From assembly GCA_030753015.1 (NCBI GenBank), contig JASMDC010000015.1:12769-76768 (forward strand): DNA of 64,000 nucleotides. Direction: 5' to 3'. The position numbers and the translations under genes are program-made. Below are positions 1 through 64,000 of the stretch, one piece after another. This stretch comes from Candidatus Undinarchaeales archaeon. GTDB lineage: Archaea > SpSt-1190 > JASMDC01. The first letter of the stretch is position 1; each line of letters begins with the position of its first letter. The notes beneath the pieces are model-generated. The model saw nothing but the letters and a program-made list of their open reading frames with translations, was not told the DNA's origin and ran no database searches.

Positions 1-1486
1 GTACCACATCTGCTACCTCGTCGAAGCGCTCATATCGATGGTAGACTTCACCGGGTTCGACGAGAGATACGCGGGTCCCGGGCACCCGGCGTACCATCCC
101 CGGATCATCCTGAAGCTGCTCGTGATGGGTGTCCTGGACAGGGTGCGCTCCTCGCGCAAGCTGGCCAGAAACGCTCGAGAGAACGTCGTCTACATGTACC
201 TCGCGGAGAAGCTGACGCCGGACTTCCGTACCATCAGCGACTTCCGCAAACAGAACGAGGAGCTCGTGAAGCAGCTCTTCAAGCACACGGTGGCGCTCGC
301 CAAACAAGAAGGGATGCTCGACCTTACACAGCTCGCGACGGACGGGACCAAGATCAAGGCCAACGCGGCCAACATGCGTTCGCTCACCCGGCAGGAGCTC
401 GAGTTCATGACACGGTTCGTCGACGAGGAGCTCGATGAGTGGGCCAAACAGGACCAGCTAGAGGACGAGGCGTTCGGCAGCCTGAGGGGATACGACCAGC
501 TCCCGGGCAAGGGCAAGCAGAAGATGCGGTCCGCAGTGCGGCACTATGTGAAGCAGACCAGGGAGAAGGGCGACTCGTTCGAGGAGGCGGCTTCCCGGAA
601 GCTGGAGGAAGCACGCCAGGAGATGGAGCGGCACGGCGTCGACAAAGTGAGCACGACGGACACCGACTGCCGCTTCATGAAGTCCAAGAAGGGGAAGATG
701 GAGTTCTCGTACAACCCCCAGGTCACGACGGACGGGAACGGCTTCATCCTCGCCTCTGACGTGTGCCAGAACAAGAACGATAAAAAACAACTACAGCCCC
801 AGGTGCTTCAGGCGGAAGAGAACCTCGGCCGGATACCCGAAGGAACGCCATGGAACTTCGACACAGGCTACTTCAGCGGTGACAACCTGGCCTTCCTCAA
901 GGAGAAGAAGATCAACGCGTACGTCGCAACAGAAAAGCCGAACCAAAACCCGTTCAGCGCCGACAAGTTCATCTACGACCCGGAGAAGAACGAATACACG
1001 TGTCCCGGGGGACACGTCATGAGATTCCTCAGCGAAAGACATGAGAATACCAGTGGCTATAGGTACAGTATCTACAAGTCCGATAGCTGCCACACGTGCC
1101 CGCACCAGGGATCATGCACAAAACAAAAGAAAGGTATCCGTTATCTTAAGATCTATCCGCACCCCGAGCTCAGGAAGGAGATGATCGACAAGATGCATAC
1201 CAAGAAGGCGAAGAAGACATACCGTCGGCGCAAGGAGACCGTCGAACCGGCGATAGGATGCATCAAATACAACCAGGGGCTCAATGAGTTCCTCACGAGG
1301 GGCCTTGGAACGGTGAGAACGGAGTTCAGGCTGGCCTGTACGGCCCTCAACATCAAGAAGCTGTGGTTGCGAACGCGGGGAAGGGTGACGGATGTGGTCG
1401 GAGTCGCCCCTGTGTCTGTAGACCCGTGTTAAGGGTCCTCTTTCACATCAATAGATTGGTGTATGGCATCGAATTGTCGGACAGCC
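1..1486 (+). mobile_element. IS1182-family insertion sequence, left part outside the window
   Basis: Transposase ORF is open from base 2. GAATTGTCGGACAGCC at 1471-1486 resembles IS1182-type terminal repeats. The left end is not visible, so IR pairing and TSD cannot be checked. Confidence 0.75.
2..1432 (+). CDS. IS1182-family DDE transposase (5' partial)
   Basis: N-terminal YHPRIILKLL..SSRKLA..PDFRTISDFR (DUF772-like), DGTKIKANA, DTGY, Cys-rich insertion, RRKETVEPAIG..K C-terminal motif. The reading frame continues upstream of the ATG at 38 (YHICYLVEALIS). Confidence 0.93.
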   Translation, partial: YHICYLVEALISMVDFTGFDERYAGPGHPAYHPRIILKLLVMGVLDRVRSSRKLARNARENVVYMYLAEKLTPDFRTISDFRKQNEELVKQLFKHTVALAKQEGMLDLTQLATDGTKIKANAANMRSLTRQELEFMTRFVDEELDEWAKQDQLEDEAFGSLRGYDQLPGKGKQKMRSAVRHYVKQTREKGDSFEEAASRKLEEARQEMERHGVDKVSTTDTDCRFMKSKKGKMEFSYNPQVTTDGNGFILASDVCQNKNDKKQLQPQVLQAEENLGRIPEGTPWNFDTGYFSGDNLAFLKEKKINAYVATEKPNQNPFSADKFIYDPEKNEYTCPGGHVMRFLSERHENTSGYRYSIYKSDSCHTCPHQGSCTKQKKGIRYLKIYPHPELRKEMIDKMHTKKAKKTYRRRKETVEPAIGCIKYNQGLNEFLTRGLGTVRTEFRLACTALNIKKLWLRTRGRVTDVVGVAPVSVDPC

Positions 1487-1506
1487 TGTTTAGCCTCAGG
1501 AGGATG

Positions 1507-2199
1507 TCACACATCTTGCGCCCGGTCGGCGAGCGCTCTCTCGAGCACCGAGGCCGGGAACGGTCGTCCGTGCCCGGGGTGGACCGTCTCTGCGTGCAGG
1601 TCCAGCAGACGGGACCAGGAATGGTACACCTGTCCGACGTCCTCGGCGAACACGGGCATGCCCGGCCCCCGCCGCATAGGGAGGCCGTTCATCGCGAGGT
1701 CCCCCACAATTGCGTCGCCGCTCTCCAGCACCACCGAGACGGAACCGTGGGTATGGCCGGGTGTATGGACTACCCTGCCCGCAACACCCCAGCGGGCGAG
1801 GCCGGTGCGCTCTCCCAGGACGACGTCCACCTCGGGCCAGGTGAGGGGTCCGAACGCACGCGCGGGAGCGAGCAGGATGCGCAGGAGCGAGCCCCAGGCA
1901 GAGGTCCCCGGCGGTAACGGCGAAGCCTCCGGGAGAGTGGCGGCCGCCCGCTCGTGCATGGCGACGTCGCACCCAGTGGCCTTCACGACAGCGTCGGCGC
2001 AGCCACCGTGGTCGAAATGAGCGTGGGTGATGATAAGGAGGTCGAGGGGCCGACCATCGAGGGCCCGGATCAGCGCCGAGATGAACCGTCGTGCCACAAC
2101 CGACATGCCAGCATCGACCAGCACGGTGCCCTTGTCCAGAACGAGGTGAGCGGTGGTGAACGCCATGGTGAGGGGGATGATGCGGACCGTGGCGCTCAC
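1507..2199 (-). CDS. MBL-fold metallo-hydrolase
   Basis: VDAG, THAHFDH, HTPGHT, GD and PGHG motifs. Confidence 0.9.
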   Translation of the reverse strand: MSATVRIIPLTMAFTTAHLVLDKGTVLVDAGMSVVARRFISALIRALDGRPLDLLIITHAHFDHGGCADAVVKATGCDVAMHERAAATLPEASPLPPGTSAWGSLLRILLAPARAFGPLTWPEVDVVLGERTGLARWGVAGRVVHTPGHTHGSVSVVLESGDAIVGDLAMNGLPMRRGPGMPVFAEDVGQVYHSWSRLLDLHAETVHPGHGRPFPASVLERALADRAQDV

Positions 2200-3821
2200 C
2201 CCTCGCGCGCAAGGAAGAGGAAGGCGGTCTGGCCGTTGGGGAAGGTGACGTTCTTACGGACCACAAGCCCCAGATCATCGAACCTGCACGCTTCGTCCAG
2301 CTGCCAGCCCTGGAGGTACACCATGTAGAGCACACCTGGCCGGCCGCCGTCCTGGCGGTAGGTACAGGGTGCCGTGATGCGGTAGGGGGTGCCCTCCCAG
2401 CTCTTGCGCTGGGTCATGACCGGATCGCGGGCGGTCCAGAACTGGAGGAACTTGTCGGTGCGCCGGATGTTGTCGGGGATGCGGACCTCGTCCCACGAGC
2501 CCTCCTCATCGCGCAGGTAGTCCCTGACCTCGTCCCACCCCGTGTCCCAGTAGTAGTTGACACTGGGATCTGCGGGGTAGACCGTGAAGTAGTACCCCAG
2601 GTAGTAGCCGACCAGAAGGCAGGACACAGCCAGGAACGGCAGCTTGAGCCCGATGTCCCTGAGCACAGGCTCGAGACGCGTCCATCCTATGGCCGCCGCA
2701 AGCTGGACGAAGGGCAATGCTACGGTGGTCCGTATGGAGTTGGGGATGCGGTCGATGGTGAGGCTCGCGGCCACGGGGACGAGCAGGAGCCCCCAGAGGA
2801 GTATGATGTGGACCGGGCGCCGCGCTCGTGCCATGTGCACGATGCCGGCCAGGAGAAGGAGCCCCTCGAAGAGGTGGAGCTTGCCCACAACCCGTGTCGT
2901 GTACCGCACCTGGGTGTCACCGCGGAGGAGGAGAAAGTCGGGGTGCAGGTGGGCGAGGTAGTTCTGTACGAACTGGAGGGTGTAGAGCACCGTGGGGCTC
3001 TCGATGCCCATGTCTGAGTATCGCGAGCGCTGCCACATGAGCACGTCCTCGGTGAAGATGGACACGAGCTTGAAGCGGGCATTGGCCGCCTCGGGCATGG
3101 TGACGTAGGTGGATGCCAGGGGCGCGACCAGGACGGCGAACACCACGAGCGCGAGTAGGACGTCGTTCAGACGGGCCCGCACCAGGTCCCGTCGTACGAA
3201 GAGCACACCGGCAAAGAACGTCGGGATGAAGAACCGCGGGATCGCGTACGCATAGAGCGCCAGCGCCAGGGGGAGCGGTGCGGCCAGCATCGCTCGCCTG
3301 CGTCCCCGCAGCCCCGCCTCCAGCAGGTACCAACCCAGGGCGATGAAGAGCGGCACGGGCACAGGATCCCAGGCCACCCTGCTCAGGTGGTGGTGCCAGG
3401 GGGAGACCGCCAGCATCAGTGCTGCCGCGAGCCCGGCCTGTCGGCCTGCAAGCGCCCTGCCGAGCACGAACGCGGCCCCCACGCCCAGGGTGCCGAACAC
3501 GACCGCCGGGAACCGCACGCCCCAGGGGCCGAGCCCGAAGAGCATCAGCGAGGGTATGGTTGCGTAGATGTATAGCGGGTTCTTGTACTCGCCCAGGGAG
3601 AGGAAGAGGATGGGGTACGGCTCGTTGTGCATGTCCTCGCCCGTGAGCAGGAGCGAATAGGCGTCGTAGCCGATGGACAGCTCGTCAGGGATGAGACCGG
3701 GGGGCACCGATGTGAGCCAGACGATGCGCAGCAGCAAGGCCAGCGCCATCACCGCGGCAACGTCGCGGGAGGGTGTGAACGCCCGGAGGATTGAGGACCC
3801 TTTTCCCTGCCCGGAGCCCAT
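2196..3821 (-). CDS. GT-C glycosyltransferase (family 39, ArnT/PMT-like)
   Basis: PPGLIPDE..GYDAYSLLLTGED first loop, multiple TM helices. Start placed at the ATG at 3821, just downstream of a TATA-like element. Confidence 0.85.
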   Translation of the reverse strand: MGSGQGKGSSILRAFTPSRDVAAVMALALLLRIVWLTSVPPGLIPDELSIGYDAYSLLLTGEDMHNEPYPILFLSLGEYKNPLYIYATIPSLMLFGLGPWGVRFPAVVFGTLGVGAAFVLGRALAGRQAGLAAALMLAVSPWHHHLSRVAWDPVPVPLFIALGWYLLEAGLRGRRRAMLAAPLPLALALYAYAIPRFFIPTFFAGVLFVRRDLVRARLNDVLLALVVFAVLVAPLASTYVTMPEAANARFKLVSIFTEDVLMWQRSRYSDMGIESPTVLYTLQFVQNYLAHLHPDFLLLRGDTQVRYTTRVVGKLHLFEGLLLLAGIVHMARARRPVHIILLWGLLLVPVAASLTIDRIPNSIRTTVALPFVQLAAAIGWTRLEPVLRDIGLKLPFLAVSCLLVGYYLGYYFTVYPADPSVNYYWDTGWDEVRDYLRDEEGSWDEVRIPDNIRRTDKFLQFWTARDPVMTQRKSWEGTPYRITAPCTYRQDGGRPGVLYMVYLQGWQLDEACRFDDLGLVVRKNVTFPNGQTAFLFLAREG

Positions 3822-3842
3822 GGCACACGGAGGACCGCGACC

Positions 3843-3852
3843 TTTCTTAAAG
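3843..3852. promoter_or_regulatory. Putative bidirectional TATA element
   Basis: TTTCTTAAAG lies about 22-30 nt from both divergent ATGs (3821 minus, 3874 plus), the spacing expected for leaderless archaeal transcripts. Confidence 0.45.
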
Positions 3853-3873
3853 ATGACGCGACCACCGGCCCTT

Positions 3874-4224
3874 ATGGACGAGGAGGAGATGCCCCAGGTG
3901 GTGTTCAAGGAGCGGGAGGGATATCGGACGGTGAACGTCAACGGCGTGTTCGGCGGCCCGCGGCCAGGATTCTTCGAGGTGATCGTGTTCTCGGAGGAGA
4001 CCGATCCTACCGAGGCGTTCGGCACGGCCGCCATCGATCCGGGACAAGCGGTGTTCAGGCGCACGGCCGAGGTACGGTTGGTAATCGATCCCTACCAGGC
4101 CAAGAGCATCGCCGCGTGGCTTTCTCGTAACGTGGAGGAGTACGAGCGCACGTTCGGCCCCATCACGGGACCGAGCGGCTCGAGCCCACGGGAGCACGAC
4201 AGCGCCGACACCATGTTCCGGTGA
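3874..4224 (+). CDS. Conserved hypothetical protein (DUF3467-like)
   Basis: YRTVNVNGVFGG..EVRLVIDPYQAKSIAAWL..YERTFG pattern; host-like codon usage. Confidence 0.65.
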   Translation: MDEEEMPQVVFKEREGYRTVNVNGVFGGPRPGFFEVIVFSEETDPTEAFGTAAIDPGQAVFRRTAEVRLVIDPYQAKSIAAWLSRNVEEYERTFGPITGPSGSSPREHDSADTMFR

Positions 4225-4279
4225 CCGGGGCCGCTCCTGGGCCAGCTTTAAGAACCTTCACGTGCTATGGGAGTGTACC

Positions 4280-4834
4280 ATGTCGACCTTCTGCGAGTAC
4301 GAGTTCCAGTGCGAGTGCGGTGCCACCTTCAAGGCGAAACTGTGGGAGAGCGTCAACGTCACCAAGGACCCGGACCTGCGCCAGCTCGTGCTCGACGGCC
4401 AGCTGAACGTGGTCACATGCCCGGAGTGCCAGGTCGCGGAGCGCATCGAAAAGGTGTTCCTCTACCACGACATGGAGCGCGGTATCCTGGCGTTCGTCTA
4501 CCCGGAGGGCAAGGGGGAGGAATGGAAGTCCAAGGACGAGGACGCCATCAAGCAGGTCACGGAGTTCCTCGAGAGCCTCAGGGGCGAGGATGGCGTGTCC
4601 TCCGAGGTAAAGGTCGTGTTCGGGCTGGAGGCGTTGCGCGAGCTCGTGGCTGCCCAGGGCAACGAGCCGACCGGGGCCGCGGACAGGAAACCGATCGCAG
4701 CGCACGCCCGAGCGGTGTGCGGCTGCGGCTGCCAGGACGATGCGGAGGAGAAGCCCAAGAAGAAAGCGAAGAAGAAATCCGCGCCGAAGAAGAAGCCCGC
4801 GAAAGCGAAGAAAGGGGCCAAGAAGAAGGCCTGA
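4280..4834 (+). CDS. CpXC-domain Zn-binding protein with a Lys/Ala-rich tail
   Basis: CECG..WESVNVTKDPDL..CPEC..FLYHD matches the CpXC pattern; C-terminal PKKKAKKKSAPKKKPAKAKKGAKKKA. Confidence 0.8.
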   Translation: MSTFCEYEFQCECGATFKAKLWESVNVTKDPDLRQLVLDGQLNVVTCPECQVAERIEKVFLYHDMERGILAFVYPEGKGEEWKSKDEDAIKQVTEFLESLRGEDGVSSEVKVVFGLEALRELVAAQGNEPTGAADRKPIAAHARAVCGCGCQDDAEEKPKKKAKKKSAPKKKPAKAKKGAKKKA

Positions 4835-4885
4835 GCCTGCAGGCCTGACAGTACATTTAAATAACTCAGTCACACAGCATGCTCC

Positions 4886-5419
4886 ATGGCGGACGACGAG
4901 CCCTCTGGTCTCGACGCACTGGAGGCACAGATCACCTCCTACACCGACCACAAATACTTCATCCCCGTGGCCCTGGTGGCGATCCTGGTGCTCTACGGAG
5001 CAAGCCTTGCATCCTACACGGGGTTGTGCGAGGTGGCCGGGATGACCGAGGCGATCTCGATCTTCGAACCGACCTCCATGCCCGAGAACTCCGCCTGCAA
5101 GTACGCGATCAAGCCCCTGCTCATCCTCACCGGCCTGCTGCTGGTGTTCGTGGTGCCCGGGTACGCCTGGACCATCGGACTGTTCGACGACGAGGAGATC
5201 GACGCCATCGAGCGGTTCACCATCGCGTTCGCGGTGTCCATCGCCCTGGTGGTGCTGTCCATCATCTACCTGAACATGCTGATGGGCATCAAGATAACCC
5301 GGCTCACCGTTATCGGTGACATCACCCTCATCACGCTGCTGGGCCTTGCCTACTGGGGCTGGAAGCGCGAGGGCTGGTTCGGCGGGAAGGTGCCGGCGGC
5401 AAAGGCCGCGAGCGACTGA
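4886..5419 (+). CDS. Membrane protein (DUF1616-like)
   Basis: LVFVVPGYAW..LF..EIDAIERFTIAFAVSIAL; about 4 TM segments. Confidence 0.7.
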   Translation: MADDEPSGLDALEAQITSYTDHKYFIPVALVAILVLYGASLASYTGLCEVAGMTEAISIFEPTSMPENSACKYAIKPLLILTGLLLVFVVPGYAWTIGLFDDEEIDAIERFTIAFAVSIALVVLSIIYLNMLMGIKITRLTVIGDITLITLLGLAYWGWKREGWFGGKVPAAKAASD

Positions 5420-5468
5420 ACCCGTTCTTCGGATACGGGATGTCTAATCTACTCCTGTAGGTTTGTCC

Positions 5469-5666
5469 CTATTCGCCCACTGTCGAATCGATCCAGTCGG
5501 AGCTGGGGTTCATGTTCGTGAGGGTTCCGTCGTTGCTGTCCCTGGAATCGCTCGCCGTGGACCCTGAGCCATCGTCGAGCTTGAGTAAATACGTGATGGG
5601 GAAAGAGGAGCTGTTCCTCCGACGGAGCGTCAACTCAAGCGGTCCAGATTGAGGCCGGGAGCGCAC
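5469..5666 (-). pseudogene. LamG/concanavalin-like domain fragment
   Basis: YLLKLDDGSGSTASDS..NDGTLTNM...W resembles the start of a LamG domain; only about 35 recognisable codons. Confidence 0.5.
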
Positions 5667-5675
5667 TACCTACGG

Positions 5676-8600
5676 CTAATCGTTGTCGCTGATGTTCGCA
5701 GTCACGTCGTCCGGGTTCAAGGTGTTGTAGTCTCCATCACTACTGGAGGCAGCTCCATTAGTGATCAGGACCGTGTGCGGGTTCACCTCGACGACACCGT
5801 CGTCCACGGCAGTCACCGTCACCGTCTGCGGCGTGTTCCAGGGGTTCGGGGCCCCCGGATTGAACGTCACCGAGGACGGGTCTACGGTCGCGCCTTCGGT
5901 CTCGTCGGCCGAGGAGATGGCGATCGTGACGTCATCCGTCGGTTTACTGGTGAGGACGATCGTATAGGTGTCCGAAGTCGCACTTTCCTCGTTCACGTCG
6001 GTCGAGCCGCCCGACTCGGCTACCGTGATGCTGGCATCTTCGTCATCGGTAATCGTTGCGGTCACCTGCTGAGTACCGCTCTCGGCGGCGTTCGCTGCCG
6101 GGCCCACGGTGTCTATGTCCACGATGACCGTCTCGACATCGTCATCGTAATCGTCGTTGACACCAGTGATGGTGACCGAGTTGGACGTGGTCTGGCCCGC
6201 TGAGATGGTCAGGCTCGTGCCCGAGCGGGTGTAGTCGTCCGAGAGGGTCGCCGTCCCGGAGAACGCCAGTGTTATCGTGACCTCGGCCGCTACCTCCGTG
6301 TTCGCGGACGCGCTCACTGTAGCCGTGCCTCCGTCCTCCGCCAGCGGGGAACCCGAGAGGCTGAGGGTGATGGCAGCTACGTCGTCGTCGGTGACGCTGA
6401 CCGATACGCTGCCAAGGGCATAGCCGTTGTAGTCGCTGTTGGAGCTCGTTACGGTATGGGTGATAGTGCTTATCTCGGGCGACGTCTCGTCGTCCGAGTC
6501 GTCCTCCGCCGTTACGGTCACGATCTGCGTCGAGTCCCAGTCACCCGAGTCGAAGCTGAGGGCCGTCATGGACTGGAGGTCGGCGTCGTTACCGATGGTC
6601 ACGGTGACGGTCGTGTTGGGATCGCTCCCGAGGACCACGGTGTAGCTGTCGGTGGCCCCGCCCTCGGTGACGGCCGTAGAGCCGCCGGACTCGGTGAGCG
6701 TCATACTAGCGGTATCGTCGTCGGTGATGGTCACACCCACCCCAACGAAGCCCGAACTGTACTTGGAATCGGTGCTGGAGAAACTGTTCCAGATGTAATG
6801 CTGGTGCGTCGCCGCCTCGTCGACATCATCGTCGGTGGCCGTAACGGTCACCTGCTGGCTCACGTTCCAGTTGCCCGATGTGAACGTCAGCTGGCTCATG
6901 GCCTCGTACTGCTCGTCGAAGTCGACGATGGTGATGGTCACGGTCTCGACGGGCTCGCTGGTGAGCAGGATATCGTAGTATCCGTCGCCCGTCTGTCCCT
7001 CGGCAACGTCCGTATCGGTGTCGGGCACGCTCGTGCCCGCCGAGTCGTCATCGGTGATGCTGACCGACACGGACGAGAGCGACATACCACTGTACTTGCT
7101 GTCGGTGCTTGCCACGCTGTGCGAGACCGTCCCGGTGTGCGGGTCGGTCGTCTCGTCGATGTAGTCCTTGAACGCCGTGACCGTGACGGTCTGCGTCGAG
7201 TCCCAGTCGCCGTCGGTGAAGGTCAGGCTGCTCTTGTCGGTGTACGCCTCGGTGTCATCGGTGACCGTGACGACGACATCGTAATACGGCTTGGTATCGA
7301 GCACGACAGTGTAGGTGTCGGTATCGGTGGTGCCGTCCTCGGTGACCGCGGTGGACCCGCCGGACTCTGTGAGCGTGATGCCCGAGACGTCCTCGTCATA
7401 GACCTCGGGATTGATCTGGCGCGACTGGCCGTCATATAGGGTATCGCTGCTCGCAGCGGTGTGTGTGATATGACCGTAGTGCAGTCCGTCCCCGGTCGCC
7501 TCGTCATAGTCGTCATCGACCACAGAGAAGCTCACGGTCTGGTAGTCGTCCCAGTTGCCGCCGCCGCCGCCGGTGAAGATGAGCGTCGTTGAGCTCGTGA
7601 TGCTGAGCTCGGAGTGGTGGTCGACGGTCTCTGCGAGCGTGACCGTGACCGTGTCGGTGGGATCGCTGTTCATCTTGACCTTATAGGTCGTGCTCTGCGC
7701 CTGGCCCGGCACCTCGAAGACAACAGGCGTGCTGTTGTCGATGACGATGCTCGAGGAGTCGTCGTCGGTGATCGTGACCGTCGCTGACTGTCCCGCCTGG
7801 TTGTAGGCGATGTTGGAGACGCTCTGTATAGTCGCGATGACCGTCTCATCGTCCTCGTCCACCCGGTCGTGTGTGGAGGTGACGGTGATGTTCCGCTCGA
7901 GGTCGCCCTGCGGGATGGTCACCTCGTAGGCATCGAGGCTGTAGTCGGTGCCATCTATGGCAGTACCACTGATCGTGTATACGACATGAACGTCCAGGTC
8001 GTTGTGCCCGGAGAGACGCGCGGTGATCGTGGACGTGCCGGCGTCCTCTTCGACGGCCCCGGCGGAGACGATGAGGCTGATCGACTCTGGGTCCTGGCCG
8101 CCTTCGATCTTGCCCGAGCAGATGGCCGTCTCTGCGTGGTCGCCGATGGCGTTGAACACGTCGAAGGTGACCTTGACCTTTGCACGATACCCATTGCCGT
8201 GGTGGAGGTCAACCATCCCGGCGCCCACGTCCTCGATGGAAAGTGTGCTGATCTCGCCCTCGGACACGTTCTGTTCGAGACAGCCGCTGGTCGTGTCGCC
8301 CCCAGTGTTGTAGTAGTCGCAGTTGTAGCCGCGCTCCGTCCATGTCACGTGCACGCCTTCAGGGTACTCTACGTCGACGTTGCGAACGCGTATGGACATA
8401 CCTCCACCGTTCTGGATACGGAGCTTGAAAGAGCTGTCACGGTCATCCGCGTCAGGATTGTCGACGGTGATGTCCCAGATGCCCGTCGTCCCCGTGGCAC
8501 GGAACTGGTGGTCGCGGTAGTGCATCTTCTCGAATCCCACACATCCGGTCTTGCGGTACGTGGACGGATTGATGATGCCCGCCGAGTAGAGCGCGGCTCC

Positions 8601-8690
8601 CGCGATGACGATGATGATGAACATCCACCCGTAGCTCATCAGGAACTCAAGGGAGGCCTGTGCACGTTTTGTCACAGTAAATATAACCAT
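5676..8690 (-). CDS. Class III signal-peptide (type IV pilin-like) adhesin with 7 Calx-beta/cadherin-like repeats
   Basis: KRAQASLEFLMSYGW plus a hydrophobic helix, then about 115-aa acidic repeats ending (V/I)TDDD/YDED/SDND with LTF..W...Q.VTVTA.DD..DE motifs. Confidence 0.85.
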   Translation of the reverse strand: MVIFTVTKRAQASLEFLMSYGWMFIIIVIAGAALYSAGIINPSTYRKTGCVGFEKMHYRDHQFRATGTTGIWDITVDNPDADDRDSSFKLRIQNGGGMSIRVRNVDVEYPEGVHVTWTERGYNCDYYNTGGDTTSGCLEQNVSEGEISTLSIEDVGAGMVDLHHGNGYRAKVKVTFDVFNAIGDHAETAICSGKIEGGQDPESISLIVSAGAVEEDAGTSTITARLSGHNDLDVHVVYTISGTAIDGTDYSLDAYEVTIPQGDLERNITVTSTHDRVDEDDETVIATIQSVSNIAYNQAGQSATVTITDDDSSSIVIDNSTPVVFEVPGQAQSTTYKVKMNSDPTDTVTVTLAETVDHHSELSITSSTTLIFTGGGGGNWDDYQTVSFSVVDDDYDEATGDGLHYGHITHTAASSDTLYDGQSRQINPEVYDEDVSGITLTESGGSTAVTEDGTTDTDTYTVVLDTKPYYDVVVTVTDDTEAYTDKSSLTFTDGDWDSTQTVTVTAFKDYIDETTDPHTGTVSHSVASTDSKYSGMSLSSVSVSITDDDSAGTSVPDTDTDVAEGQTGDGYYDILLTSEPVETVTITIVDFDEQYEAMSQLTFTSGNWNVSQQVTVTATDDDVDEAATHQHYIWNSFSSTDSKYSSGFVGVGVTITDDDTASMTLTESGGSTAVTEGGATDSYTVVLGSDPNTTVTVTIGNDADLQSMTALSFDSGDWDSTQIVTVTAEDDSDDETSPEISTITHTVTSSNSDYNGYALGSVSVSVTDDDVAAITLSLSGSPLAEDGGTATVSASANTEVAAEVTITLAFSGTATLSDDYTRSGTSLTISAGQTTSNSVTITGVNDDYDDDVETVIVDIDTVGPAANAAESGTQQVTATITDDEDASITVAESGGSTDVNEESATSDTYTIVLTSKPTDDVTIAISSADETEGATVDPSSVTFNPGAPNPWNTPQTVTVTAVDDGVVEVNPHTVLITNGAASSSDGDYNTLNPDDVTANISDND

Positions 8691-8776
8691 TGTTATATCA
8701 CGCGATATTATAGAGTTCTTCACGATATAAAACCTTTACCTGAAACGAACGCGCAACCGTCGCGCAACAATGAGAT

Positions 8777-9610
8777 TCACTCGTCGTAGATGTAGACAGA
8801 GTCAGGATAGTGCCGGATGGCACCCTTGGTCCACCGGTTCTGGACCTCGGCCTCGATGATCGAGTTCGCGACGTCCATGGGGACGTGTGCCTTTAGCAGG
8901 CCAAGGGGCGTGTTGAGCCCCAGCGGACGGTTGGGGATAATGTGGCGGGTGGTGTCGGACGGGAGCGGCGTCCGCGCCAGCGCCATGCGCACGACCTCTT
9001 CCTTGGAGATGACCGGGCGTCGGCACAGGCAGGCGATGTCCTCGTCCCGCTCGAACACGTCCAGGCAGTAGTCGTTGGACACGGGCCGATGAGCGATCTC
9101 CCTGTCACGGATCTCGGCCATGAAAGCGCGGTCGAACACGGCCCACTGCTCCACCGAGAAATCCTTGCAGGGGAACAGAAAGGCACCCTCGCCCTTGCGG
9201 AACGCGCAGCCGAAGTACGCCTGCCGTGTCGTCAGAGCGTGGGCCGCGTCCCAGAAGTCCCTCTGCTCGGGCTTGCGTCCGCACACCTTCTTGATGATGT
9301 CCAGCAGCTCTTCCCGCTCCACGGAGAAGAACACCTGCGACCAGCCGAACAGCTCGATGGAGGCATCGGTATAGTCGACGAGCGATGCTACCACGCTCAC
9401 GCACCCCAGCTCGCGCATAGCCTCGGCACGGTGGATGCCGTCGATGGCGATGTATTGCTCTCCGTCCTTGGTGGGGAAGACGATGATCGGATTCTTCTGG
9501 ACGCCGTCCGACTCTATAATGCTGGCCAGGCTCTGTACCTTATCGGGGATGATCGCCTCGTGGAGCAGCACCGAGTCGATGGGGATGACGTGGAGCGTGG
9601 GGAGTTCCAC
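8777..9610 (-). CDS. serK: SerK-like free serine kinase (ParB/Srx N-terminal fold)
   Basis: LLHE, NPII, IDGIHR, VDY..W and C-terminal KEEV..P..TTRH.IP motifs match the Thermococcus SerK architecture. Confidence 0.7.
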   Translation of the reverse strand: MELPTLHVIPIDSVLLHEAIIPDKVQSLASIIESDGVQKNPIIVFPTKDGEQYIAIDGIHRAEAMRELGCVSVVASLVDYTDASIELFGWSQVFFSVEREELLDIIKKVCGRKPEQRDFWDAAHALTTRQAYFGCAFRKGEGAFLFPCKDFSVEQWAVFDRAFMAEIRDREIAHRPVSNDYCLDVFERDEDIACLCRRPVISKEEVVRMALARTPLPSDTTRHIIPNRPLGLNTPLGLLKAHVPMDVANSIIEAEVQNRWTKGAIRHYPDSVYIYDE

Positions 9611-9684
9611 GGACTGTCAATAAGGAGCGAGCTTTTTATGGCTTATCTCTTTGCGTGGGCAGGCACAGCACGTGGGCGTGCGGT

Positions 9685-10203
9685 CTAGTCCCTTGCCGGC
9701 TCGAGCATCTTCCCCCGTGCCAGGCCATCTAGCTTGATATTGAGCTGGATGTTCTCGTTTGCCATGTGCTCCATCATCGATCCAACGTCGCCGAGGATGT
9801 TCTGCATCTCAGTGATCGAGAGCACGCGGCTCTCGGGCTCGATGAGGATGACGGTGGAAGGTGTGATGTTGAGCACCATCATCATCAGCACGTCGAGGCC
9901 CCGGGCGTACACACCAACGTCACCGATCATGGAGTGGACGTTGTTTCCGATGTCCTCCACGGAGGTGTACTTGACCTCGGCCACCTCGATATGGTCCTGG
10001 GCGCGGAGCGTGGCGACGATCTTCTTCAGAGCCGCCTGGACGGTCTCGGCATCGGCCTGCTGGACCTCGTACACGAACCGGGCGTGCATCCAGCCCTTCT
10101 TCTCGATAAGCTCATCTGCTTCCTCCTCTTCCATGAACCGGAGCTCCTTGAACTCGAGCTCCTCGTCCTCGTCCCGGTCCTCGGTCCTGTCCTCGTCAGC
10201 CAT
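9685..10203 (-). CDS. Hypothetical protein with an acidic N-terminus
   Basis: ATG at 10203 overlaps the end of the upstream gene; host-like codon usage. Confidence 0.7.
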   Translation of the reverse strand: MADEDRTEDRDEDEELEFKELRFMEEEEADELIEKKGWMHARFVYEVQQADAETVQAALKKIVATLRAQDHIEVAEVKYTSVEDIGNNVHSMIGDVGVYARGLDVLMMMVLNITPSTVILIEPESRVLSITEMQNILGDVGSMMEHMANENIQLNIKLDGLARGKMLEPARD

Positions 10204-11218
10204 TGCGCTCACCCATGATCTCGATGGCCTCACCGCACTCGGGGCACACCCCTGTACGCGAGACCGCGTCGCTGATGATCGTGAAGCCGTACCTTTTAAT
10301 AAGCAATCCCCCGCAGGCCGGGCAGTACGTGTTCTCCCCGTCGCTGCCGGGGACGTTGCCCACGTAGATGTACCGCAGTCCCGCGTCCTTTGCGATGGCC
10401 TGGGCCCGCTCCAGCGTCCCCGAGGGCGTCGCCTGCCGGTCACGGAGCTTGTAGTCGGGGTGGAACCGCGAGAAGTGGATGGCGATGCCGGCGTCGATGG
10501 CGGCCACGGCCTCGCACAGCTCCCGCAGGTCGTCGTCGCTGTCGTTGAGTCCGGGGACCACCAGGTTGGTGACCTCCACGTGCACGTCGTGCTCGCGCAT
10601 CTCGCGGATGGACGCCAGCACCGCGTCGGGCCCCTTGGGCGCACCGCACCGCTCCTTGTAGAAGGCGGGCCGGATCGACTTGAGGTCCACGTTGGCGGCG
10701 TCGAGGTACGGCGCGATGGCCTGCACGGCGTCGACGGTCATGTAGCCGTTGGTGACGAACACGTTGTACAGGCCCTTCTCGTGCACGAGCCTGGCGATGT
10801 CGTAGGCGTACTCGAAGAAGATGGTGGGCTCGGAGTAAGTGTAGGCGATGCCGGCGCACCCCTCGGACTCCACCAGCTCCGCAACTTTTTCAGCGGTCAC
10901 CTGGCGCGAGCCGATGTCCCCGGGATCGGCCTGGGACAGCGTCCAGTTCTGGCAGAAGCTGCACGTGAGGTTGCAACCGGCGGTGGCGAGGGAGAACACA
11001 CGCGTCCCCGGGTGGAAGTTGAACAGCGGCTTCTTCTCGATGGGATCCACGGCCATGGACACCGGCCGCTCGTACGTAAGCGAGTACAGGGTGCCGTCGC
11101 GGTTCTCGCGCACCCGGCACACCCCCCGCTTCCCCGGCTTTATGTGGCACCTGTGGTTGCAGAGCGAGCAGGCGGCCACGCCGTCCTTCCCCTTCTCGTA
11201 CAACATCGCCTCCTTCAT
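10196..11218 (-). CDS. amrS: AmmeMemoRadiSam system radical SAM enzyme
   Basis: CSLCNHRC, DPIEKKPLFNFHPG, GCNLTCSFCQNW, YTYSEP, RFHPDY, YVGNV, TYCPAC. Confidence 0.92.
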   Translation of the reverse strand: MKEAMLYEKGKDGVAACSLCNHRCHIKPGKRGVCRVRENRDGTLYSLTYERPVSMAVDPIEKKPLFNFHPGTRVFSLATAGCNLTCSFCQNWTLSQADPGDIGSRQVTAEKVAELVESEGCAGIAYTYSEPTIFFEYAYDIARLVHEKGLYNVFVTNGYMTVDAVQAIAPYLDAANVDLKSIRPAFYKERCGAPKGPDAVLASIREMREHDVHVEVTNLVVPGLNDSDDDLRELCEAVAAIDAGIAIHFSRFHPDYKLRDRQATPSGTLERAQAIAKDAGLRYIYVGNVPGSDGENTYCPACGGLLIKRYGFTIISDAVSRTGVCPECGEAIEIMGERNG

Positions 11219-11259
11219 ATGGTGTCCACCTCTGCGTGGTGTGGGTGCGGCTCACCTTC

Positions 11260-12192
11260 TTAAGGATTGCCGGCGCGCATGGGGCACCCCGGGCAGTCCT
11301 TACCGCACGCGCTCTTCCCCATCTGAGCCCGCTGTCGCTTGAGCCGGGGCACCTCGGACAGCGAGTCTTTTACCAGGTAGGGCAGGGTATCGGCGTCCAT
11401 GGTACGAAGAGTGGACAGCACGCAGCCCTGGATGGTGGCGCGCATCCCCGTCTCCTCCGCGGCTCGGGCCACGCGCATGACCAGGCCGGGAACATAGGCC
11501 ACGGCGTCGAGGTCGAGACCGGCGGCGACCAGCCGGTCGCGGTTGTCGGCGTGGACGGCGCACTGGTGCACCATTACCTCGTCCATGCCGGTCCTGCGGG
11601 CGAGCTCGGTGATGGCGGGTAGCTGGTCGCTGTTGATGCCCGGCATGTCGACCACCCGTACGATGCCCCACACCCTCGACCGCCCTACAAGCGACAGCGC
11701 CTGCACGAGCTGGTCGAAGGTGTCCGCACCGCTGACGGCGGCATGGTGGGTGGGGTCTGCTGCGCTGACCGACACCATGCACAGGTCCACCAACCCCTCC
11801 AGCCGTTCCCAGAGGGCGGGAGTGAGCAGGGTGCCGTTGGTCTGGAGATCGAGCCGCACGTTACCATAGGCCTCCCGCGCTTCGCGCAGCACCGCCAGCA
11901 GTCGCTCGGGCTCCATCAGTGGCTCGCCGTACTGGCTCACGGTGATCGCTTGGGGATCCGGCTCGCCGTAGTACCCGGGTTCTGGCAGCGTCCCCGCGTC
12001 GCCGGCCACTCGCGAGTAGCAGAACATGCACTCGTGGTTGCACTTCCCGGTGAGCTCGATGGAGGCGTGGTGGACCGGGTCGGGATTGGTGGGATCGGCG
12101 CCCTGGCACCCCTCGCAGTGGCGGCAGATGGGGAGCGCCTGGACCGCAGCCCTTAGCGCGGCTCCCGTAGTGCCCAGCGTGATGGTGGTCAC
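11260..12192 (-). CDS. Radical SAM protein of unknown function
   Basis: CNHECMFC, SQYGEPL, LQTNGT; additional N-terminal and C-terminal Cys clusters. Confidence 0.85.
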   Translation of the reverse strand: MTTITLGTTGAALRAAVQALPICRHCEGCQGADPTNPDPVHHASIELTGKCNHECMFCYSRVAGDAGTLPEPGYYGEPDPQAITVSQYGEPLMEPERLLAVLREAREAYGNVRLDLQTNGTLLTPALWERLEGLVDLCMVSVSAADPTHHAAVSGADTFDQLVQALSLVGRSRVWGIVRVVDMPGINSDQLPAITELARRTGMDEVMVHQCAVHADNRDRLVAAGLDLDAVAYVPGLVMRVARAAEETGMRATIQGCVLSTLRTMDADTLPYLVKDSLSEVPRLKRQRAQMGKSACGKDCPGCPMRAGNP

Positions 12193-12203
12193 TACCGGAG
12201 GCT

Positions 12204-12220
12204 AAAAGAAATCTATATAA
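12204..12220 (+). promoter_or_regulatory. BRE/TATA promoter of tRNA-Phe
   Basis: Purine run AAAAGAAA followed by CTATATAA about 30 nt upstream of the tRNA. Confidence 0.65.
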
Positions 12221-12251
12221 AGGAAACCACCGCACTCCGGAACGGAACCAA

Positions 12252-12365
12252 GGGGCCATAGCTCAGTCTGGGAGAGCGCCGGACTGAAGTTCCGACTTGG
12301 ATCTTCCGATACCAAGATGAGGATTTGAGATCCGGGTGTCCCGGGTTCGAACCCCGGTGGCCCCA
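12252..12365 (+). tRNA. tRNA-Phe(GAA) with a 40-nt intron (12290-12329) at canonical 37/38
   Basis: Acceptor GGGGCCA/TGGCCCC-A, D-arm GCTC/GAGC, anticodon stem CCGGA/TCCGG with CT-GAA-G^A, T-arm CCGGG-TTCGAAC-CCCGG; no encoded CCA. Confidence 0.93.
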
Positions 12366-12458
12366 CTCCGCGGGGGGCGTTTCGTCCTCCGCAACCCAGC
12401 TGCCCAGAATGACCTGCCCACGGACAACCATATAACACAAGAACGCCATTATACTCCT

Positions 12459-14096
12459 ATGAGGTCGAGGAACCCTCCCGTGCATGCGCGCACCACAGCG
12501 TGCGTCCTGCTTGTCCTCATCCTTATCCTGTGCACCGTCCACGGCGAGGACGAGAACACGACCCTTGACCAGAACGCCACTCTTGACGAGAACGTCACGA
12601 CCCCCCCACCCACCCCGGTACCCGCGCCCGAGGCGACACCTGTTACCGCACCGGCACTTCCGGAAGACTCTCATCCACTCCTCGTCGGTATGCTCGACCG
12701 CCACACCGACTCCGTGAACACCGTGTGGGCCCAAGGGAAGTACATCTTCACCGGCTCGGACGACGGTACGGTCATGGTGTGGAGCCGCAAGGACTTCTCC
12801 CCCGGCCTGCTGGTCCGGATGGACGGCGCGACCGTGTCCGAGCTGGTAGTGGACGACACCTACATCTACACCGTCGCCTACGAGACCATGGCCCGGGTGT
12901 GGAGCAACACCAACTTCTCGCCAATCGGTACGCTGGAGGGGCACACGGACCTCGTGACCGGTGTATGGAGCGATGGAGAGCGCGTCTACACGGCCTCCGA
13001 CGACAAGACCGTGCGCGTGTACCGCCGGGCCGATCTCTCTCTCGAGAACGTGCTCCGCGGACACCGCGGCTGGGTCACCGACGTCGTCACCAACACCGAC
13101 CACGTCTTCACGGCGTCGTTCGGCGACAAGGAGGTGCGCGTGTGGCGCCGGTCCGACCTGTTGCCCGCGGGCACGCTCACTACACCGACGGCCACGGGCA
13201 TGCAGGTGGTGTTCGCCGACGACGAGCACATCTTCACCGACGGCCGGGACACACAGGCCAAGGTCTACACGGTCCAGGTGTGGCGGACGGACGACCTCTC
13301 GTCGGTGGCGGTCCTCGGGGGGCACAACGATACCGTCACGGCCATCCATGCGGACGAGGACTACGTGTACAGCGCCTCCCGGGACGGCTCGGTCCGGCTC
13401 TGGAACCGCACCGACCTCACGCTGCTTGAGACGCTTACCGGGCACACCGATGCGGTGACCGACGTGTTCGCGGACGCTGACTTCATCTACACTGCTTCTT
13501 GGGACCGGACCGCCCGCGTGTGGCGGCGTCCCGATGCCGACGTATACGTCCCCTCCGTTGTGATGGACGCCCCCGGTCCCGGAGAGGTGGACCCGGACGG
13601 GCCGGACACGAACGACACGAATGCCGGGAACGACACCGATGACACCGTAAGCAGCGACGACATCGGCTCCATCTACGAGGGGCTCCCCGACGCGTGGAAG
13701 GATGACATCGAGGACTACGATCCGGAGGCAGGTGGCAACGAGACGGGGCTGGAGGGAATCTTCTCGGGCACTCTCAACAAGACGCTGATGGGGACAACGG
13801 ACATGAACGAGACGGTCGACCTCAACGTCTCGGGGATGGAGGGGGTCACACCACCGCCGGACACGTCGGCGGCGCCCACGACCGGGCCGGGGACCTTCAC
13901 GCAGGAGGGCGAGGTGTACGATGACGCCGAGGTCCGCTCAGAGACGTATAGGATGGCCGACGGCAACGAGGACTGGGCCGAGGAGCTGGCGCCCAAGGAG
14001 CCGTCGAAGCTCCAGATGTACATCTACGCCGGGCTGGGCCTCGTGGTCTTCGGCAGCTGCGTGTTCGGGTACTTCTCGTTCTGCCGCGGCAGTTAG
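12459..14096 (+). CDS. Secreted, membrane-anchored WD40 beta-propeller protein
   Basis: Signal peptide, about 7 GH..V.....YTAS.D.TVRVW repeats, acidic linker, C-terminal TM helix. Confidence 0.85.
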   Translation: MRSRNPPVHARTTACVLLVLILILCTVHGEDENTTLDQNATLDENVTTPPPTPVPAPEATPVTAPALPEDSHPLLVGMLDRHTDSVNTVWAQGKYIFTGSDDGTVMVWSRKDFSPGLLVRMDGATVSELVVDDTYIYTVAYETMARVWSNTNFSPIGTLEGHTDLVTGVWSDGERVYTASDDKTVRVYRRADLSLENVLRGHRGWVTDVVTNTDHVFTASFGDKEVRVWRRSDLLPAGTLTTPTATGMQVVFADDEHIFTDGRDTQAKVYTVQVWRTDDLSSVAVLGGHNDTVTAIHADEDYVYSASRDGSVRLWNRTDLTLLETLTGHTDAVTDVFADADFIYTASWDRTARVWRRPDADVYVPSVVMDAPGPGEVDPDGPDTNDTNAGNDTDDTVSSDDIGSIYEGLPDAWKDDIEDYDPEAGGNETGLEGIFSGTLNKTLMGTTDMNETVDLNVSGMEGVTPPPDTSAAPTTGPGTFTQEGEVYDDAEVRSETYRMADGNEDWAEELAPKEPSKLQMYIYAGLGLVVFGSCVFGYFSFCRGS

Positions 14097-14099
14097 TTC

Positions 14100-14606
14100 T
14101 CAGAGCTCCTGCTCCTTGAACAGGCCCTGGTACTGGGCCTCGCCCTCGCATCGCTGGAATATGAGCTGGCACAGCCGCTCGCCGGGGACGATCTCGAGGT
14201 TGTTGGGGCCGGCGTTGAAGATCTCGAGCACCTGTCGGTTTGAGACACCGGGCTGTATGAACGGTGCTGTGATGTGCACCATGAGCCCCAACCGCGCAAA
14301 GCGCGAGCGGGAGTTGAGCCACCCGCAGATGGTGGGCGACAGGGTGACCCGCTCCTTGGTGATGCCCAGGATGAGCTCCTTGGGCTTGATAGTGTACTTG
14401 TCCTCGATGACCTTGTGCTTGGTGATCTTGCGGAAGTCGGAGCCCTCGACGACGGGGATGGAGTGGTCGATGTTGCGGAAGATGCGGATCTCGGGGGCGA
14501 GGGTCAGGTCCACGGACGCGGGGCCGACCGCCGTTCGATCGAACGGCTCGATGGCGATGTTGCCTGCCTCTATCTCGGCCAGGATCAGGTCATGGGTGAG
14601 CACCAT
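14100..14606 (-). CDS. dcd: dCTP deaminase
   Basis: PASVDLTL, RSRFARLGL, LEIFN, PGERLCQLIF. Confidence 0.9.
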   Translation of the reverse strand: MVLTHDLILAEIEAGNIAIEPFDRTAVGPASVDLTLAPEIRIFRNIDHSIPVVEGSDFRKITKHKVIEDKYTIKPKELILGITKERVTLSPTICGWLNSRSRFARLGLMVHITAPFIQPGVSNRQVLEIFNAGPNNLEIVPGERLCQLIFQRCEGEAQYQGLFKEQEL

Positions 14607-14813
14607 GATGTGTGACGGTGGCGCAGTGGTACTTATGCTTTATGGTGTCGGTGCCCCTTAAGCGCCCTGCACGTACCCGGGAACGCCGTGCATCCTCTGG
14701 ACCGGTACTCGTCCGGCGAGTGCCTTACAGCTCCATCCCCTCCCTCTCGGAAGAGGACTTCCGTTTAAAACGTAAAAGAGTTAATACTCGCTGTTCGATA
14801 GAGTGACCGAAGG

Positions 14814-15509
14814 ATGGCGGAGAAAGACTTCATCTTGACGCTGGAGCACCTTATCGTGCGACGTTTCGAGTTCTTCATCACGATCCTGGTGCTGTGCTCG
14901 ATCAGCACCCTGGTGTTCCACGAACCGTCATTCCATTGCAGGATCTGCGAGGCGGACAGGGACGGTCCGGCCGGTGGTGTCCTCGACTACTTCACCACTC
15001 TGGACGCCCGAACGTGCACCCAGTGCGAGCTGCTGAGGATCAAGAGGATCGGGTCCATGCTCTCATCGCTGTCCGGCTACATCGACGAGGCCGCGCTCCA
15101 GCATGAGCGGATCGTCATCCCGCTCGACGTCGGAGAGGGCTCGCTGGGGATCGTGAAGGACACGAACACCGGGAAGAACATCGTCCGCTACGAGCTGCCG
15201 ATCGCAAGGACGAGGGTGCCCGAGCTGGACGGGAATCCTCTTCAGCTCTCGTTCGAAGGGGAGTCTACGTTCTGCGGTGTCCTCAAGGGCCCCTCCACAG
15301 GCCCCGCGACGTTCATCTGCAAGTTCGACCTGAACAGGGAGCTCGATGGGGAGCACAGGATATGGGTCCGGACGGGAGGGGTCGGGGACTTACCCGCGGG
15401 ACGGAGCTCGCTAAAGGTATCATACATCAGCGGGATGAACGTCCGCTCCAGCATCGGGGCATCCTCGTCGAGGGACGATATCGTCGTGGAACTGTCGCTG
15501 GACGACTGA
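14814..15509 (+). CDS. Hypothetical membrane-anchored protein, possibly pilin-like
   Basis: One N-terminal TM segment, two CxxC motifs, beta-rich C-terminal part. Confidence 0.6.
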   Translation: MAEKDFILTLEHLIVRRFEFFITILVLCSISTLVFHEPSFHCRICEADRDGPAGGVLDYFTTLDARTCTQCELLRIKRIGSMLSSLSGYIDEAALQHERIVIPLDVGEGSLGIVKDTNTGKNIVRYELPIARTRVPELDGNPLQLSFEGESTFCGVLKGPSTGPATFICKFDLNRELDGEHRIWVRTGGVGDLPAGRSSLKVSYISGMNVRSSIGASSSRDDIVVELSLDD

Positions 15510-15587
15510 CGGGCGAAACTGTCCGTGGGGCCTCTCACTCGCGCGCTCCACTGTATGTTTATTTACCTGCAATGCCTACTTGTCTAC

Positions 15588-16245
15588 ATGGGGAGGCCAC
15601 TTACTATTCTACCAGTCCTCGTGCTGGCCGTATTCCTCGCGGGCTGCTGCTGCGACAACGAGGTCTGCAAAGGAAAGGAGAGCTACGTACCTGCGTACAG
15701 TGAGTCGCGGCTGGTAGAAGAGACCTGTGACGACTGCATGAACGTCCTCAAGATCTCCACCCAGGACGACATCTGCCTCAAGAGCACCACGAAGTTCGCG
15801 AGCTCCCGGGACATGGGCGACGGAACGGTACCTGCTGGCCAGAAGCTCTATCCCTACCTCCACAACACGGATGACGAGTGGAGCGAATGCGAGGCGTTCG
15901 GGGACGAGAATACCAAGCTCAAGTGCGGGTGCTGCGTCCTCCTCGACGGCAAGTTCCATGGCGAGAACGGGGCGACGGACCTCGCCAAGCATTACAAGTT
16001 CGAGGGTGGGGAATGCCACACTTCCGCCTCGGAAGAGGCCATGATGAGCGGGAACCGGTGGGCGAAGGTCCCCGAAAAGGACTACATCAAGGACAACGCC
16101 TGCCTCGGGTAGCGGGTTCAGTTTCGAGCAGGACGATGACGGCCGGATGGCCAAGGTCATCGGCAAGCTCGGCTACTGCTCCGGCAGCTCGTTCAAGTTC
16201 AGCTACGGGCACCGCGACGTCATGGAGATGGTCCCCGACCAGTAG
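15588..16245 (+). pseudogene. Cys-rich lipoprotein with an apparent +1 frameshift near 16107-16109
   Basis: Lipobox LAGC. The ORF stops at TAG 16110-16112, but a 45-codon host-like frame (GSGFSFEQ..YCSG..PDQ*) runs 16108-16245. Confidence 0.6.
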
Positions 16246-16303
16246 CACAGCGCTACCAGTCGTATAAAAGTGATAACTGCACTAGTGAGAGCGTTCGTAG
16301 AGG

Positions 16304-18037
16304 CTACTGTGCAAGCTCCTTCTCGAGCTGCTCGCGGTACGTGGGCACGCCCTTCTCCTGGACTGCCTGGCGGAAGCCCTCGGTACCGAACACCACGGTC
16401 CCGTCGTCCATCTCCATGTAGCCGACGTTGTCCTCTCCACCATGCCGGGAGAGGAGGATGTCCTTGTTGACGTCCCACGTCTCCTTGATGGTGCGGCTGC
16501 CCATGAGCTTGGGTAGGAAGCTCTTGTTCCAGAACTTCTCCTTGTACCGGACACCTTCATCGGTGACGGTCTCGGGCTCCTTGATGATGACGCCCCAGTC
16601 GCCCTCGGTCTTCTCGATGGTGGCGAAGGAGGCTCCCAGTTCGGGATTACGGCCGATGCGCACATCCTTGTCCATGGGCGCGAAACCGGTTTCCTCGCTG
16701 TAGGACGCGAAGTCGAGGACGTAACCGTTGTCGAACTTGAGCCCTTCGGCGGTGTGCATGAAATCGTCGGACATTATGTCGAGTCGCATGTCCGGCTTGT
16801 GCGAGTAGCAGGTCCACATGGTCTTGCCCACGAAGTACATGCCCATGGCAGCGAGCGATAGTGGGAACACGACCTCCTTGGCCATGATCGAGGCGGCAAG
16901 GCCCACGCCAAAGCCGGCCATATGGACACCGCCCTCGACGGCCTCCTCCAGGCCGATGAGCTCGAAGAGCCTCTTGTCGTAGCCCTGGTCCTCGTACTTG
17001 GAGAGGATCTCGCGGCGGATGGCTACCGAGGTCTTGTGACCGCCAGCGTCCTTGATGCCGCCGGTGAGCTCCTCCGCTAGGAATATACCGCCGAAGGCGA
17101 CCGCTGCCCCTCCGGGCGTGACACTGGCTATCGGGCCCAGGATGGCGGGCTGGATGGCGACGAGCGCGGCCGCGTGCGCGTTGGAGAACAGCGCCTCGCG
17201 GTACCGCTCCACCTTCCGCAACTTCTCCAGAGACTCTGTGCCCTCGGAGGCGTCGTCCACCTGCTTGCCCCATATGGGAGCGGAGATCATCTTGAGGACC
17301 TTGGGCGAGAACTTTGCCATGATACCGGTGAACCCGGCCATCTTGTAGAGAGCACCCTGCTCGAAGATGAGCCCGGTGAGCCCGCCCTCCAGCACGCCCT
17401 CGGCGAACCCGCCGACGTAGTTGCCGAGGTTGAGCATCCGGTACTCCTTGTCGTTCTTCATCAGGTCCATGTACTCGGGCCAGCAATCGAACAGCTTGCC
17501 CTTTTCCTTGTCCAGACGCATCAGGGCGGTGTCGCCCTCGATACCATAGAACGATGTTAGAGCGTCGCGGTATCCCGCGTCGGCACCCAGCTCACCGAGC
17601 TCCTGGCTCAGTGTCCGGGCGGTGTCCTTCTCTTCGTGATCGATCTGGTAGAGCTCCCCCGCCAGCTCGGCGGAGGGATCCGGCAGGTACACGGACCCAC
17701 TGCCGGTCTTGAAAGATGAAACAGGATTGGTACTCTCTCCCCGGTCGTAGAGGAACACCTTGTCCCCGTCCACGACAGAGATGCGGGAGCCAGTCTTTCC
17801 GTACTCCTCGGCTCCATCGGCACCGCGGTAGAGGCTCAGCGACTCCTTTCCTTCCTTGTCGCTGATGGTGGTGAGGTACCCGACGACCTCCGGATCGGTG
17901 CGGGGCCCGGCGTTATTGTACACGATGTGGAAGTGCACGTCGGACGACTGCCCTCCACTGGCACGCATGAGCTCGACATAATCCTGGTCGACGTGCAGCT
18001 CTTCTGCCCAGTCGAGCTTGTCCAGGGTCAGTTCCAT
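16304..18037 (-). CDS. Hypothetical protein with internal Gly/Ala-rich hydrophobic helices
   Basis: Long ORF with host-like codon usage. Start placed at the ATG at 18037 to avoid overlap with the divergent gene. Confidence 0.75.
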   Translation of the reverse strand: MELTLDKLDWAEELHVDQDYVELMRASGGQSSDVHFHIVYNNAGPRTDPEVVGYLTTISDKEGKESLSLYRGADGAEEYGKTGSRISVVDGDKVFLYDRGESTNPVSSFKTGSGSVYLPDPSAELAGELYQIDHEEKDTARTLSQELGELGADAGYRDALTSFYGIEGDTALMRLDKEKGKLFDCWPEYMDLMKNDKEYRMLNLGNYVGGFAEGVLEGGLTGLIFEQGALYKMAGFTGIMAKFSPKVLKMISAPIWGKQVDDASEGTESLEKLRKVERYREALFSNAHAAALVAIQPAILGPIASVTPGGAAVAFGGIFLAEELTGGIKDAGGHKTSVAIRREILSKYEDQGYDKRLFELIGLEEAVEGGVHMAGFGVGLAASIMAKEVVFPLSLAAMGMYFVGKTMWTCYSHKPDMRLDIMSDDFMHTAEGLKFDNGYVLDFASYSEETGFAPMDKDVRIGRNPELGASFATIEKTEGDWGVIIKEPETVTDEGVRYKEKFWNKSFLPKLMGSRTIKETWDVNKDILLSRHGGEDNVGYMEMDDGTVVFGTEGFRQAVQEKGVPTYREQLEKELAQ

Positions 18038-18191
18038 GGTTTCAAGATGATATACCACGGTTGTCTCGCCGGTAAAACGCAGCACCTCAACCCGTATATA
18101 AACCTTCCGTTCGGGCGTCATCGAGAAGTAGTGACGCCCCCGGTCGTCCGCTCCGTCAGGAATAAAAAAAGCGACCTTGGTGGAGAACGCC

Positions 18192-19532
18192 ATGGCCGAG
18201 GACGCCCTCTTCACCATCGAGAACACACGCACCGGCGAGCGCTACCCAGCCACCTCCGAGCGATACACCGGCGACAATGGCGAGAAGCTGCGCTGCGCCT
18301 TCGACTACGAGCGCATCACCCTCACCCGCGACATCATCGACCAGCGGCGCCACCACACAACCGACTCTTTCCAGGTGTACAAGGAGCTAATGCCCGTCTT
18401 CCCCGACGAACCGCTGGTGGCCCCTAAGTTCGGCCCCACACCGTTCGAGCACGCCAAGAAGCTTTCCAAGAAGCTCGGAGTCGAGGTGTTCATCAAGTAC
18501 CCCATGTACTACGTCACCGGCTCCCACAAGCCCTACCACCTCGTCCCGGCCGCCAACTACACCACCCAGGTCCGCCGACGGAACGGCGACAAGCGGCCCA
18601 TCGTGTTCGCCAACTACTCCTGCGGCAATGCCGGCGACGCAGCGTCGTACGTGGCAAACCTCTTCGGCCTCCCCATCAAGGTGTTCCTCCTGGGCTCGGC
18701 CGACCACGAGCGCACAGCGCCATTGACCATGCGGGGCTCGGAGGTGTACAGCGTCTCCTGGGACGAGCGCGTGACCGGGGACCCGTCCTACTACATGTTC
18801 AAGGAGGCCGTGCGTCGGGGCGCCATCCCGCTCGCGTGCGCCGGTCCCGACAATTTCGGTGTCGTGGAGGGCGGCAAGGTGATGTTCCTTGAGGCCATGG
18901 AGCAGTCCGGCTGGCGCGGGTTCGATCACGCCTTCGTCCAGGTGGGCGGAGGGCTGCTGGCCAATGCCTTCCTCAACGCCTACGACGATGCACTTGCGCT
19001 GGGCCTGCTCCCGCAGGAGTCGGTACCTGCCTTCCACACGGTCCAGACCGAGGCCTGCTATCCGCTCCGGCTCGCCTACCAGCGAGTGATGGAGACCAAC
19101 CCGCGGACGAACAAGGACGTGACCTGCTTGGTGTGTGACCGACGCGAGGAGATGCTCAAACCCTGGGAGGCCAAGGAGGAGCCCGAGAGCGTGGCCCACG
19201 GCATCCTGGACGTGGAGACCTACGAGGGCGCCGAGCTCATCGCCGGGATGTACCGCACCGGCGGGAAGGCCCTTATCGTGTGCGAGGACGAGCTCATGGA
19301 CGCCTGGCGGCTGGGAGCGCGGGCCACGGGCCACTTCGCCTCGCCAACCGGCACCTCCGGCCTTGCAGGGCTGCTTCGCGCTATCGACGAGGGGATCGTG
19401 GACAAGGGTGAGAGCGTGCTGCTCACGTTCACCGGTATCGGTCAGAAGCAGCTCTCAACGACCAAAGAGGTCGCCGAACCCGTCAAGGTGAACCCCGTGG
19501 ACGATATAGAACGGGCGATGCAGGGGCTGTAG
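18192..19532 (+). CDS. PLP-dependent fold-type II enzyme (threonine synthase-like, divergent)
   Basis: TGSHK (PLP lysine), SCGNA, QVGGG, PTGTSGLAG, TFTG. Confidence 0.82.
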   Translation: MAEDALFTIENTRTGERYPATSERYTGDNGEKLRCAFDYERITLTRDIIDQRRHHTTDSFQVYKELMPVFPDEPLVAPKFGPTPFEHAKKLSKKLGVEVFIKYPMYYVTGSHKPYHLVPAANYTTQVRRRNGDKRPIVFANYSCGNAGDAASYVANLFGLPIKVFLLGSADHERTAPLTMRGSEVYSVSWDERVTGDPSYYMFKEAVRRGAIPLACAGPDNFGVVEGGKVMFLEAMEQSGWRGFDHAFVQVGGGLLANAFLNAYDDALALGLLPQESVPAFHTVQTEACYPLRLAYQRVMETNPRTNKDVTCLVCDRREEMLKPWEAKEEPESVAHGILDVETYEGAELIAGMYRTGGKALIVCEDELMDAWRLGARATGHFASPTGTSGLAGLLRAIDEGIVDKGESVLLTFTGIGQKQLSTTKEVAEPVKVNPVDDIERAMQGL

Positions 19533-19541
19533 ATAAGACGC

Positions 19542-20882
19542 TCAGACGAGGGCGGACTCCTCGACGACCTCTCCACCTTCCTCGTCTACCGGCTCCCGCT
19601 TGACGACCTCCAGCCGCACCTTCTCGATGCGGTTGCGGTCCATCTGCTCCACGGTGAACTCCACCTCGGTATGCTCGTCCGACCACGTGATGGCCTCCCC
19701 CTCCTTGGGGATCTTGCCGAACAGGGCGATCACGAGGCCTGCCAGCGTGTCGGCGTCCTCCTCCACGAGCTCGAGGTCGAACCGGTCGTTCACCTCGTCC
19801 AGGTTCAGAGCGCCATCGACGATAGCGTGTGACTCGTCGATGATCTCCACCGGCTCCTCCTCCCGGTCGAACTCGTCGCGGATCTCGCCCACGATCTCCT
19901 CGATGATGTCCTCTATGGTGACGATCCCGGCGACGTCCCCGTACTCGTCCACCATGATGGCCATGTGCTGCTTCTTCTTCTGCATCTCGCGCAAAAGCTC
20001 GTCGATCTTCTTGGTCTCGGGGAAGATCGGTGCCGTGCGCATGAGCTTGCTGACCCGTACGTTATTCGAGCCGTTCTTCTTGTTCATCAGCTCCAGAAGG
20101 TCCTTTGCGTACACAAGACCGACGATGTTGTCCTCGCTACCCTTGTACACCGGGATGCGGGAGAATCCGCTGGTAACGACCGTGTCCAGCACGACCTCCA
20201 AGGAAGCGTTGACGTCCACGAAGATCACATCCGGTCGGGGTACCATTACCTCCTTGGCCTTCGCTTCCCCGAACTCGAAGATGGACTCGATCATCTCCCT
20301 CTCGTTCTCCTCGAGCACGCCCTCCTTCTCGCCCACATCGATCATCTGGCGGATCTCGGCCTCGGTGACCAGGTCCTCGGTGTTCTCGACGTTCCCGCCG
20401 AGCAGTCGTGTGAGCCGGTTGGTCAGTGGGAGGAGCACCTTCACCACGGGATAGGCGATGTCCGTCCACCGTGAGACATAGGGTGCGATGCGCAGGGACA
20501 TCCTCTCTGCGTTGTTGGCGGCATAGGTCTTTGGCGTGATCTCGCCGAAGATGAGGATGACGATGGTAAGGGTGATGGTGGCAAGTGCCATACCGCCGGA
20601 GGGGAAGAGCTGGAAGAATATGGCCGCGGCCAGCACCGACATGGCCACGTTCACGAGGTTGTTGCCCACAAGCAGCGCCGAGAGCATACGTGATGGGTTC
20701 TCCACGAGCGGGAGGAGCACCTTGGCCCGCTTGTCATCCTCCTCCTTGGCGAGCCCCTGGACACGGAGCCGGCTCACTGACGTGATGGCCGTTTCCGAGC
20801 CCGAGAACAGCGCGGACAGGAAGAGCAGGAACAGGATGCCGAGAAGCTCCCAGAGAAGGACAGGATCAAGGGGTATGGCCAA
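19542..20882 (-). CDS. CNNM/CorB-type hemolysin-family protein (DUF21-CBS-CorC)
   Basis: FSGSETA, LVGNNLVN, FGEITPK, FSRIPVY, VDEYG...GIVTIEDIIEEIVGEI. Confidence 0.92.
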   Translation of the reverse strand: MAIPLDPVLLWELLGILFLLFLSALFSGSETAITSVSRLRVQGLAKEEDDKRAKVLLPLVENPSRMLSALLVGNNLVNVAMSVLAAAIFFQLFPSGGMALATITLTIVILIFGEITPKTYAANNAERMSLRIAPYVSRWTDIAYPVVKVLLPLTNRLTRLLGGNVENTEDLVTEAEIRQMIDVGEKEGVLEENEREMIESIFEFGEAKAKEVMVPRPDVIFVDVNASLEVVLDTVVTSGFSRIPVYKGSEDNIVGLVYAKDLLELMNKKNGSNNVRVSKLMRTAPIFPETKKIDELLREMQKKKQHMAIMVDEYGDVAGIVTIEDIIEEIVGEIRDEFDREEEPVEIIDESHAIVDGALNLDEVNDRFDLELVEEDADTLAGLVIALFGKIPKEGEAITWSDEHTEVEFTVEQMDRNRIEKVRLEVVKREPVDEEGGEVVEESALV

Positions 20883-20989
20883 TCCGGATCAGACCTCTGC
20901 AACCATGTGTGATTGCCTATAATAACGCAGGAGTTCATACCTTAAATACCTTTTGAAAGGCGACACTGTAGAGTAATCTTCTTCGGCTC

Positions 20990-21355
20990 TCATGTATCAT
21001 CATCATCCACACTATCGTCTCGCACGCGGTAGTCCACGTCGATGACGTCTGCGTCAGGCGGGATGTCCACCCGTCCACCATCGGCCCCGAGCTTCCCCTC
21101 GGTGCGCAGGAATGTGAGCAGGCAGACGGGCGTCAGGTCGAACGGTCCGGGGAGGACGGCCTCGAGCCCCATGAAGATGGACATGGGATCCGCTGGGGAG
21201 CCTCGCAGGTCGGTTACGTAGTCCCACTGGGCCACGGCCACCAGAAGGTCGGCCGGCGCGAAGACCAAGAGCGGTATCATGTTGATGACGTCGATGGTTA
21301 TGGCAGCTGCAAGCTTCCCGTTGCGGGACAATCCTCGCCAGATGCCGGACGCCAT
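20990..21355 (-). CDS. Small hypothetical membrane protein
   Basis: Abuts pgi; hydrophobic core with EAVLPGPFDLTP. Confidence 0.6.
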   Translation of the reverse strand: MASGIWRGLSRNGKLAAAITIDVINMIPLLVFAPADLLVAVAQWDYVTDLRGSPADPMSIFMGLEAVLPGPFDLTPVCLLTFLRTEGKLGADGGRVDIPPDADVIDVDYRVRDDSVDDDDT

Positions 21356-22774
21356 TCACTCCCGTGACCTGAGGCTGATTATGCGCTTGAACTCCCGCTT
21401 GTACCCGTCCACGGCGGACTGCTCGTAGGTGAGCCGCCCCAGCTCCCGCAGCTCTCCCTCCACGGCCACGGCCACGGCCAGACCGTAAAAGAGGCGGAAG
21501 AGGTGGTAGGTGTCCACGACGGGCATCTCGATGGTGCACGTCGGCACGGAGTTGTTCAAAAGATCGGTCTCGGTACCCTCGAACGAGATGTCCTGGAGGA
21601 TCCCGAGGTGGAACCCGCCCAGTGCCGCCAGTGTCGGGCCGAGGATCTCCTCCCGGGGCACCACGATGTCCTTGTCCGGGTCGTGCTCTACGACCCTCAC
21701 GAAAACCAGCAGCTTGTCGCGTGGACCGTTGATGATACCATTGAGCAGGGAGTGGTTGCCGGTCGGTCCAGCGGTCGCGATGATGTTCTGACCCCCGCCC
21801 CGCTCTTGGATGGACTCGGAGAGGAGCTGGGTATACCAGTCGCCCACGGCACGCAGCACCTTCGCGTAGGGATAGAACACGAGGGTCGACTTCCCCTTGT
21901 GCAGGGAGAGGTAGGTGATTGATCCCAGGCGGAAGCCGAGGTTACGGGAATCGCCAGGATCCAGATAGGCGTCGGACTCGGCATCACGCATCCCGCGCAC
22001 GGCCTCGCTCACACGCTCGGCGACGGTGCACTTCCTCTCGTCGGTGCCCACGGCAAGGGCCAGGAGGCCCACGGGACTGCCGAACGAGAACCGCCCACCG
22101 ACGCCGTCGGGGACGGGGAGCAGGGCCAGAAACCGCTGGGGCTGCTCCTGGTCGAGCCGGAAGAGCGCTGAACCCTTGGTGAGCCCGGTTGTCACTGCGA
22201 CCTGTTGGGCGTACTCGGCCGGGTCCCGGCCCGCAGCCGCGAGCGCTTCCTGCAGCCGCTGGCGGATGATGAGGAACGCGGCGATGGTCTCGGCGGTCGT
22301 GCCGGATTTGGATATGACGTTGAATACGGTCTGGAGCAGGATTCCCCGTACGCTCAGGGTATGGAGGATATCGTGGAGCTCGGCCGGATCGAAGGTGTCA
22401 CCGCAAAAGTACATCTCCGGCGCCCCACCCCGCTCCTCCCGGGGGAGTGTATTGTGCTGCGACGAGTCGAGCACGGCATGTACGGTGCGTCCAACAAGGT
22501 CCGAACCACCGATGCCCACGGTGACGAACGCCTCGGCCCGTTCCCGCACGAGCGCGGCGACCTCGATGACCCGGTCGACATCCTCTTGACGGGCATGGCT
22601 CTTGGTCCAGGCGCGGAGGTTCTGGATAAGTGTGTCCGGTCCTGCCGCGGCCTCTGCCCGGAAGCCGTTCTGGACGTCCAGCAACCTGTCCCGGAGATCA
22701 TCGAGCTCTTTTCTTGGGACGCGATGTGCCGGCGCAATATTGTCATCAGTAACGTTGTCGATGCGGATGCGCAT
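21356..22774 (-). CDS. pgi: Glucose-6-phosphate isomerase
   Basis: GIGGS, VISKSGTTAET, VGGRFS, QLLSES, YEQSAVDGYK. Confidence 0.88.
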   Translation of the reverse strand: MRIRIDNVTDDNIAPAHRVPRKELDDLRDRLLDVQNGFRAEAAAGPDTLIQNLRAWTKSHARQEDVDRVIEVAALVRERAEAFVTVGIGGSDLVGRTVHAVLDSSQHNTLPREERGGAPEMYFCGDTFDPAELHDILHTLSVRGILLQTVFNVISKSGTTAETIAAFLIIRQRLQEALAAAGRDPAEYAQQVAVTTGLTKGSALFRLDQEQPQRFLALLPVPDGVGGRFSFGSPVGLLALAVGTDERKCTVAERVSEAVRGMRDAESDAYLDPGDSRNLGFRLGSITYLSLHKGKSTLVFYPYAKVLRAVGDWYTQLLSESIQERGGGQNIIATAGPTGNHSLLNGIINGPRDKLLVFVRVVEHDPDKDIVVPREEILGPTLAALGGFHLGILQDISFEGTETDLLNNSVPTCTIEMPVVDTYHLFRLFYGLAVAVAVEGELRELGRLTYEQSAVDGYKREFKRIISLRSRE

Positions 22775-22790
22775 GGCTATCGCCGACCGC

Positions 22791-23027
22791 TTACTTCTTT
22801 GCCGTGGACTTCTTAGGGGTTGCCTTCTTCTTGGGTGGGGCCTTCTTCTTGGGCGCCGGCTTGGCGGCGGCCTTCTTACCGGCCGCATCGGGCATCCCGT
22901 CGATCTTGCCCCACCAGAACATCTCGCGAACGCAGTAGTAGCCCCACACACCGCTCCACTTCACAGCGAGTTTCTCGCCGCAGTGCGGGCACTCCCGCGA
23001 CACGAACGTGATCCGCTCGTCTGACAT
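22791..23027 (-). CDS. Small Zn-ribbon-like protein with a Lys/Ala/Pro-rich tail
   Basis: CPHCG..YYC followed by KKAAAKPAPKKKAPPKKKATPKKSTAKK. Confidence 0.65.
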   Translation of the reverse strand: MSDERITFVSRECPHCGEKLAVKWSGVWGYYCVREMFWWGKIDGMPDAAGKKAAAKPAPKKKAPPKKKATPKKSTAKK

Positions 23028-23092
23028 GAGGCGAGGAAGGGGAGCAATCTTTATCAATCTTTCAGGCGAGCGGCCCGCTCCAGACCCACGAG

Positions 23093-23509
23093 CTAGGTGG
23101 ATCCGGCCGAGTCTATATAGGCCTCTACTGCGCTTCGCGTGTCCGCTGCCTCGTACCCCGCAAGGATGGTCACCATGTGGCCGTTGTGCTCCTTCGTCTC
23201 GATTATAACGGGCTGGAGGATGAAGCTTGTCATGGCGTACCCCACCTTGTCGGACACCTTGTTGACGCTGCCCCCGCCGATAAGGAAGAGGCGGGCCGCA
23301 GGGATGTTGTCCGAGTCCATGAGGATGTTCCGCAGCGGGATCCCCTGCGCGTCGGCGAGATGGAGCGCGGCCACAAGGTCACCCAGCTGGGCCTCTTCAC
23401 CGATGACGATGTAGGAGTCGGTGGTCTGGGCGGAGCCGGTCATGGCCCCGGTGGCCATGAGGACCACGAGGCCGATCAGGAGCACGTGGATGCGGTCGAT
23501 CCGGATCAC
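23093..23509 (-). CDS. Secreted protein with an archaeal S-layer C-terminal-like domain
   Basis: Signal peptide; LFLIGGGSVN and LAGYEAADTRSA motifs. Confidence 0.65.
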   Translation of the reverse strand: MIRIDRIHVLLIGLVVLMATGAMTGSAQTTDSYIVIGEEAQLGDLVAALHLADAQGIPLRNILMDSDNIPAARLFLIGGGSVNKVSDKVGYAMTSFILQPVIIETKEHNGHMVTILAGYEAADTRSAVEAYIDSAGST

Positions 23510-24063
23510 TTCTTCGCCTCCTCAGCCCGGTTGCGGGCCTTGACGACCTCGAAGTGCGTGAAGTCCATGTGGTGGATGATCACACCCTCCTGGCTGCGAG
23601 GTACGTGGTCGCCCTCATGTGAGTGGTTGGAGATCGTGTGGACGATGCCGGCCGGTATCCCTGCCTCCAGCGCGAGCCATGCCCCCGTGATTGGGTGGCG
23701 CACGAGCTTACCGTCGCTGCAGATGCGGTACTCGCCGTCCACCAGCTCGTACTCCAAGAGCTTACCCACGTCATGCAGGAGCGCTCCCGTGAGTATCCAG
23801 TCCAGGGGGATGCCGTAGCCATGGAGCTCGTTGAGGATGCTCGCGGACGAATGGGCGAGCCTCGTTATCGTCCGCACGTGCGATATCAGCGTTGCGTCGG
23901 TCCGTGCGGCCTTGGTGAAGGGGATCTCGTCTATGGCGTCCCAGCCGCCCTTCTTCATGGCACGCACCCACACGTCGATGACACGCTGGCGCAGGTCGTC
24001 GTCCTCGAAAAGCTCGAGCTCGGGAAAGAGTGATGCGATATAGGTCCTCTTATCGTCGGTCAT
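23506..24063 (-). CDS. HD-domain phosphohydrolase
   Basis: LISH, GALLHDVGK, RHP..G, HSHEG, HHMD. Confidence 0.85.
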   Translation of the reverse strand: MTDDKRTYIASLFPELELFEDDDLRQRVIDVWVRAMKKGGWDAIDEIPFTKAARTDATLISHVRTITRLAHSSASILNELHGYGIPLDWILTGALLHDVGKLLEYELVDGEYRICSDGKLVRHPITGAWLALEAGIPAGIVHTISNHSHEGDHVPRSQEGVIIHHMDFTHFEVVKARNRAEEAKK

Positions 24064-24162
24064 GTTTAAGCCTCCAGTTATCCGGTGGCCCGTGCCACCA
24101 TCCGTCACGCCCTCTAAATACATTATTAAAGGTATAAACTTTGCCGTGCCGCGGGACTCGAT

Positions 24163-25422
24163 ATGGGGTACACGATAGCTGAGAAGATTCTTGCCCGCGC
24201 GGGCGGCAAGCCGAGCGCAACCGCAGGCGACATCGTCAACGCACGGGTCGACCTTGCTATGAGCCACGAGAACACCGGACCGATATCGCGCATCTTCAAG
24301 AAGATAGGCGTGAAGCGGGTCTGGGATCCCGAGCGCATCGTCATCCCGATCGATCACTGTGTGCCAGCGGCCGCTGAGAAGAACGCCGTCGAGCACAAAG
24401 AGGCCCGGGAGTTCGTAAAGGAACAGGGTATCACCAACTTCTACGACATCAAGGCAGGAGTGTGCCACCAGGTGCTCCCCGAGAACGGCCACGTCGTGCC
24501 GGGGATGCTCATCGTGGGCAGCGACTCCCACACCACGACCTACGGCGCCCTGGGCGCCTTCTCCTCGGGGATCGGCCGTACCGAGATGGCCGCGGTGTAC
24601 GCGACAGGGGAGATCTGGATGCGCGTGCCCGAGACAGTGCGCATGGTGGTGGACGGCGAGCTGCCGCCGCTTGTCAGCGCCAAGGACGTCATCCTCAACA
24701 TCATCGGTACCGTTCGCGCCGATGGCTGCTCGTACAAGTGCGCCGAGTACACCGGTCCCACGGTGGAGCGCATGACACAGTCGAGCCGCATGGTCCTTTC
24801 CAACATGGCGGTCGAGATGGACGCAAAGGCCGGCATCGTCCCCGCCGACGACACGACCGCTTCCTACCTCAAGGGGCGCACCGATAAACCGGTCAATCCC
24901 GTCGTCTCCGATCCCGACGCTGTCGTGGAGCGCGAGGTGCATTTCGACGTGTCAGAGCTGGTCCCCCAGATCGCATGCCCGCACAAGGTCGACAACGTCA
25001 AGGCCGTGTCGGACATCGCGGGTCTGCCGATCAACCAGGCCGTGCTGGGCACCTGCACCAACGGCCGTGTTGAGGATCTCGAGCAGGCCGTTGCCATACT
25101 CAAGGGCAAGGAGGTCCACCGGGAAGTGCGCCTGCTGGTAATCCCGGCCTCGCGCAAGGAGTACATCGCCGCCTCGGAGGCCGGCCTGCTCACCGAGCTC
25201 GCCAGGTCCGGCGCGATCGTCTGCAACCCCGGCTGCGGGCCCTGCATGGGCGCCCACCAGGGGGCGCTGGCGCCCGGCGAGGTCGCCATCTCCACGTCCA
25301 ACCGCAACTTCAAGGGCCGGATGGGGTGCAAGGAGGCCAAGATCTACCTTGCGTCCCCCGCCACCGTGGCAGCGTCCGCGCTCAAGGGCGAGGTCACCGA
25401 CCCCCGGGAGGTGGTCGTATGA
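24163..25422 (+). CDS. 3-isopropylmalate dehydratase/homoaconitase large subunit
   Basis: DHC, GVCHQ, DSHTTTYGA, GTCTNGR, CGPCMG, STSNRNFKGRMG. Confidence 0.95.
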   Translation: MGYTIAEKILARAGGKPSATAGDIVNARVDLAMSHENTGPISRIFKKIGVKRVWDPERIVIPIDHCVPAAAEKNAVEHKEAREFVKEQGITNFYDIKAGVCHQVLPENGHVVPGMLIVGSDSHTTTYGALGAFSSGIGRTEMAAVYATGEIWMRVPETVRMVVDGELPPLVSAKDVILNIIGTVRADGCSYKCAEYTGPTVERMTQSSRMVLSNMAVEMDAKAGIVPADDTTASYLKGRTDKPVNPVVSDPDAVVEREVHFDVSELVPQIACPHKVDNVKAVSDIAGLPINQAVLGTCTNGRVEDLEQAVAILKGKEVHREVRLLVIPASRKEYIAASEAGLLTELARSGAIVCNPGCGPCMGAHQGALAPGEVAISTSNRNFKGRMGCKEAKIYLASPATVAASALKGEVTDPREVVV

Positions 25423-25916
25423 AGGTCAAGGGACGCGTGTGGCGCTTCGGCGACGACGTGAACACCGATGTCATCTTCCCCGGCAAGTACACCTACACGG
25501 TGACCGAGCCCGAGGACATGGCCAAGCACGCCATGGAGGACGCTGATCCGGAGTTCGCCAAGGGCGTCCAGGAGGGCGACGTCATCGTTGCAGGCCGGAA
25601 CTTCGGCTGCGGCTCATCGCGAGAGCAGGCGGTCACCGCCCCCAAGTACGCGGGCGTGGGCGCCATCATCGCCAAGTCGTTCGCCCGCATCTACTTCCGC
25701 AACTGCATCAACCAGGGCCTGCCCATCCTCAGTCTCCCCGAGGTCGACGAGATCCAACCCGGCGACGAGGTGGAGGTCGTGCTCGAGGAGGGGCTGGTGC
25801 GGGATCTCACGACCGGGAAGGAGTACAGGGCCAAGCCCCTGCCACCCTTCATCATGGACATAATCACGGCCGGGGGGCTCATCCCCAGCCTGAAGAAGAA
25901 GCTCGGAACGGAGTAA
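25419..25916 (+). CDS. 3-isopropylmalate dehydratase/homoaconitase small subunit
   Basis: DDVNTDVIFPGKY, NFGCGSSREQA, SFARIYFRN; ATGA overlap with the large subunit. Confidence 0.95.
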   Translation: MKVKGRVWRFGDDVNTDVIFPGKYTYTVTEPEDMAKHAMEDADPEFAKGVQEGDVIVAGRNFGCGSSREQAVTAPKYAGVGAIIAKSFARIYFRNCINQGLPILSLPEVDEIQPGDEVEVVLEEGLVRDLTTGKEYRAKPLPPFIMDIITAGGLIPSLKKKLGTE

Positions 25917-25928
25917 GGAGGAACCAAA

Positions 25929-27047
25929 ATGGCAAAATACAAAATCGCGGTCCTGCCGGGCGACGGTATCGGCAAGGACGTCACGGAAGCGGCGATGATC
26001 GTTCTGGACAAGCTCGGCCTGGACGCCGAGTACATCTACGGCGACATCGGATGGGAGTTCTGGTGCAAGGAGGGCAATCCCCTTCCCGACCGCACCCTCA
26101 AGCTCTTCAAAGAGACCGACTGCTGCCTCTTCGGCGCGATCACATCGAAACCGAAGGAGGAGGCCCAGAAGGCCCTGGCGCCAGAGCTGCAGGACAAGGG
26201 GCTTACGTACTTCAGTCCCATCGTCAAGCTACGCCAGCTTTTGAACCTGCATACCAACCTCAGGCCGTGCAAGGGCTTCGAGGGCAATCCCCTCAACTTC
26301 AAGGACGGAATCGACCTGGTGGTGTTCAGGGAGAACACCGAGGGACTGTACTCGGGCGTGGAGTTCCACCCCGTGCCCGACGGTGTCCGTTCCGCTCTCA
26401 AGGACAACAATGCCAAGATGGGCCGGTTCGACGACACGGCGGCCGATGACCTGGCCATCTCGTGCCGGATCTTCACCCGGGCGGGGTGCCAGCGCATCGT
26501 GCGCAACGCCTTCGAGTACGCCAAGACACACGGCTACTCTTCCGTCACCATCGTGGAGAAGCCCAACGTCATCCGCGAGACCAGCGGTCTCATGGTGCGC
26601 GAGGCGCGCAAGATTGCCAAGGAGTTCGACGGCATCGACCTCTGGGAGACCAACGTCGACGCCCAGTGCATGTGGCTGATCAAGAATCCCAACGATTACG
26701 GCGTGATGGTATCGTCGAACATGTTCGGTGACATAATCTCGGACCTGGCCGGCCAGTTGGTGGGCGGCCTGGGCTTCGCCAGTGCGGGCAACATCGGCGA
26801 CGACTACGCGGTGTTCGAGCCCACCCACGGCTCAGCGCCCAAGTACGCGGGCCAGTACAAGGTCAATCCCATGGCCATGCTGCTCACCGTGAAGATGATG
26901 CTCGACTGGCTCGGGGAGGCTGACAAGGCCAAGAACCTCGAGAATGCCATCAGTGAGGTCATCAAGGAAGGCAAGGTCCGCACCTACGACATGAAGGGCG
27001 ACGCCAAGACCCTCGAAGTGGCCCGCGCCATCGCGGACAAGCTGTAG
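25929..27047 (+). CDS. Isocitrate/isopropylmalate-family beta-decarboxylating dehydrogenase
   Basis: [32 protein letters not shown]. Confidence 0.93.
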
Positions 27048-27141
27048 ACCGCCCATGAGCGCTACAGACCGGTGGGGGGTCGCCTGAACGGCGATCATCG
27101 AGGACCTTGAGCAGGCCGGCCTCGAAGGCCAGGAGGTCGAC

Positions 27142-27432
27142 GTGCTCAAGACCTACCTCACCGAAAAGGAGCGGGCGCTCATCGAGGTAGCATACCGCAG
27201 GAGTAAGTTCCACGCGATCTTGCTTTCAGAGCTCGCTCGTGGGCTGGAGGACGCAGAAGGGTTCCACGGGCCGCATGCCGCCGAGCTCGAGCTCCTCCGT
27301 TTCCAGCCCACGCTCCACTCTCTGGAGAATAAGGGGCTTGTCAGGCTCCTCCACAAGGAGGTCCTTCTGACGGAGTCAGGGCTGCAGGTATGCGAAACGT
27401 TGTTCGGGATCGTGGAGGACCCGCCGGCCTAG
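27142..27432 (+). CDS. Small winged-helix-like protein, possibly 5'-disrupted
   Basis: LHSLENKGLV..LTESG. The coding-like frame extends upstream to an in-frame TGA (27085) and an ATG (27055). Confidence 0.55.
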   Translation: MLKTYLTEKERALIEVAYRRSKFHAILLSELARGLEDAEGFHGPHAAELELLRFQPTLHSLENKGLVRLLHKEVLLTESGLQVCETLFGIVEDPPA

Positions 27433-27722
27433 GCGTGGTCTTCCTCGACCTCGATGACCCTATCGATGAGGTCAGCGACCTCTTCACCCTTTTCCGTGGG
27501 CTCGTAGAGCCGGGTCCGGCCCAGCTTGATGGTGCTCGCCAGCCCCATCTCACGGAATCGTTGAAGGACGCGGAGGGTGTGTGCGTACTCCGTATCGGCG
27601 ACCTTAGAGATGGCACGAACGTAGCGCACGGGAGGATTGCCTCCGTTCAGCGAAAGAAAGATCTTTGTAGCCTTCTTTTTGAAAAAGAGGCCCAATAATT
27701 CGTCCTTCTGCTCTCTAGGCAT
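27429..27722 (-). CDS. Winged-helix transcription regulator
   Basis: ISKVADTEYAHTLRVL..GL..KLGRTRLYEPTEKG. Confidence 0.8.
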   Translation of the reverse strand: MPREQKDELLGLFFKKKATKIFLSLNGGNPPVRYVRAISKVADTEYAHTLRVLQRFREMGLASTIKLGRTRLYEPTEKGEEVADLIDRVIEVEEDHA

Positions 27723-27965
27723 AGTATTTCCTTCCTTGCTGGGGGTGAGGGGGAAATCGCTTTCCCCTCGTAGCGAATCTGTGTCAGAGCCTACATTTAA
27801 AAGTCCTTCGCCTGCGAGATTCGTTGTTTATAAATCTGGGCTAGTTTATAAATTAACTGCGACACTTTACGGCCATATCGTCCGAGTTACACCCTAATTC
27901 CGAAGAATCTTCCGAATTTTAAATGGGACTGAATAATGAGAGGATACGATATGAGTGACACAGTG

Positions 27966-28202
27966 TCACGCTTCGTTGATGGCCTCCACGAAGTCCTTGC
28001 CCTCGAGAGCACGGATCTGGGCACGGCTCGCCCGGACGAGGAACGAGCGGCTGAAGGGGTACTCCTCCACGACGTCGAACTCCGAAAGGGCCGGCCGTAT
28101 CTCGTTCATGCCGAGATCACCCTGCACGATCACGATGACCTCCACCACGTCGTCGGGGCCGAGATCGTTGATACGAGATTCGAGAAAACCGTCCAGTTTC
28201 AT
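27966..28202 (-). CDS. Stand-alone peptidase inhibitor I9/subtilisin-propeptide-like protein
   Basis: 78 aa; VEVIV..VVEEY.FSRSFLVRASRAQIRALE..FVEAI pattern. Confidence 0.55.
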   Translation of the reverse strand: MKLDGFLESRINDLGPDDVVEVIVIVQGDLGMNEIRPALSEFDVVEEYPFSRSFLVRASRAQIRALEGKDFVEAINEA

Positions 28203-28344
28203 TCGATACCACCCATGGGAAAGGTATTTATCGGTGCGAAGATTATAACTAAATAGGTTCCAAAGGGGCGTTAATGGGAAAACTATATAAAGAACAAACG
28301 ACACTATGTTACTATCGTCTGGTGACGAACGGGGGTTACAAATT

Positions 28345-29148
28345 ATGATGGATGGCCTTGATGGATGGGTTGACTCGTACCGCGCGGAGATGGACCGCGA
28401 GCGGGGCGATATGGATCCTGTAACAAAGGACATCCAGCAGTCCATGTACCGTGGCCCTCTTTCCCTCCTTCGCAACGTCTACGACGTCTACAAGGACAAC
28501 GCCTACTCTGCCCTTTTCGGGGCCGAGCCCAAGGACTACCTAGAGGGCAACGTCACCGCGAACCTCTTCGCCGGCACCAAGGACGGGATCGGCATCAAGT
28601 ACGTCGCAGAGAATGGTCGCTTCGTCATCCCGACCAAGGATGGCAAGTACGTCGAGGCCAAGAACTCCAAAGCCTACGCCCTTGACGACAAGGGACAGGT
28701 CCTCTCGGACAGCGAACTCGACAAGGCCGACGACATAGTCATCGAGATGGAGACGCCGGATGGCGCCAAGATCCAGGTCAACTACTTCGACCTCGTCACG
28801 ATCACTCAGCCCGTTAGCGAAGACAGCGACAAGCAGGGCGTGTACCTCGGTGTCGGCGAGTCTTACCTCCTTAACCCCTGGGGTGAGCCTGTCGCAAAGG
28901 GTGTCAACTGCTACTCGGCCGACTTCGCAGAGATGGACATGGACCTTCGGCCCGTTGACCGCAAGTCCTGGTCTGCCATGGATTCCAGCTACCACGACGG
29001 CGTGCGCGTCAAGCGCCAGCCATACACCCCCGTGTACGACACAGAGAGCAAGTCGTTCAAGTGGATGGAACCCGTGAAGAACCCCCAGATCTCCGGCGGA
29101 CACGACTTCGAGAAGCGCGAGGGCGTGTTCAAGTACCTGGCCGCCTAA
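28345..29148 (+). CDS. Hypothetical protein
   Basis: Strong host-like codon bias; no recognised motif. Confidence 0.75.
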   Translation: MMDGLDGWVDSYRAEMDRERGDMDPVTKDIQQSMYRGPLSLLRNVYDVYKDNAYSALFGAEPKDYLEGNVTANLFAGTKDGIGIKYVAENGRFVIPTKDGKYVEAKNSKAYALDDKGQVLSDSELDKADDIVIEMETPDGAKIQVNYFDLVTITQPVSEDSDKQGVYLGVGESYLLNPWGEPVAKGVNCYSADFAEMDMDLRPVDRKSWSAMDSSYHDGVRVKRQPYTPVYDTESKSFKWMEPVKNPQISGGHDFEKREGVFKYLAA

Positions 29149-29244
29149 AGGCCAGCAACCACAAACCTTATCTAGCGGAGGTTACACTGTAGAGAACAGA
29201 ACGGACGGGTAAGAAGGACCGTATAGACAAGGACGTGTACCCAG

Positions 29245-31392
29245 ATGGGCTTCGAAAAGCTGAAGAAGCGTGCCAAGGACTGGATGAGGGACCTGCCGAC
29301 ACGGCCGTCGGCCTCGGTCACTCCCAAGACCGAGGAGGGTATGATCCTCGACCGTTTGCGCAAGACCTTCGAGACGGGCGTCGTCAACGCCGAAATAGGT
29401 ATGTTCCGGTGGACCGGAAAGGGTCCGGAGGACACCAAGGCAGAGGACGTTCCCATCTGGCAGCGCCAGCAGGTACGCGAGATCGTGGAGGAGATGGGTG
29501 GCGAGTCCACCGTCCACGCCGGTCTGTCGGTCGACCTCACCTGGCCCACGCCCAACAAACGCATGCAGTCGATCCGGGAGCTGAAACACACCCTACTTTA
29601 TGCCCGTGACATCAAGGCCAACGTGGTCACCGTCCACCCCACTACCATGCAGGGCGGTAATGCCTTCTTCGACACCGTTCTCTTCACGCCCGAGACACGC
29701 GCGCCATGGTACGGCGGCGGCGAGGCGGAGATGTCGCAGCGCAACGAGACCGCCGAACAGGTGGGCTGGTACACACCGCAGTACTTCAAGCGCATGGAAG
29801 CATGGCGCAAGGCGCACATGCGCCGCACCCTGGAGCAGGCCTTCGGCAAGGGGGCCGCAGAGGTCGATGCCGCTATCTACTCGACGGGCATCGAGCTGTA
29901 CATGAAGTTCCTGCAGGGTATGACCCAGCTCTTCGGGTTCTACAAAGAGGCCAAGGAGAACCATCTCCCCATGGCCATCGCCCAGGAGCACTTCAACAAT
30001 TTCGTTCACATGTCGGCCAAGATCGCCGAGAATCCCCAGCTCTCCGAGGAGGAGAAGAAGGCTGAGATCACGGCGCTGGCCAAGGCAGGGTTCCGTTCCG
30101 CCCTGTCGGACAGGGGACCCTACCAGGACGCCTCGCCAGCACACGTGCGACCCTACGCGGAACGGGCGTTCGCGCCCTTCCTCAGTGGCGGGGCGGGCGG
30201 CGGCGCAGGCGGCGGCGGCCCCGGTGCTGATAACAACGTCGTCGACGCCGTGGGCAAGCAGCTGGCCTCCGTCAAGGAGCAGATCGCCGCCGATCAGGGC
30301 GTGGACGCGGACCAGCTCCACCTCACCCCCGAACTCGTCGAGGAATACCTTCTCAAGGACGGCAAGACCGGGCTCAAGCACCTGCGCGAGCAGGCGAACA
30401 AGTGGAACCCCGGCCTGCGAGGGTTCGACGCACGGTACAAGCCTATTACCGAAAAGACCTTCCTCACCACGCTCACCAAGTCGTTCGAGATCCTGCTGGA
30501 CGACGAGGACATCAAGTCCGTGCTCAATGAGGGCGAGACCAAGATCGGCCTCGAGAACATGGAGATGACGAACCTCGCCACCGGCGTTCTGGGCTCACCG
30601 TACTTCTCCCAGCCCATCCACTTCAAGAAGGCGCTGAAGCAGATATGGGCGATCGCCAAGCGCAAGGGCATCAAGAACCCGGAGAAGGTCATCGGGATGA
30701 CCTACGACATCCTCCACGCCTCCACCGGGAAGGACCCCCTCAAGTTCATGGAAGAGCTGCAGAAGCCGGAGATAGACCCCGAGACCGGGGAGAAGCTCCC
30801 CGGCGTGCCTCTCTTCAACGTCCACGTCTCGGGTGGCCCGATCAACGCCTACGGCGGGACTGCCCACCAGCACGTGGCCATGGGTTCGCGGGGCGATGCC
30901 ATCACCCAGAAGCACCCCGGCCTCATGGACGACATCAAGAAGAAGCTCAAGGAGGCCAAGAGCAAGGGTCTCATCGAGGACGTGCCGGTCATCACCATCG
31001 AACCCGGAGAGGGCGGTACCGAGGACACCGAGCAGACGCTCGCCAACTGGGTGACCGCGGGGGCCGAGCCCTTCTATGCCAAGTACGGCGCCGAGCTCGG
31101 GGTGGCCAAGGAGTGGGGTTACGACCAGGCCACGGACGAGTACTACAAGGAGAAGGCAGAGCAGCAGAGCCTGAGCGAGTACCCCGGCGAGGGGCTCTAC
31201 ACGGCCATGGACCGTTCCTTCCTCTACCAGGGTGCACGGGCCACCTTCATGGAGACGCTCTACAGCCAGGGCGGTGCCCAGAAGGGTGTCGCGCCCGGTA
31301 TGTGGGCAGGCGGAATGAGCCACCGTGACGTCGCCCAGCTACCCAAGCCCTGGGCGGAGCGCTTCTACTTCTCGGGCCAGGGGAACGAGTAA
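29245..31392 (+). CDS. Large xylose-isomerase/AP-endonuclease-2-like TIM-barrel protein with a long insertion
   Basis: TVHA, VTVHP, GLENM, MTYDILH, NVHVS, HQH and TIE motifs in the canonical order. Confidence 0.72.
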   Translation: MGFEKLKKRAKDWMRDLPTRPSASVTPKTEEGMILDRLRKTFETGVVNAEIGMFRWTGKGPEDTKAEDVPIWQRQQVREIVEEMGGESTVHAGLSVDLTWPTPNKRMQSIRELKHTLLYARDIKANVVTVHPTTMQGGNAFFDTVLFTPETRAPWYGGGEAEMSQRNETAEQVGWYTPQYFKRMEAWRKAHMRRTLEQAFGKGAAEVDAAIYSTGIELYMKFLQGMTQLFGFYKEAKENHLPMAIAQEHFNNFVHMSAKIAENPQLSEEEKKAEITALAKAGFRSALSDRGPYQDASPAHVRPYAERAFAPFLSGGAGGGAGGGGPGADNNVVDAVGKQLASVKEQIAADQGVDADQLHLTPELVEEYLLKDGKTGLKHLREQANKWNPGLRGFDARYKPITEKTFLTTLTKSFEILLDDEDIKSVLNEGETKIGLENMEMTNLATGVLGSPYFSQPIHFKKALKQIWAIAKRKGIKNPEKVIGMTYDILHASTGKDPLKFMEELQKPEIDPETGEKLPGVPLFNVHVSGGPINAYGGTAHQHVAMGSRGDAITQKHPGLMDDIKKKLKEAKSKGLIEDVPVITIEPGEGGTEDTEQTLANWVTAGAEPFYAKYGAELGVAKEWGYDQATDEYYKEKAEQQSLSEYPGEGLYTAMDRSFLYQGARATFMETLYSQGGAQKGVAPGMWAGGMSHRDVAQLPKPWAERFYFSGQGNE

Positions 31393-31454
31393 ACGGCGGC
31401 CTGCGCCAAACATTTTATAAAGGAAGAGCAGGTATCTTTCGATGGGTTAGAGCT

Positions 31455-33599
31455 GTGTCTCCTGATAATGCTGTCGAGGGAAGAATCACGTCCATCGAGG
31501 AGAAGATGCGCACCTTCTCCAAGGCCATGCAGGCCATCGAGGCATTCTCCAACCAGCAGCGGCAGGTCCTCCTCAAGGCGCTGAGCGAAGGGGACAAGAC
31601 CTCCGCTCTCGTGGAGCGTCTCAACACCCTCGAGGGCCGGTTCGTCAGGATCGAGCAGGAGGGGCTCAAGTCCACGGAGGACTATCTGGCCGTCGAGGAG
31701 CGGATGGGCCGCTCGTCCCAGGAGAACGAGGGCGCCATCAAGGCCATCTCCGACGAGCTGCGGTCCCTGCGCGAATCGCTGGAGATCGAGATATACAAGT
31801 CGTCGGCCAAGGTCGAGAAGAAGGTCGTCACACGCCTCGAACCCATCGAGAAGGGGCAGGAGTCCATCACAGCGGTGCGCGACCGCATCACCCTGCTGGA
31901 GAAGCTGGTCAACAACCAGCTTACGCCCATCTCAGGCCGCATCGACACCGTCCAGCAAGGACTGGAGGAGCGGTTCAACAGCATCCAGGAGACCATGAAC
32001 GAGAAGCTGGGCCGGCTCGAGGAGATCACCGGATCCATCAAGGACTTCGTCCCCGAGGCCATCACCCACTCTCAAAGCTCGATCGAGGAACGGATCGATG
32101 CCCGCATCGGTGCACGGATGGAAGCGCTCGAGAATCGTGCTGCCTCGTTCAGTGACATCACCAAGCGCATGGACACGCTCGAGGATAGCCTGAACAAGCA
32201 GGTGTCGCCGCTCCGCGACGACGTGGCCATGATCAAGGAGAAGGTCACGCTCGAGGTCGACAAGACCATCTCACGCGTGGAATCACGTGTGGACGGCAAG
32301 CTCGATCCTCTGTCGACCTGGGTCAGCGGCCTGAACAAGAAGGTCGAGAGCGTGGAGAAGAAGCTCCAGTCGACGCCCGACCTCGAAGCCCGCCTCACCC
32401 GTCTGGAGGGGCTCGTGGAGAGCCAGATCGCACCATTGGGCGAGAAGCTCTCGGCGCTTGAGACCACCCTCGGTGTGGACGTGGACGACTCCGTCAACCG
32501 CCTCGAAGAGCGGGTGGACGCGCGGATGAGCGCTGCTGAGAACCGCCTTGGCGAGCGGCTCGGCACCATCAACACCATCATGGACGACCGGTTCTCCGGC
32601 GTCGACACCAAGCTCAACGGTCTGGACGAGACGACACGGACCAGCGAGGTGCTCGTCGAGCGCGTATCGCGCATCGAGGACCAGCTGGGCGATTCCACCA
32701 AGGTGCTGACCGACCGGGTAAACTCCGTCGAGGTGCTCACCAAGTCGAACCAGGTGGAGGCCATCAACCGGATCGAGGACGTCAAGAACGACGGGATAGG
32801 CCCCATGACCAAGGACCTCAAGCGGGTCAAGGAGTTCATGGCCAAGGCCGCGACCAGCGTGGAGACGGCCGCCATACGCGAGGACATGAACGAGCACGGC
32901 ACCCAGATCAGGGACCTCATCGCCATCTCCTCCAAGCTCCTGGACCAGTTCAAGGGCCTCAACACCATACCTCCCAGGATCACCAAGCTCGAGCTCAAGG
33001 TCGAGAACCTCGATCCCCTACGCACCGACTTCCAGAACGTGGTCACCATGACCCGGAAGGTCGGCCGGCTCGTCACCGGCGTGGAGAGCCGCATCTCGAA
33101 GAACGAGCGGGAGCTCAAGCGGTTCGACCGCACCGAGGATGCGCTGACCACCCTCACCAAGGCGCTGGGCGACGTCACCAAGATAGCCAGCCGCAACGAG
33201 CTGGAGCTCGGCTCGCTGCGCGCACGCGAGGTCCCCAAGACCATCGACGAGCACGAGAAGCGTATCGACGACCTGTTCCGGCTGCAGCAGAAGGTGCTCT
33301 ACACCAGCGAGGACCTGGCCAAGAAGGTCGGCGTGTTCCAGAAGACGCTGGGCACCGGTACCGACCTCATGGACGAGGTCGTCCACAAGGTGGAGCGGCG
33401 CCTCGAAGTGTTCGAGAAGGAGATGCGCGTGGTCAAGACCGAGAACGAGAGCATCCGGCTCTCCATGGGCGACGCCATCTCGGCCGCAGCCGACCTCGAG
33501 GACGTCAAGAAGGACGTCATCCGCCTGCGTGTCCGCCAGAAGAAGCTCGGAGAGACGCTGAAGTCCATGAAGGACAGGGTCTCGATGGTCATCGCGTAG
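31455..33599 (+). CDS. Long coiled-coil protein
   Basis: 714 aa of heptad-like E/K/R/L periodicity; no TM segment or Walker motif. Confidence 0.8.
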   Translation: MSPDNAVEGRITSIEEKMRTFSKAMQAIEAFSNQQRQVLLKALSEGDKTSALVERLNTLEGRFVRIEQEGLKSTEDYLAVEERMGRSSQENEGAIKAISDELRSLRESLEIEIYKSSAKVEKKVVTRLEPIEKGQESITAVRDRITLLEKLVNNQLTPISGRIDTVQQGLEERFNSIQETMNEKLGRLEEITGSIKDFVPEAITHSQSSIEERIDARIGARMEALENRAASFSDITKRMDTLEDSLNKQVSPLRDDVAMIKEKVTLEVDKTISRVESRVDGKLDPLSTWVSGLNKKVESVEKKLQSTPDLEARLTRLEGLVESQIAPLGEKLSALETTLGVDVDDSVNRLEERVDARMSAAENRLGERLGTINTIMDDRFSGVDTKLNGLDETTRTSEVLVERVSRIEDQLGDSTKVLTDRVNSVEVLTKSNQVEAINRIEDVKNDGIGPMTKDLKRVKEFMAKAATSVETAAIREDMNEHGTQIRDLIAISSKLLDQFKGLNTIPPRITKLELKVENLDPLRTDFQNVVTMTRKVGRLVTGVESRISKNERELKRFDRTEDALTTLTKALGDVTKIASRNELELGSLRAREVPKTIDEHEKRIDDLFRLQQKVLYTSEDLAKKVGVFQKTLGTGTDLMDEVVHKVERRLEVFEKEMRVVKTENESIRLSMGDAISAAADLEDVKKDVIRLRVRQKKLGETLKSMKDRVSMVIA

Positions 33600-33741
33600 A
33601 CCGGACGCGGACGGTCGGAGCTGCAGTGGGACTTATTGGTCAGCGGGAGCGTTCCGGGGATGGCGAAGTTCTGTCCGGAGCCAGGAACACTTGTGTTATA
33701 CGAAAGCCTACAGATTCAGTCCTTCTTCTTGATCCTCCCTT

Positions 33742-33770
33742 GTCTGTTGAGAATCGCTGAGCGAGGCCGC
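33742..33770 (+). repeat. Repeat family B, copy 1
   Basis: GTCTGTTGAGAATCGCTGAGCGAGGCCGC. Confidence 0.7.
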
Positions 33771-34003
33771 CGATCCGGTTATGTGGGATCCCGGCCTACG
33801 CCGAATTCAAAGTCTTTTCCATTCTAATCATTATTACTTCTGTACCCTCAACATTTTGCTTGATTTTCTTGACTTTTCGATATCCCGATTTTATATAGAA
33901 TTCTTCAGCCGTTATACTTGAAAGAACGAATAATAGTCTCTTGTTCTTTTCCCTCGCAATTTGTTCAATGTTGTTGATTAATTTCGTACCTATCCCTTTG
34001 CCA

Positions 34004-35729
34004 CCCGCTCTTGACAGTTCGTTCTTGAAACCCTCGTTTTGATAAGCAAAGAAGCGACTTCCATCCCAACGATCTCCATGTCTAAGGGAAGAGGTAAGTC
34101 ATCCGGCACAGAAGTCGAGTACGGCAGCGTCCGTGCCTTATGGGAGATCATAGAGCGTACCCGCCTCATCGAGATTCTCAATAACGCCGCCCCCAAGCGC
34201 AACGGCATCCCAGTGGGCGAGCTCACAGTCCTCATGGCCATCAACCGCTGCCTCGATCCCCAGGCCAAATGGACTATCCCCGAGTGGTACGAGCGGACCT
34301 ACCTCCCCGAGCTCCTCGGCATCGATCTCCCTGCGTCGAGCGGCTACCAGACGCTGACGCGTTGCCTTGACTACCTGACCGACCCCGTCCAGGCGGACGT
34401 CGAGATGGCGCTCTGCGGCCGTGTGATGGAGGCCTATCACCTCAAGCCGCGCATGTTCCTGTACGACCTGACCTCGACCTTCGTGGAGGGCGAGGGGGCC
34501 GCCCCGATCCTCCAGTACGGGTACAGCCGTGACCACCGTCCCGACCGCAAGCAGGTCAACTACGCGCTGTGCGTGACTGCGCCCGAGGGCGTTCCCATGT
34601 TCCATGAGGCGTTCCCAGGCAACCAGGTGGACTCCAAGACCGTGAAGGAAACGATGGAGCGCTTTCAGGACCGCCACGGCCTCGACGGGTGCCTTGTAGT
34701 GGACCGTGGGATCGTCACCTACAAGAACGTCGAGGAGATCGTGGACGTTCGCGGTCTCGACCTCGTTGGCGGGATGAGGATGAACAACGGCCTCGCCCGC
34801 CGCGTGCGGGCGGTGCCTCTCGACGACTACGACGAGCCGTTCAAGCGTGGAAAGGAAGTGCTGCAGGCGTACGAGCTGCCGCTGACGATCCGCAAAGTGG
34901 AGCGACGGTGCATCCTCTACTACAGCGCGGAGAAGGCCGGGCGCGACTACAAGACAAGGATGGCCCACCTCGTGAAGGTCGAGGCAGGGATCAAGAAGCT
35001 GGCCGAGTCGCTCCGTAGGAGCGGGCGTGGCCGCAGGCCGACACCCGCGGGGATCGCCGGGAAGATCGACCGGCTCCTTGAGGAGAAGAAGTGCCAGGGG
35101 CTGATCACGTGGCGTTTCGTCGGCGGCCGCGGCGGCCGCCGGCTCAAGTGGGAGCGCGACGAGGCAGCCATACGGGACAGGGAACTGATGGATGGGAAGT
35201 ACGTTCTCATCACCACGCTGGACCTGTCGCCGAAGGAGATCCTCGAGACCTACCGCGGCCGCGACACAGTGGAGCGTGCCTTTCGCATCACGAAACAGTC
35301 CATCCGCATACGGCCCATCTGGAACAGGAAGGAGCAGCACATCAGGGCACACCTCTTCATCTGCTTCCTGGCATACCTGCTCATGAGCCTCCTCAAGCTC
35401 GACCTGAAGGAGGTGGAGGTCGACCTCACTCCCGTGAAGGCGCTCAAGAGGATGGGGTATGTTACGGAATGGGTGCCGCGGACGATCCAGGCCGAGGGGG
35501 GACAGGATGTCCTTGGAAGGCTCATGCAGAAGCGTCGTTAGCCCTCGAGGCTAACACCGGCATCCCCCAATGACAATCGCGAGCGGAAGCTCTCATCATT
35601 ATGCTCGATGATAGGCGATCCAATGGATGATGACATCAATATGGGCACGTTTTGTTGGTGATCGTGAGGGAAAATGAGTAATCGAACTCACCTCAATCAC
35701 GAATCTAATTATGAAATGTCAAGGGCGGG
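34004..35729 (+). mobile_element. Complete IS1634-family element (1726 bp)
   Basis: IRs CCCGCTCTTGACAGTTC / CCCGCCCTTGACATTTC (15/17 identical); TSD TTGCCA at 33998-34003 and 35730-35735. Confidence 0.93.
34078..35541 (+). CDS. IS1634-family DDE transposase
   Basis: LYDLTSTFVEG, YGYSRDHRPDRKQV, VVDRG, VERAFR..K..IRPIW, HLFICFLAY. Confidence 0.93.
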   Translation: MSKGRGKSSGTEVEYGSVRALWEIIERTRLIEILNNAAPKRNGIPVGELTVLMAINRCLDPQAKWTIPEWYERTYLPELLGIDLPASSGYQTLTRCLDYLTDPVQADVEMALCGRVMEAYHLKPRMFLYDLTSTFVEGEGAAPILQYGYSRDHRPDRKQVNYALCVTAPEGVPMFHEAFPGNQVDSKTVKETMERFQDRHGLDGCLVVDRGIVTYKNVEEIVDVRGLDLVGGMRMNNGLARRVRAVPLDDYDEPFKRGKEVLQAYELPLTIRKVERRCILYYSAEKAGRDYKTRMAHLVKVEAGIKKLAESLRRSGRGRRPTPAGIAGKIDRLLEEKKCQGLITWRFVGGRGGRRLKWERDEAAIRDRELMDGKYVLITTLDLSPKEILETYRGRDTVERAFRITKQSIRIRPIWNRKEQHIRAHLFICFLAYLLMSLLKLDLKEVEVDLTPVKALKRMGYVTEWVPRTIQAEGGQDVLGRLMQKRR

Positions 35730-36094
35730 TTGCCATGACGATCGGGTTCGATAAAGAAATTCCTCACTTGATCATCATCTAAACTTATAGTACCAACTAT
35801 TCTTTTATCTATTTCAGCGATTAAGATTAAGGTCTTCTTAGATCTCTCAATTAATACATTTGGGGCATTATGCGGTAGTAATGTATCGATTGCTTCCTTC
35901 GAATAATCCTTGATATTCACCGTTTCTAAATTCTTTGTTATTAGAATACTCAATTCATTCGCATCTTGATCTCTGAATCTGCGAATTATCATCTTTGTTC
36001 CTTGGCATAGTCATGATGTAAATCTTATAGCTTTGGTCGGAACTCCGCGGTCGATATCGTTCCCTGGCCTTCCACCCACATGGCCCCGATCATC

Positions 36095-36144
36095 CTGAAA
36101 TGTGACGATCCTAACGTCGCTCGAGACTCGCTAAGCGGGTCCGC
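36095..36144 (+). repeat. Repeat family B, copy 2
   Basis: ..GTGACGATCCTAACGTCGCTCGAGACTCGCTAAGCGGGTCCGC; aligns ungapped with copy 3 over about 50 bp. Confidence 0.7.
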
Positions 36145-36220
36145 GTATAGTGAATTCTTGCTCGTTACGCGCCCTAACAAGGCGATCTTTTCGAATGACC
36201 GATGGTCATGAAGACTATTC

Positions 36221-36403
36221 ATGTATGTCGGTCTGATCCTGATGCATATAGGAGCGCCGATAATGTTCCAGAGCATGGTCACGCTCCTGTCGTCGGTCAT
36301 ATGGATCCCGATCATTATCTACTGGATGAAGATCGATGAGGCGACGCTGGAAGAGGTCTATGGTAAGGAATATGTCGACTACAAGAACAGAACAATGTTC
36401 TGA
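36221..36403 (+). pseudogene. C-terminal fragment of an ICMT/PEMT-family methyltransferase
   Basis: MYVG.IL..IG..DEATLEEVYGKEYVDYKNRT; the N-terminal part is missing. Confidence 0.7.
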
Positions 36404-36554
36404 TGTGAGAATAAAGAGGTCCGCTTTTTGTTATACGCACTCAGTGCGGCTAAAGACACTAGATCAAGAGCTCCGGCCCTTGTCCCAAATACACCGCTCT
36501 CACACCCCATGGAAAAGAGATTTAAGAAAAAAGGGTAAAGAATAGTCGGGAAAA

Positions 36555-37388
36555 ATGGAGACCGAGGAAATAAAACGGACCGTGAAAGGCCGCTATGGCG
36601 AATGTGCAGAGACCGGTGGCGGGGAAAAGTCCTGTTGCTGTCCAAATGCTGCCCCCACATGTGCGAGCTTTGCTACCGAGCATGGGCTTTATGGGCAGGA
36701 AGAACTCTCCTTGGTCCCGCAAGTCGCTCGTACCCTTTCCAAGGGTTGCGGTAACCCCACCGGTTTCGCCGACCTTCGATCCGACGAAGTGGTCGTGGAC
36801 CTTGGTTGTGGTGCAGGGATCGATATCATTCTTGCTGCTCATAAGATTGGGCCCGGTGGGAAAGTGATCGGAGTGGATTTTTCTGCAAAGATGATCGAGC
36901 GGGCACAGCAGGCAGTGGCCGAGGCGCGCTTGACGGATACCATCGAGTTCCATGTCGCTGACCTGGAACGTCTTGAGCTCCCGGATGTCCTTGCCGATGT
37001 GGTGATGTCGAACTGCGTCATCAATCTCTGCCCCGATAAGGTGGCCGTGTATCGCGAAGCCTTTCGTATCCTGAAATCCGGTGGGCGCATAGCCATCTCC
37101 GATGTCGTCTTTACTGGAACAATAGACCCCAAGGTCCAGGAGCGCTTCCGATCGACCTGGGCAGGATGTCTGGGCGGATCGATCAACGAGGAGGACTATT
37201 TCGAGATCATCCGAAAGGCAGGCTTCAGACAGGTCGAGATCGTGTCCCGTCATCCATTATCTCCGGAGGAACTGGAAGCAATGGCATGTTGTCCGGGGCC
37301 GGAATTCACCCCTGCTCCTGAAAAAGAGGACCTTGCTGTGGCTCGAGGGAAAGTGACGAGCATCAAGTTCACAGCGATAAAGCCCTAG
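36555..37388 (+). CDS. arsM: Arsenite S-adenosylmethyltransferase-like protein
   Basis: SCCC, GCGNP, VDLGCGAGID, SNCVINL, WAGC. Confidence 0.85.
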   Translation: METEEIKRTVKGRYGECAETGGGEKSCCCPNAAPTCASFATEHGLYGQEELSLVPQVARTLSKGCGNPTGFADLRSDEVVVDLGCGAGIDIILAAHKIGPGGKVIGVDFSAKMIERAQQAVAEARLTDTIEFHVADLERLELPDVLADVVMSNCVINLCPDKVAVYREAFRILKSGGRIAISDVVFTGTIDPKVQERFRSTWAGCLGGSINEEDYFEIIRKAGFRQVEIVSRHPLSPEELEAMACCPGPEFTPAPEKEDLAVARGKVTSIKFTAIKP

Positions 37389-37481
37389 ACCGGCCGATCC
37401 AGCCCATCAAGGACGCACCGGCAGCGTTAATCGATCGCACTTCGGACTTCCATCACCCTTCGGCCGATATACGGCCTACGA

Positions 37482-37904
37482 TTACTTGCTGTCCTCGAAC
37501 CCTACATCGATCAGGAATCGGGCGAACTCAGTGTCGACCACCTGGAAATGGTTGATGAGCCAGTTGACCAGGAAGACGTTGATGGAGGTAGCAAGCGCCC
37601 GAGTCGCGCCCTCTTCCTGGAAGTCCTCTATCAAGAGGCCCAGGGTGCGCTTGAACTCGTCGTGCTGCTTCTTGTGGTACGTCATCCCGGGGTAGCCCAG
37701 CTCCTCCATGTGCTTCTCTTCCGTGGAGAAGTGGAAATCGGTGTAGTCGACCATAAAGTCGAGCATCTTCGTGACCTTGCCCGAACCCTGCGTCACCTTA
37801 AGGGCACTTGACAGGTTGTTGAACCGTTGTATGAGCATCTTGTGCTGCTCATCGATCAGTTCTATTCCCACAGAGTAACTGTCGTCCCATGCGATCGTTG
37901 TCAT
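37482..37904 (-). CDS. Bacteriohemerythrin
   Basis: W..SYSVG..IDEQH, HF..EE..M..YP..H..QH..F, WL..H..D. Confidence 0.93.
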   Translation of the reverse strand: MTTIAWDDSYSVGIELIDEQHKMLIQRFNNLSSALKVTQGSGKVTKMLDFMVDYTDFHFSTEEKHMEELGYPGMTYHKKQHDEFKRTLGLLIEDFQEEGATRALATSINVFLVNWLINHFQVVDTEFARFLIDVGFEDSK

Positions 37905-38069
37905 GTCGTATTCCTCCCTAGATGCCTGTCCACAACGAGCCTCCTGACACCCCAAGGTTTTTGTTCCTACCGAATTCCCCTCGGTCAGTTCACTGTCACA
38001 TGACCGCGTACTCGAGCACGGGAGTGCCGCCGACCGCACATGACAGTCGCACTCACGGCACCTGTTCTG

Positions 38070-38119
38070 CTTAGACGTGTCGACCCTGACGTCGTTTGAG
38101 AATCGCTAAGCGGGGCCGC
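38070..38119 (+). repeat. Repeat family B, copy 3
   Basis: ..GTGTCGACCCTGACGTCGTTTGAGAATCGCTAAGCGGGGCCGC. Confidence 0.7.
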
Positions 38120-38223
38120 GATCCGAATTCCTTTGCCGTGAACCGAGATCAAGAACGCTCTTTGAGATCCCCTTCATAAGGTTCAAATATTTGCGTGGGA
38201 TCCTAGTTGAAGAAGGTGGCTAC

Positions 38224-38400
38224 ATGATAAAGATAATCGGTTTTGGCGGTAGCATCCTTCCTGGCTCGAACGATAAGACCCTTTCCGACGCAGAGAAATT
38301 CCTCAATAAGATCGGCCGGGAAAATCTCATCAACATGTCGATCAATTACATCGGCACGACCGGAACGCTCCGCGTCTTCATCACATACAACGAGGAGTAG
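38224..38400 (+). CDS. Small hypothetical protein (58 aa)
   Basis: AGGTGG SD-like sequence upstream; compact beta-alpha-beta pattern. Confidence 0.55.
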   Translation: MIKIIGFGGSILPGSNDKTLSDAEKFLNKIGRENLINMSINYIGTTGTLRVFITYNEE

Positions 38401-38544
38401 CTCAAACGAGCGGGCAGTAACGCTCGAACAGGGGACGGAAGATCCAGGCAGGCTCATGAGAAGAAATAAGTATCCCCGTCACCTGACAGAGGATCCCCCC
38501 ACCTTCCCCTAACCCTTATAAACCCCCCCGAATATCCCGGAGGA

Positions 38545-40083
38545 ATGCGGGGCGTAATCAGCTCGGGGCATCCGGTCACATCCGAGGCGGGTGCGAGCGT
38601 GCTGCGCAAGGGAGGGACCGCCGTCGACGCGGCACTTGCAGCGTCCGCTGTGAGCGGAGTTACCGAGCCCGGCCTCACCAGTCTTGGGGGGGGAGGTCTT
38701 GCCGTCATCCACGAGGGAGACAGCGGCCGCAACCGGGTCTTCGACTTCTTTGCAGACATGCCCGGCCTGGAAGGTGACGGTCCGGACCCCTCCAGTTTCA
38801 AGGAGCTGGTCGTTGACTATGAGGGTGCGCTGGAGACGTACCTGGTCGGCATGGGAACGGCAGCGCTCCCGGGCGTGCTCCCGGGTATCCTGTACATCCA
38901 CGAGGAGATGGGCACGCTCCCTCTGGCAGACGTCCTTGCCCCGGCGATACGGGTCGCGCGCGATGGGGTCGTGCTCAGCGCGTTCCAGGCCAGATGCAAC
39001 TACCTGTTCCGGGACCTTCTGGGCATGGGCCTGGAAAGCCGGAAGGTCTTTTTCAGGGACGGGGTGATGCTAAAGGAGGGCGAGCTCTTCACGAACCCCA
39101 ATGTGGCACGGCTGCTCTCGAAGTTCGGATCAGGCGACTGGAGGCAGACGCTGGAAAACGAGTTCTACTCGCCCATCGTCAAGCACATGGAGGAGATATC
39201 CGGCCCCATCACACCTGCCGACCTCGAGCACTACACACCCATCGAGCGCTGTCCTCTGGAGATATCGTGCATGGGCTTCGACCTGCTCACACCGCCCCCC
39301 CCGTCCACCGGTGGCCTCAGGATCGCCTTTCTGCTCAAGCTTTTAGAGCGCAACGAGCTTGCGGGCATGGACCGGACGGGCCCGGAGTACGTCGAGCTGC
39401 TCGCACAATGTCAGGCATCCACCGATGCCATGCGCAAGGGAGTTGTGGACGGCAACATCCACGACAAGAATCTTGCCGAAGAGGTGCTCTCGGAAGGCTG
39501 CCTGGACCGCTTTACCGACGATGCCATGGTCGTTGCACCGCCCCGGTCGGCGGGGAACACCACCCAGATATCGGTCACAGACGCAACGGGCACCGCCGTG
39601 TCGCTCACGACCACCACCGGCGAGAGCACGGGCTTCATGATCCCCGGCACCGGCGTGCTCTACAACAACATGCTGGGCGAGATCGACCTCAACCCCGACG
39701 GCTGCCGGGCGAACCCGGTCGGAAAAAGGCTCACGTCCTCCATGTCGCCTTCGGTGATGCTTGCTGACGGCGAGGTCATCGGCGTCATGGGGAGCGGTGG
39801 ATCGAGCAGGATCATAAGTGCCATCGTGCAGGTGTCGCTCAACCACGCGGTGTTCGGCCTCGACGCGGCAACGTCCGTGGAGTCGCCCCGAGCGCACTAC
39901 GAGGGCGGGGTGCTCCAGATGGAGGCAGGCTTTCCTGCAGCCACCGTCCAGAAGCTGAAGCGCACCTTCGAGGTGAACGAGTGGGACCGTATCGACCGGT
40001 ACTTCGGCGGCGTCCACATGACCACGGGGCGTACGGGTGCCGGCGACACGCGCAGGAGCGGGCACTTCATGGCCGTGGAGTAG
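38545..40083 (+). CDS. ggt: Gamma-glutamyltransferase family protein
   Basis: GGTAVDAA, LGGGG, PPPSTGG, N-TTQISV autoprocessing Thr, NNML, SSMSP, GSGG. Confidence 0.92.
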   Translation: MRGVISSGHPVTSEAGASVLRKGGTAVDAALAASAVSGVTEPGLTSLGGGGLAVIHEGDSGRNRVFDFFADMPGLEGDGPDPSSFKELVVDYEGALETYLVGMGTAALPGVLPGILYIHEEMGTLPLADVLAPAIRVARDGVVLSAFQARCNYLFRDLLGMGLESRKVFFRDGVMLKEGELFTNPNVARLLSKFGSGDWRQTLENEFYSPIVKHMEEISGPITPADLEHYTPIERCPLEISCMGFDLLTPPPPSTGGLRIAFLLKLLERNELAGMDRTGPEYVELLAQCQASTDAMRKGVVDGNIHDKNLAEEVLSEGCLDRFTDDAMVVAPPRSAGNTTQISVTDATGTAVSLTTTTGESTGFMIPGTGVLYNNMLGEIDLNPDGCRANPVGKRLTSSMSPSVMLADGEVIGVMGSGGSSRIISAIVQVSLNHAVFGLDAATSVESPRAHYEGGVLQMEAGFPAATVQKLKRTFEVNEWDRIDRYFGGVHMTTGRTGAGDTRRSGHFMAVE

Positions 40084-40248
40084 GGCAGGGGACGGCCTCA
40101 CTTTCGCATACCTGGGGCTTCAGGGGCGATGGACGAACGACGGCTGATCCGTCATCGCTCCAAAGATACACCATCTTGCGCCCGAGGGGCTCGTCATGGC
40201 GAGGTGACCGGGCCTATTTAATTGTTAGACACGTGAATTTCATGCTTC

Positions 40249-42054
40249 ATGGCACCACGGATCCGACAAGGTCAAGTTAATAAAAAAATACAATTTCAAA
40301 AGAGGATCCAAGGTGATGAGAATTCTAGTCCGGTGAAAGGCACCGATCATTATGTAGTCGCTCTGTTCTTTGTGTTATCACTGGTCTTTGTCGGGCCCAT
40401 TCTTAAGGGGCTGTACATGTATGGTATTCTCGACTGGGATCAACATTTCTTCTATCACGCGGTCCCAAGGGCCACCATCATCGAACATCACCAGTTCCCA
40501 TTATGGAATCCGTACCATTGTGGTGGCAACATCCTTCTTGCCAATCCCCAATCATCCTTCTTGTCCCCGACATTCATCTTCGTCCTCCTTTTCGATGTGA
40601 TACCGGGATTGAAAGTGAGGATCCTGATCCAGTACATGATCGGGTTGTACGGGATGTATATCCTGGCCCGATCGTTGGGTATGACCACTAATGGCAGCCT
40701 GTTATCCTCGAGCGTCTTTATGCTCAACGGAGCGTACGCATCCAACATCGTGGTCGGCCATACCACTTTTCTTCCTGTGGTGTATATCCCCTGGGCCTTT
40801 CATTACTTACTGAGAGGGATCGAGGACATCAGGTACATCCCTCTGTCCTCGATCGTCCTTTCCATCATGATCTTTGAGGGAGGTGTCTTTCCTTTCGTGT
40901 TCACATGCCTGTTCATGGGTGCGTTCTCGTTCTTCAAGGCGCTGCAACTCAAGAAGATAGCTCCTGCAGGAGCATTCGTCCTTGTCCTCTTTCTTACCTT
41001 CCTGCTAGCTTCCATCAAATTCCTTCCCCTTATCGAGTTCACTTCTATGAATCCATTATCAAGGGACGTCGGTAGGGGGTATACTGTTGAGATACTGGTC
41101 AACGCACTGACCAATCCCGACCTCAACACCGTCGATCTCAATTTGAAAGTATCGGACGACCAAGTAAATTACTGGATAGAATATTATGCGTATGTCGGCG
41201 CACTACCTTTGATACTCGGTATCTTTGGCGCATGCGTGATGCTGGGCTCAAGGTGGCCATTATTATTGACCACAGTTCTGTTCCTCATCCTCTCCTTTGG
41301 CTCGAACGAGACGCTGGATCTCTGGGGCATGATCCATCCCTTGCCCATCTTGAGCAGCTTCCAGGTACCCAGCAGATGTATGATGATGGTCGTCTTTTCT
41401 CTGGCTCTCTACTCCGGCTGGGCGCTTTCTTGGTTAGAGGGGTACGGGGCCCATATGTTGGTGACGTGGGGAGTGCTGGTCTTTGTCATCATGGATCTGG
41501 TGCTCGTTAACGGCGCTTTGTTCGAACTGGGGTTCATTCGATATCCTCCTGCGATCCTTGGTCGTCGTAGTGATACCCTCGTTCAATGGAAGGGATGGGG
41601 ACATTATGATTATTTCTTGATGAACAAAGGCCTGGTCAACTGCTATGAACGGACGCATCTCCCGATACGTGCACTTCCAGCTCAGGACGAGCAGTATAGA
41701 GGAGAGGTCTACTACAACGGGTCCATCGGGAGACCGGAAGTCATCAGTATAACCCCGAACGAGCTACGTTACCGCGTGTCCGTCGATCGACCCACCAGAC
41801 TGGTGGTCAATCAGAACTATGATCCCGGCTGGTATAGCACGGGACATGATGTGGTATCTCATGATGGATTGATATCGATCGACCTCGATCCGGATGATGA
41901 GATCGTGACCCTCTCATATCTACCGCGCTCCTTCCTCCTTGGCCAGCTGCTCTCGTTCCTTGGTCTCGTTCTTGCAGCCCTTGTGTATTATGATAGACTT
42001 CCCAATGGGGGGCTGGTGCTCGCCTCCAACGGCAGGCTCAACGACGGGATGTAG
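40249..42054 (+). CDS. Multi-pass membrane protein, YfhO-like/GT-C glycosyltransferase
   Basis: DWDQH, FPLWNPY.CGG...LANPQ, many TM segments, NQNYDPGW; GC visibly lower than the flanks. Confidence 0.78.
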   Translation: MAPRIRQGQVNKKIQFQKRIQGDENSSPVKGTDHYVVALFFVLSLVFVGPILKGLYMYGILDWDQHFFYHAVPRATIIEHHQFPLWNPYHCGGNILLANPQSSFLSPTFIFVLLFDVIPGLKVRILIQYMIGLYGMYILARSLGMTTNGSLLSSSVFMLNGAYASNIVVGHTTFLPVVYIPWAFHYLLRGIEDIRYIPLSSIVLSIMIFEGGVFPFVFTCLFMGAFSFFKALQLKKIAPAGAFVLVLFLTFLLASIKFLPLIEFTSMNPLSRDVGRGYTVEILVNALTNPDLNTVDLNLKVSDDQVNYWIEYYAYVGALPLILGIFGACVMLGSRWPLLLTTVLFLILSFGSNETLDLWGMIHPLPILSSFQVPSRCMMMVVFSLALYSGWALSWLEGYGAHMLVTWGVLVFVIMDLVLVNGALFELGFIRYPPAILGRRSDTLVQWKGWGHYDYFLMNKGLVNCYERTHLPIRALPAQDEQYRGEVYYNGSIGRPEVISITPNELRYRVSVDRPTRLVVNQNYDPGWYSTGHDVVSHDGLISIDLDPDDEIVTLSYLPRSFLLGQLLSFLGLVLAALVYYDRLPNGGLVLASNGRLNDGM

Positions 42055-42190
42055 GCGCTTGAGCGACAGCAACTTACCGCAACGATCCGGGGGCTGCTGA
42101 GCTCTCCTCTCGTTCCCGAGGATGCCCCGGCCCAAGGGAAGCTATAAAACGTGAGTGAGGAAGCCGCGAGCATAGATCGGTGGTGTAACC

Positions 42191-42796
42191 GTGGAGATAG
42201 AATACGAAGGCGTCATCAGAACGGACGACATGATCCTCTTGGGAGTGCGACAGAAGGGTACCGGCCCCTACGAGACACAGATGACCGTCCCCGGGATGAC
42301 ATACGACCAAAAGACCGATAAGGCCCTGGTCTCGATCGGTTCCAGGACCGACGACGGTGAGAGCGTTACGGGCATCATCCCCCAGCTCACCGGTCCCCTC
42401 GAGGGCTATGACCATGTCTCCATCGACCAGACCGTGGAGCTCGCATCGTACCATCCCGCCACCGGGCACATGGTCGGTCCCATGTACTGCTCGCTTGACG
42501 TGGAGACCGATCTGGCTGCGTCAGGGAATGGGGACGGATACGTCGCTCTCGCCCGGGAGCCTGCTCAGATGGATACCGTTCTCCAGGCGCTCACCATGGA
42601 GGGCATCATCCCCGACGATGTCGTCACCGCATATGGCACGCTCATGGACGATCCCACCGAGGGCAACTACCTGAAGCTGCTCCACCAGATCGAGGTCAAC
42701 AAGGATGACATCGCCCTAGCACGTCTCCACATAGAGTGGTACATAGATGATGGGGACATCACGGACCTTGGCTTCGCACCCGGAGACCTCTCCTAG
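42191..42796 (+). CDS. Hypothetical acidic protein
   Basis: Coding-like codon usage; TATA-like CTATAAAA upstream. Confidence 0.65.
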   Translation: MEIEYEGVIRTDDMILLGVRQKGTGPYETQMTVPGMTYDQKTDKALVSIGSRTDDGESVTGIIPQLTGPLEGYDHVSIDQTVELASYHPATGHMVGPMYCSLDVETDLAASGNGDGYVALAREPAQMDTVLQALTMEGIIPDDVVTAYGTLMDDPTEGNYLKLLHQIEVNKDDIALARLHIEWYIDDGDITDLGFAPGDLS

Positions 42797-42922
42797 GTCC
42801 GCTTTGAGCATAGGATCTGTTGCCCGTGCATCGGAAGTCTGACAAGATCATCGGCGTCAACGTCCTGGCCCCGGGGCGTCCGACCTGGTACACGAGGGTG
42901 CCATTATGGATTCGTGATACGA

Positions 42923-42937
42923 GTGCGCCGGTCGGGA
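42923..42937 (-). repeat. Repeat family A copy 1 (tRNA-Gly-like 3' end)
   Basis: GTGCGCCGGTCGGGA on the plus strand. Confidence 0.85.
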
Positions 42938-43073
42938 ACAAAGCCCACATTCAGGGGCAAATGAGAACGGGAACGGTCGCGGGGGGGCGCACTCCGCTGG
43001 ACCTTGACCAACGGGCCCCGGGCATTCGATCGATGGAATATGCATATATACTATAACCACCATTATACTAACT

Positions 43074-44306
43074 ATGATTATTGTTAGGGGGGAGGCAGAG
43101 GAGATCAAGAAGATACACAAGTGGTTGCTCGTGTACGGAAGGCGGAAGACGGGCAAGACCTTCCTCCTCAGGAACCTCACGGACTACGACGAGTACTACT
43201 TCGTGAAAAGGGACAGGGGGATACTCACCGACTCAGGTGCCCTCTCGTACGAGACCTTCCTGGAGCTGTTCAAGCGCCAGCTCAACGACGGAGGGACGGT
43301 GATCGTGGACGAGTTCCACCGCCTGGGCGAAGGGTTCCAGGATATCCTCCACTTCCTTCCGAAGAAGGGGAAAGTGATACTCGTATCGTCCACGCTGCAC
43401 CTATCGAGGAAGCTGGTGGGATCGCACTCCCCCCTGCTCGGTGTGGTCGCCGAGTTCCAAATGCCGCTCCTGCGACTCTTCGACGTGCTGAGCTCCCTGC
43501 ACGGTGATGGTCTCTCCAAGAAGGAGCTCGTCGAGACTGCCGTGCTCCTGCGCGAGCCCATAACCATCGACCATTACACACCTGGCGAGGGAGCTGTATC
43601 CACGTTCACGAGGGTGATGACGAGCACGAAGTACCTCGTACCGGCGCTCATCGGCGAGATATTCACAGAGGAGGACCGCTCCCTCTCAGCGGTCTACGAG
43701 GGCGTCCTGCGTGCTATAGCCGGCGGGAAGTGCGTATCGAGCGAGATATCGAGCTTCCTCTTCTCGCACGGACTGATCAAGAAGGACGATCCCAGCCTCC
43801 TCCAGCAGTACCTCAACAATCTCGTGTCGTTCGGCCTCCTGAAGCGGTTGAAGGTGTACAACAAGCGGCGTTACGTCTACATGCATACCTCGCCGCTGGT
43901 CTATCTCTACTTCTACGCTGACGAGAAGTACAACCTCTCCGAGATCGAGGCTGGACCCGAGGTGATCTCCCGCATCATCGCCGAGCTCTATCCGCGCATC
44001 ATCGAGGGAGCGGTGCGCGAGCTCTTGGCCGAGCACTTCGGGCTGGTGGAGTCCGTCGTCCGGGAGAAGGATTTTGACATCGACGCCTACCTGCTGCGGT
44101 TCAAGACGCCCGAAGTGGCCGTGGAGGTCAAGTGGAAGGACAAGGTCTCATCCAAGGACGTGCGCAAGGCCGAGGATACCCTGTCACGCGTCGAAGCGAA
44201 GCGCAGGATCCTGTTCGTCCCGGACAAGAAAAAGGTCGAGTGCGGGAGCGACCTCGAGATCATGGACGTAGGCGACGTGCTGCAGGGACGTGCTTCTGCG
44301 GAGTAG
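43074..44306 (+). CDS. Archaeal ATPase with wHTH and C-terminal PD-(D/E)xK-like domain (DUF234-type)
   Basis: YGRRKTGKT, IVDEFH, C-terminal DID..AVEVKW. Confidence 0.85.
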   Translation: MIIVRGEAEEIKKIHKWLLVYGRRKTGKTFLLRNLTDYDEYYFVKRDRGILTDSGALSYETFLELFKRQLNDGGTVIVDEFHRLGEGFQDILHFLPKKGKVILVSSTLHLSRKLVGSHSPLLGVVAEFQMPLLRLFDVLSSLHGDGLSKKELVETAVLLREPITIDHYTPGEGAVSTFTRVMTSTKYLVPALIGEIFTEEDRSLSAVYEGVLRAIAGGKCVSSEISSFLFSHGLIKKDDPSLLQQYLNNLVSFGLLKRLKVYNKRRYVYMHTSPLVYLYFYADEKYNLSEIEAGPEVISRIIAELYPRIIEGAVRELLAEHFGLVESVVREKDFDIDAYLLRFKTPEVAVEVKWKDKVSSKDVRKAEDTLSRVEAKRRILFVPDKKKVECGSDLEIMDVGDVLQGRASAE

Positions 44307-44319
44307 ATTCATAACAAAA

Positions 44320-44335
44320 GTGCGCCGGTAGGGAC
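44320..44335 (-). repeat. Repeat family A copy 2
   Basis: GTGCGCCGGTAGGGAC (one mismatch). Confidence 0.8.
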
Positions 44336-44483
44336 CCGAGCGCGCATCAGGGGCACTCATCCTGTGCATACGCACGTAGAACAAGCGTATGGACTATGAT
44401 CGGAACAGATATCGCCCGAGCGGACCTGTCGGAGATATACTTTTATTGACTTGGTTCGATCCACCGTACAGAGCGTGATTACC

Positions 44484-45899
44484 ATGGTATCCCCGTCCAC
44501 CAAGATCGGCGACCTCATCGAGGAGCATCCCTTCCTTGTCGACTTCCTGCCCACCCTCTCTCCCCGGTACGAGGCCTTGCGCAGCCCCACCATGCGAGCC
44601 ACTATGGGAAAGGTGGCCACCGTAGAGATGGCCGCCAAGATGGGAGGACTGGAGGTGGACGAGCTTGTCACCGCCATCGAGAGCGAGATCGCCCGACACG
44701 TCGAGGGCGACGCGTCCGCCCCGACCGAAGAGGAGCTTGCGCGACGCAAGGAGGTCCTCAAGGGCATCATCCGCGACATCCACGCGGGCGCCGACATCGA
44801 GGAGCTTAAGGTCCGGTTCGCCTCCCTCATCAAGGGCGTGGGCCCTGCTGAGATCTCGGCCGTGGAGCAGGCGCTCATCGCCGATGGCATGCCCGCAGAG
44901 GAGATCAAGCGCCTGTGCGACGTCCACGTGGAGGTGTTCAAGAGCTCGCTCGAGATGAAGAAGCCACCATCCACCCCGCCAGGCCACCCGGTCCACACCT
45001 ACATGCAGGAGAACCAGGCAAGTGCCGACATCATGCGCAAGATCGTAGATCGATTGGAGGGCCTGGAGGACGCGCTACCCGAGGTCAAGGGCCTTCTCGA
45101 CGAGCTGGCCAAGATCGACATCCACTACACCCGAAAGGAGAACCAGCTCTTCCCCGCCCTCGAGCGCCACGGTATCACGGGGCCCTCGCAGGTCATGTGG
45201 GCCATCCACGACGATATCAGGGCGCTGGTGAAACAGGTGCGGGAGGCACTGGATGGCGAGGACGTCGCAAGCGCCGCCACCCTCCTCCGGGACCTTGTTG
45301 GGACCATCGGCGACATGGTCTACAAGGAGGAGCACATCCTCTACCCGGCTGCGCTGGAAGCCCTGACGGAGGAGGACTGGGTGCGCGTGCGGCAGGGCGA
45401 GGAGGAGATCGGGTACGCATGGGTGACACCTGCGGCCCCCTGGCCACCCGAGGGGACCGAGGTAGCGGTCTCTTCTGAAGGGACCTCGGCCCTCTCCATG
45501 GACACCGGGGCGCTCACCCACGAGCAGCTCAACCTCCTGCTCAAGCACCTTCCCTTCGACGTGACCTTCGTGAGCGAGAACGACGAGGTGCTGTACTACT
45601 CGGACACTCCAGAGCGGATCTTCCCCCGGTCGGCAGGGGTCATCGGGCGAAAGGTGCAGAACTGCCACCCGCCCAAGAGCGTCCACGCAGTCACTCGCAT
45701 CCTGGACGAGTTCAGGGCCGGGACGCGGGACGTCGCCGAGTTCTGGATCCATCTCCACGGAAAGTTCCTCTACATCCGGTACTTCGCCGTGCGCGACGGT
45801 AAGGGCACCTATCGCGGATGCCTCGAGGTCATGCAGGAGATATCCCGCATCTCCAAACTCGAAGGGGACAAGCGGCTGCTGGACGACAGCACTGCCTAG
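44484..45899 (+). CDS. DUF438/hemerythrin-like/PAS domain protein
   Basis: EIKRLCDVH, PPGHPVHTY..EN, HY.RKEN.LFP, VMW..HD, VQNCHPPKS. Confidence 0.88.
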   Translation: MVSPSTKIGDLIEEHPFLVDFLPTLSPRYEALRSPTMRATMGKVATVEMAAKMGGLEVDELVTAIESEIARHVEGDASAPTEEELARRKEVLKGIIRDIHAGADIEELKVRFASLIKGVGPAEISAVEQALIADGMPAEEIKRLCDVHVEVFKSSLEMKKPPSTPPGHPVHTYMQENQASADIMRKIVDRLEGLEDALPEVKGLLDELAKIDIHYTRKENQLFPALERHGITGPSQVMWAIHDDIRALVKQVREALDGEDVASAATLLRDLVGTIGDMVYKEEHILYPAALEALTEEDWVRVRQGEEEIGYAWVTPAAPWPPEGTEVAVSSEGTSALSMDTGALTHEQLNLLLKHLPFDVTFVSENDEVLYYSDTPERIFPRSAGVIGRKVQNCHPPKSVHAVTRILDEFRAGTRDVAEFWIHLHGKFLYIRYFAVRDGKGTYRGCLEVMQEISRISKLEGDKRLLDDSTA

Positions 45900-45933
45900 G
45901 ACGGAAGGTACCAGAGACGTTTCGCAAGAGACA

Positions 45934-46018
45934 GGTGCGCCGGTCGGGACCCGTTCTCGTGTACGAACAGGCACAGAACGCCAGATGACCTTTTGGGACA
46001 TCCTTAAAAGATCGGACC
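45934..46018 (-). repeat. Repeat family A copy 3 plus about 70 bp shared with copy 5
   Basis: GGTGCGCCGGTCGGGACCCGTTCT..GAACGCCAGATGACC.TTTGGGA..TTAAAAGA.CGGACC. Confidence 0.88.
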
Positions 46019-46102
46019 GCAGAGGCCTTCAAGTATGTCGAGAAAGGGCACAAGAAGGGAAGTGTCGTTATGACCGTGGTGGATGATGACAAGGGATCAT
46101 AG
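46016..46102 (+). pseudogene. C-terminal remnant of an MDR-family NAD(P)-dependent dehydrogenase
   Basis: TAEAFKYVEKGHKKGSVVMTV..*; not in the supplied ORF track. Confidence 0.75.
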
Positions 46103-46158
46103 GTACGTAATTTAGTTTCATGGCACTTAATAGCCAACAAGCGACATAGCTCACATGG

Positions 46159-46797
46159 GTGAACAAAACGGATGAACTATCTGCAAGATGCAAGAACGAG
46201 ATACACACCTTTTTCGGCCTGGCCGTCGTTAATCTTGTGATCGCTGCATTGATCCTGGCCTTCGGGATATCTACAGGTGTCACGCGGCTCATGGCCTTTT
46301 CCAGGTCAGGAGAGATCGAACTGATGTCCCTATTATTGATCGGTGCGGGCCTTGCTGCAGCAATTGCTGGACTGTATTGGCTGGTAAAGACCGCCGAGAT
46401 CCTCGAAGGTGTCGAAAAGATCGACTCGGACTGGGAAAAGATCACACAACATGACGATCAGGAACAGGTCACGGGTGTTCTTGTTCAAATGATAGCTCAT
46501 TATCGAAAGAACCAGCCGGTCATCGACAGAATGACCGTTCTTGGACGGATAGTCGGGATCCTTTTCCTTGTTTCCGGATCTCTGAGCCTGCTGGATTCGG
46601 GAAGGACACTGCTTGCATCCGGCATGGTCAATGAAGGCATGTTCCAGCTTGCAGGTGCCATAGCGGTATTTAGCGTTGGGATCGGAAGTCTTCTCATCGC
46701 AAGATACTTCGAACGGTATTCCGGGATCTGGGTCGTCCGACTAAAGGAAGAAGATAACATCCAGGAAGCGCTCACCGAACTGTTGGAGGCCAGCTAA
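46159..46797 (+). CDS. Hypothetical 4-TM membrane protein
   Basis: Four hydrophobic helices; lower GC; adjacent to a wHTH gene. Confidence 0.7.
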   Translation: MNKTDELSARCKNEIHTFFGLAVVNLVIAALILAFGISTGVTRLMAFSRSGEIELMSLLLIGAGLAAAIAGLYWLVKTAEILEGVEKIDSDWEKITQHDDQEQVTGVLVQMIAHYRKNQPVIDRMTVLGRIVGILFLVSGSLSLLDSGRTLLASGMVNEGMFQLAGAIAVFSVGIGSLLIARYFERYSGIWVVRLKEEDNIQEALTELLEAS

Positions 46798-46798
46798 C

Positions 46799-47074
46799 GT
46801 GAAAGGGCGACGTACCAATTACGAGATCTATTGGGAGATCCTGGTCTTCTGCCGTGAACCCAGATCGTTCACCAGTATTATCAATCGTTGCGATCTGAAC
46901 TCAAAGATCGGGCAGCAGCATATCCAGTTCCTCACGGACAAGAAGTTCCTTTCGATCGAGACCCTCGAGAAGAAGAGATCGTACACCACTACAGAACAAG
47001 CTCACGAATATATCAGCCTTTTTTCACAACTATATCGAAAGATGTATGACAGTGCCCCGGAATTCAAACTGTGA
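46799..47074 (+). CDS. Archaeal winged-helix regulator (HTH_45-like)
   Basis: RRT.YEIY.EIL..T.II..C.LN..L..Y.TT. Confidence 0.8.
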   Translation: MKGRRTNYEIYWEILVFCREPRSFTSIINRCDLNSKIGQQHIQFLTDKKFLSIETLEKKRSYTTTEQAHEYISLFSQLYRKMYDSAPEFKL

Positions 47075-47115
47075 ATGCTCGCTAAGGACCCGTTAGCATA
47101 CGATCAACATGAGAA

Positions 47116-47131
47116 TGGTGCGCCGGTCGGG
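47116..47131 (-). repeat. Repeat family A copy 4
   Basis: TGGTGCGCCGGTCGGG; reverse complement ends in ..GGCGCA-CCA. Confidence 0.85.
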
Positions 47132-47456
47132 GACACAACCTTTATAGGTTCGTGAGGTCTCGCCATCCATTGTCCTAACGGACCTGTTGTGGGGACATTG
47201 CCGGCCTTCGCTGGATTGAACACCAGTGTCTCCACAACTGCTTTCCCCCATCCTTGCATATAATCCCACCAGCGAAGGCTGCGGATCGATAGAAGGGATG
47301 CCGATCCTACAAGATTCCCTGCTGTTGAGCAAGATAACGAGGGGCGTCTCCAGTATCCCATATCCCCCTGTTCATCGATAGGACCTGCCTACGGGATGTG
47401 GATCGAACCCTTTGCCACCCACCGTATTTTCCTTGAGCGAACACCGAGAGAAGGGA

Positions 47457-47547
47457 TGGTGCGCCGGTCGGGACCTGGACCCGTTCTTTTTTCTGACAGG
47501 CCCTGAACGCCAGATGACCGTTTGGGATATTGTTAAAAGAACGGACC
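47457..47547 (-). repeat. Repeat family A copy 5 plus about 70 bp shared with copy 3
   Basis: Reverse complement reads CGGG-TCCAGGT-CCCGA-CCGGCGC-A-CCA, a degenerate T-arm plus acceptor 3' strand. Confidence 0.88.
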
Positions 47548-47568
47548 ATCGACTCTGGACGGATGATC

Positions 47569-48300
47569 ATGAAAGCCATCCTGCACACAAGATACGGACC
47601 TGCCGACGAGCTTGAGCTCACAGAGGTCCCCAGACCGGTCCCCGGGGACAACGAGGTCTCGATCAAGGTGCATGCGACGGCAGTGACGACGGGCGACTGC
47701 AACGTCCGGAACCTCACGTTCGCGCCCAGAGATTTCAAGATCCCTGTGCGGTTGTTCCTGGGGATAAGAACACCTCGGATCAAGATACTTGGGAACGAGG
47801 TGGCCGGAGTGATCGAGGCCGTCGGCAAGGACGTCACGCGGTTCGCGGTCGGTGACAAGGTCTTCGGGACCCCCGGCGCTGCCATGGGCGCCCATGCCGA
47901 GTACCTGTGCATGCCCGAGGACGGAGTGCTGGCGATAAGACCTGACCCGATGAGCTGGGAGGAGGCCGAGGTAGTCATCGCCGAGCACGACGGTGCGCCC
48001 GTCGGGTTCGCCCTCTTCTTCCATAACTACTCGACGTTCCTGGGACGGCACGGCATCTACATCGAGGACCTGTACGTCCGGCCCGAGCATCGAGGGAAGG
48101 GGTGCGGGAAACAGCTGCTCGCCCATCTTGCCGACCTTGCCGTCGAGCGGGGGTGCGGGCGATTGGAGTGGTGGGTCCTCGACGTCAACCGGCCTGCCAT
48201 CGACTTCTACGGGTCTCTGGGAGCGCAGGCGATGGACGAGTGGACCGTGTACAGGCTGACCGGAAAGGAGCTGGGGCGGCTGGCCGCAGGCGGGCGGTGA
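47569..48300 (+). pseudogene. In-frame chimera: MDR dehydrogenase N-terminal domain fused to the C-terminal part of an SSAT-like GNAT
   Basis: MKAI..YG..EV..KVHA..GDKVFG..GAHAEY..MSWEEA joined near 47965 to EVVIAE..VGFALFFHNYSTFLG..EDLYVRPEHRGKG..LEW.VLD.N.PAIDFY; no Rossmann domain. Confidence 0.8.
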
Positions 48301-48307
48301 GCAGTCG

Positions 48308-48781
48308 CTACGAGAAGCTGCCGTACACCGTGATCGGCGTCGTCACGTTCTCGAACCCGCGGTCCTCCAGCGCTGCCGCCAGGTCGTGGAACGCCACCTC
48401 GTCCATCTTCGAGCTCCGGAACTCGACCGACACGTTCACCTTGTCAGAACTGAAGGTGCCGCCGCGCTCGTACCGGATGGTGCCATGAGCGACCGTGTGG
48501 ATGTAATGGTCGTCCGGGGGATCGGCCGGCTCGAACTTGAAGTTCATGTAGATGGGATCGCGCTCGTCGTGGCCGACCTCCAGGTCGAGGCCCAGGTCCT
48601 TGTTGGCCAGCTCGAGAGCGAACTCGGCGTCACGGTAGCCCTTGTTGATCTCCTGCTCGTCCATGCCCTTGCCGAACAGGCCAAGGAACTTGCCTGCGTC
48701 CATGGTGAAGTCGGCGTACCCGTCGCCGTGGATCATGTTGACGGCCTCGCCGCCGTACTCGGTGAGCGCGCAGTATCCCAT
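48308..48781 (-). CDS. Hypothetical protein
   Basis: Host-like codon bias; TATA-like CTTAAATA upstream. Confidence 0.65.
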   Translation of the reverse strand: MGYCALTEYGGEAVNMIHGDGYADFTMDAGKFLGLFGKGMDEQEINKGYRDAEFALELANKDLGLDLEVGHDERDPIYMNFKFEPADPPDDHYIHTVAHGTIRYERGGTFSSDKVNVSVEFRSSKMDEVAFHDLAAALEDRGFENVTTPITVYGSFS

Positions 48782-48850
48782 AAGATTACCGTCCTTACTG
48801 ACCGCGCGCTGGATCCCGGTATTTAAGGTTTGCCCGGGGGTGACGGACGC

Positions 48851-49585
48851 TCACGCCAGCTCGTAGATGTGCGTGACGGGGTCCGAGTAGACAAGCCAGA
48901 ACCCATCGATACGCGCCCCGACGAAGGCATCCCCCAGGACCGTCCCCTTGACGGGCCCCGGTTCACGGCCTGCTGCGATGAAGATGGCGTCGGCCTTGGC
49001 AGCGTCCTCGGCATGGACGTACAGGTACCCTGCGCCGTGGACCTTCATCACCGTTCGTGTATCGGCGGGATCGTAGGCGAGCAGTGCATCTGCCACGTCC
49101 CGGACGAGCGCGTGGGGCACGCAGTCGGGGCAGATGATGTCGTCTGCGGGCATCCCCAGGTACTTGGATACCGTCACCGGCAACAGCTCCCTCGAGGGTG
49201 CGTCGATCACCGGCTCGCGCTCGCCGTAGGCGCGGATGGCATGACCGTAGTCCCACCATGAAAGGACGTGCGCGTCCGGCGGCGTGTTCCTGTGCAGCCA
49301 GTCGAGGCCGGGCCGCATGGAGCGCGGGAGCGTCTGGTCGGGGATGATGGTGCGGTTGCCCCTGGTGTACCGCATAAGGGTGATCTCTCGCGCGGCCGTG
49401 CCGTGGCCGACCTCCTCGGTGACAAGCTCCAGGTCGTACCTGCCGCCGATACGCTCGACGTTCTCATCGATATTCCCGGGGCCGTCTGGATTCCCGTACC
49501 CCGTTCCGTCCAAGTAGTTGATGGAGATGATCGCACAAATGATCAGGATCCCGAGGCCCGTCAGCACGTACCGGGTGTCCGTCAT
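48851..49585 (-). CDS. Stand-alone AglB/STT3 C-terminal-domain protein
   Basis: Single N-terminal TM; LDWL..NTP....LSWWDYGH; DxxK-like EDAAK. Confidence 0.75.
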   Translation of the reverse strand: MTDTRYVLTGLGILIICAIISINYLDGTGYGNPDGPGNIDENVERIGGRYDLELVTEEVGHGTAAREITLMRYTRGNRTIIPDQTLPRSMRPGLDWLHRNTPPDAHVLSWWDYGHAIRAYGEREPVIDAPSRELLPVTVSKYLGMPADDIICPDCVPHALVRDVADALLAYDPADTRTVMKVHGAGYLYVHAEDAAKADAIFIAAGREPGPVKGTVLGDAFVGARIDGFWLVYSDPVTHIYELA

Positions 49586-49631
49586 CCTGCAATTGATTCA
49601 GGCGTGGATGCCATAAATACGTGCTGAGCGC

Positions 49632-49658
49632 AAAAAAGGCCTTAAAATCAGGCCTTTT
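49632..49658 (-). terminator. Hairpin plus U-run after the cdc48-MBL operon
   Basis: Minus strand AAAAGGCCT-GATTTTA-AGGCCTTTTTT. Confidence 0.55.
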
Positions 49659-50349
49659 GGGGCTTACTTTCAACGTTCACGACGCTCCCGACGCCCACCT
49701 GGCGGAAGGTGCGGGGGAACAGCTCGGGGAACCGGTCCGGCTCCCGAGTGCAGTGGCACGGGGCCACCAGAGAGAGGTTTTCCAGCTGCCCGGGGTCCTT
49801 TGCGTCATGCATCCCGCCCAGGATGCCCCTGACCCGGCCGTGTAGGCTCGCTGCATCCAGCACCGGGGCAAAGCCGGGATGACAGCACCCGGTGACTGCC
49901 AGAACGCCGGTCCCGGCGTCGACGACCAGCGCCTGCTCTTTCAGTTCACCGCCCAGAGCCGGTGTCGTGCGCACGCCCGGCACCACCCTGCTGCCGTCCT
50001 CGGTCCCCGTCACCGAAACGTCGGCGCGGTTGGACAGCTCGATGCGCAGGTGTCGGGGGATGCCCTCGGGAACGTACAGCGGCACATCCCCCCTGGCCTC
50101 GAGGAAGCGTGCGAGACCCCCCAGATGGTCCCAGTGCGGGTGCGAGAGCACCACGGCATCGACCGACCGGATATCCACTCTCAGCTCTGCCATGTTGTGC
50201 AGGAGAAGTCCGCCGTCGAAGCCAGCGTCGAACAGTACCTTTCCGCCGGGCACCTCTGCGAGGCAGGAAAAGCCCCAGCCGCAGCGCAGCGAGGTCGAAG
50301 CACCTGGCGCGAGCCGGTTGTCGTACAGCACCGTCAGGCGCGCGGTCAT
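49648..50349 (-). CDS. MBL-fold metallo-hydrolase
   Basis: VLYDN, GWGFS, SHPHWDHLGG, TGCCHPG, GGMH, PCHCT. Confidence 0.88.
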   Translation of the reverse strand: MTARLTVLYDNRLAPGASTSLRCGWGFSCLAEVPGGKVLFDAGFDGGLLLHNMAELRVDIRSVDAVVLSHPHWDHLGGLARFLEARGDVPLYVPEGIPRHLRIELSNRADVSVTGTEDGSRVVPGVRTTPALGGELKEQALVVDAGTGVLAVTGCCHPGFAPVLDAASLHGRVRGILGGMHDAKDPGQLENLSLVAPCHCTREPDRFPELFPRTFRQVGVGSVVNVESKPQKA

Positions 50350-50361
50350 AGCAGCCGTCCC

Positions 50362-52644
50362 TCACCGCATGTAGAAGAGGTCTTCTGCTGGCTCCTCCTT
50401 GATCTGGGGAGCAGCGAGCGCCTTCTGTACGAGCTCGTAGAACTTCTTGACCTCCTTGGTAAGAGAGGGGTGCACCTTCTCGCGGGCCTTCTCGAACTCC
50501 GCCAGGGAGACCTGCTTGGCCTCCATGTCCTTGCGGAGGGCAAAGATGGCCGACTCGCGACAGATGGCCTCCAGGTCGCTGCCAACGCAGTTCTCGGTCT
50601 CCTTGGCCAGCTTCTTGAGGTTCACGTCCTTTGCCAGCGGCATGTTCTTGGTGTGCACCTTCAGGATCTCGAGACGCGCTGCCTCGTCGGGAGCGCCAAC
50701 AAGGATGTGGCGGTCGAACCGGCCCGCGCGCATGAGCCCGCGGTCGATGATGTCCGGTCGGTTCGTGGCGCCGATGATGACCACGTCCTGGAGGTCCTCC
50801 AGCCCGTCGATCTCGGTGAGCATCTGGTTGACGACCCGTTCCTCGGCCTTGTGCGAGCCCTCTCCCCCGCGGGAGGACGCGATGGCGTCCAGCTCGTCGA
50901 AGAACACCACCGTGGGCGCTACCTGGCGAGCCTTGCGGAAGATCTCCCGGATGGCCTTCTCGGATTCGCCCAGCCACTTGGAGAGGACCTCGGGGCCCTT
51001 GACCGAGATGAAGTTGGCCTCGCTCTCGTTGGACACGGCCTTTGCGAGCAGGGTCTTTCCGGTGCCCGGCGGTCCGTAGAGGAGGATGCCCGTGGGCGGT
51101 CTGATGCCCAATCGGTCGAACGCGGCCTTGTTCTTTAGCGGCCATTCCACGGCCTCGACCAGCTCCTGCTTGATGTCAGCGCAGCCGCCGATGTCGTCCC
51201 ACGTGATGTTCGGTACCTCGACCAGCACCTCGCGCATGGCCGACGGCCGGACCACCTTGAGGCCCTCGACGTAGTCCTGCCGGTTCACGATGAGCTTTTC
51301 CAGCACCTCGTTGGACAGGCGCTCATCGTCGTCGATGTTGATTAGAGGGAGGAGGCGTCGCAGAGCGCTCATGGCCGCTTCCTTGCTCAATCCCTGGAGG
51401 TCGCTACCGACAAAGCCGTGGGCCGCGTCGGCGATCTCGTCGAGGCTCACGTCCTCTGCGAGCGGCATGTTACGGGTGTGGATCTGCAGGACCTCCTTGC
51501 GGCCCTTGCGGTCGGGAACGCCGATCTCGATCTCGCGATCGAACCTGCCCGCCCGGCGGAGCGCCGGTTCTATGGCGGTCTCGCGGTTGGTGGCCGCGAT
51601 GACGATGACCTGGCCCCGGGAGTTGATACCGTCCATGGAGGCGAGCATCTGGGCCACCACACGGCTCTCCACGCCGCCGACGACGTCCTCGCGCTTGGGG
51701 GCGATGGCGTCGATCTCGTCGATGAAGATGATGGAGGGCGCGTTCTTCTGCGCCTCCTCGAACAGCTCACGCAGGCGCTTTTCTGCCTCGCCCACGTACT
51801 TGGACATGATCTCGGGGCCGTTGATCGATACGAAGTTGGCGTTGGACTCGTTGGCCACGGCCTTTGCGAGCAGGGTCTTTCCCGTGCCCGGGGGGCCGTA
51901 GAGGAGCACGCCCGTGGGCGGGTCGATCCCCAACCGCTCGAAGAGCTCGGGGTGCTTGAGCGGGAGCTCGATCATCTCGCGGACCCGGCGGACTTCTGTG
52001 GAGAGGCCACCGATGTCCTCGTAGGTCACCTCGGGAATGCGCTCGCTCTCGACCTCAACGGCCTCGGGGTGCACCTCGATCTTGGTGGACTCGGTGATGC
52101 GTACGACGCCCTTAGGCGAGGTGCTCACGACCATGAAGCGTGACTGGCCCATGCCGAGCCTGCCGAACGCAAGCTCGTCGGAGAGGAACTCGTAGAACTC
52201 GTCGAAGGGATGGGACGGGTGGGGGGCTGCCAGCGAGCGCAGCTCGATGACGTCGCCCTTGACGGCGGACCGTCCGATGAGGGTCTTTCCCACGACCTCG
52301 CCGGGCATGCGCACGGTGACGCCCTCCTGGGTGGGCGCGATGCTGATGTGCTCCGCCTCCTTGAAGTCGGCCGCGCGCACCTTGATGGTGTCGCCGATGG
52401 TGGTGCCGGCGTTCCGCCGGGTGAGCCCGTCCATGCGGACGATGCGCATGCCGACGTCGCTGGGGTATGCGCGGTCCGCGATCGCTGCGGTCGCCCGCTT
52501 GCCCTCTACCTCCACGACGGCCCCGGGGCTGATCCCGAGCGTGCTCATGGTGCTCGAGTCGAGGCGGACCATACCCCTTCCCACGTCCTGCTGCATGGTC
52601 GTGGGTATCTCTCCGACCCGAAGTTCGATAGCATCGTCTGGCAT
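50362..52644 (-). CDS. cdc48: CDC48/VAT AAA+ ATPase
   Basis: N-domain, two GPPGTGKT Walker A motifs, DEID/DELD Walker B, RFDR arginine fingers, C-terminal aromatic tail (FYMR). Confidence 0.97.
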
Positions 52645-52699
52645 AACGGACACCCGTGTGCGAGGGGTGTGGGGATAGCTTTTTATATCCTCTCACGCC

Positions 52700-53299
52700 A
52701 TGCTCCAGCGGGGTATCGTGCTGGACGGAGACCTTTCTGAGCAGGAACGCGAGGACCGCATGCTCCGCTCCGCTGCAGAGGCGCTCGACAGGGCTCTCTC
52801 GTCGCGGGAACGGCGCGCGCTCCATCTCGAGACCTTCATCCAGGACCTCTCCGACCTCATCGTGCTCAAGCTCCGTCCCTCCTTCAGGGCGATCAGCATC
52901 AAAGTGGAGGAGGAGGACAAGCACATCGAGCAGGTCGTCGAAGAGCTGGGTGCCGGACGACGACGGCCGGACAGGACGGTCCGGGCGCTGGAGGCGTTCT
53001 CGCAGGCAGGCAGGGTGCGCGGCGACATGGCAGCGGATTTCCTTGTGGAGAACCGGGTCGTGGGCGAGCCGTTCCAGGCACGACGTCTCGTCGAGAACCT
53101 CGTCCGCTCCCATCGTCTGAGGTGGGACGGCGACTATCTGGAGCTCACCTCAAAAGGGCGGCACCAGGCCAGTGGGGACCACGAGGAACGGACCAGGGAG
53201 GAAATGCATCATGAGCCCGAGCAAAGGGAAGACGAAGAACAAAGGGAAGAACATCCCGCGGATCAGGCTCAGCGGCGCCTTTTCGACGCCGCTGATTAA
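52700..53299 (+). CDS. Hypothetical protein with a C-terminal wHTH-like segment
   Basis: Coding-like; ..LVRS..L....YLELTSKG. Confidence 0.6.
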   Translation: MLQRGIVLDGDLSEQEREDRMLRSAAEALDRALSSRERRALHLETFIQDLSDLIVLKLRPSFRAISIKVEEEDKHIEQVVEELGAGRRRPDRTVRALEAFSQAGRVRGDMAADFLVENRVVGEPFQARRLVENLVRSHRLRWDGDYLELTSKGRHQASGDHEERTREEMHHEPEQREDEEQREEHPADQAQRRLFDAAD

Positions 53300-54548
53300 G
53301 CTCCTTGCGGAGGCCGGGTTCGCGCCCGTGACCGGAGGGCCCCAGGGCCCGGACGACACCACGGTGCACCATCTTCCCAGCCACCGCGGAGTGTCCGTGG
53401 CGGGGCCGGACCGGGACGCGGTGGCGAACGCGATCCGCGACCGTCTTGGCGCGCTCGTCCCCACCGACTATGTTGAGATCGGCAACATCTACCGTGGAGA
53501 GGTGCTCCACCTCCTCAACGAGGGCGCCATCATCGACATGGACGTGTGCGAGGGCTACCTTCCTTTCAAGTTCACCCATCAGTCCTTCGAGCAGGGCGAC
53601 CGCCCCGTCGTCCAGGTCGTGGACGTACCACGCCCCCCGCTCCGCCCCATCATCAGCCAGACCATCTCGGTCCCCTCCAGGAACCTGGTGTTCTCTTCGG
53701 TGACGGACATCACCACGGCCGATGGCATGGATCCCGAGCGGTCGGACGTGCTCATCCAGCTGGCCGAGACCCTCCGTTCCACGAGCTGGGGCATCCACTG
53801 GAAGATCGAGGCACAGAACGCCAACGTCAAGAGCCTCGAGCGGGAAGTGATCGAGCGGCGGGAGTTTCTGGAGCGGCTCGAACAGCTCATGGAAGGTGAC
53901 GACGAGGTGGGTATCCTCTACTCGCCCCACGACTTCCTCAAGGTGCTATTCCCCTACGAGGCCATGGAGGTGCTGGACGAGCTGCGGTCAGCTTCAGTGC
54001 CCACGATCCCACACCACCACTTCCTCTCCTCCCTCGGACCCGAGGCCGGGTTCGCCATCGAGGTCATCGAGGAGCTGGGCGAGCGGGGAGAGGCGGGTGC
54101 TGCCGCCATCCTCGGACGTGCGCTGCGCGGGCTGCGACCGGGAGCCACCATCGATGTGGAGGAGCTCACCGTCACCGGCAAGCGCCGGGCGTGGGAGGTG
54201 GACGTGCGCTCGTTCGACGGCACCGACCTCATGCTCTTGGGACCGACGCATGTGGGCGACACCGCGCTCGTAGAGATACGTCAGGGCGCATGGACGTTCC
54301 CCACCATCTACTTCGATCCCGAGGGGAACGAGATGTTCCGCAACCACACGATCTGCACGCCCATCGAGCTCCGGCCCGAGGGCGTGTCCTACGTCAGCTT
54401 CGGAATCGCCGTGGTGGAGAAGGAGGGCGAGCGCGAGATCGTCAACGAGGAGGAGCTGAGCGCGGCCGTGGCCGAGGGCACCATCTCTGCAGAACTGGCC
54501 ACTCGTGCCCGCACCATCGCCAGCGACCTGGCCACGGGCAATGTCTAG
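53211..54548 (+). CDS. FAU-1-like RNA-binding ribonuclease (S1 + DUF402)
   Basis: GNIYRGEV S1-like region, PTIPHHH, ICTPIEL, EIVNEEEL..AV..G.IS. Confidence 0.7.
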   Translation: MSPSKGKTKNKGKNIPRIRLSGAFSTPLIKLLAEAGFAPVTGGPQGPDDTTVHHLPSHRGVSVAGPDRDAVANAIRDRLGALVPTDYVEIGNIYRGEVLHLLNEGAIIDMDVCEGYLPFKFTHQSFEQGDRPVVQVVDVPRPPLRPIISQTISVPSRNLVFSSVTDITTADGMDPERSDVLIQLAETLRSTSWGIHWKIEAQNANVKSLEREVIERREFLERLEQLMEGDDEVGILYSPHDFLKVLFPYEAMEVLDELRSASVPTIPHHHFLSSLGPEAGFAIEVIEELGERGEAGAAAILGRALRGLRPGATIDVEELTVTGKRRAWEVDVRSFDGTDLMLLGPTHVGDTALVEIRQGAWTFPTIYFDPEGNEMFRNHTICTPIELRPEGVSYVSFGIAVVEKEGEREIVNEEELSAAVAEGTISAELATRARTIASDLATGNV

Positions 54549-55270
54549 AGCTCCACACGCTCCCCGTCACTGAGCAGGTGGACGTTGGACAGGTCCTCCA
54601 GGGACCCCAGCGCGCCGTCGTCCTCGTGCACGTGGGTGAGCAGGAAGCGCGTGCTGTCGAAACGCCCGGCCAGCTCCCGGATGATGGCAGGGCTGCAGTG
54701 CCCGCCCACCGGTCGGCTCTCGCCCACCTCGATGAGCGCCACGTCCGCACCATCAAGAAGGGCGTCGAGCTCGGGTCCGGGACCCGTGTCCCCCGTGTAG
54801 GCGAGCGTTTTCCCGCCGCACGACAGCCGGTACCCACAGCAGGGCAGATGCGACGTGTGGTGCACTGGCATGCGGTGGAACCCGATGCCCGCAACGGTGC
54901 CGGTCAGGTCCGGTTGATGCAGCAAGAGCCCTTCGAGCAGATCGGGAGGAAAGGTCCCCGGGTACGCCAGATCGATGAGGCGCTGCACCGCACCCCATGT
55001 CCCCGGATGGCAGGCGACCGCGAGCGGGCCGTCCCGCGGCACCCGGAAACGGTACTCGAGGAGGAGGAAGGGCAATCCTGCGATATGGTCGAAGTGCGCA
55101 TGGGAGAGCACGATCCCCTCGATCCCGCCGGGGTCCACACCGTGCTCACGCAGACGTGCGAGCGCCGTGGCCGGGCAGTCGAGGAGGAGACGGCCGTCGA
55201 GGAGCGCTCCCGACCACAGTCTGCCATGTGGCGTGAAAGCGTTGCCCGTGCCAAGGAGGAGGAGCTCCAT
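54545..55270 (-). CDS. MBL-fold hydrolase, RNase Z-like
   Basis: LGTG, SHAHFDHIAG, YTGDT, LTH. Confidence 0.85.
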   Translation of the reverse strand: MELLLLGTGNAFTPHGRLWSGALLDGRLLLDCPATALARLREHGVDPGGIEGIVLSHAHFDHIAGLPFLLLEYRFRVPRDGPLAVACHPGTWGAVQRLIDLAYPGTFPPDLLEGLLLHQPDLTGTVAGIGFHRMPVHHTSHLPCCGYRLSCGGKTLAYTGDTGPGPELDALLDGADVALIEVGESRPVGGHCSPAIIRELAGRFDSTRFLLTHVHEDDGALGSLEDLSNVHLLSDGERVEL

Positions 55271-55280
55271 CCCGGCCAGC

Positions 55281-56000
55281 CTAGAGACGGTGCATCAGAT
55301 AGAGGATGACGTTGATGACGAGCTGGCCGTTGTTCATGTTCAGGATGTGCTGGTTGGACATGAACGACAGGTCGCCGATGAACGCCACACGGCCCCGGCC
55401 GTACTCCACGGCGGCCATGACAGGGAGGTACTGTCCCGCCTCGTAGGCATCCTGCTCCGAGTCGAAGTCGAGGTCGCCGAAGGAGGCCTTGGAAGCCCAC
55501 GCGACGACGTTGTCGTACGGGGCGTTGAGCGAGCATGCGGCCACGATGCGGAACTCGCGCACACCGCGCGTGATGGGGTGTTGGCGCAGGTTGAACACCT
55601 TCACATCGTAGATCTTCGACTGGAAACCGTCCCGGATGAAGTACTGCGGATCGCAGATGCGGTCCGGATTGAAGGTGACCGAGTACTTGTCCGCGATGGT
55701 GTTGAGGATGCTGGTGTTGTTGGACGTGTTCCCCCACTCGCCGATGAGGAAGAGCCCGCCACCGTTGTTGACGTAGCGGTGGAGCGCGGTGATCTCGGTG
55801 TCATTGAAGGACACTGTGGGGTAGGCGATGAACACGCAGTCGCAGTCGAGGTCGGTCTGGATGAACTCCTTGTCCCGGAATATCCGGACCTCGATATCCC
55901 TGCTCTGTAGGGCCTCGACCAATACTGAGATACCTCCCGGCTCGGACGCCGTGATCGAGATGTCCCCGCACCTGTCGATGATGATGACGCTTCCTGACAT
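55281..56000 (-). CDS. DUF4350/GIFT-type (GATase-like) domain protein
   Basis: P...F...EI.AL..YV.NGGGL.LIGE, HPIT.GV, GRGRV..IGD. Confidence 0.7.
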   Translation of the reverse strand: MSGSVIIIDRCGDISITASEPGGISVLVEALQSRDIEVRIFRDKEFIQTDLDCDCVFIAYPTVSFNDTEITALHRYVNNGGGLFLIGEWGNTSNNTSILNTIADKYSVTFNPDRICDPQYFIRDGFQSKIYDVKVFNLRQHPITRGVREFRIVAACSLNAPYDNVVAWASKASFGDLDFDSEQDAYEAGQYLPVMAAVEYGRGRVAFIGDLSFMSNQHILNMNNGQLVINVILYLMHRL

Positions 56001-56075
56001 TCCTACTCCCTCCAACTCAAAGAGGTTCTTCTTTTAAAAAAGGTTGGGATTCACCGCACGCATCCGTCGACAGGA

Positions 56076-56975
56076 TCATTTCGCAGGTTCGCATTCCTCG
56101 GACAGGAACTTGACGCTCACGTCCTTGCCCGCAAGCTCGATGATGGCGGCCGAGAGCAGGTCGTCCTCGAAGAAGCTGCCGGTGCTCACGCACATCGTCG
56201 GTCCGATGCGGTCCATCCCCACCGACTCGTGGATATGGCCATGGAGGGAGAGCACGGGCTTCAATTCCTTGATGGCGGCCCGCACTCCCGAGCTCCCCAC
56301 ATGCCGTCCCGAGGGTACCTCGTCGAGGTTGGTGTTCAGCGGCGGAGCGTGGACGACGAGCACGATCGGCGGCTTGGCCTTCTTGGCTGCAGAGACGATC
56401 CGTTTTCTAAGCTCCGGCTCCTCGAACTCGAGGTTCGTCGTGCGCAGCGGCGTGAAGTTGATCCCTCCGAACCCCACGAAGGTGTACCCCTTCACACGCT
56501 TGGTCCGGCCGTGGAGGCTTTTGACCTTCAGCTTCTTGAGCATGGCGTCCGTACCGTCGGGATCGTCGTTACCGGGGATGCATACTACAGGGACGGGCGA
56601 TGCATTGATCGCCTCGGCCACCAGGCGCAGCGACTGCATCTGGAGGCCGTCGTAGAACTCTCCTCCCAGCTCGGGATCGGCCAGCTCCTCCTGCAGTGCC
56701 TCCAGCTCGTCCACGTCGACGACCATGCAAGGGATTCCCTGCTCCCACAGGGACCGCTCCACCTCGTGCGGGTCCTCGATCTCCTCACCGTCCTCCAGCT
56801 CCTCGTCGAAGTGCACGTGGGCGTCGCCCTCGGAGACCACTATGTGGAGGTCGAGCCGGCAGCACAGGTCGCCGCCGAGCACCACCAGGTCGGCCTTCTT
56901 CTCCTTTGCGATCTCCAGTGCGCGGCGTAGGAGGAGGAGGTTGCCGTGGATGTCGCTGAGGTAGAGGATGCGCAT
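56076..56975 (-). CDS. Metallophosphoesterase (calcineurin-like)
   Basis: SDIHG, GGD, PGNDD, HAPP, GHIHE. Confidence 0.88.
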   Translation of the reverse strand: MRILYLSDIHGNLLLLRRALEIAKEKKADLVVLGGDLCCRLDLHIVVSEGDAHVHFDEELEDGEEIEDPHEVERSLWEQGIPCMVVDVDELEALQEELADPELGGEFYDGLQMQSLRLVAEAINASPVPVVCIPGNDDPDGTDAMLKKLKVKSLHGRTKRVKGYTFVGFGGINFTPLRTTNLEFEEPELRKRIVSAAKKAKPPIVLVVHAPPLNTNLDEVPSGRHVGSSGVRAAIKELKPVLSLHGHIHESVGMDRIGPTMCVSTGSFFEDDLLSAAIIELAGKDVSVKFLSEECEPAK

Positions 56976-56986
56976 GCTATCTTGCC

Positions 56987-58216
56987 TCATGCACCGTACT
57001 TCTTGGCACGTCCCGTGATGCCCAGGAAGGTCGGGACCACTTCGATGCCTCTGATTCGGCCCAGACCACCGGTCATGGCAGGCCTCTCACCGAACGTGTC
57101 GACCGCGTCGGTGCGCACGCCCGGACCGCTCATGAGTATGGGTACGGGATCGGCGGAGTGGTTTTTCATCTCGCACGGCGTCGAGTGATCGCCGGTAAGC
57201 ACAAGAAGGGTCCCCTCGGGTGGCATGGCCTCCAGCGCGTCGTCGATGCGTTCGATCATGGCGGCCTTCTCGATGGCCTTCCCGTCGTGGCCGAGGTTGT
57301 CGGTCGCCTTGACGTGCACGAACACCATGTCATAGCCCTTGTCCAGAAGCTCGCAGGCTCCCGTGATCTTGACCCCGACGTCCGTGTCCAGACCGCCGGT
57401 GGCGCCGTCGACTGTCACGATGTCCATGCCCATGGACCGGGCGATACCGGCGTAGAAGGCAGCGCCCGAGATACAGGCGGCCTTGAGCTCGAACCGCTCC
57501 TCGAAGTCAGGGATGTGCGGTACGACACCCGCGCCGCGGATGAGGATGGCGTTGGCGGGCAGCTTGCCATCGGCACGACGCTGCTCGTTGAGAGGATGGG
57601 CCTCGAGCGCCTCGCGCGCCTTGGCCGAGAACTGGTTGAGGATGCGTGCCGTCCTGGCGGCCTCCGGTGTGTCATCCAGCGGCTTGCACTCCTTCAGCGG
57701 CTTCCCCTCCTTCTTGGGATCCAGCGGGCCAACTGCTGCAGAGAGCCCCTCGCCCCTGAGCACCAGTGCGCCCCGGTGCTCGGTACCAGCCTTGAAGAGC
57801 ACCTTGGCATCGTCGAGCTCTATCGCGCTGATCACGTCATCGAATGGGGAGGCGTCCTTGATCCGCCCCGCGCGGCGGTCGGTCACGATCCCAGCATCGT
57901 CGACGGAGGCGAAGTTGCAGCGGAACGCGATGTCACCGGCCTTGAGCTCGATGCCCACACCGGCGGCTTCGAAAGGACCGCGCCCCGTGTACACCTCGTA
58001 GGGATCGTACCCGAGGATGGCCAGATGGGCCACGTCGCTGCCCGGCACCACACCGGGGCGGATGGTGTCCATCAGACCGCTGATACCGTTCGCTGCCAGC
58101 CGGTCAAGGTTCGGCGTCCGTGCGACCTCCAGGGGTGTCAGGCCCCCCATCGACTCCACCGGACGTCCGCCCAGCCCGTCGCAGATGATCAGTAGTACCT
58201 TCGTCTTCTCCTTCAT
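56987..58216 (-). CDS. apgM: 2,3-bisphosphoglycerate-independent phosphoglycerate mutase
   Basis: ICDGLG, PGSDVAH, GRGPFEAAG, DRRAGRI, KATD..GHDG, GDHSTP. Confidence 0.95.
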   Translation of the reverse strand: MKEKTKVLLIICDGLGGRPVESMGGLTPLEVARTPNLDRLAANGISGLMDTIRPGVVPGSDVAHLAILGYDPYEVYTGRGPFEAAGVGIELKAGDIAFRCNFASVDDAGIVTDRRAGRIKDASPFDDVISAIELDDAKVLFKAGTEHRGALVLRGEGLSAAVGPLDPKKEGKPLKECKPLDDTPEAARTARILNQFSAKAREALEAHPLNEQRRADGKLPANAILIRGAGVVPHIPDFEERFELKAACISGAAFYAGIARSMGMDIVTVDGATGGLDTDVGVKITGACELLDKGYDMVFVHVKATDNLGHDGKAIEKAAMIERIDDALEAMPPEGTLLVLTGDHSTPCEMKNHSADPVPILMSGPGVRTDAVDTFGERPAMTGGLGRIRGIEVVPTFLGITGRAKKYGA

Positions 58217-58376
58217 CACGTTCGCCTCCAAGGAATATGTATGCCGACGACGCCGTCAGGACGAATAGGAAGAGCACGCTCTGGTAGAACGCCGGGTCCA
58301 TCCCGGTGATCCTGTCGAGGACGAACAGCATCGCCGTCGCCCCCACCAGAACGAGCAGGAACCGAGGTCCCGACAT
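58104..58376 (-). CDS. Small 2-TM membrane protein
   Basis: Two hydrophobic helices; the tail overlaps the apgM start by about 110 nt, so the 3' end is doubtful. Confidence 0.45.
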   Translation of the reverse strand: MSGPRFLLVLVGATAMLFVLDRITGMDPAFYQSVLFLFVLTASSAYIFLGGERDEGEDEGTTDHLRRAGRTSGGVDGGPDTPGGRTDAEP

Positions 58377-58483
58377 CGTCATCCAAGGGCCTCGGGGTCA
58401 ACGGTCTTAAACCTTTCTGCGGGGTGCGGAAGGTCGCGCCGCCCCCGGCACATTAATAAATGTTTAGAGGGGACGGAAGGCCC

Positions 58484-59857
58484 GTGACACGCTCATACGA
58501 CGTGGTGATAGTGGGTGCAGGTCCTGGCGGACTCCTGGCCGCTCACACCCTTGCCGGAAAAGGCCTCAAGATTCTGGTCGTCGACAAGGGTAAGGAACCG
58601 AACAAACGTCACTGCCCCGAGGTCGACAAGGGCTTCTGTCACAACTGCGCCTCCTGCGACCTCATGTACGGAGTGGGCGGGTCCGGGCTTTTCTCCGACG
58701 GGAAGCTCAACCTCGATCCCCGCATCGGGGGCGACCTCACCGAGTTCACCAAGAACGACGAGGAGGCATACGCGCTCATCGACGAGGTGGACCAGGTGTT
58801 CATCCGACACGGTGCGCCCGACGAGCTCTGCTTCGACAAGGCCGCCACCCGCCGGCTCGCCAAGCATGCGGCAAAGAACGGCATCCGGTTCATCCCAATC
58901 AAGCAGCGCCACATCGGTTCGGACCACCTGCCATCGGTCATCACCAACCTCATGAACGAGCTCAAGGCCGACGGGATCGACTTCCTTCTCAAGAACGAGG
59001 CATCCGACATCGTCGCGGAGAAGGGTCGCGTGAAGGGCATCAGGATCGACAGCTCGACGATCAAGTGCGAGAACCTCCTCATCGCCACCGGACGCGTCGG
59101 TGCCAAGTGGCTCGACAACCAGGCACGAACGCTCGGTATCGATGTCACCTACAATCCCATAGATGTCGGCGTCCGTGTCGAGGTGCCCGAGGTCATCATG
59201 CACGACGTCACCGAGATCAACTGGGATCCGAAGTTCCATATCCGCACGGGCACGTACGACGACTTCGTGCGCACGTTCTGCACCTGCCCTGGTGGATTCG
59301 TCGTGGAGGAGCGCCATGATGACTTCGTGCTCGTCAACGGCCACTCCATGCGCGACCGTCACTCGCAGAACACCAACTTCGCCTTCCTCACCCGCATCGG
59401 GCTCACAGAACCTATGGAGAACACCATCGCGTACGGCAGCTCAATTGCGAAGCTCGCCTCCACCATCGGGGGGGGCAAGCCCATCCTCCAGCGCCTGGGC
59501 GACCTGCGCAAGGGACGCCGCTCCAGCGTCGGCCGAATCGAGCGCAGCTACGTCCGCCCCACGCTCCACTCGGTGACGCCGGGCGACATATCCATGGCCC
59601 TCCCCAGCCGTATCGTGACCGGTATCACGGAAGGGCTCGACATGCTCGACCACACCATTCCGGGTGTGGCCTCGGATGCGACCCTGCTATACGCGCCGGA
59701 GGTCAAGTTCCACGCCATGCGCATGAAGGTCGGTCCGTCCATGGAGACCACACTCAAGGGAATGTTCGTCGCAGGCGACGGCGCTGGGGTGTCGAGGGGC
59801 ATCGTCGGGGCCGCAGCGACGGGTATACTTGCTGGCAAGGGGATCCTAAGGAAGTAG
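58484..59857 (+). CDS. FAD-dependent oxidoreductase (COG2509-like)
   Basis: IVGAGPGG, C..C..C, GGSGLFSDGKL, VRTFC, VNGHS, GDGAGVSRG. Confidence 0.88.
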   Translation: MTRSYDVVIVGAGPGGLLAAHTLAGKGLKILVVDKGKEPNKRHCPEVDKGFCHNCASCDLMYGVGGSGLFSDGKLNLDPRIGGDLTEFTKNDEEAYALIDEVDQVFIRHGAPDELCFDKAATRRLAKHAAKNGIRFIPIKQRHIGSDHLPSVITNLMNELKADGIDFLLKNEASDIVAEKGRVKGIRIDSSTIKCENLLIATGRVGAKWLDNQARTLGIDVTYNPIDVGVRVEVPEVIMHDVTEINWDPKFHIRTGTYDDFVRTFCTCPGGFVVEERHDDFVLVNGHSMRDRHSQNTNFAFLTRIGLTEPMENTIAYGSSIAKLASTIGGGKPILQRLGDLRKGRRSSVGRIERSYVRPTLHSVTPGDISMALPSRIVTGITEGLDMLDHTIPGVASDATLLYAPEVKFHAMRMKVGPSMETTLKGMFVAGDGAGVSRGIVGAAATGILAGKGILRK

Positions 59858-59949
59858 TTACTACTCCAGAATGGTAAATAAACGAAACCTTTATATACAA
59901 CTTCCGACAATAGAATGTACAACTGGAAAGTAGTGACGGAGGTTTTATT

Positions 59950-60462
59950 GTGGAGATATTTGCAGATCCTATGCTGGTGGAAGTACTGACGGGAATTGGA
60001 GGACTGAAATCCTTGGACGTGGTACGCATCCTGCGGACCAAGGGCGAGATCTCCGATTATAATCTGGCGCAGGTTATGGGACTGTCCTGGAACAAGGCAA
60101 GGGGCATCCTCTATCGTCTGTACGACAGGAACGTCGTGGGCTTCGAGAAGCGCAAGGACGAGAAGACCGAGAAGCTCATGTACTACTGGAGACTGAACGA
60201 GGCCAAGCTGTCACATATCCTGGTGGAGCGACGGCGACAGACTATCAATATACTCCGGGAGAAGCTGATGCACGAGACGCACGAGAACCTGTTCTCCTGT
60301 GATACAGGATGCACTCGTGTACCGTTCGAGAACGCGTTCGAGATGGAGTTCAGCTGCCCGGATTGCGGCGATCGTCTGGACATGGTCGACAACTCCTTCG
60401 TAGCGGAGGAGATCAACTCATACATCGACCATATGGAAGAGGCCATCAGCTCCTGGACATAG
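59950..60462 (+). CDS. tfe: Transcription factor E alpha subunit
   Basis: wHTH ..R.ILYRLY....YYW; Zn ribbon C...C..F..A....F.CP.CG..L...DN. Confidence 0.88.
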   Translation: MEIFADPMLVEVLTGIGGLKSLDVVRILRTKGEISDYNLAQVMGLSWNKARGILYRLYDRNVVGFEKRKDEKTEKLMYYWRLNEAKLSHILVERRRQTINILREKLMHETHENLFSCDTGCTRVPFENAFEMEFSCPDCGDRLDMVDNSFVAEEINSYIDHMEEAISSWT

Positions 60463-60498
60463 GGTATTTAACCTCGACGCACCATCCCGGACACCGGG

Positions 60499-61158
60499 AT
60501 GGCACGGCTCGATCTCCACACGCACTCCTGTCACAGCCGTGACGGCGTCGACGATCCACGCGCTCTCCTTCGAGCTGCTGTGGCCCATGGGCTAGCCGGC
60601 ATCGCCATCACCGACCATGGCACGCTGGCGGCCCACAGGCGACCTGTGAACGCTCCTTGCCTTCTTATCCCCGGTGTCGAGGTCATGACCTCCGCTGGCG
60701 AGATCCTCGCTTACGGTGTCACCGAGGTCCCCTCGGGAACGCCCGAGGAGGTCATCGACTCCATCCATGACCAGGGCGGCGTGGCCGTAGCACCTCATCC
60801 TTTCACCGGCATCTTTCGCAACAAGCACGGACTGGGTGAACTCGTAGAGCGACTATCCCTCGACGGGCTCGAGGTGTTCAACGCGTCCCTCTTCCCCGCG
60901 GGCAACCAGCAGGCCCGGGCCAACGCACACCGGCTCGGTCTAATGGGCACCGGTGGAAGCGACGCACATGTCACAGCACAGGTGGGGGCGGGGTGGACCG
61001 AGGTCCCGTCGGCAGAGAGCGTCGATGACGTGCTCGAGCACCTGCGGAAGGATCGCGTCCACTCGGGGGGCAGCGAGATATCCCTCGTCACCCGGGTGCA
61101 CGTGCAGCTGTTGCGTGCTGCGAGGTTCCCGAGGAAGTGGACGATGCGTCCCCGATAG
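60499..61158 (+). CDS. PHP-domain phosphoesterase
   Basis: DLHTHS..S.DG, AITDH, PHPF, GGSDAH. Confidence 0.9.
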   Translation: MARLDLHTHSCHSRDGVDDPRALLRAAVAHGLAGIAITDHGTLAAHRRPVNAPCLLIPGVEVMTSAGEILAYGVTEVPSGTPEEVIDSIHDQGGVAVAPHPFTGIFRNKHGLGELVERLSLDGLEVFNASLFPAGNQQARANAHRLGLMGTGGSDAHVTAQVGAGWTEVPSAESVDDVLEHLRKDRVHSGGSEISLVTRVHVQLLRAARFPRKWTMRPR

Positions 61159-61165
61159 GGCCCGC

Positions 61166-62212
61166 TCAGGCCGTGGTGACGGCGTCAGCGGTGGTAGTAT
61201 TGGTCGGTCCGACCCCTATCACGTGACGGAGCAGGAATAGCTCGAACCACTCGGGCATGAAGATGGTGGATATCCAGGCCATGTATTGGTACTTGTCCTT
61301 GTCGAACGAGTAGATGGCGATCAGCAGATCGTAGTGGGTCGATCCCGGCTTGAAGTCGTCGGGCGTCATGAGGTTCACCGCACGCCGCGCCAGGATGCGC
61401 TGGAAGAATGGCAGATCGCTGATGTTCTCTTTCACGATGCGGCCCCAGCGCTTGAGGAGGTTCACCCGGTCCTCGAAGAAGGTGGTCTCACGACCAAGGT
61501 ACAGGACCAGCTGGTTGTAGTCACCCCGGAAGCTGTCGAAGTCGATCTTGTGCTTCTCGACCTCCTCCTTGGTGATGTTGTACATGTCGCAGTTCAGGTC
61601 CTTGGCGATGCCGATGTTGTCGTTGTTCACCTGCCAGAGGTAGCCGAAGTACTCGAAGGCCTTGATGAGGTTGTCCGAGGGTTCGTTGAGCGTGAGGTAG
61701 GGCGAGGTCATGAACCCGACGCCGGCGCGCTTGTAGTAGACGTGCTCGTAGAACTCCTGGGATGGGATGATCCGGCCGTGGTTCTTGGTGTCCACCTCGA
61801 TGGACGTGATCATCTCGAAGAAGTTCTCCAGATACTCGTCGATGCGCTTGTCCCTCATCCCGCGTGCCTTCAGAACCTGGATCGAGTCCTTCACGAAGAA
61901 GTACGCGCACCGCTCCTCGACGCGAAGGGTGAAGAGGGCGACCTCGTCGAGGTCCTCGGTCTTCCAGCGACGGAGCCGGGAGATGTTCTCCTCGAGCAGA
62001 GCGAGCTTCTCCTCCATGGGCATTGGTGACTCGTCACATATGTCGTCGAGCCATCGCATGTAGGTGAAGCCCATGTAGAGGGCGTCAGCAAGACCGCGCG
62101 AGGTGGCCATGAGCTGGGTCATCATACCAAGGATAAAGACCGAATAGACCGACCGGGCAAACATCACGGTCTGGTCGTGAATCTGTTGAACCTTGGGGTG
62201 GTCGTAGCCCAT
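61166..62212 (-). CDS. Divergent squalene/phytoene synthase-like (class I isoprenoid synthase fold) protein
   Basis: Y.RWLDDICDE (DDxxD), Y....YKRAGVG, FG..WQVNND....KD. Confidence 0.65.
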   Translation of the reverse strand: MGYDHPKVQQIHDQTVMFARSVYSVFILGMMTQLMATSRGLADALYMGFTYMRWLDDICDESPMPMEEKLALLEENISRLRRWKTEDLDEVALFTLRVEERCAYFFVKDSIQVLKARGMRDKRIDEYLENFFEMITSIEVDTKNHGRIIPSQEFYEHVYYKRAGVGFMTSPYLTLNEPSDNLIKAFEYFGYLWQVNNDNIGIAKDLNCDMYNITKEEVEKHKIDFDSFRGDYNQLVLYLGRETTFFEDRVNLLKRWGRIVKENISDLPFFQRILARRAVNLMTPDDFKPGSTHYDLLIAIYSFDKDKYQYMAWISTIFMPEWFELFLLRHVIGVGPTNTTTADAVTTA

Positions 62213-62324
62213 TGCTGGCTGTGGGCGGTTCGTTTCCTATATAAAGTTACGCTCGGGGGGGCCGGGACCGATAGGCCGGGGCACCGCCATGGCCTTTTTA
62301 TGTATTGAGCGCGCACCTCACGTC

Positions 62325-63944
62325 ATGAGGCTCCCGCCGCGGGCGCGTGTCCTGGCCATCCTCGTTGTGGCCGCCATCCTCCGCACCGCCTGGCTCGATG
62401 CGGTCCCGCCGGGGTTCAACTATGACCATGTGTACGAGGGGTACGATGCGTACTCGGTGCTGCTTACCGGTCGAGATTCGTACGGCGTCCCCTATCCACT
62501 GACATTTCGCTCATGGGGCGACTACAAACCGGCGGTAACCGGGTACTCGGTGGTCCCCTTCGTCATGCTGCACGGTCTAGAGGAGAAGGCCGTCCGGCTC
62601 GCCGGGGTGATGTACGGTGTGCTCGGCATCGCCTCTGCCTACGCCTTCGTGGCCGTCGTCTGGGGCACATGGCCGGCAGACGTCGTCGCCATCTTCCTCG
62701 CCCTCAGTCCGATGCATATCCACCTATCCCGTTCGTCACCGGACGCCATCGTCGTGCCTTTCCTGCTGACGACGATGCTCTACCACCTCCATCTCGTCAA
62801 GCTACGGAGCCGTCACCTCGTGTACGCCGCAGTGCCAGGAGCCCTCCTGTTCTACGCCTATGCCGTGGGCAAGGTCGTCGCACCGTTCCTTGTCGTGACG
62901 GCCCTTTGGCGCCATCGGCGTCGTATCGCCCGGTCCCGCGCGCTGGTGCCCGCGGTGGCCGTCTTTGCCCTCCTCGTACTCCCCCAGGTCGCGTTCCAGG
63001 TCACCGATCCCGGGACCGCAGAGGCACGGTTCTGGCAGGTCTCCGTGTTCGGACCGCAGGCGCGTGACAACCTCGTGCGCACCTATCCGGGTCTTTCCGG
63101 GCTCCCCGGACAGCTGCTCCCCGTAGTAGGCGCAGCAAGCAACTACCTCTACTATACCCTCTCGGGGCCGCTCTTCCGCCAGGTGGACAGCGATGCCATG
63201 GGCATCCCCCCGTTCCACCGTGCGCTCCTCCCCGTGCATGCACTCCTTGCTCTCGCTGGCATCTGGGCGACGGCGCGCGTCTCCCGTCGCTCGCCCCCGG
63301 CGGCCCTCCTTGTCGTCTGGCTCCTGCTGGCACCATTACCCGCCTCGCTAACGGACCAGGTCACCAGTCATCAGCGGTTGATCGTCGTCCTGCCCCTGGT
63401 GCACATCCTGTCCGCCCGGGGGCTCGCTCTCGCACGCAAGGACCGGTCCGTCATCGCCCTACTCTGCTTCGGCATCGTTCTCTCCGCGGCCGTCGAGATA
63501 CAGAGCTACATGATCGAGTATCCCTGCGAGGAGATCTCGCTCTACAACTGGCGCGCCGGCCTCGGAGAGGCTATCAGGACCGCTGTATTGGAGGCACGGA
63601 CAGAAGAGCAGGTAGTGCTCACCCGCAACGTCCAGGAGGGTCCCATCCATGCAGCGTTCTACACGGCGCTCGATCCGTCCCGATACCATGCCGGGGGGTT
63701 CGACGGCTCGGGACTGGACGTCCAGGGACCCATCGGGTCCGGCCCGGCCGTGATCGTCGCAACATTGATGGACCTTGAGCGAAAGGATGAACCGGACCTG
63801 CGGATCCTGGCACCGGGCGAGCAGGGTACACGCGATGATATCGTGTCCGTTGTCCCGAACGTCCTCTACGGGCGTGATGTGTCCCCCATAACGAATGTGG
63901 AGCGGTGCGGTGAGGACCGGTACTTCGTCTACCGGGCTCGCTGA
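62325..63944 (+). CDS. GT-C glycosyltransferase (family 39), paralog of 2196-3821
   Basis: PPGFNYD..GYDAYSVLLTGRD.YG..YP..F...GDYK; multi-TM. Confidence 0.83.
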   Translation: MRLPPRARVLAILVVAAILRTAWLDAVPPGFNYDHVYEGYDAYSVLLTGRDSYGVPYPLTFRSWGDYKPAVTGYSVVPFVMLHGLEEKAVRLAGVMYGVLGIASAYAFVAVVWGTWPADVVAIFLALSPMHIHLSRSSPDAIVVPFLLTTMLYHLHLVKLRSRHLVYAAVPGALLFYAYAVGKVVAPFLVVTALWRHRRRIARSRALVPAVAVFALLVLPQVAFQVTDPGTAEARFWQVSVFGPQARDNLVRTYPGLSGLPGQLLPVVGAASNYLYYTLSGPLFRQVDSDAMGIPPFHRALLPVHALLALAGIWATARVSRRSPPAALLVVWLLLAPLPASLTDQVTSHQRLIVVLPLVHILSARGLALARKDRSVIALLCFGIVLSAAVEIQSYMIEYPCEEISLYNWRAGLGEAIRTAVLEARTEEQVVLTRNVQEGPIHAAFYTALDPSRYHAGGFDGSGLDVQGPIGSGPAVIVATLMDLERKDEPDLRILAPGEQGTRDDIVSVVPNVLYGRDVSPITNVERCGEDRYFVYRAR

Positions 63945-63948
63945 TTAT

Positions 63949-64000
63949 GTGAACTACCCCTCTCCGAATAGAGGGGCTTCCCGCTTCGACGCTGTTACCA
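63949..64000 (-). mobile_element. Right end of an IS200/IS605 (tnpB-type) element extending beyond the window
   Basis: Minus strand ..GAAGCGGGAAGCCCCTCT-ATTCGG-AGAGGGG-TAGTTCAC: subterminal hairpin plus TCAC terminus. Confidence 0.72.

Follow-up and report, generated by a model that had tools for sequence, protein, structure and literature searches.

Cis-mobilizable elements are flanked by att sites, lack integrase and transfer genes, are arrayed through a common att site and can be left behind when their autonomous partner excises; their tandem accretion in the ICESt1 family was reportedly described by Pavlovic et al. 2004. Integrons combine the integrase IntI, the site attI and cassettes with attC, an imperfect palindrome. 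Elements integrated at archaeal tRNA genes, and 'gene capture', are said to have been described by She et al. 2001, and capture of the SSV type leaves int(N) and int(C) fragments at the borders. In the parts of the literature used here, archaeal elements show tRNA 3' ends duplicated as att sites, tandem integration and integrase loss after integration (PMC8371274, PMC6563490). The Dehalococcoides ssrA islands, in the portion of the report considered, are tandem and co-oriented and are bounded by a direct repeat of about 20 bp from the ssrA 3' end; 15 are without an integration module and 16 keep one, and they are discussed as cis-mobilizable or as fixed remnants (PMC3146451). Tandem accretion of att-bounded islands, some of them without integration modules, is already a named phenomenon with precedent.

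The locus analysed here lies in a stretch of 64,000 nucleotides (the window) on contig C24 of the 3.85-Mb genome of a marine Candidatus Undinarchaeales archaeon (G000), which was compared with a sister species (G001). The original prediction interpreted its repeats as an integron-like accretion system, a term that overstates the novelty because tandem accretion is already known. The array probably consists of att scars from site-specific, tyrosine-integrase-type insertion of small elements whose units are now integrase-less islets, a genome scar of a known kind, in this case lying apart from tRNA genes and lacking any remaining integrase. Like cis-mobilizable elements, the units are flanked by att sites, lack integrase and transfer genes and form an array by site-specific recombination at one att; unlike in ICESt1-type arrays, the assembly contains no autonomous partner that uses the tRNA-Gly core. 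The array recalls integrons in that its short units, which point the same way and mostly carry one gene, are delimited by recombination-site-like repeats and contain no recombinase. It has no neighbouring IntI or attI, however; its repeat consists of a tRNA 3' end and an arm, the copies have no conserved attC-like hairpin, and TATA-like upstream sequences belong to the units themselves. Unlike in SSV-type capture, no PF00589 or PF16795 fragment was found at the unit borders, and the array is not at a tRNA gene.

The duplication of a tRNA 3' end as att, the tandem integration at one locus and the loss of integrases are shared with the archaeal tRNA-gene elements, as far as the accounts used cover them (PMC8371274, PMC6563490). 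With the Dehalococcoides islands, within the portion of the report considered, the locus shares tandem co-oriented units, a repeat that copies a small-RNA 3' end, a conserved extra motif that adjoins the repeat and cannot be aligned to the RNA gene, many islands without an integrase module, and ordinary metabolic cargo. That array, however, begins at an intact ssrA gene and its integrase is a serine recombinase, whereas here the array has no intact tRNA, no serine recombinase was found, and the units, in an archaeal host, are far smaller, 0.3-1.6 kb (PMC3146451).

Repeat copies and units of the island

The motif GTGCGCCGGTCGGG occurs exactly at 42923, 45935, 47118 and 47459 on the plus strand, with a fifth plus-strand copy at 44320 carrying one mismatch (window motif scan). 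The five cores, named w1-w5 in coordinate order, are all intergenic (5/5), and the positions and orientation first reported were recovered. Seven matches at ≤2 mismatches were found in the window against a shuffle mean of 2.03, and seven was reached in 0 of 100 shuffles, which confirms the repeat as far above chance. The cores w1, w2, w3 and w4 start 126, 13, 35 and 43 nt past the stop codons at 42796, 44306, 45899 and 47074, respectively, and w5 precedes the ATG of the fusion gene ADH_N::GNAT by about 100 nt. The features of the island are the following:

40084-42922, plus strand: segment from the GGT gene to w1, with two ORFs without family (40249-42054 and 42191-42796); absent from the syntenic G001 locus (BLAST)
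42923-42936, minus strand: w1, exact core equal to the tRNA-Gly 3' end (tRNA sense on the minus strand), without CCA
42937-43005, minus strand: w1-type arm, adjoining the w1 core
43074-44306, plus strand: unit A cargo, 410-aa AAA_14 ATPase with a weak Mrr_cat-like C-terminus (Pfam)
44320-44333, minus strand: w2, core with one mismatch, followed by a degenerate w1-type arm (44334 to about 44365)
44451-45899, plus strand: unit B cargo, DUF1858-DUF438-hemerythrin-PAS_10 protein (Pfam)
45935-45948, minus strand: w3, exact core, w5-type copy with a 6-nt deletion; the old ADH-associated core
45949-46079, plus strand: ADH upstream duplicate (87% to 47495-47546) and ADH remnant, the last ~65 nt of ADH (46015-46079), 82% identical to the 3' end in the intact ADH of G001
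46159-47074, plus strand: unit C cargo, 212-aa membrane protein (46159-46797) and 91-aa HTH_45/Sso10a-like wHTH protein (46799-47074)
47112-47131, minus strand: w4, core with CCA and trailer
47132-47252, plus strand: conserved non-coding block, 89% identical to G001, with a TATA-like 'ctttata' and a stable hairpin with a 15-bp stem
47253-48832, no strand: 1580-bp indel segment, lacking in the predominant variant in other marine metagenome populations
47454-47483, minus strand: w5, end of tRNA-Gly(GCC) and its present trailer, 20 nt identical (47454-47473), then 10 nt resembling a T-arm
47530-48300, plus strand: ADH_N::GNAT, a deletion fusion of ADH_N residues 39-136 and GNAT C-terminal residues 143-231
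47993-48006, plus strand: motif within the GNAT coding sequence, one mismatch, absent from the earlier description

The full CCA (tGG on the plus strand) is present only in w4 and w5. The degenerate T-arm ascribed to w5 was also found, since 7 of 10 bases past the core match the tRNA; beyond core plus 10 nt no similarity to a decayed tRNA was detectable (520 of 2000 shuffles score as well). The arm of w2 still holds the T-stem 'ACCCGAG'. No tRNA gene was detected in the window by ARAGORN and no PF00589 match in a six-frame search of C24, in agreement with the reported lack of an integrase and of an intact tRNA-Gly in the 64 kb; the intron option of ARAGORN gave one intron-bearing tRNA-Phe (C24:25020-25134, window about 12252-12366), unrelated to the array.

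The GGT gene (38545-40083) is conserved, and no core marks the left end of the 2.8-kb segment between it and w1; the two ORFs of this segment gave no match in Pfam, NCBIfam or PHROGs. The GC content forms a mosaic along the island, with 46-53% at 40200-42000 versus 60-67% in the flanks, and 48-52% in unit C, at whose position the sister species has an acyltransferase and a 100-aa ORF. The island also differs between the two species; the G000-specific insertion ends at w3, and the homology block of w4, which has a G001 homolog with one mismatch, begins at the left edge of the motif. The conserved block next to w4 has no counterpart in Rfam. In G001 both genes are intact, with an ADH of 308 aa and a GNAT of 169 aa separated by about 8.5 kb. 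The ADH at 45949-46079 is a gene with an internal deletion. The w3 and w5 duplicates include about 70 nt of the ADH promoter; a segmental duplication of this region, and not a separate capture for each unit as originally proposed, links these two copies.

tRNA-Gly origin of the repeat, and the adjoining arms

Two real tRNA genes located elsewhere in the genome, both terminating in ...TTCAAATCCCGACCGGCGCACCA, have 3' ends whose reverse complement is GTGCGCCGGTCGGG. The motif spans the 3' half of the T-stem, the acceptor strand, the discriminator A and the first C of CCA, and the genes are:

C11 c[93606-93683]: tRNA-Gly(TCC), 3' end equal to the motif reverse complement
C22 c[42906-42982]: tRNA-Gly(GCC), 3' end equal to the motif reverse complement

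Seven exact copies exist in the 3.85 Mb, four in the window, two in these tRNAs and one 0.85 kb downstream of tRNA-Gly(TCC), and a copy with one mismatch lies 2.4 kb downstream of tRNA-Gly(GCC). The duplication is limited to the tRNA 3' end, the 3' 14-mer having eight genomic copies and each 5' 14-mer one. The exact motif was found in 0 of 59 genomes outside the genus. The proposed derivation from a tRNA was thus borne out, and the motif is not scattered over the genome. No intact tRNA-Gly gene caps the array in G000 or at the syntenic G001 locus.

An arm of about 45-70 nt beside the core is common to several copies. The w1-type arm recurs in the partial copies C11:92755 (95% over 44 nt), C22:40535 and C61:17094, is degenerate in w2, and lies on the side where attR carries element DNA; the opposite unit sides have no obvious common motif. 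Past the CCA, identity reaches the trailers, as w4 is identical over 20 nt to C11a (C11:92749-92768) and over 19 nt to C22a (C22:40528-40546), the partial copies near tRNA-Gly(TCC) and tRNA-Gly(GCC), and w5 over 20 nt to tRNA-Gly(GCC) with its trailer. The units bounded by w1-type arms measure 1.38, 1.6, 0.84 and 2.36 kb, that at one true tRNA-Gly gene holding HicAB (0.84 kb) and that at the other being filled with IS (2.36 kb). The sister species has no w1-type arms at all and therefore provides no empty site as proof for the insertion of units A and B themselves.

Integrases and the tRNA-Leu parallel

All four units with w1-type arms are integrase-less, and simple decay would therefore need four separate integrase losses. 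C24 carries no integrase of any type, none of the integrases of the assembly is on a contig with the core at ≤1 mismatch, and the four integrase contigs have no convincing core copy at ≤3 mismatches. In G001, integrases are found 0.5-1.1 kb downstream of tRNA-Leu, tRNA-Glu and tRNA-Cys, and G000 has the one at tRNA-Glu. A tyrosine recombinase acting through a tRNA att site, as first suggested, agrees with these neighbourhoods in the genus, but none linked to the tRNA-Gly core was found.

On contig C31, two partial 3' copies, both with a 75-nt arm in front, come after tRNA-Leu(TAG) and delimit integrase-less units of 2.7 and 8.3 kb. This array was inserted precisely at its cores, the empty site in G001 showing a 19-nt overlap at the core. 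The same arm family (identical 59/75 and 55/76) ends a G001 element with a 333-aa integrase ORF at tRNA-Leu(GAG), a site that is empty in G000. The reading of the window array as att scars is based on its attR-like arms, on this empty site and on the presence of the tRNA-Leu arm family on an integrase-bearing element.

Proposed history and rival explanations

On this reading, a small mobile element would have left each repeat behind as a copy of the final 14-20 nt of tRNA-Gly(TCC/GCC). An old, tRNA-less tRNA-Gly-like fragment upstream of ADH may have been the ancestor of w3 and w5, and together with a second old copy (w4) it would predate the split from the sister species; such fragments may have acted as secondary attB sites. 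Two elements from a single w1-type-arm family would then have entered the old core serially in the G000 lineage, giving flank-[w1+arm]-ATPase-[w2+arm]-DUF438 sensor-[w3]-ADH, and the same family would also have inserted at both true tRNA-Gly genes and at the C61 site. The core/arm order at w1-w2-w3 is that expected for two serial integrations into an older core, and to this extent the predicted serial capture of cassettes is retained, w3 and w5 being due to duplication. Later, the w3/w5 segmental duplication and illegitimate deletions would have reshaped a deletion-prone island, producing the internally deleted ADH, the ADH_N::GNAT fusion and the 1580-bp indel. The recombinase that made the units would be absent from the assembly. 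The data show the identity with the tRNA end, its duplication on the 3' side alone, the common arms and, for the tRNA-Leu arrays, exact insertion at the cores; from these we infer that a tyrosine integrase acted at the window locus, in what order the events took place and that the site was a secondary one.

It is unlikely that the locus is instead an active platform, integron-like or cis-mobilizable, in which minimal single-gene units with about 90 nt of arm and core are captured, excised and reshuffled by an integrase acting in trans from an unbinned plasmid or virus, or by a resident recombinase. The retention of arm and core by integrase-less units (4/4 of the w1 type and 2/2 at tRNA-Leu in G000) would fit it, the 95% identity of the w1 and C11a arms suggests recent spread, four G001 contig ends are broken exactly at the core, and gain or loss at tRNA-Gly(TCC) is hinted at by an X4 contig of that locus, which has two core+arm copies and continues in sequence that G000 lacks. 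However, in the four marine metagenome runs compared (X4, X7, X11 and X12, with long contigs in two), w1-w4 are on single contigs in X4 (42659-47253, 0 differences) and X7 (39500-47252, 1 difference), and short pieces from X11 and X12, where no contig covers the whole array, match at 0-1 differences. Array order is thus constant in X4 and X7, and the cassette traffic first envisaged was not seen in these contigs, which cannot reveal rare excision products. The sole variant found at the locus has its breakpoints outside the repeats: the 1580-bp indel, which takes in the remainder of the 'empty' unit along with w5, ADH_N::GNAT and a 157-aa ORF, has ends without repeat and 1 nt of microhomology. 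Neither a cognate integrase nor attP was found in genome, viral and metagenome scans, and the duplication origin of w3/w5 and the missing hairpin site also speak against such a platform.

The w3/w5 pair, the deletion fusions and the microhomology indel would also suit a history without site-specific recombination, in which one tRNA-Gly fragment arrived once and spread by segmental duplication and gene conversion. This is very unlikely, as w1-type arms recur on three other contigs, adjoining true tRNA-Gly genes, and cannot be explained by local duplication; moreover, the sequence next to w1, w2 and w4 differs from that of w3/w5, and the copies retain different trailer types. A cis element (operator, terminator or antisense-to-tRNA RNA motif) resembling a tRNA by chance or by use would account for copies that are intergenic, co-oriented with genes and, in several cases, near TATA-like sequences, but it is highly improbable given that the genome has only seven exact copies, three of them in or adjoining tRNA-Gly genes, that identity runs into CCA and trailers, that no dyad symmetry or hairpin followed by a T-run is present at the copies, and that the downstream genes are functionally unrelated (Pfam). 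Some archaea are known to have split and tri-split tRNA-Gly genes, and 3' halves joined in trans would also appear as tRNA 3' ends in one orientation; this candidate was rejected, with almost no probability left to it, as the likeness ends at 14-30 nt, intact tRNA-Gly genes are present for TCC, GCC and CCC, and the copies gave no tRNA covariance-model match even at E≤10. One further match, that at 47993-48006 in the GNAT coding sequence, is judged coincidental, as the G001 ortholog differs there and some 35-45 nt separate the motif from the point where ADH and GNAT are fused.

Copies of the tRNA-Gly 3' end

A scan of the window has revealed five intergenic and co-oriented copies (w1-w5) of the 14-mer GTGCGCCGGTCGGG. 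Seven matches were found at up to two mismatches, a number reached by none of 100 shuffled sequences (shuffle mean 2.03).

Core copies of the array (window coordinates)
42923, plus strand, w1, exact copy
44320, plus strand, w2, one mismatch
45935, plus strand, w3, exact copy
47118, plus strand, w4, exact copy
47459, plus strand, w5, exact copy

The genes located between the cores encode an AAA_14 ATPase with a weak Mrr-like end, a DUF1858-DUF438-hemerythrin-PAS protein, a membrane protein plus an HTH_45 protein and an ADH_N::GNAT fusion, a content that agrees with the earlier description of this region. A further one-mismatch copy at 47993, within the GNAT coding region, was taken as a coincidence since it is not conserved in the sister-species genome (G001).

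In the source assembly (G000; 3.85 Mb, 117 contigs, 60% GC, with the window at C24:12769-76768) the 14-mer occurs in only 7 exact copies, and in 16 at up to one mismatch. Two exact copies constitute the 3' ends of tRNA-Gly(TCC) (C11, complement 93606-93683) and tRNA-Gly(GCC) (C22, complement 42906-42982), both of which terminate in ...TTCAAATCCCGACCGGCGCACCA; 14-20 nt are identical between the repeats and these ends, and the third glycine tRNA of G000, tRNA-Gly(CCC), has a different 3' end. Since both genes end in the motif, the 14-mer reads as the reverse complement of the tRNA-Gly 3' end, comprising the 3' half of the T-stem, the acceptor 3' strand, the discriminator A and the first C of CCA. 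The match to a tRNA end made in the original prediction was thus borne out. Duplication was restricted to the 3' part of the tRNA, with eight occurrences of the 3' 14-mer in G000 and a single one of each gene's 5' 14-mer. The genome-wide scatter that had been named beforehand as evidence to the contrary was not observed, given the seven exact copies in 3.85 Mb and the presence of the exact motif in only 2 of the 61 genomes searched, G000 and G001.

No intact tRNA-Gly gene was found in the window or at the syntenic G001 locus; a true tRNA does end the C11 and C22 loci. A search of 40000-50000 against Rfam (E<=10) produced only three spurious matches, none of them to a tRNA model or in the block adjoining w4, and no G000 contig terminates in the core. 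The interpretation of w5 as a decayed entire tRNA-Gly gene was rejected, its alignment score beyond the core being equalled by 520 of 2000 shuffles (744 of 2000 for w3). Split-tRNA 3' halves were also discarded, as the tRNA similarity stops after 14-30 nt, with no tRNA model match and no full 3' half. An intron-bearing tRNA-Phe(GAA) gene, unrelated to the repeats, was detected at about 12252-12366 (C24:25020-25134) with the intron option of ARAGORN, having been missed by the default run.

Outside the window, an exact partial core (C11a) is located 0.85 kb downstream of tRNA-Gly(TCC), with a HicB/HicA-like pair in between, and a one-mismatch core (C22a) 2.4 kb downstream of tRNA-Gly(GCC), with an IS transposase in between; on contig C61, G001 synteny begins 32 nt away from another one-mismatch core. 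An adjoining sequence of 45-70 nt, the w1-type arm, is common to w1, C11a, C22a and C61 and degenerate at w2, with 95% identity over 44 nt between w1 and C11a, and it occupies the side of the core that holds element DNA in an attR. Identity also continues past the CCA into the trailers, with w4 identical to C11a over 20 nt and to C22a over 19 nt, and w5 shares 20 nt with tRNA-Gly(GCC) and its present trailer, followed by 10 nt that resemble a T-arm. The C11 unit running from partial core and arm to tRNA-Gly(TCC) (C11:92755-93683; 0.84 kb) carries as its only cargo the HicB-like antitoxin and HicA-like toxin genes.

Folding of ten core copies revealed no structure in common, and a tRNA-like or hairpin site was ruled out for the w1-type unit, as only w1 pairs its ends. 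A peptide or integrase fragment encoded by the arm, considered by eye, found no support, with no PF00589 or PF16795 match there. The arm was not found in G001 (matches of 14-15 nt only). The core-plus-arm pattern produced six matches in the genome contig collection, all in bacterial MAGs and judged to be chance, and none in the viral contig collection; an 18-mer including CCA and T matched four viral contigs, all GC-rich, without tRNA genes and apparently in coding DNA.

The array locus in the sister species and in metagenomes

G001 was the sole close relative among the genomes searched. The flanks of the locus are kept there (the GGT gene to the left; to the right, GNAT and two ORFs of 157 aa and 244 aa), and the content between them differs.

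Features of the G001 island, in order, and variable segment of the array locus
G001: intact 308-aa ADH directly after GGT, with a degenerate core-like sequence before ADH
G001: acyltransferase gene and 100-aa ORF
G001: w4 homolog with one mismatch, then the same conserved 130-nt block
G001: core copy with two mismatches, 530 bp beyond the w4 homolog
G001: then Hcp-like, NHL and other genes, and intact GNAT
Window 47253-48832: 1580-bp presence/absence polymorphism of marine populations, whose deletion form removes the rest of the 'empty' unit between w4 and w5, w5, ADH_N::GNAT and the 157-aa ORF

Since G001 contains both the ADH-associated core-like sequence and the w4 homolog, these two cores would be older than the species split. 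Relative to G001, an insert of 5.85 kb separates GGT from the ADH-associated core in G000 and has w3 as its right end. The order within it (w1 with arm, ATPase gene, w2 with arm, sensor gene, w3) is that expected if two elements with w1-type arms had integrated serially into an old core. The w4 homology block begins at the motif edge; the left ends are not in a repeat, and no core was found at the left end of the 2.8 kb located left of w1. The w3 and w5 copies arose by a duplication that also took in about 70 nt of the ADH promoter (87% over 52 nt). A 6-nt deletion affects the T-loop-like part of w3, after which only the last ~65 nt of ADH are present; the ADH that follows w5 forms an in-frame fusion with the C-terminal part of GNAT. 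The region is a GC mosaic.

The 601-aa ORF at 40249-42054, within a low-GC stretch (46-53%), belongs to no Pfam, NCBIfam or PHROGs family and is missing from the syntenic G001 locus. The non-coding block at 47132-47252, which includes a TATA-like 'ctttata', is 89% identical to G001 and conserved better than its neighbours. It forms a hairpin with a 15-bp stem (-33.8 kcal/mol, z -3.86, 0 of 200 shuffles as stable) whose pairing is kept despite three one-sided changes. The block has no Rfam match, and its possible roles are those of a small RNA, a terminator or a portion of an att arm. In metagenome contigs, the conserved 27-mer of the w4 block had no matches, and no relatives of the GGT protein were found among the 65 pattern matches examined.

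At least part of the stretch was present in 20 of the 23 listed runs (labelled seawater, marine, hydrothermal vent or just metagenome), from 12 studies. The comparison was carried out with contigs, which cannot reveal rare forms, from four runs of four studies (X4, X7, X11 and X12). Single contigs span 42659-47253 in X4 and 39500-47252 in X7, the latter resuming at 48833, with 0-1 differences, and w1-w4 are in place and unaltered in both runs. Only short pieces were recovered from X11 and X12, all of them matching, and the uncovered parts are uninformative. The sole structural variant was the joint 47252->48833, with depths of 7.4 in X4, 37.9 in X7 and 4.6 in X11. This deletion form is dominant in X7, where the skipped part has a depth of 1.3-2.9, and the 157-aa ORF that it removes is conserved in G001. 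The ends of the indel share 1 nt and no repeat, and they lie 121 nt right of w4 and 207 nt left of w5; core-to-core joints were not seen in the contigs of the four runs. Cassette gain or loss with breakpoints in the repeats, as formulated in the original prediction, did not hold in these data: the off-repeat ends of the only variant speak against cassette exchange at the repeats, and the variant fits an island decaying by illegitimate deletion.

The joints 42966->47456 and 42966->42923, considered as excision at the array, were discarded as cross-mapping from the C11 tRNA-Gly(TCC) locus. One X4 contig contains the C11 flank, two copies of core plus arm (apparently one more than in G000) and a continuation absent from G000, which hints at variation at the true tRNA-Gly(TCC) locus.

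tRNA-Leu arrays and recombinases

In G000, tRNA-Leu(TAG) on contig C31 is followed by two further copies of its 3' 14-mer (array C31:17290-28441), both preceded by a shared 75-nt arm (57/75 identical). The first unit (2.7 kb) contains a Na+/H+ exchanger gene only and the second (8.3 kb) a regulator and inositol-catabolism-like genes, with no integrase in either. G001 (contig C6) has the precise empty site, its tRNA-Leu(TAG) 3' end continuing straight into the distal flank, with the two overlapping by 19 nt at the core. The reverse situation is seen at tRNA-Leu(GAG), where G001 carries an element and the G000 counterpart of the site is empty. This element has a tyrosine integrase ORF of 333 aa at a distance of 0.6 kb from the tRNA, and its far end belongs to the same arm family (59/75 and 55/76 identical to the G000 arms). 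Integrases also adjoin tRNA-Glu and tRNA-Cys in G001, the tRNA-Glu one being present in G000 as well, split across two contigs. These empty sites and tRNA-adjacent integrases establish that the genus carries classical tRNA-targeting tyrosine-integrase elements, and core plus arm is their attR signature. Additional copies of a tRNA-Ser 14-mer (C20, C29 and C39) seem to be fortuitous matches within coding DNA. A lone tRNA-Leu 3' 14-mer is located in the 42-nt spacer between tRNA-Leu(TAA) and tRNA-Thr(GGT) (C44:12919-12960) and may be a minimal scar.

The six-frame search of G000 for tyrosine recombinases revealed five PF00589 matches, two on C31 and one each on C76, C53 and C88, none of them linked to the tRNA-Gly core. 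No PF00589 match was found on the core-bearing contigs C24, C11, C22 and C61, and no convincing core copy on the four integrase contigs, even at three mismatches. The SSV-type family PF16795 and the serine recombinase families PF00239 and PF07508 had no matches in G000. Marker genes put the completeness of the assembly at 98.9%, but mobile contigs frequently escape binning, so that the absence of an integrase from it is weak evidence. The full-length PF00589 recombinase frame at C76:975-1439 (369 aa) has one in-frame TAG, which would make it a pseudogene or else hint at read-through of TAG or the use of pyrrolysine.

Origin of the array

The repeats are probably att scars. Elements specific for tRNA-Gly would have integrated one after another at a tRNA-less, tRNA-Gly-like secondary site, and duplication and deletion would later have reshaped the island. 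Like the scars of other tRNA-targeting elements, the array shows a tRNA 3'-end repeat, 3'-only duplication, co-oriented copies and a shared element-side arm; unlike them, it lacks an intact target tRNA at one end and an integrase inside. The differences from integrons are larger, since there is no IntI-type integrase at the array head (no PF00589 match on C24), no attC-like inverted-repeat hairpin common to the ten core copies and, in the contigs of the four runs, no between-strain cassette variation with junctions at the sites. The phenomenon itself is already known, and this case is distinguished by its host lineage, by a site that lacks a tRNA and by the very small size of its single-gene units. 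'Gene capture in archaeal chromosomes' was reportedly the subject of work by She et al. in 2001.

Within this scenario of att scars, the small units may once have been autonomous and have since lost their integrases. For archaea, a review (PMC8371274) and a thaumarchaeal survey (PMC6563490) describe tandem integration at one locus and the loss of integrases from integrated elements. Alternatively, the units may always have been non-autonomous, deposited or mobilised by a partner like cis-mobilizable elements, with which they share att-flanked units without recombination or transfer genes; a study on Dehalococcoides ssrA-specific islands discusses 15 of these without an integration module as cis-mobilizable elements or fixed remnants (PMC3146451). 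An integrase is absent from all four bounded w1-type units and from both G000 tRNA-Leu units, which favours this second possibility. The scans of G000, G001 and the viral and metagenome collections revealed no autonomous element using the tRNA-Gly core, with integrase or attP, that could be such a partner; one exists for the tRNA-Leu core, in G001. Three observations speak against present-day activity at the array: the units share no obvious motif on their opposite side, w1-w4 are unchanged on single contigs in both spanning runs, and the indel is off-repeat. A broader, rather improbable proposal is a tRNA-att 'cassette' economy throughout this widespread marine genus, in which tyrosine integrases acting in trans would deposit and pick up minimal integrase-less units (one gene with ~90 nt of arm and core), using tRNA-Gly genes, tRNA-Leu genes and tRNA-less pseudo-sites. 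Such an economy, if true, would be the functional counterpart in archaea of cassette capture by integrons or cis-mobilizable elements, with tRNA 3' ends as its basis.

The array shows single accessory genes stitched into an archaeal chromosome, and the genes acquired in this way include an ATPase-nuclease, an oxygen/redox-type sensor, a toxin-antitoxin pair, an antiporter and an inositol-catabolism operon. If the units are mobilised in trans, cis-mobilizable cassette biology would extend to Archaea; if they are not, the array is a clear, ordinary case of integration scars followed by deletional decay. The tRNA 3'-end cores, with the w1-type arm for tRNA-Gly and the 75-nt arm for tRNA-Leu, are markers that can be used for mapping horizontally acquired islets and for seeking the missing integrase-bearing element. 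Four G001 contig ends break exactly in the tRNA-Gly core (C10:136378, C32:17489, C27:1 and C28:28203), two of them at tRNA genes and two at downstream flanks, and these breaks could reflect population heterogeneity at att sites or merely an assembly repeat.
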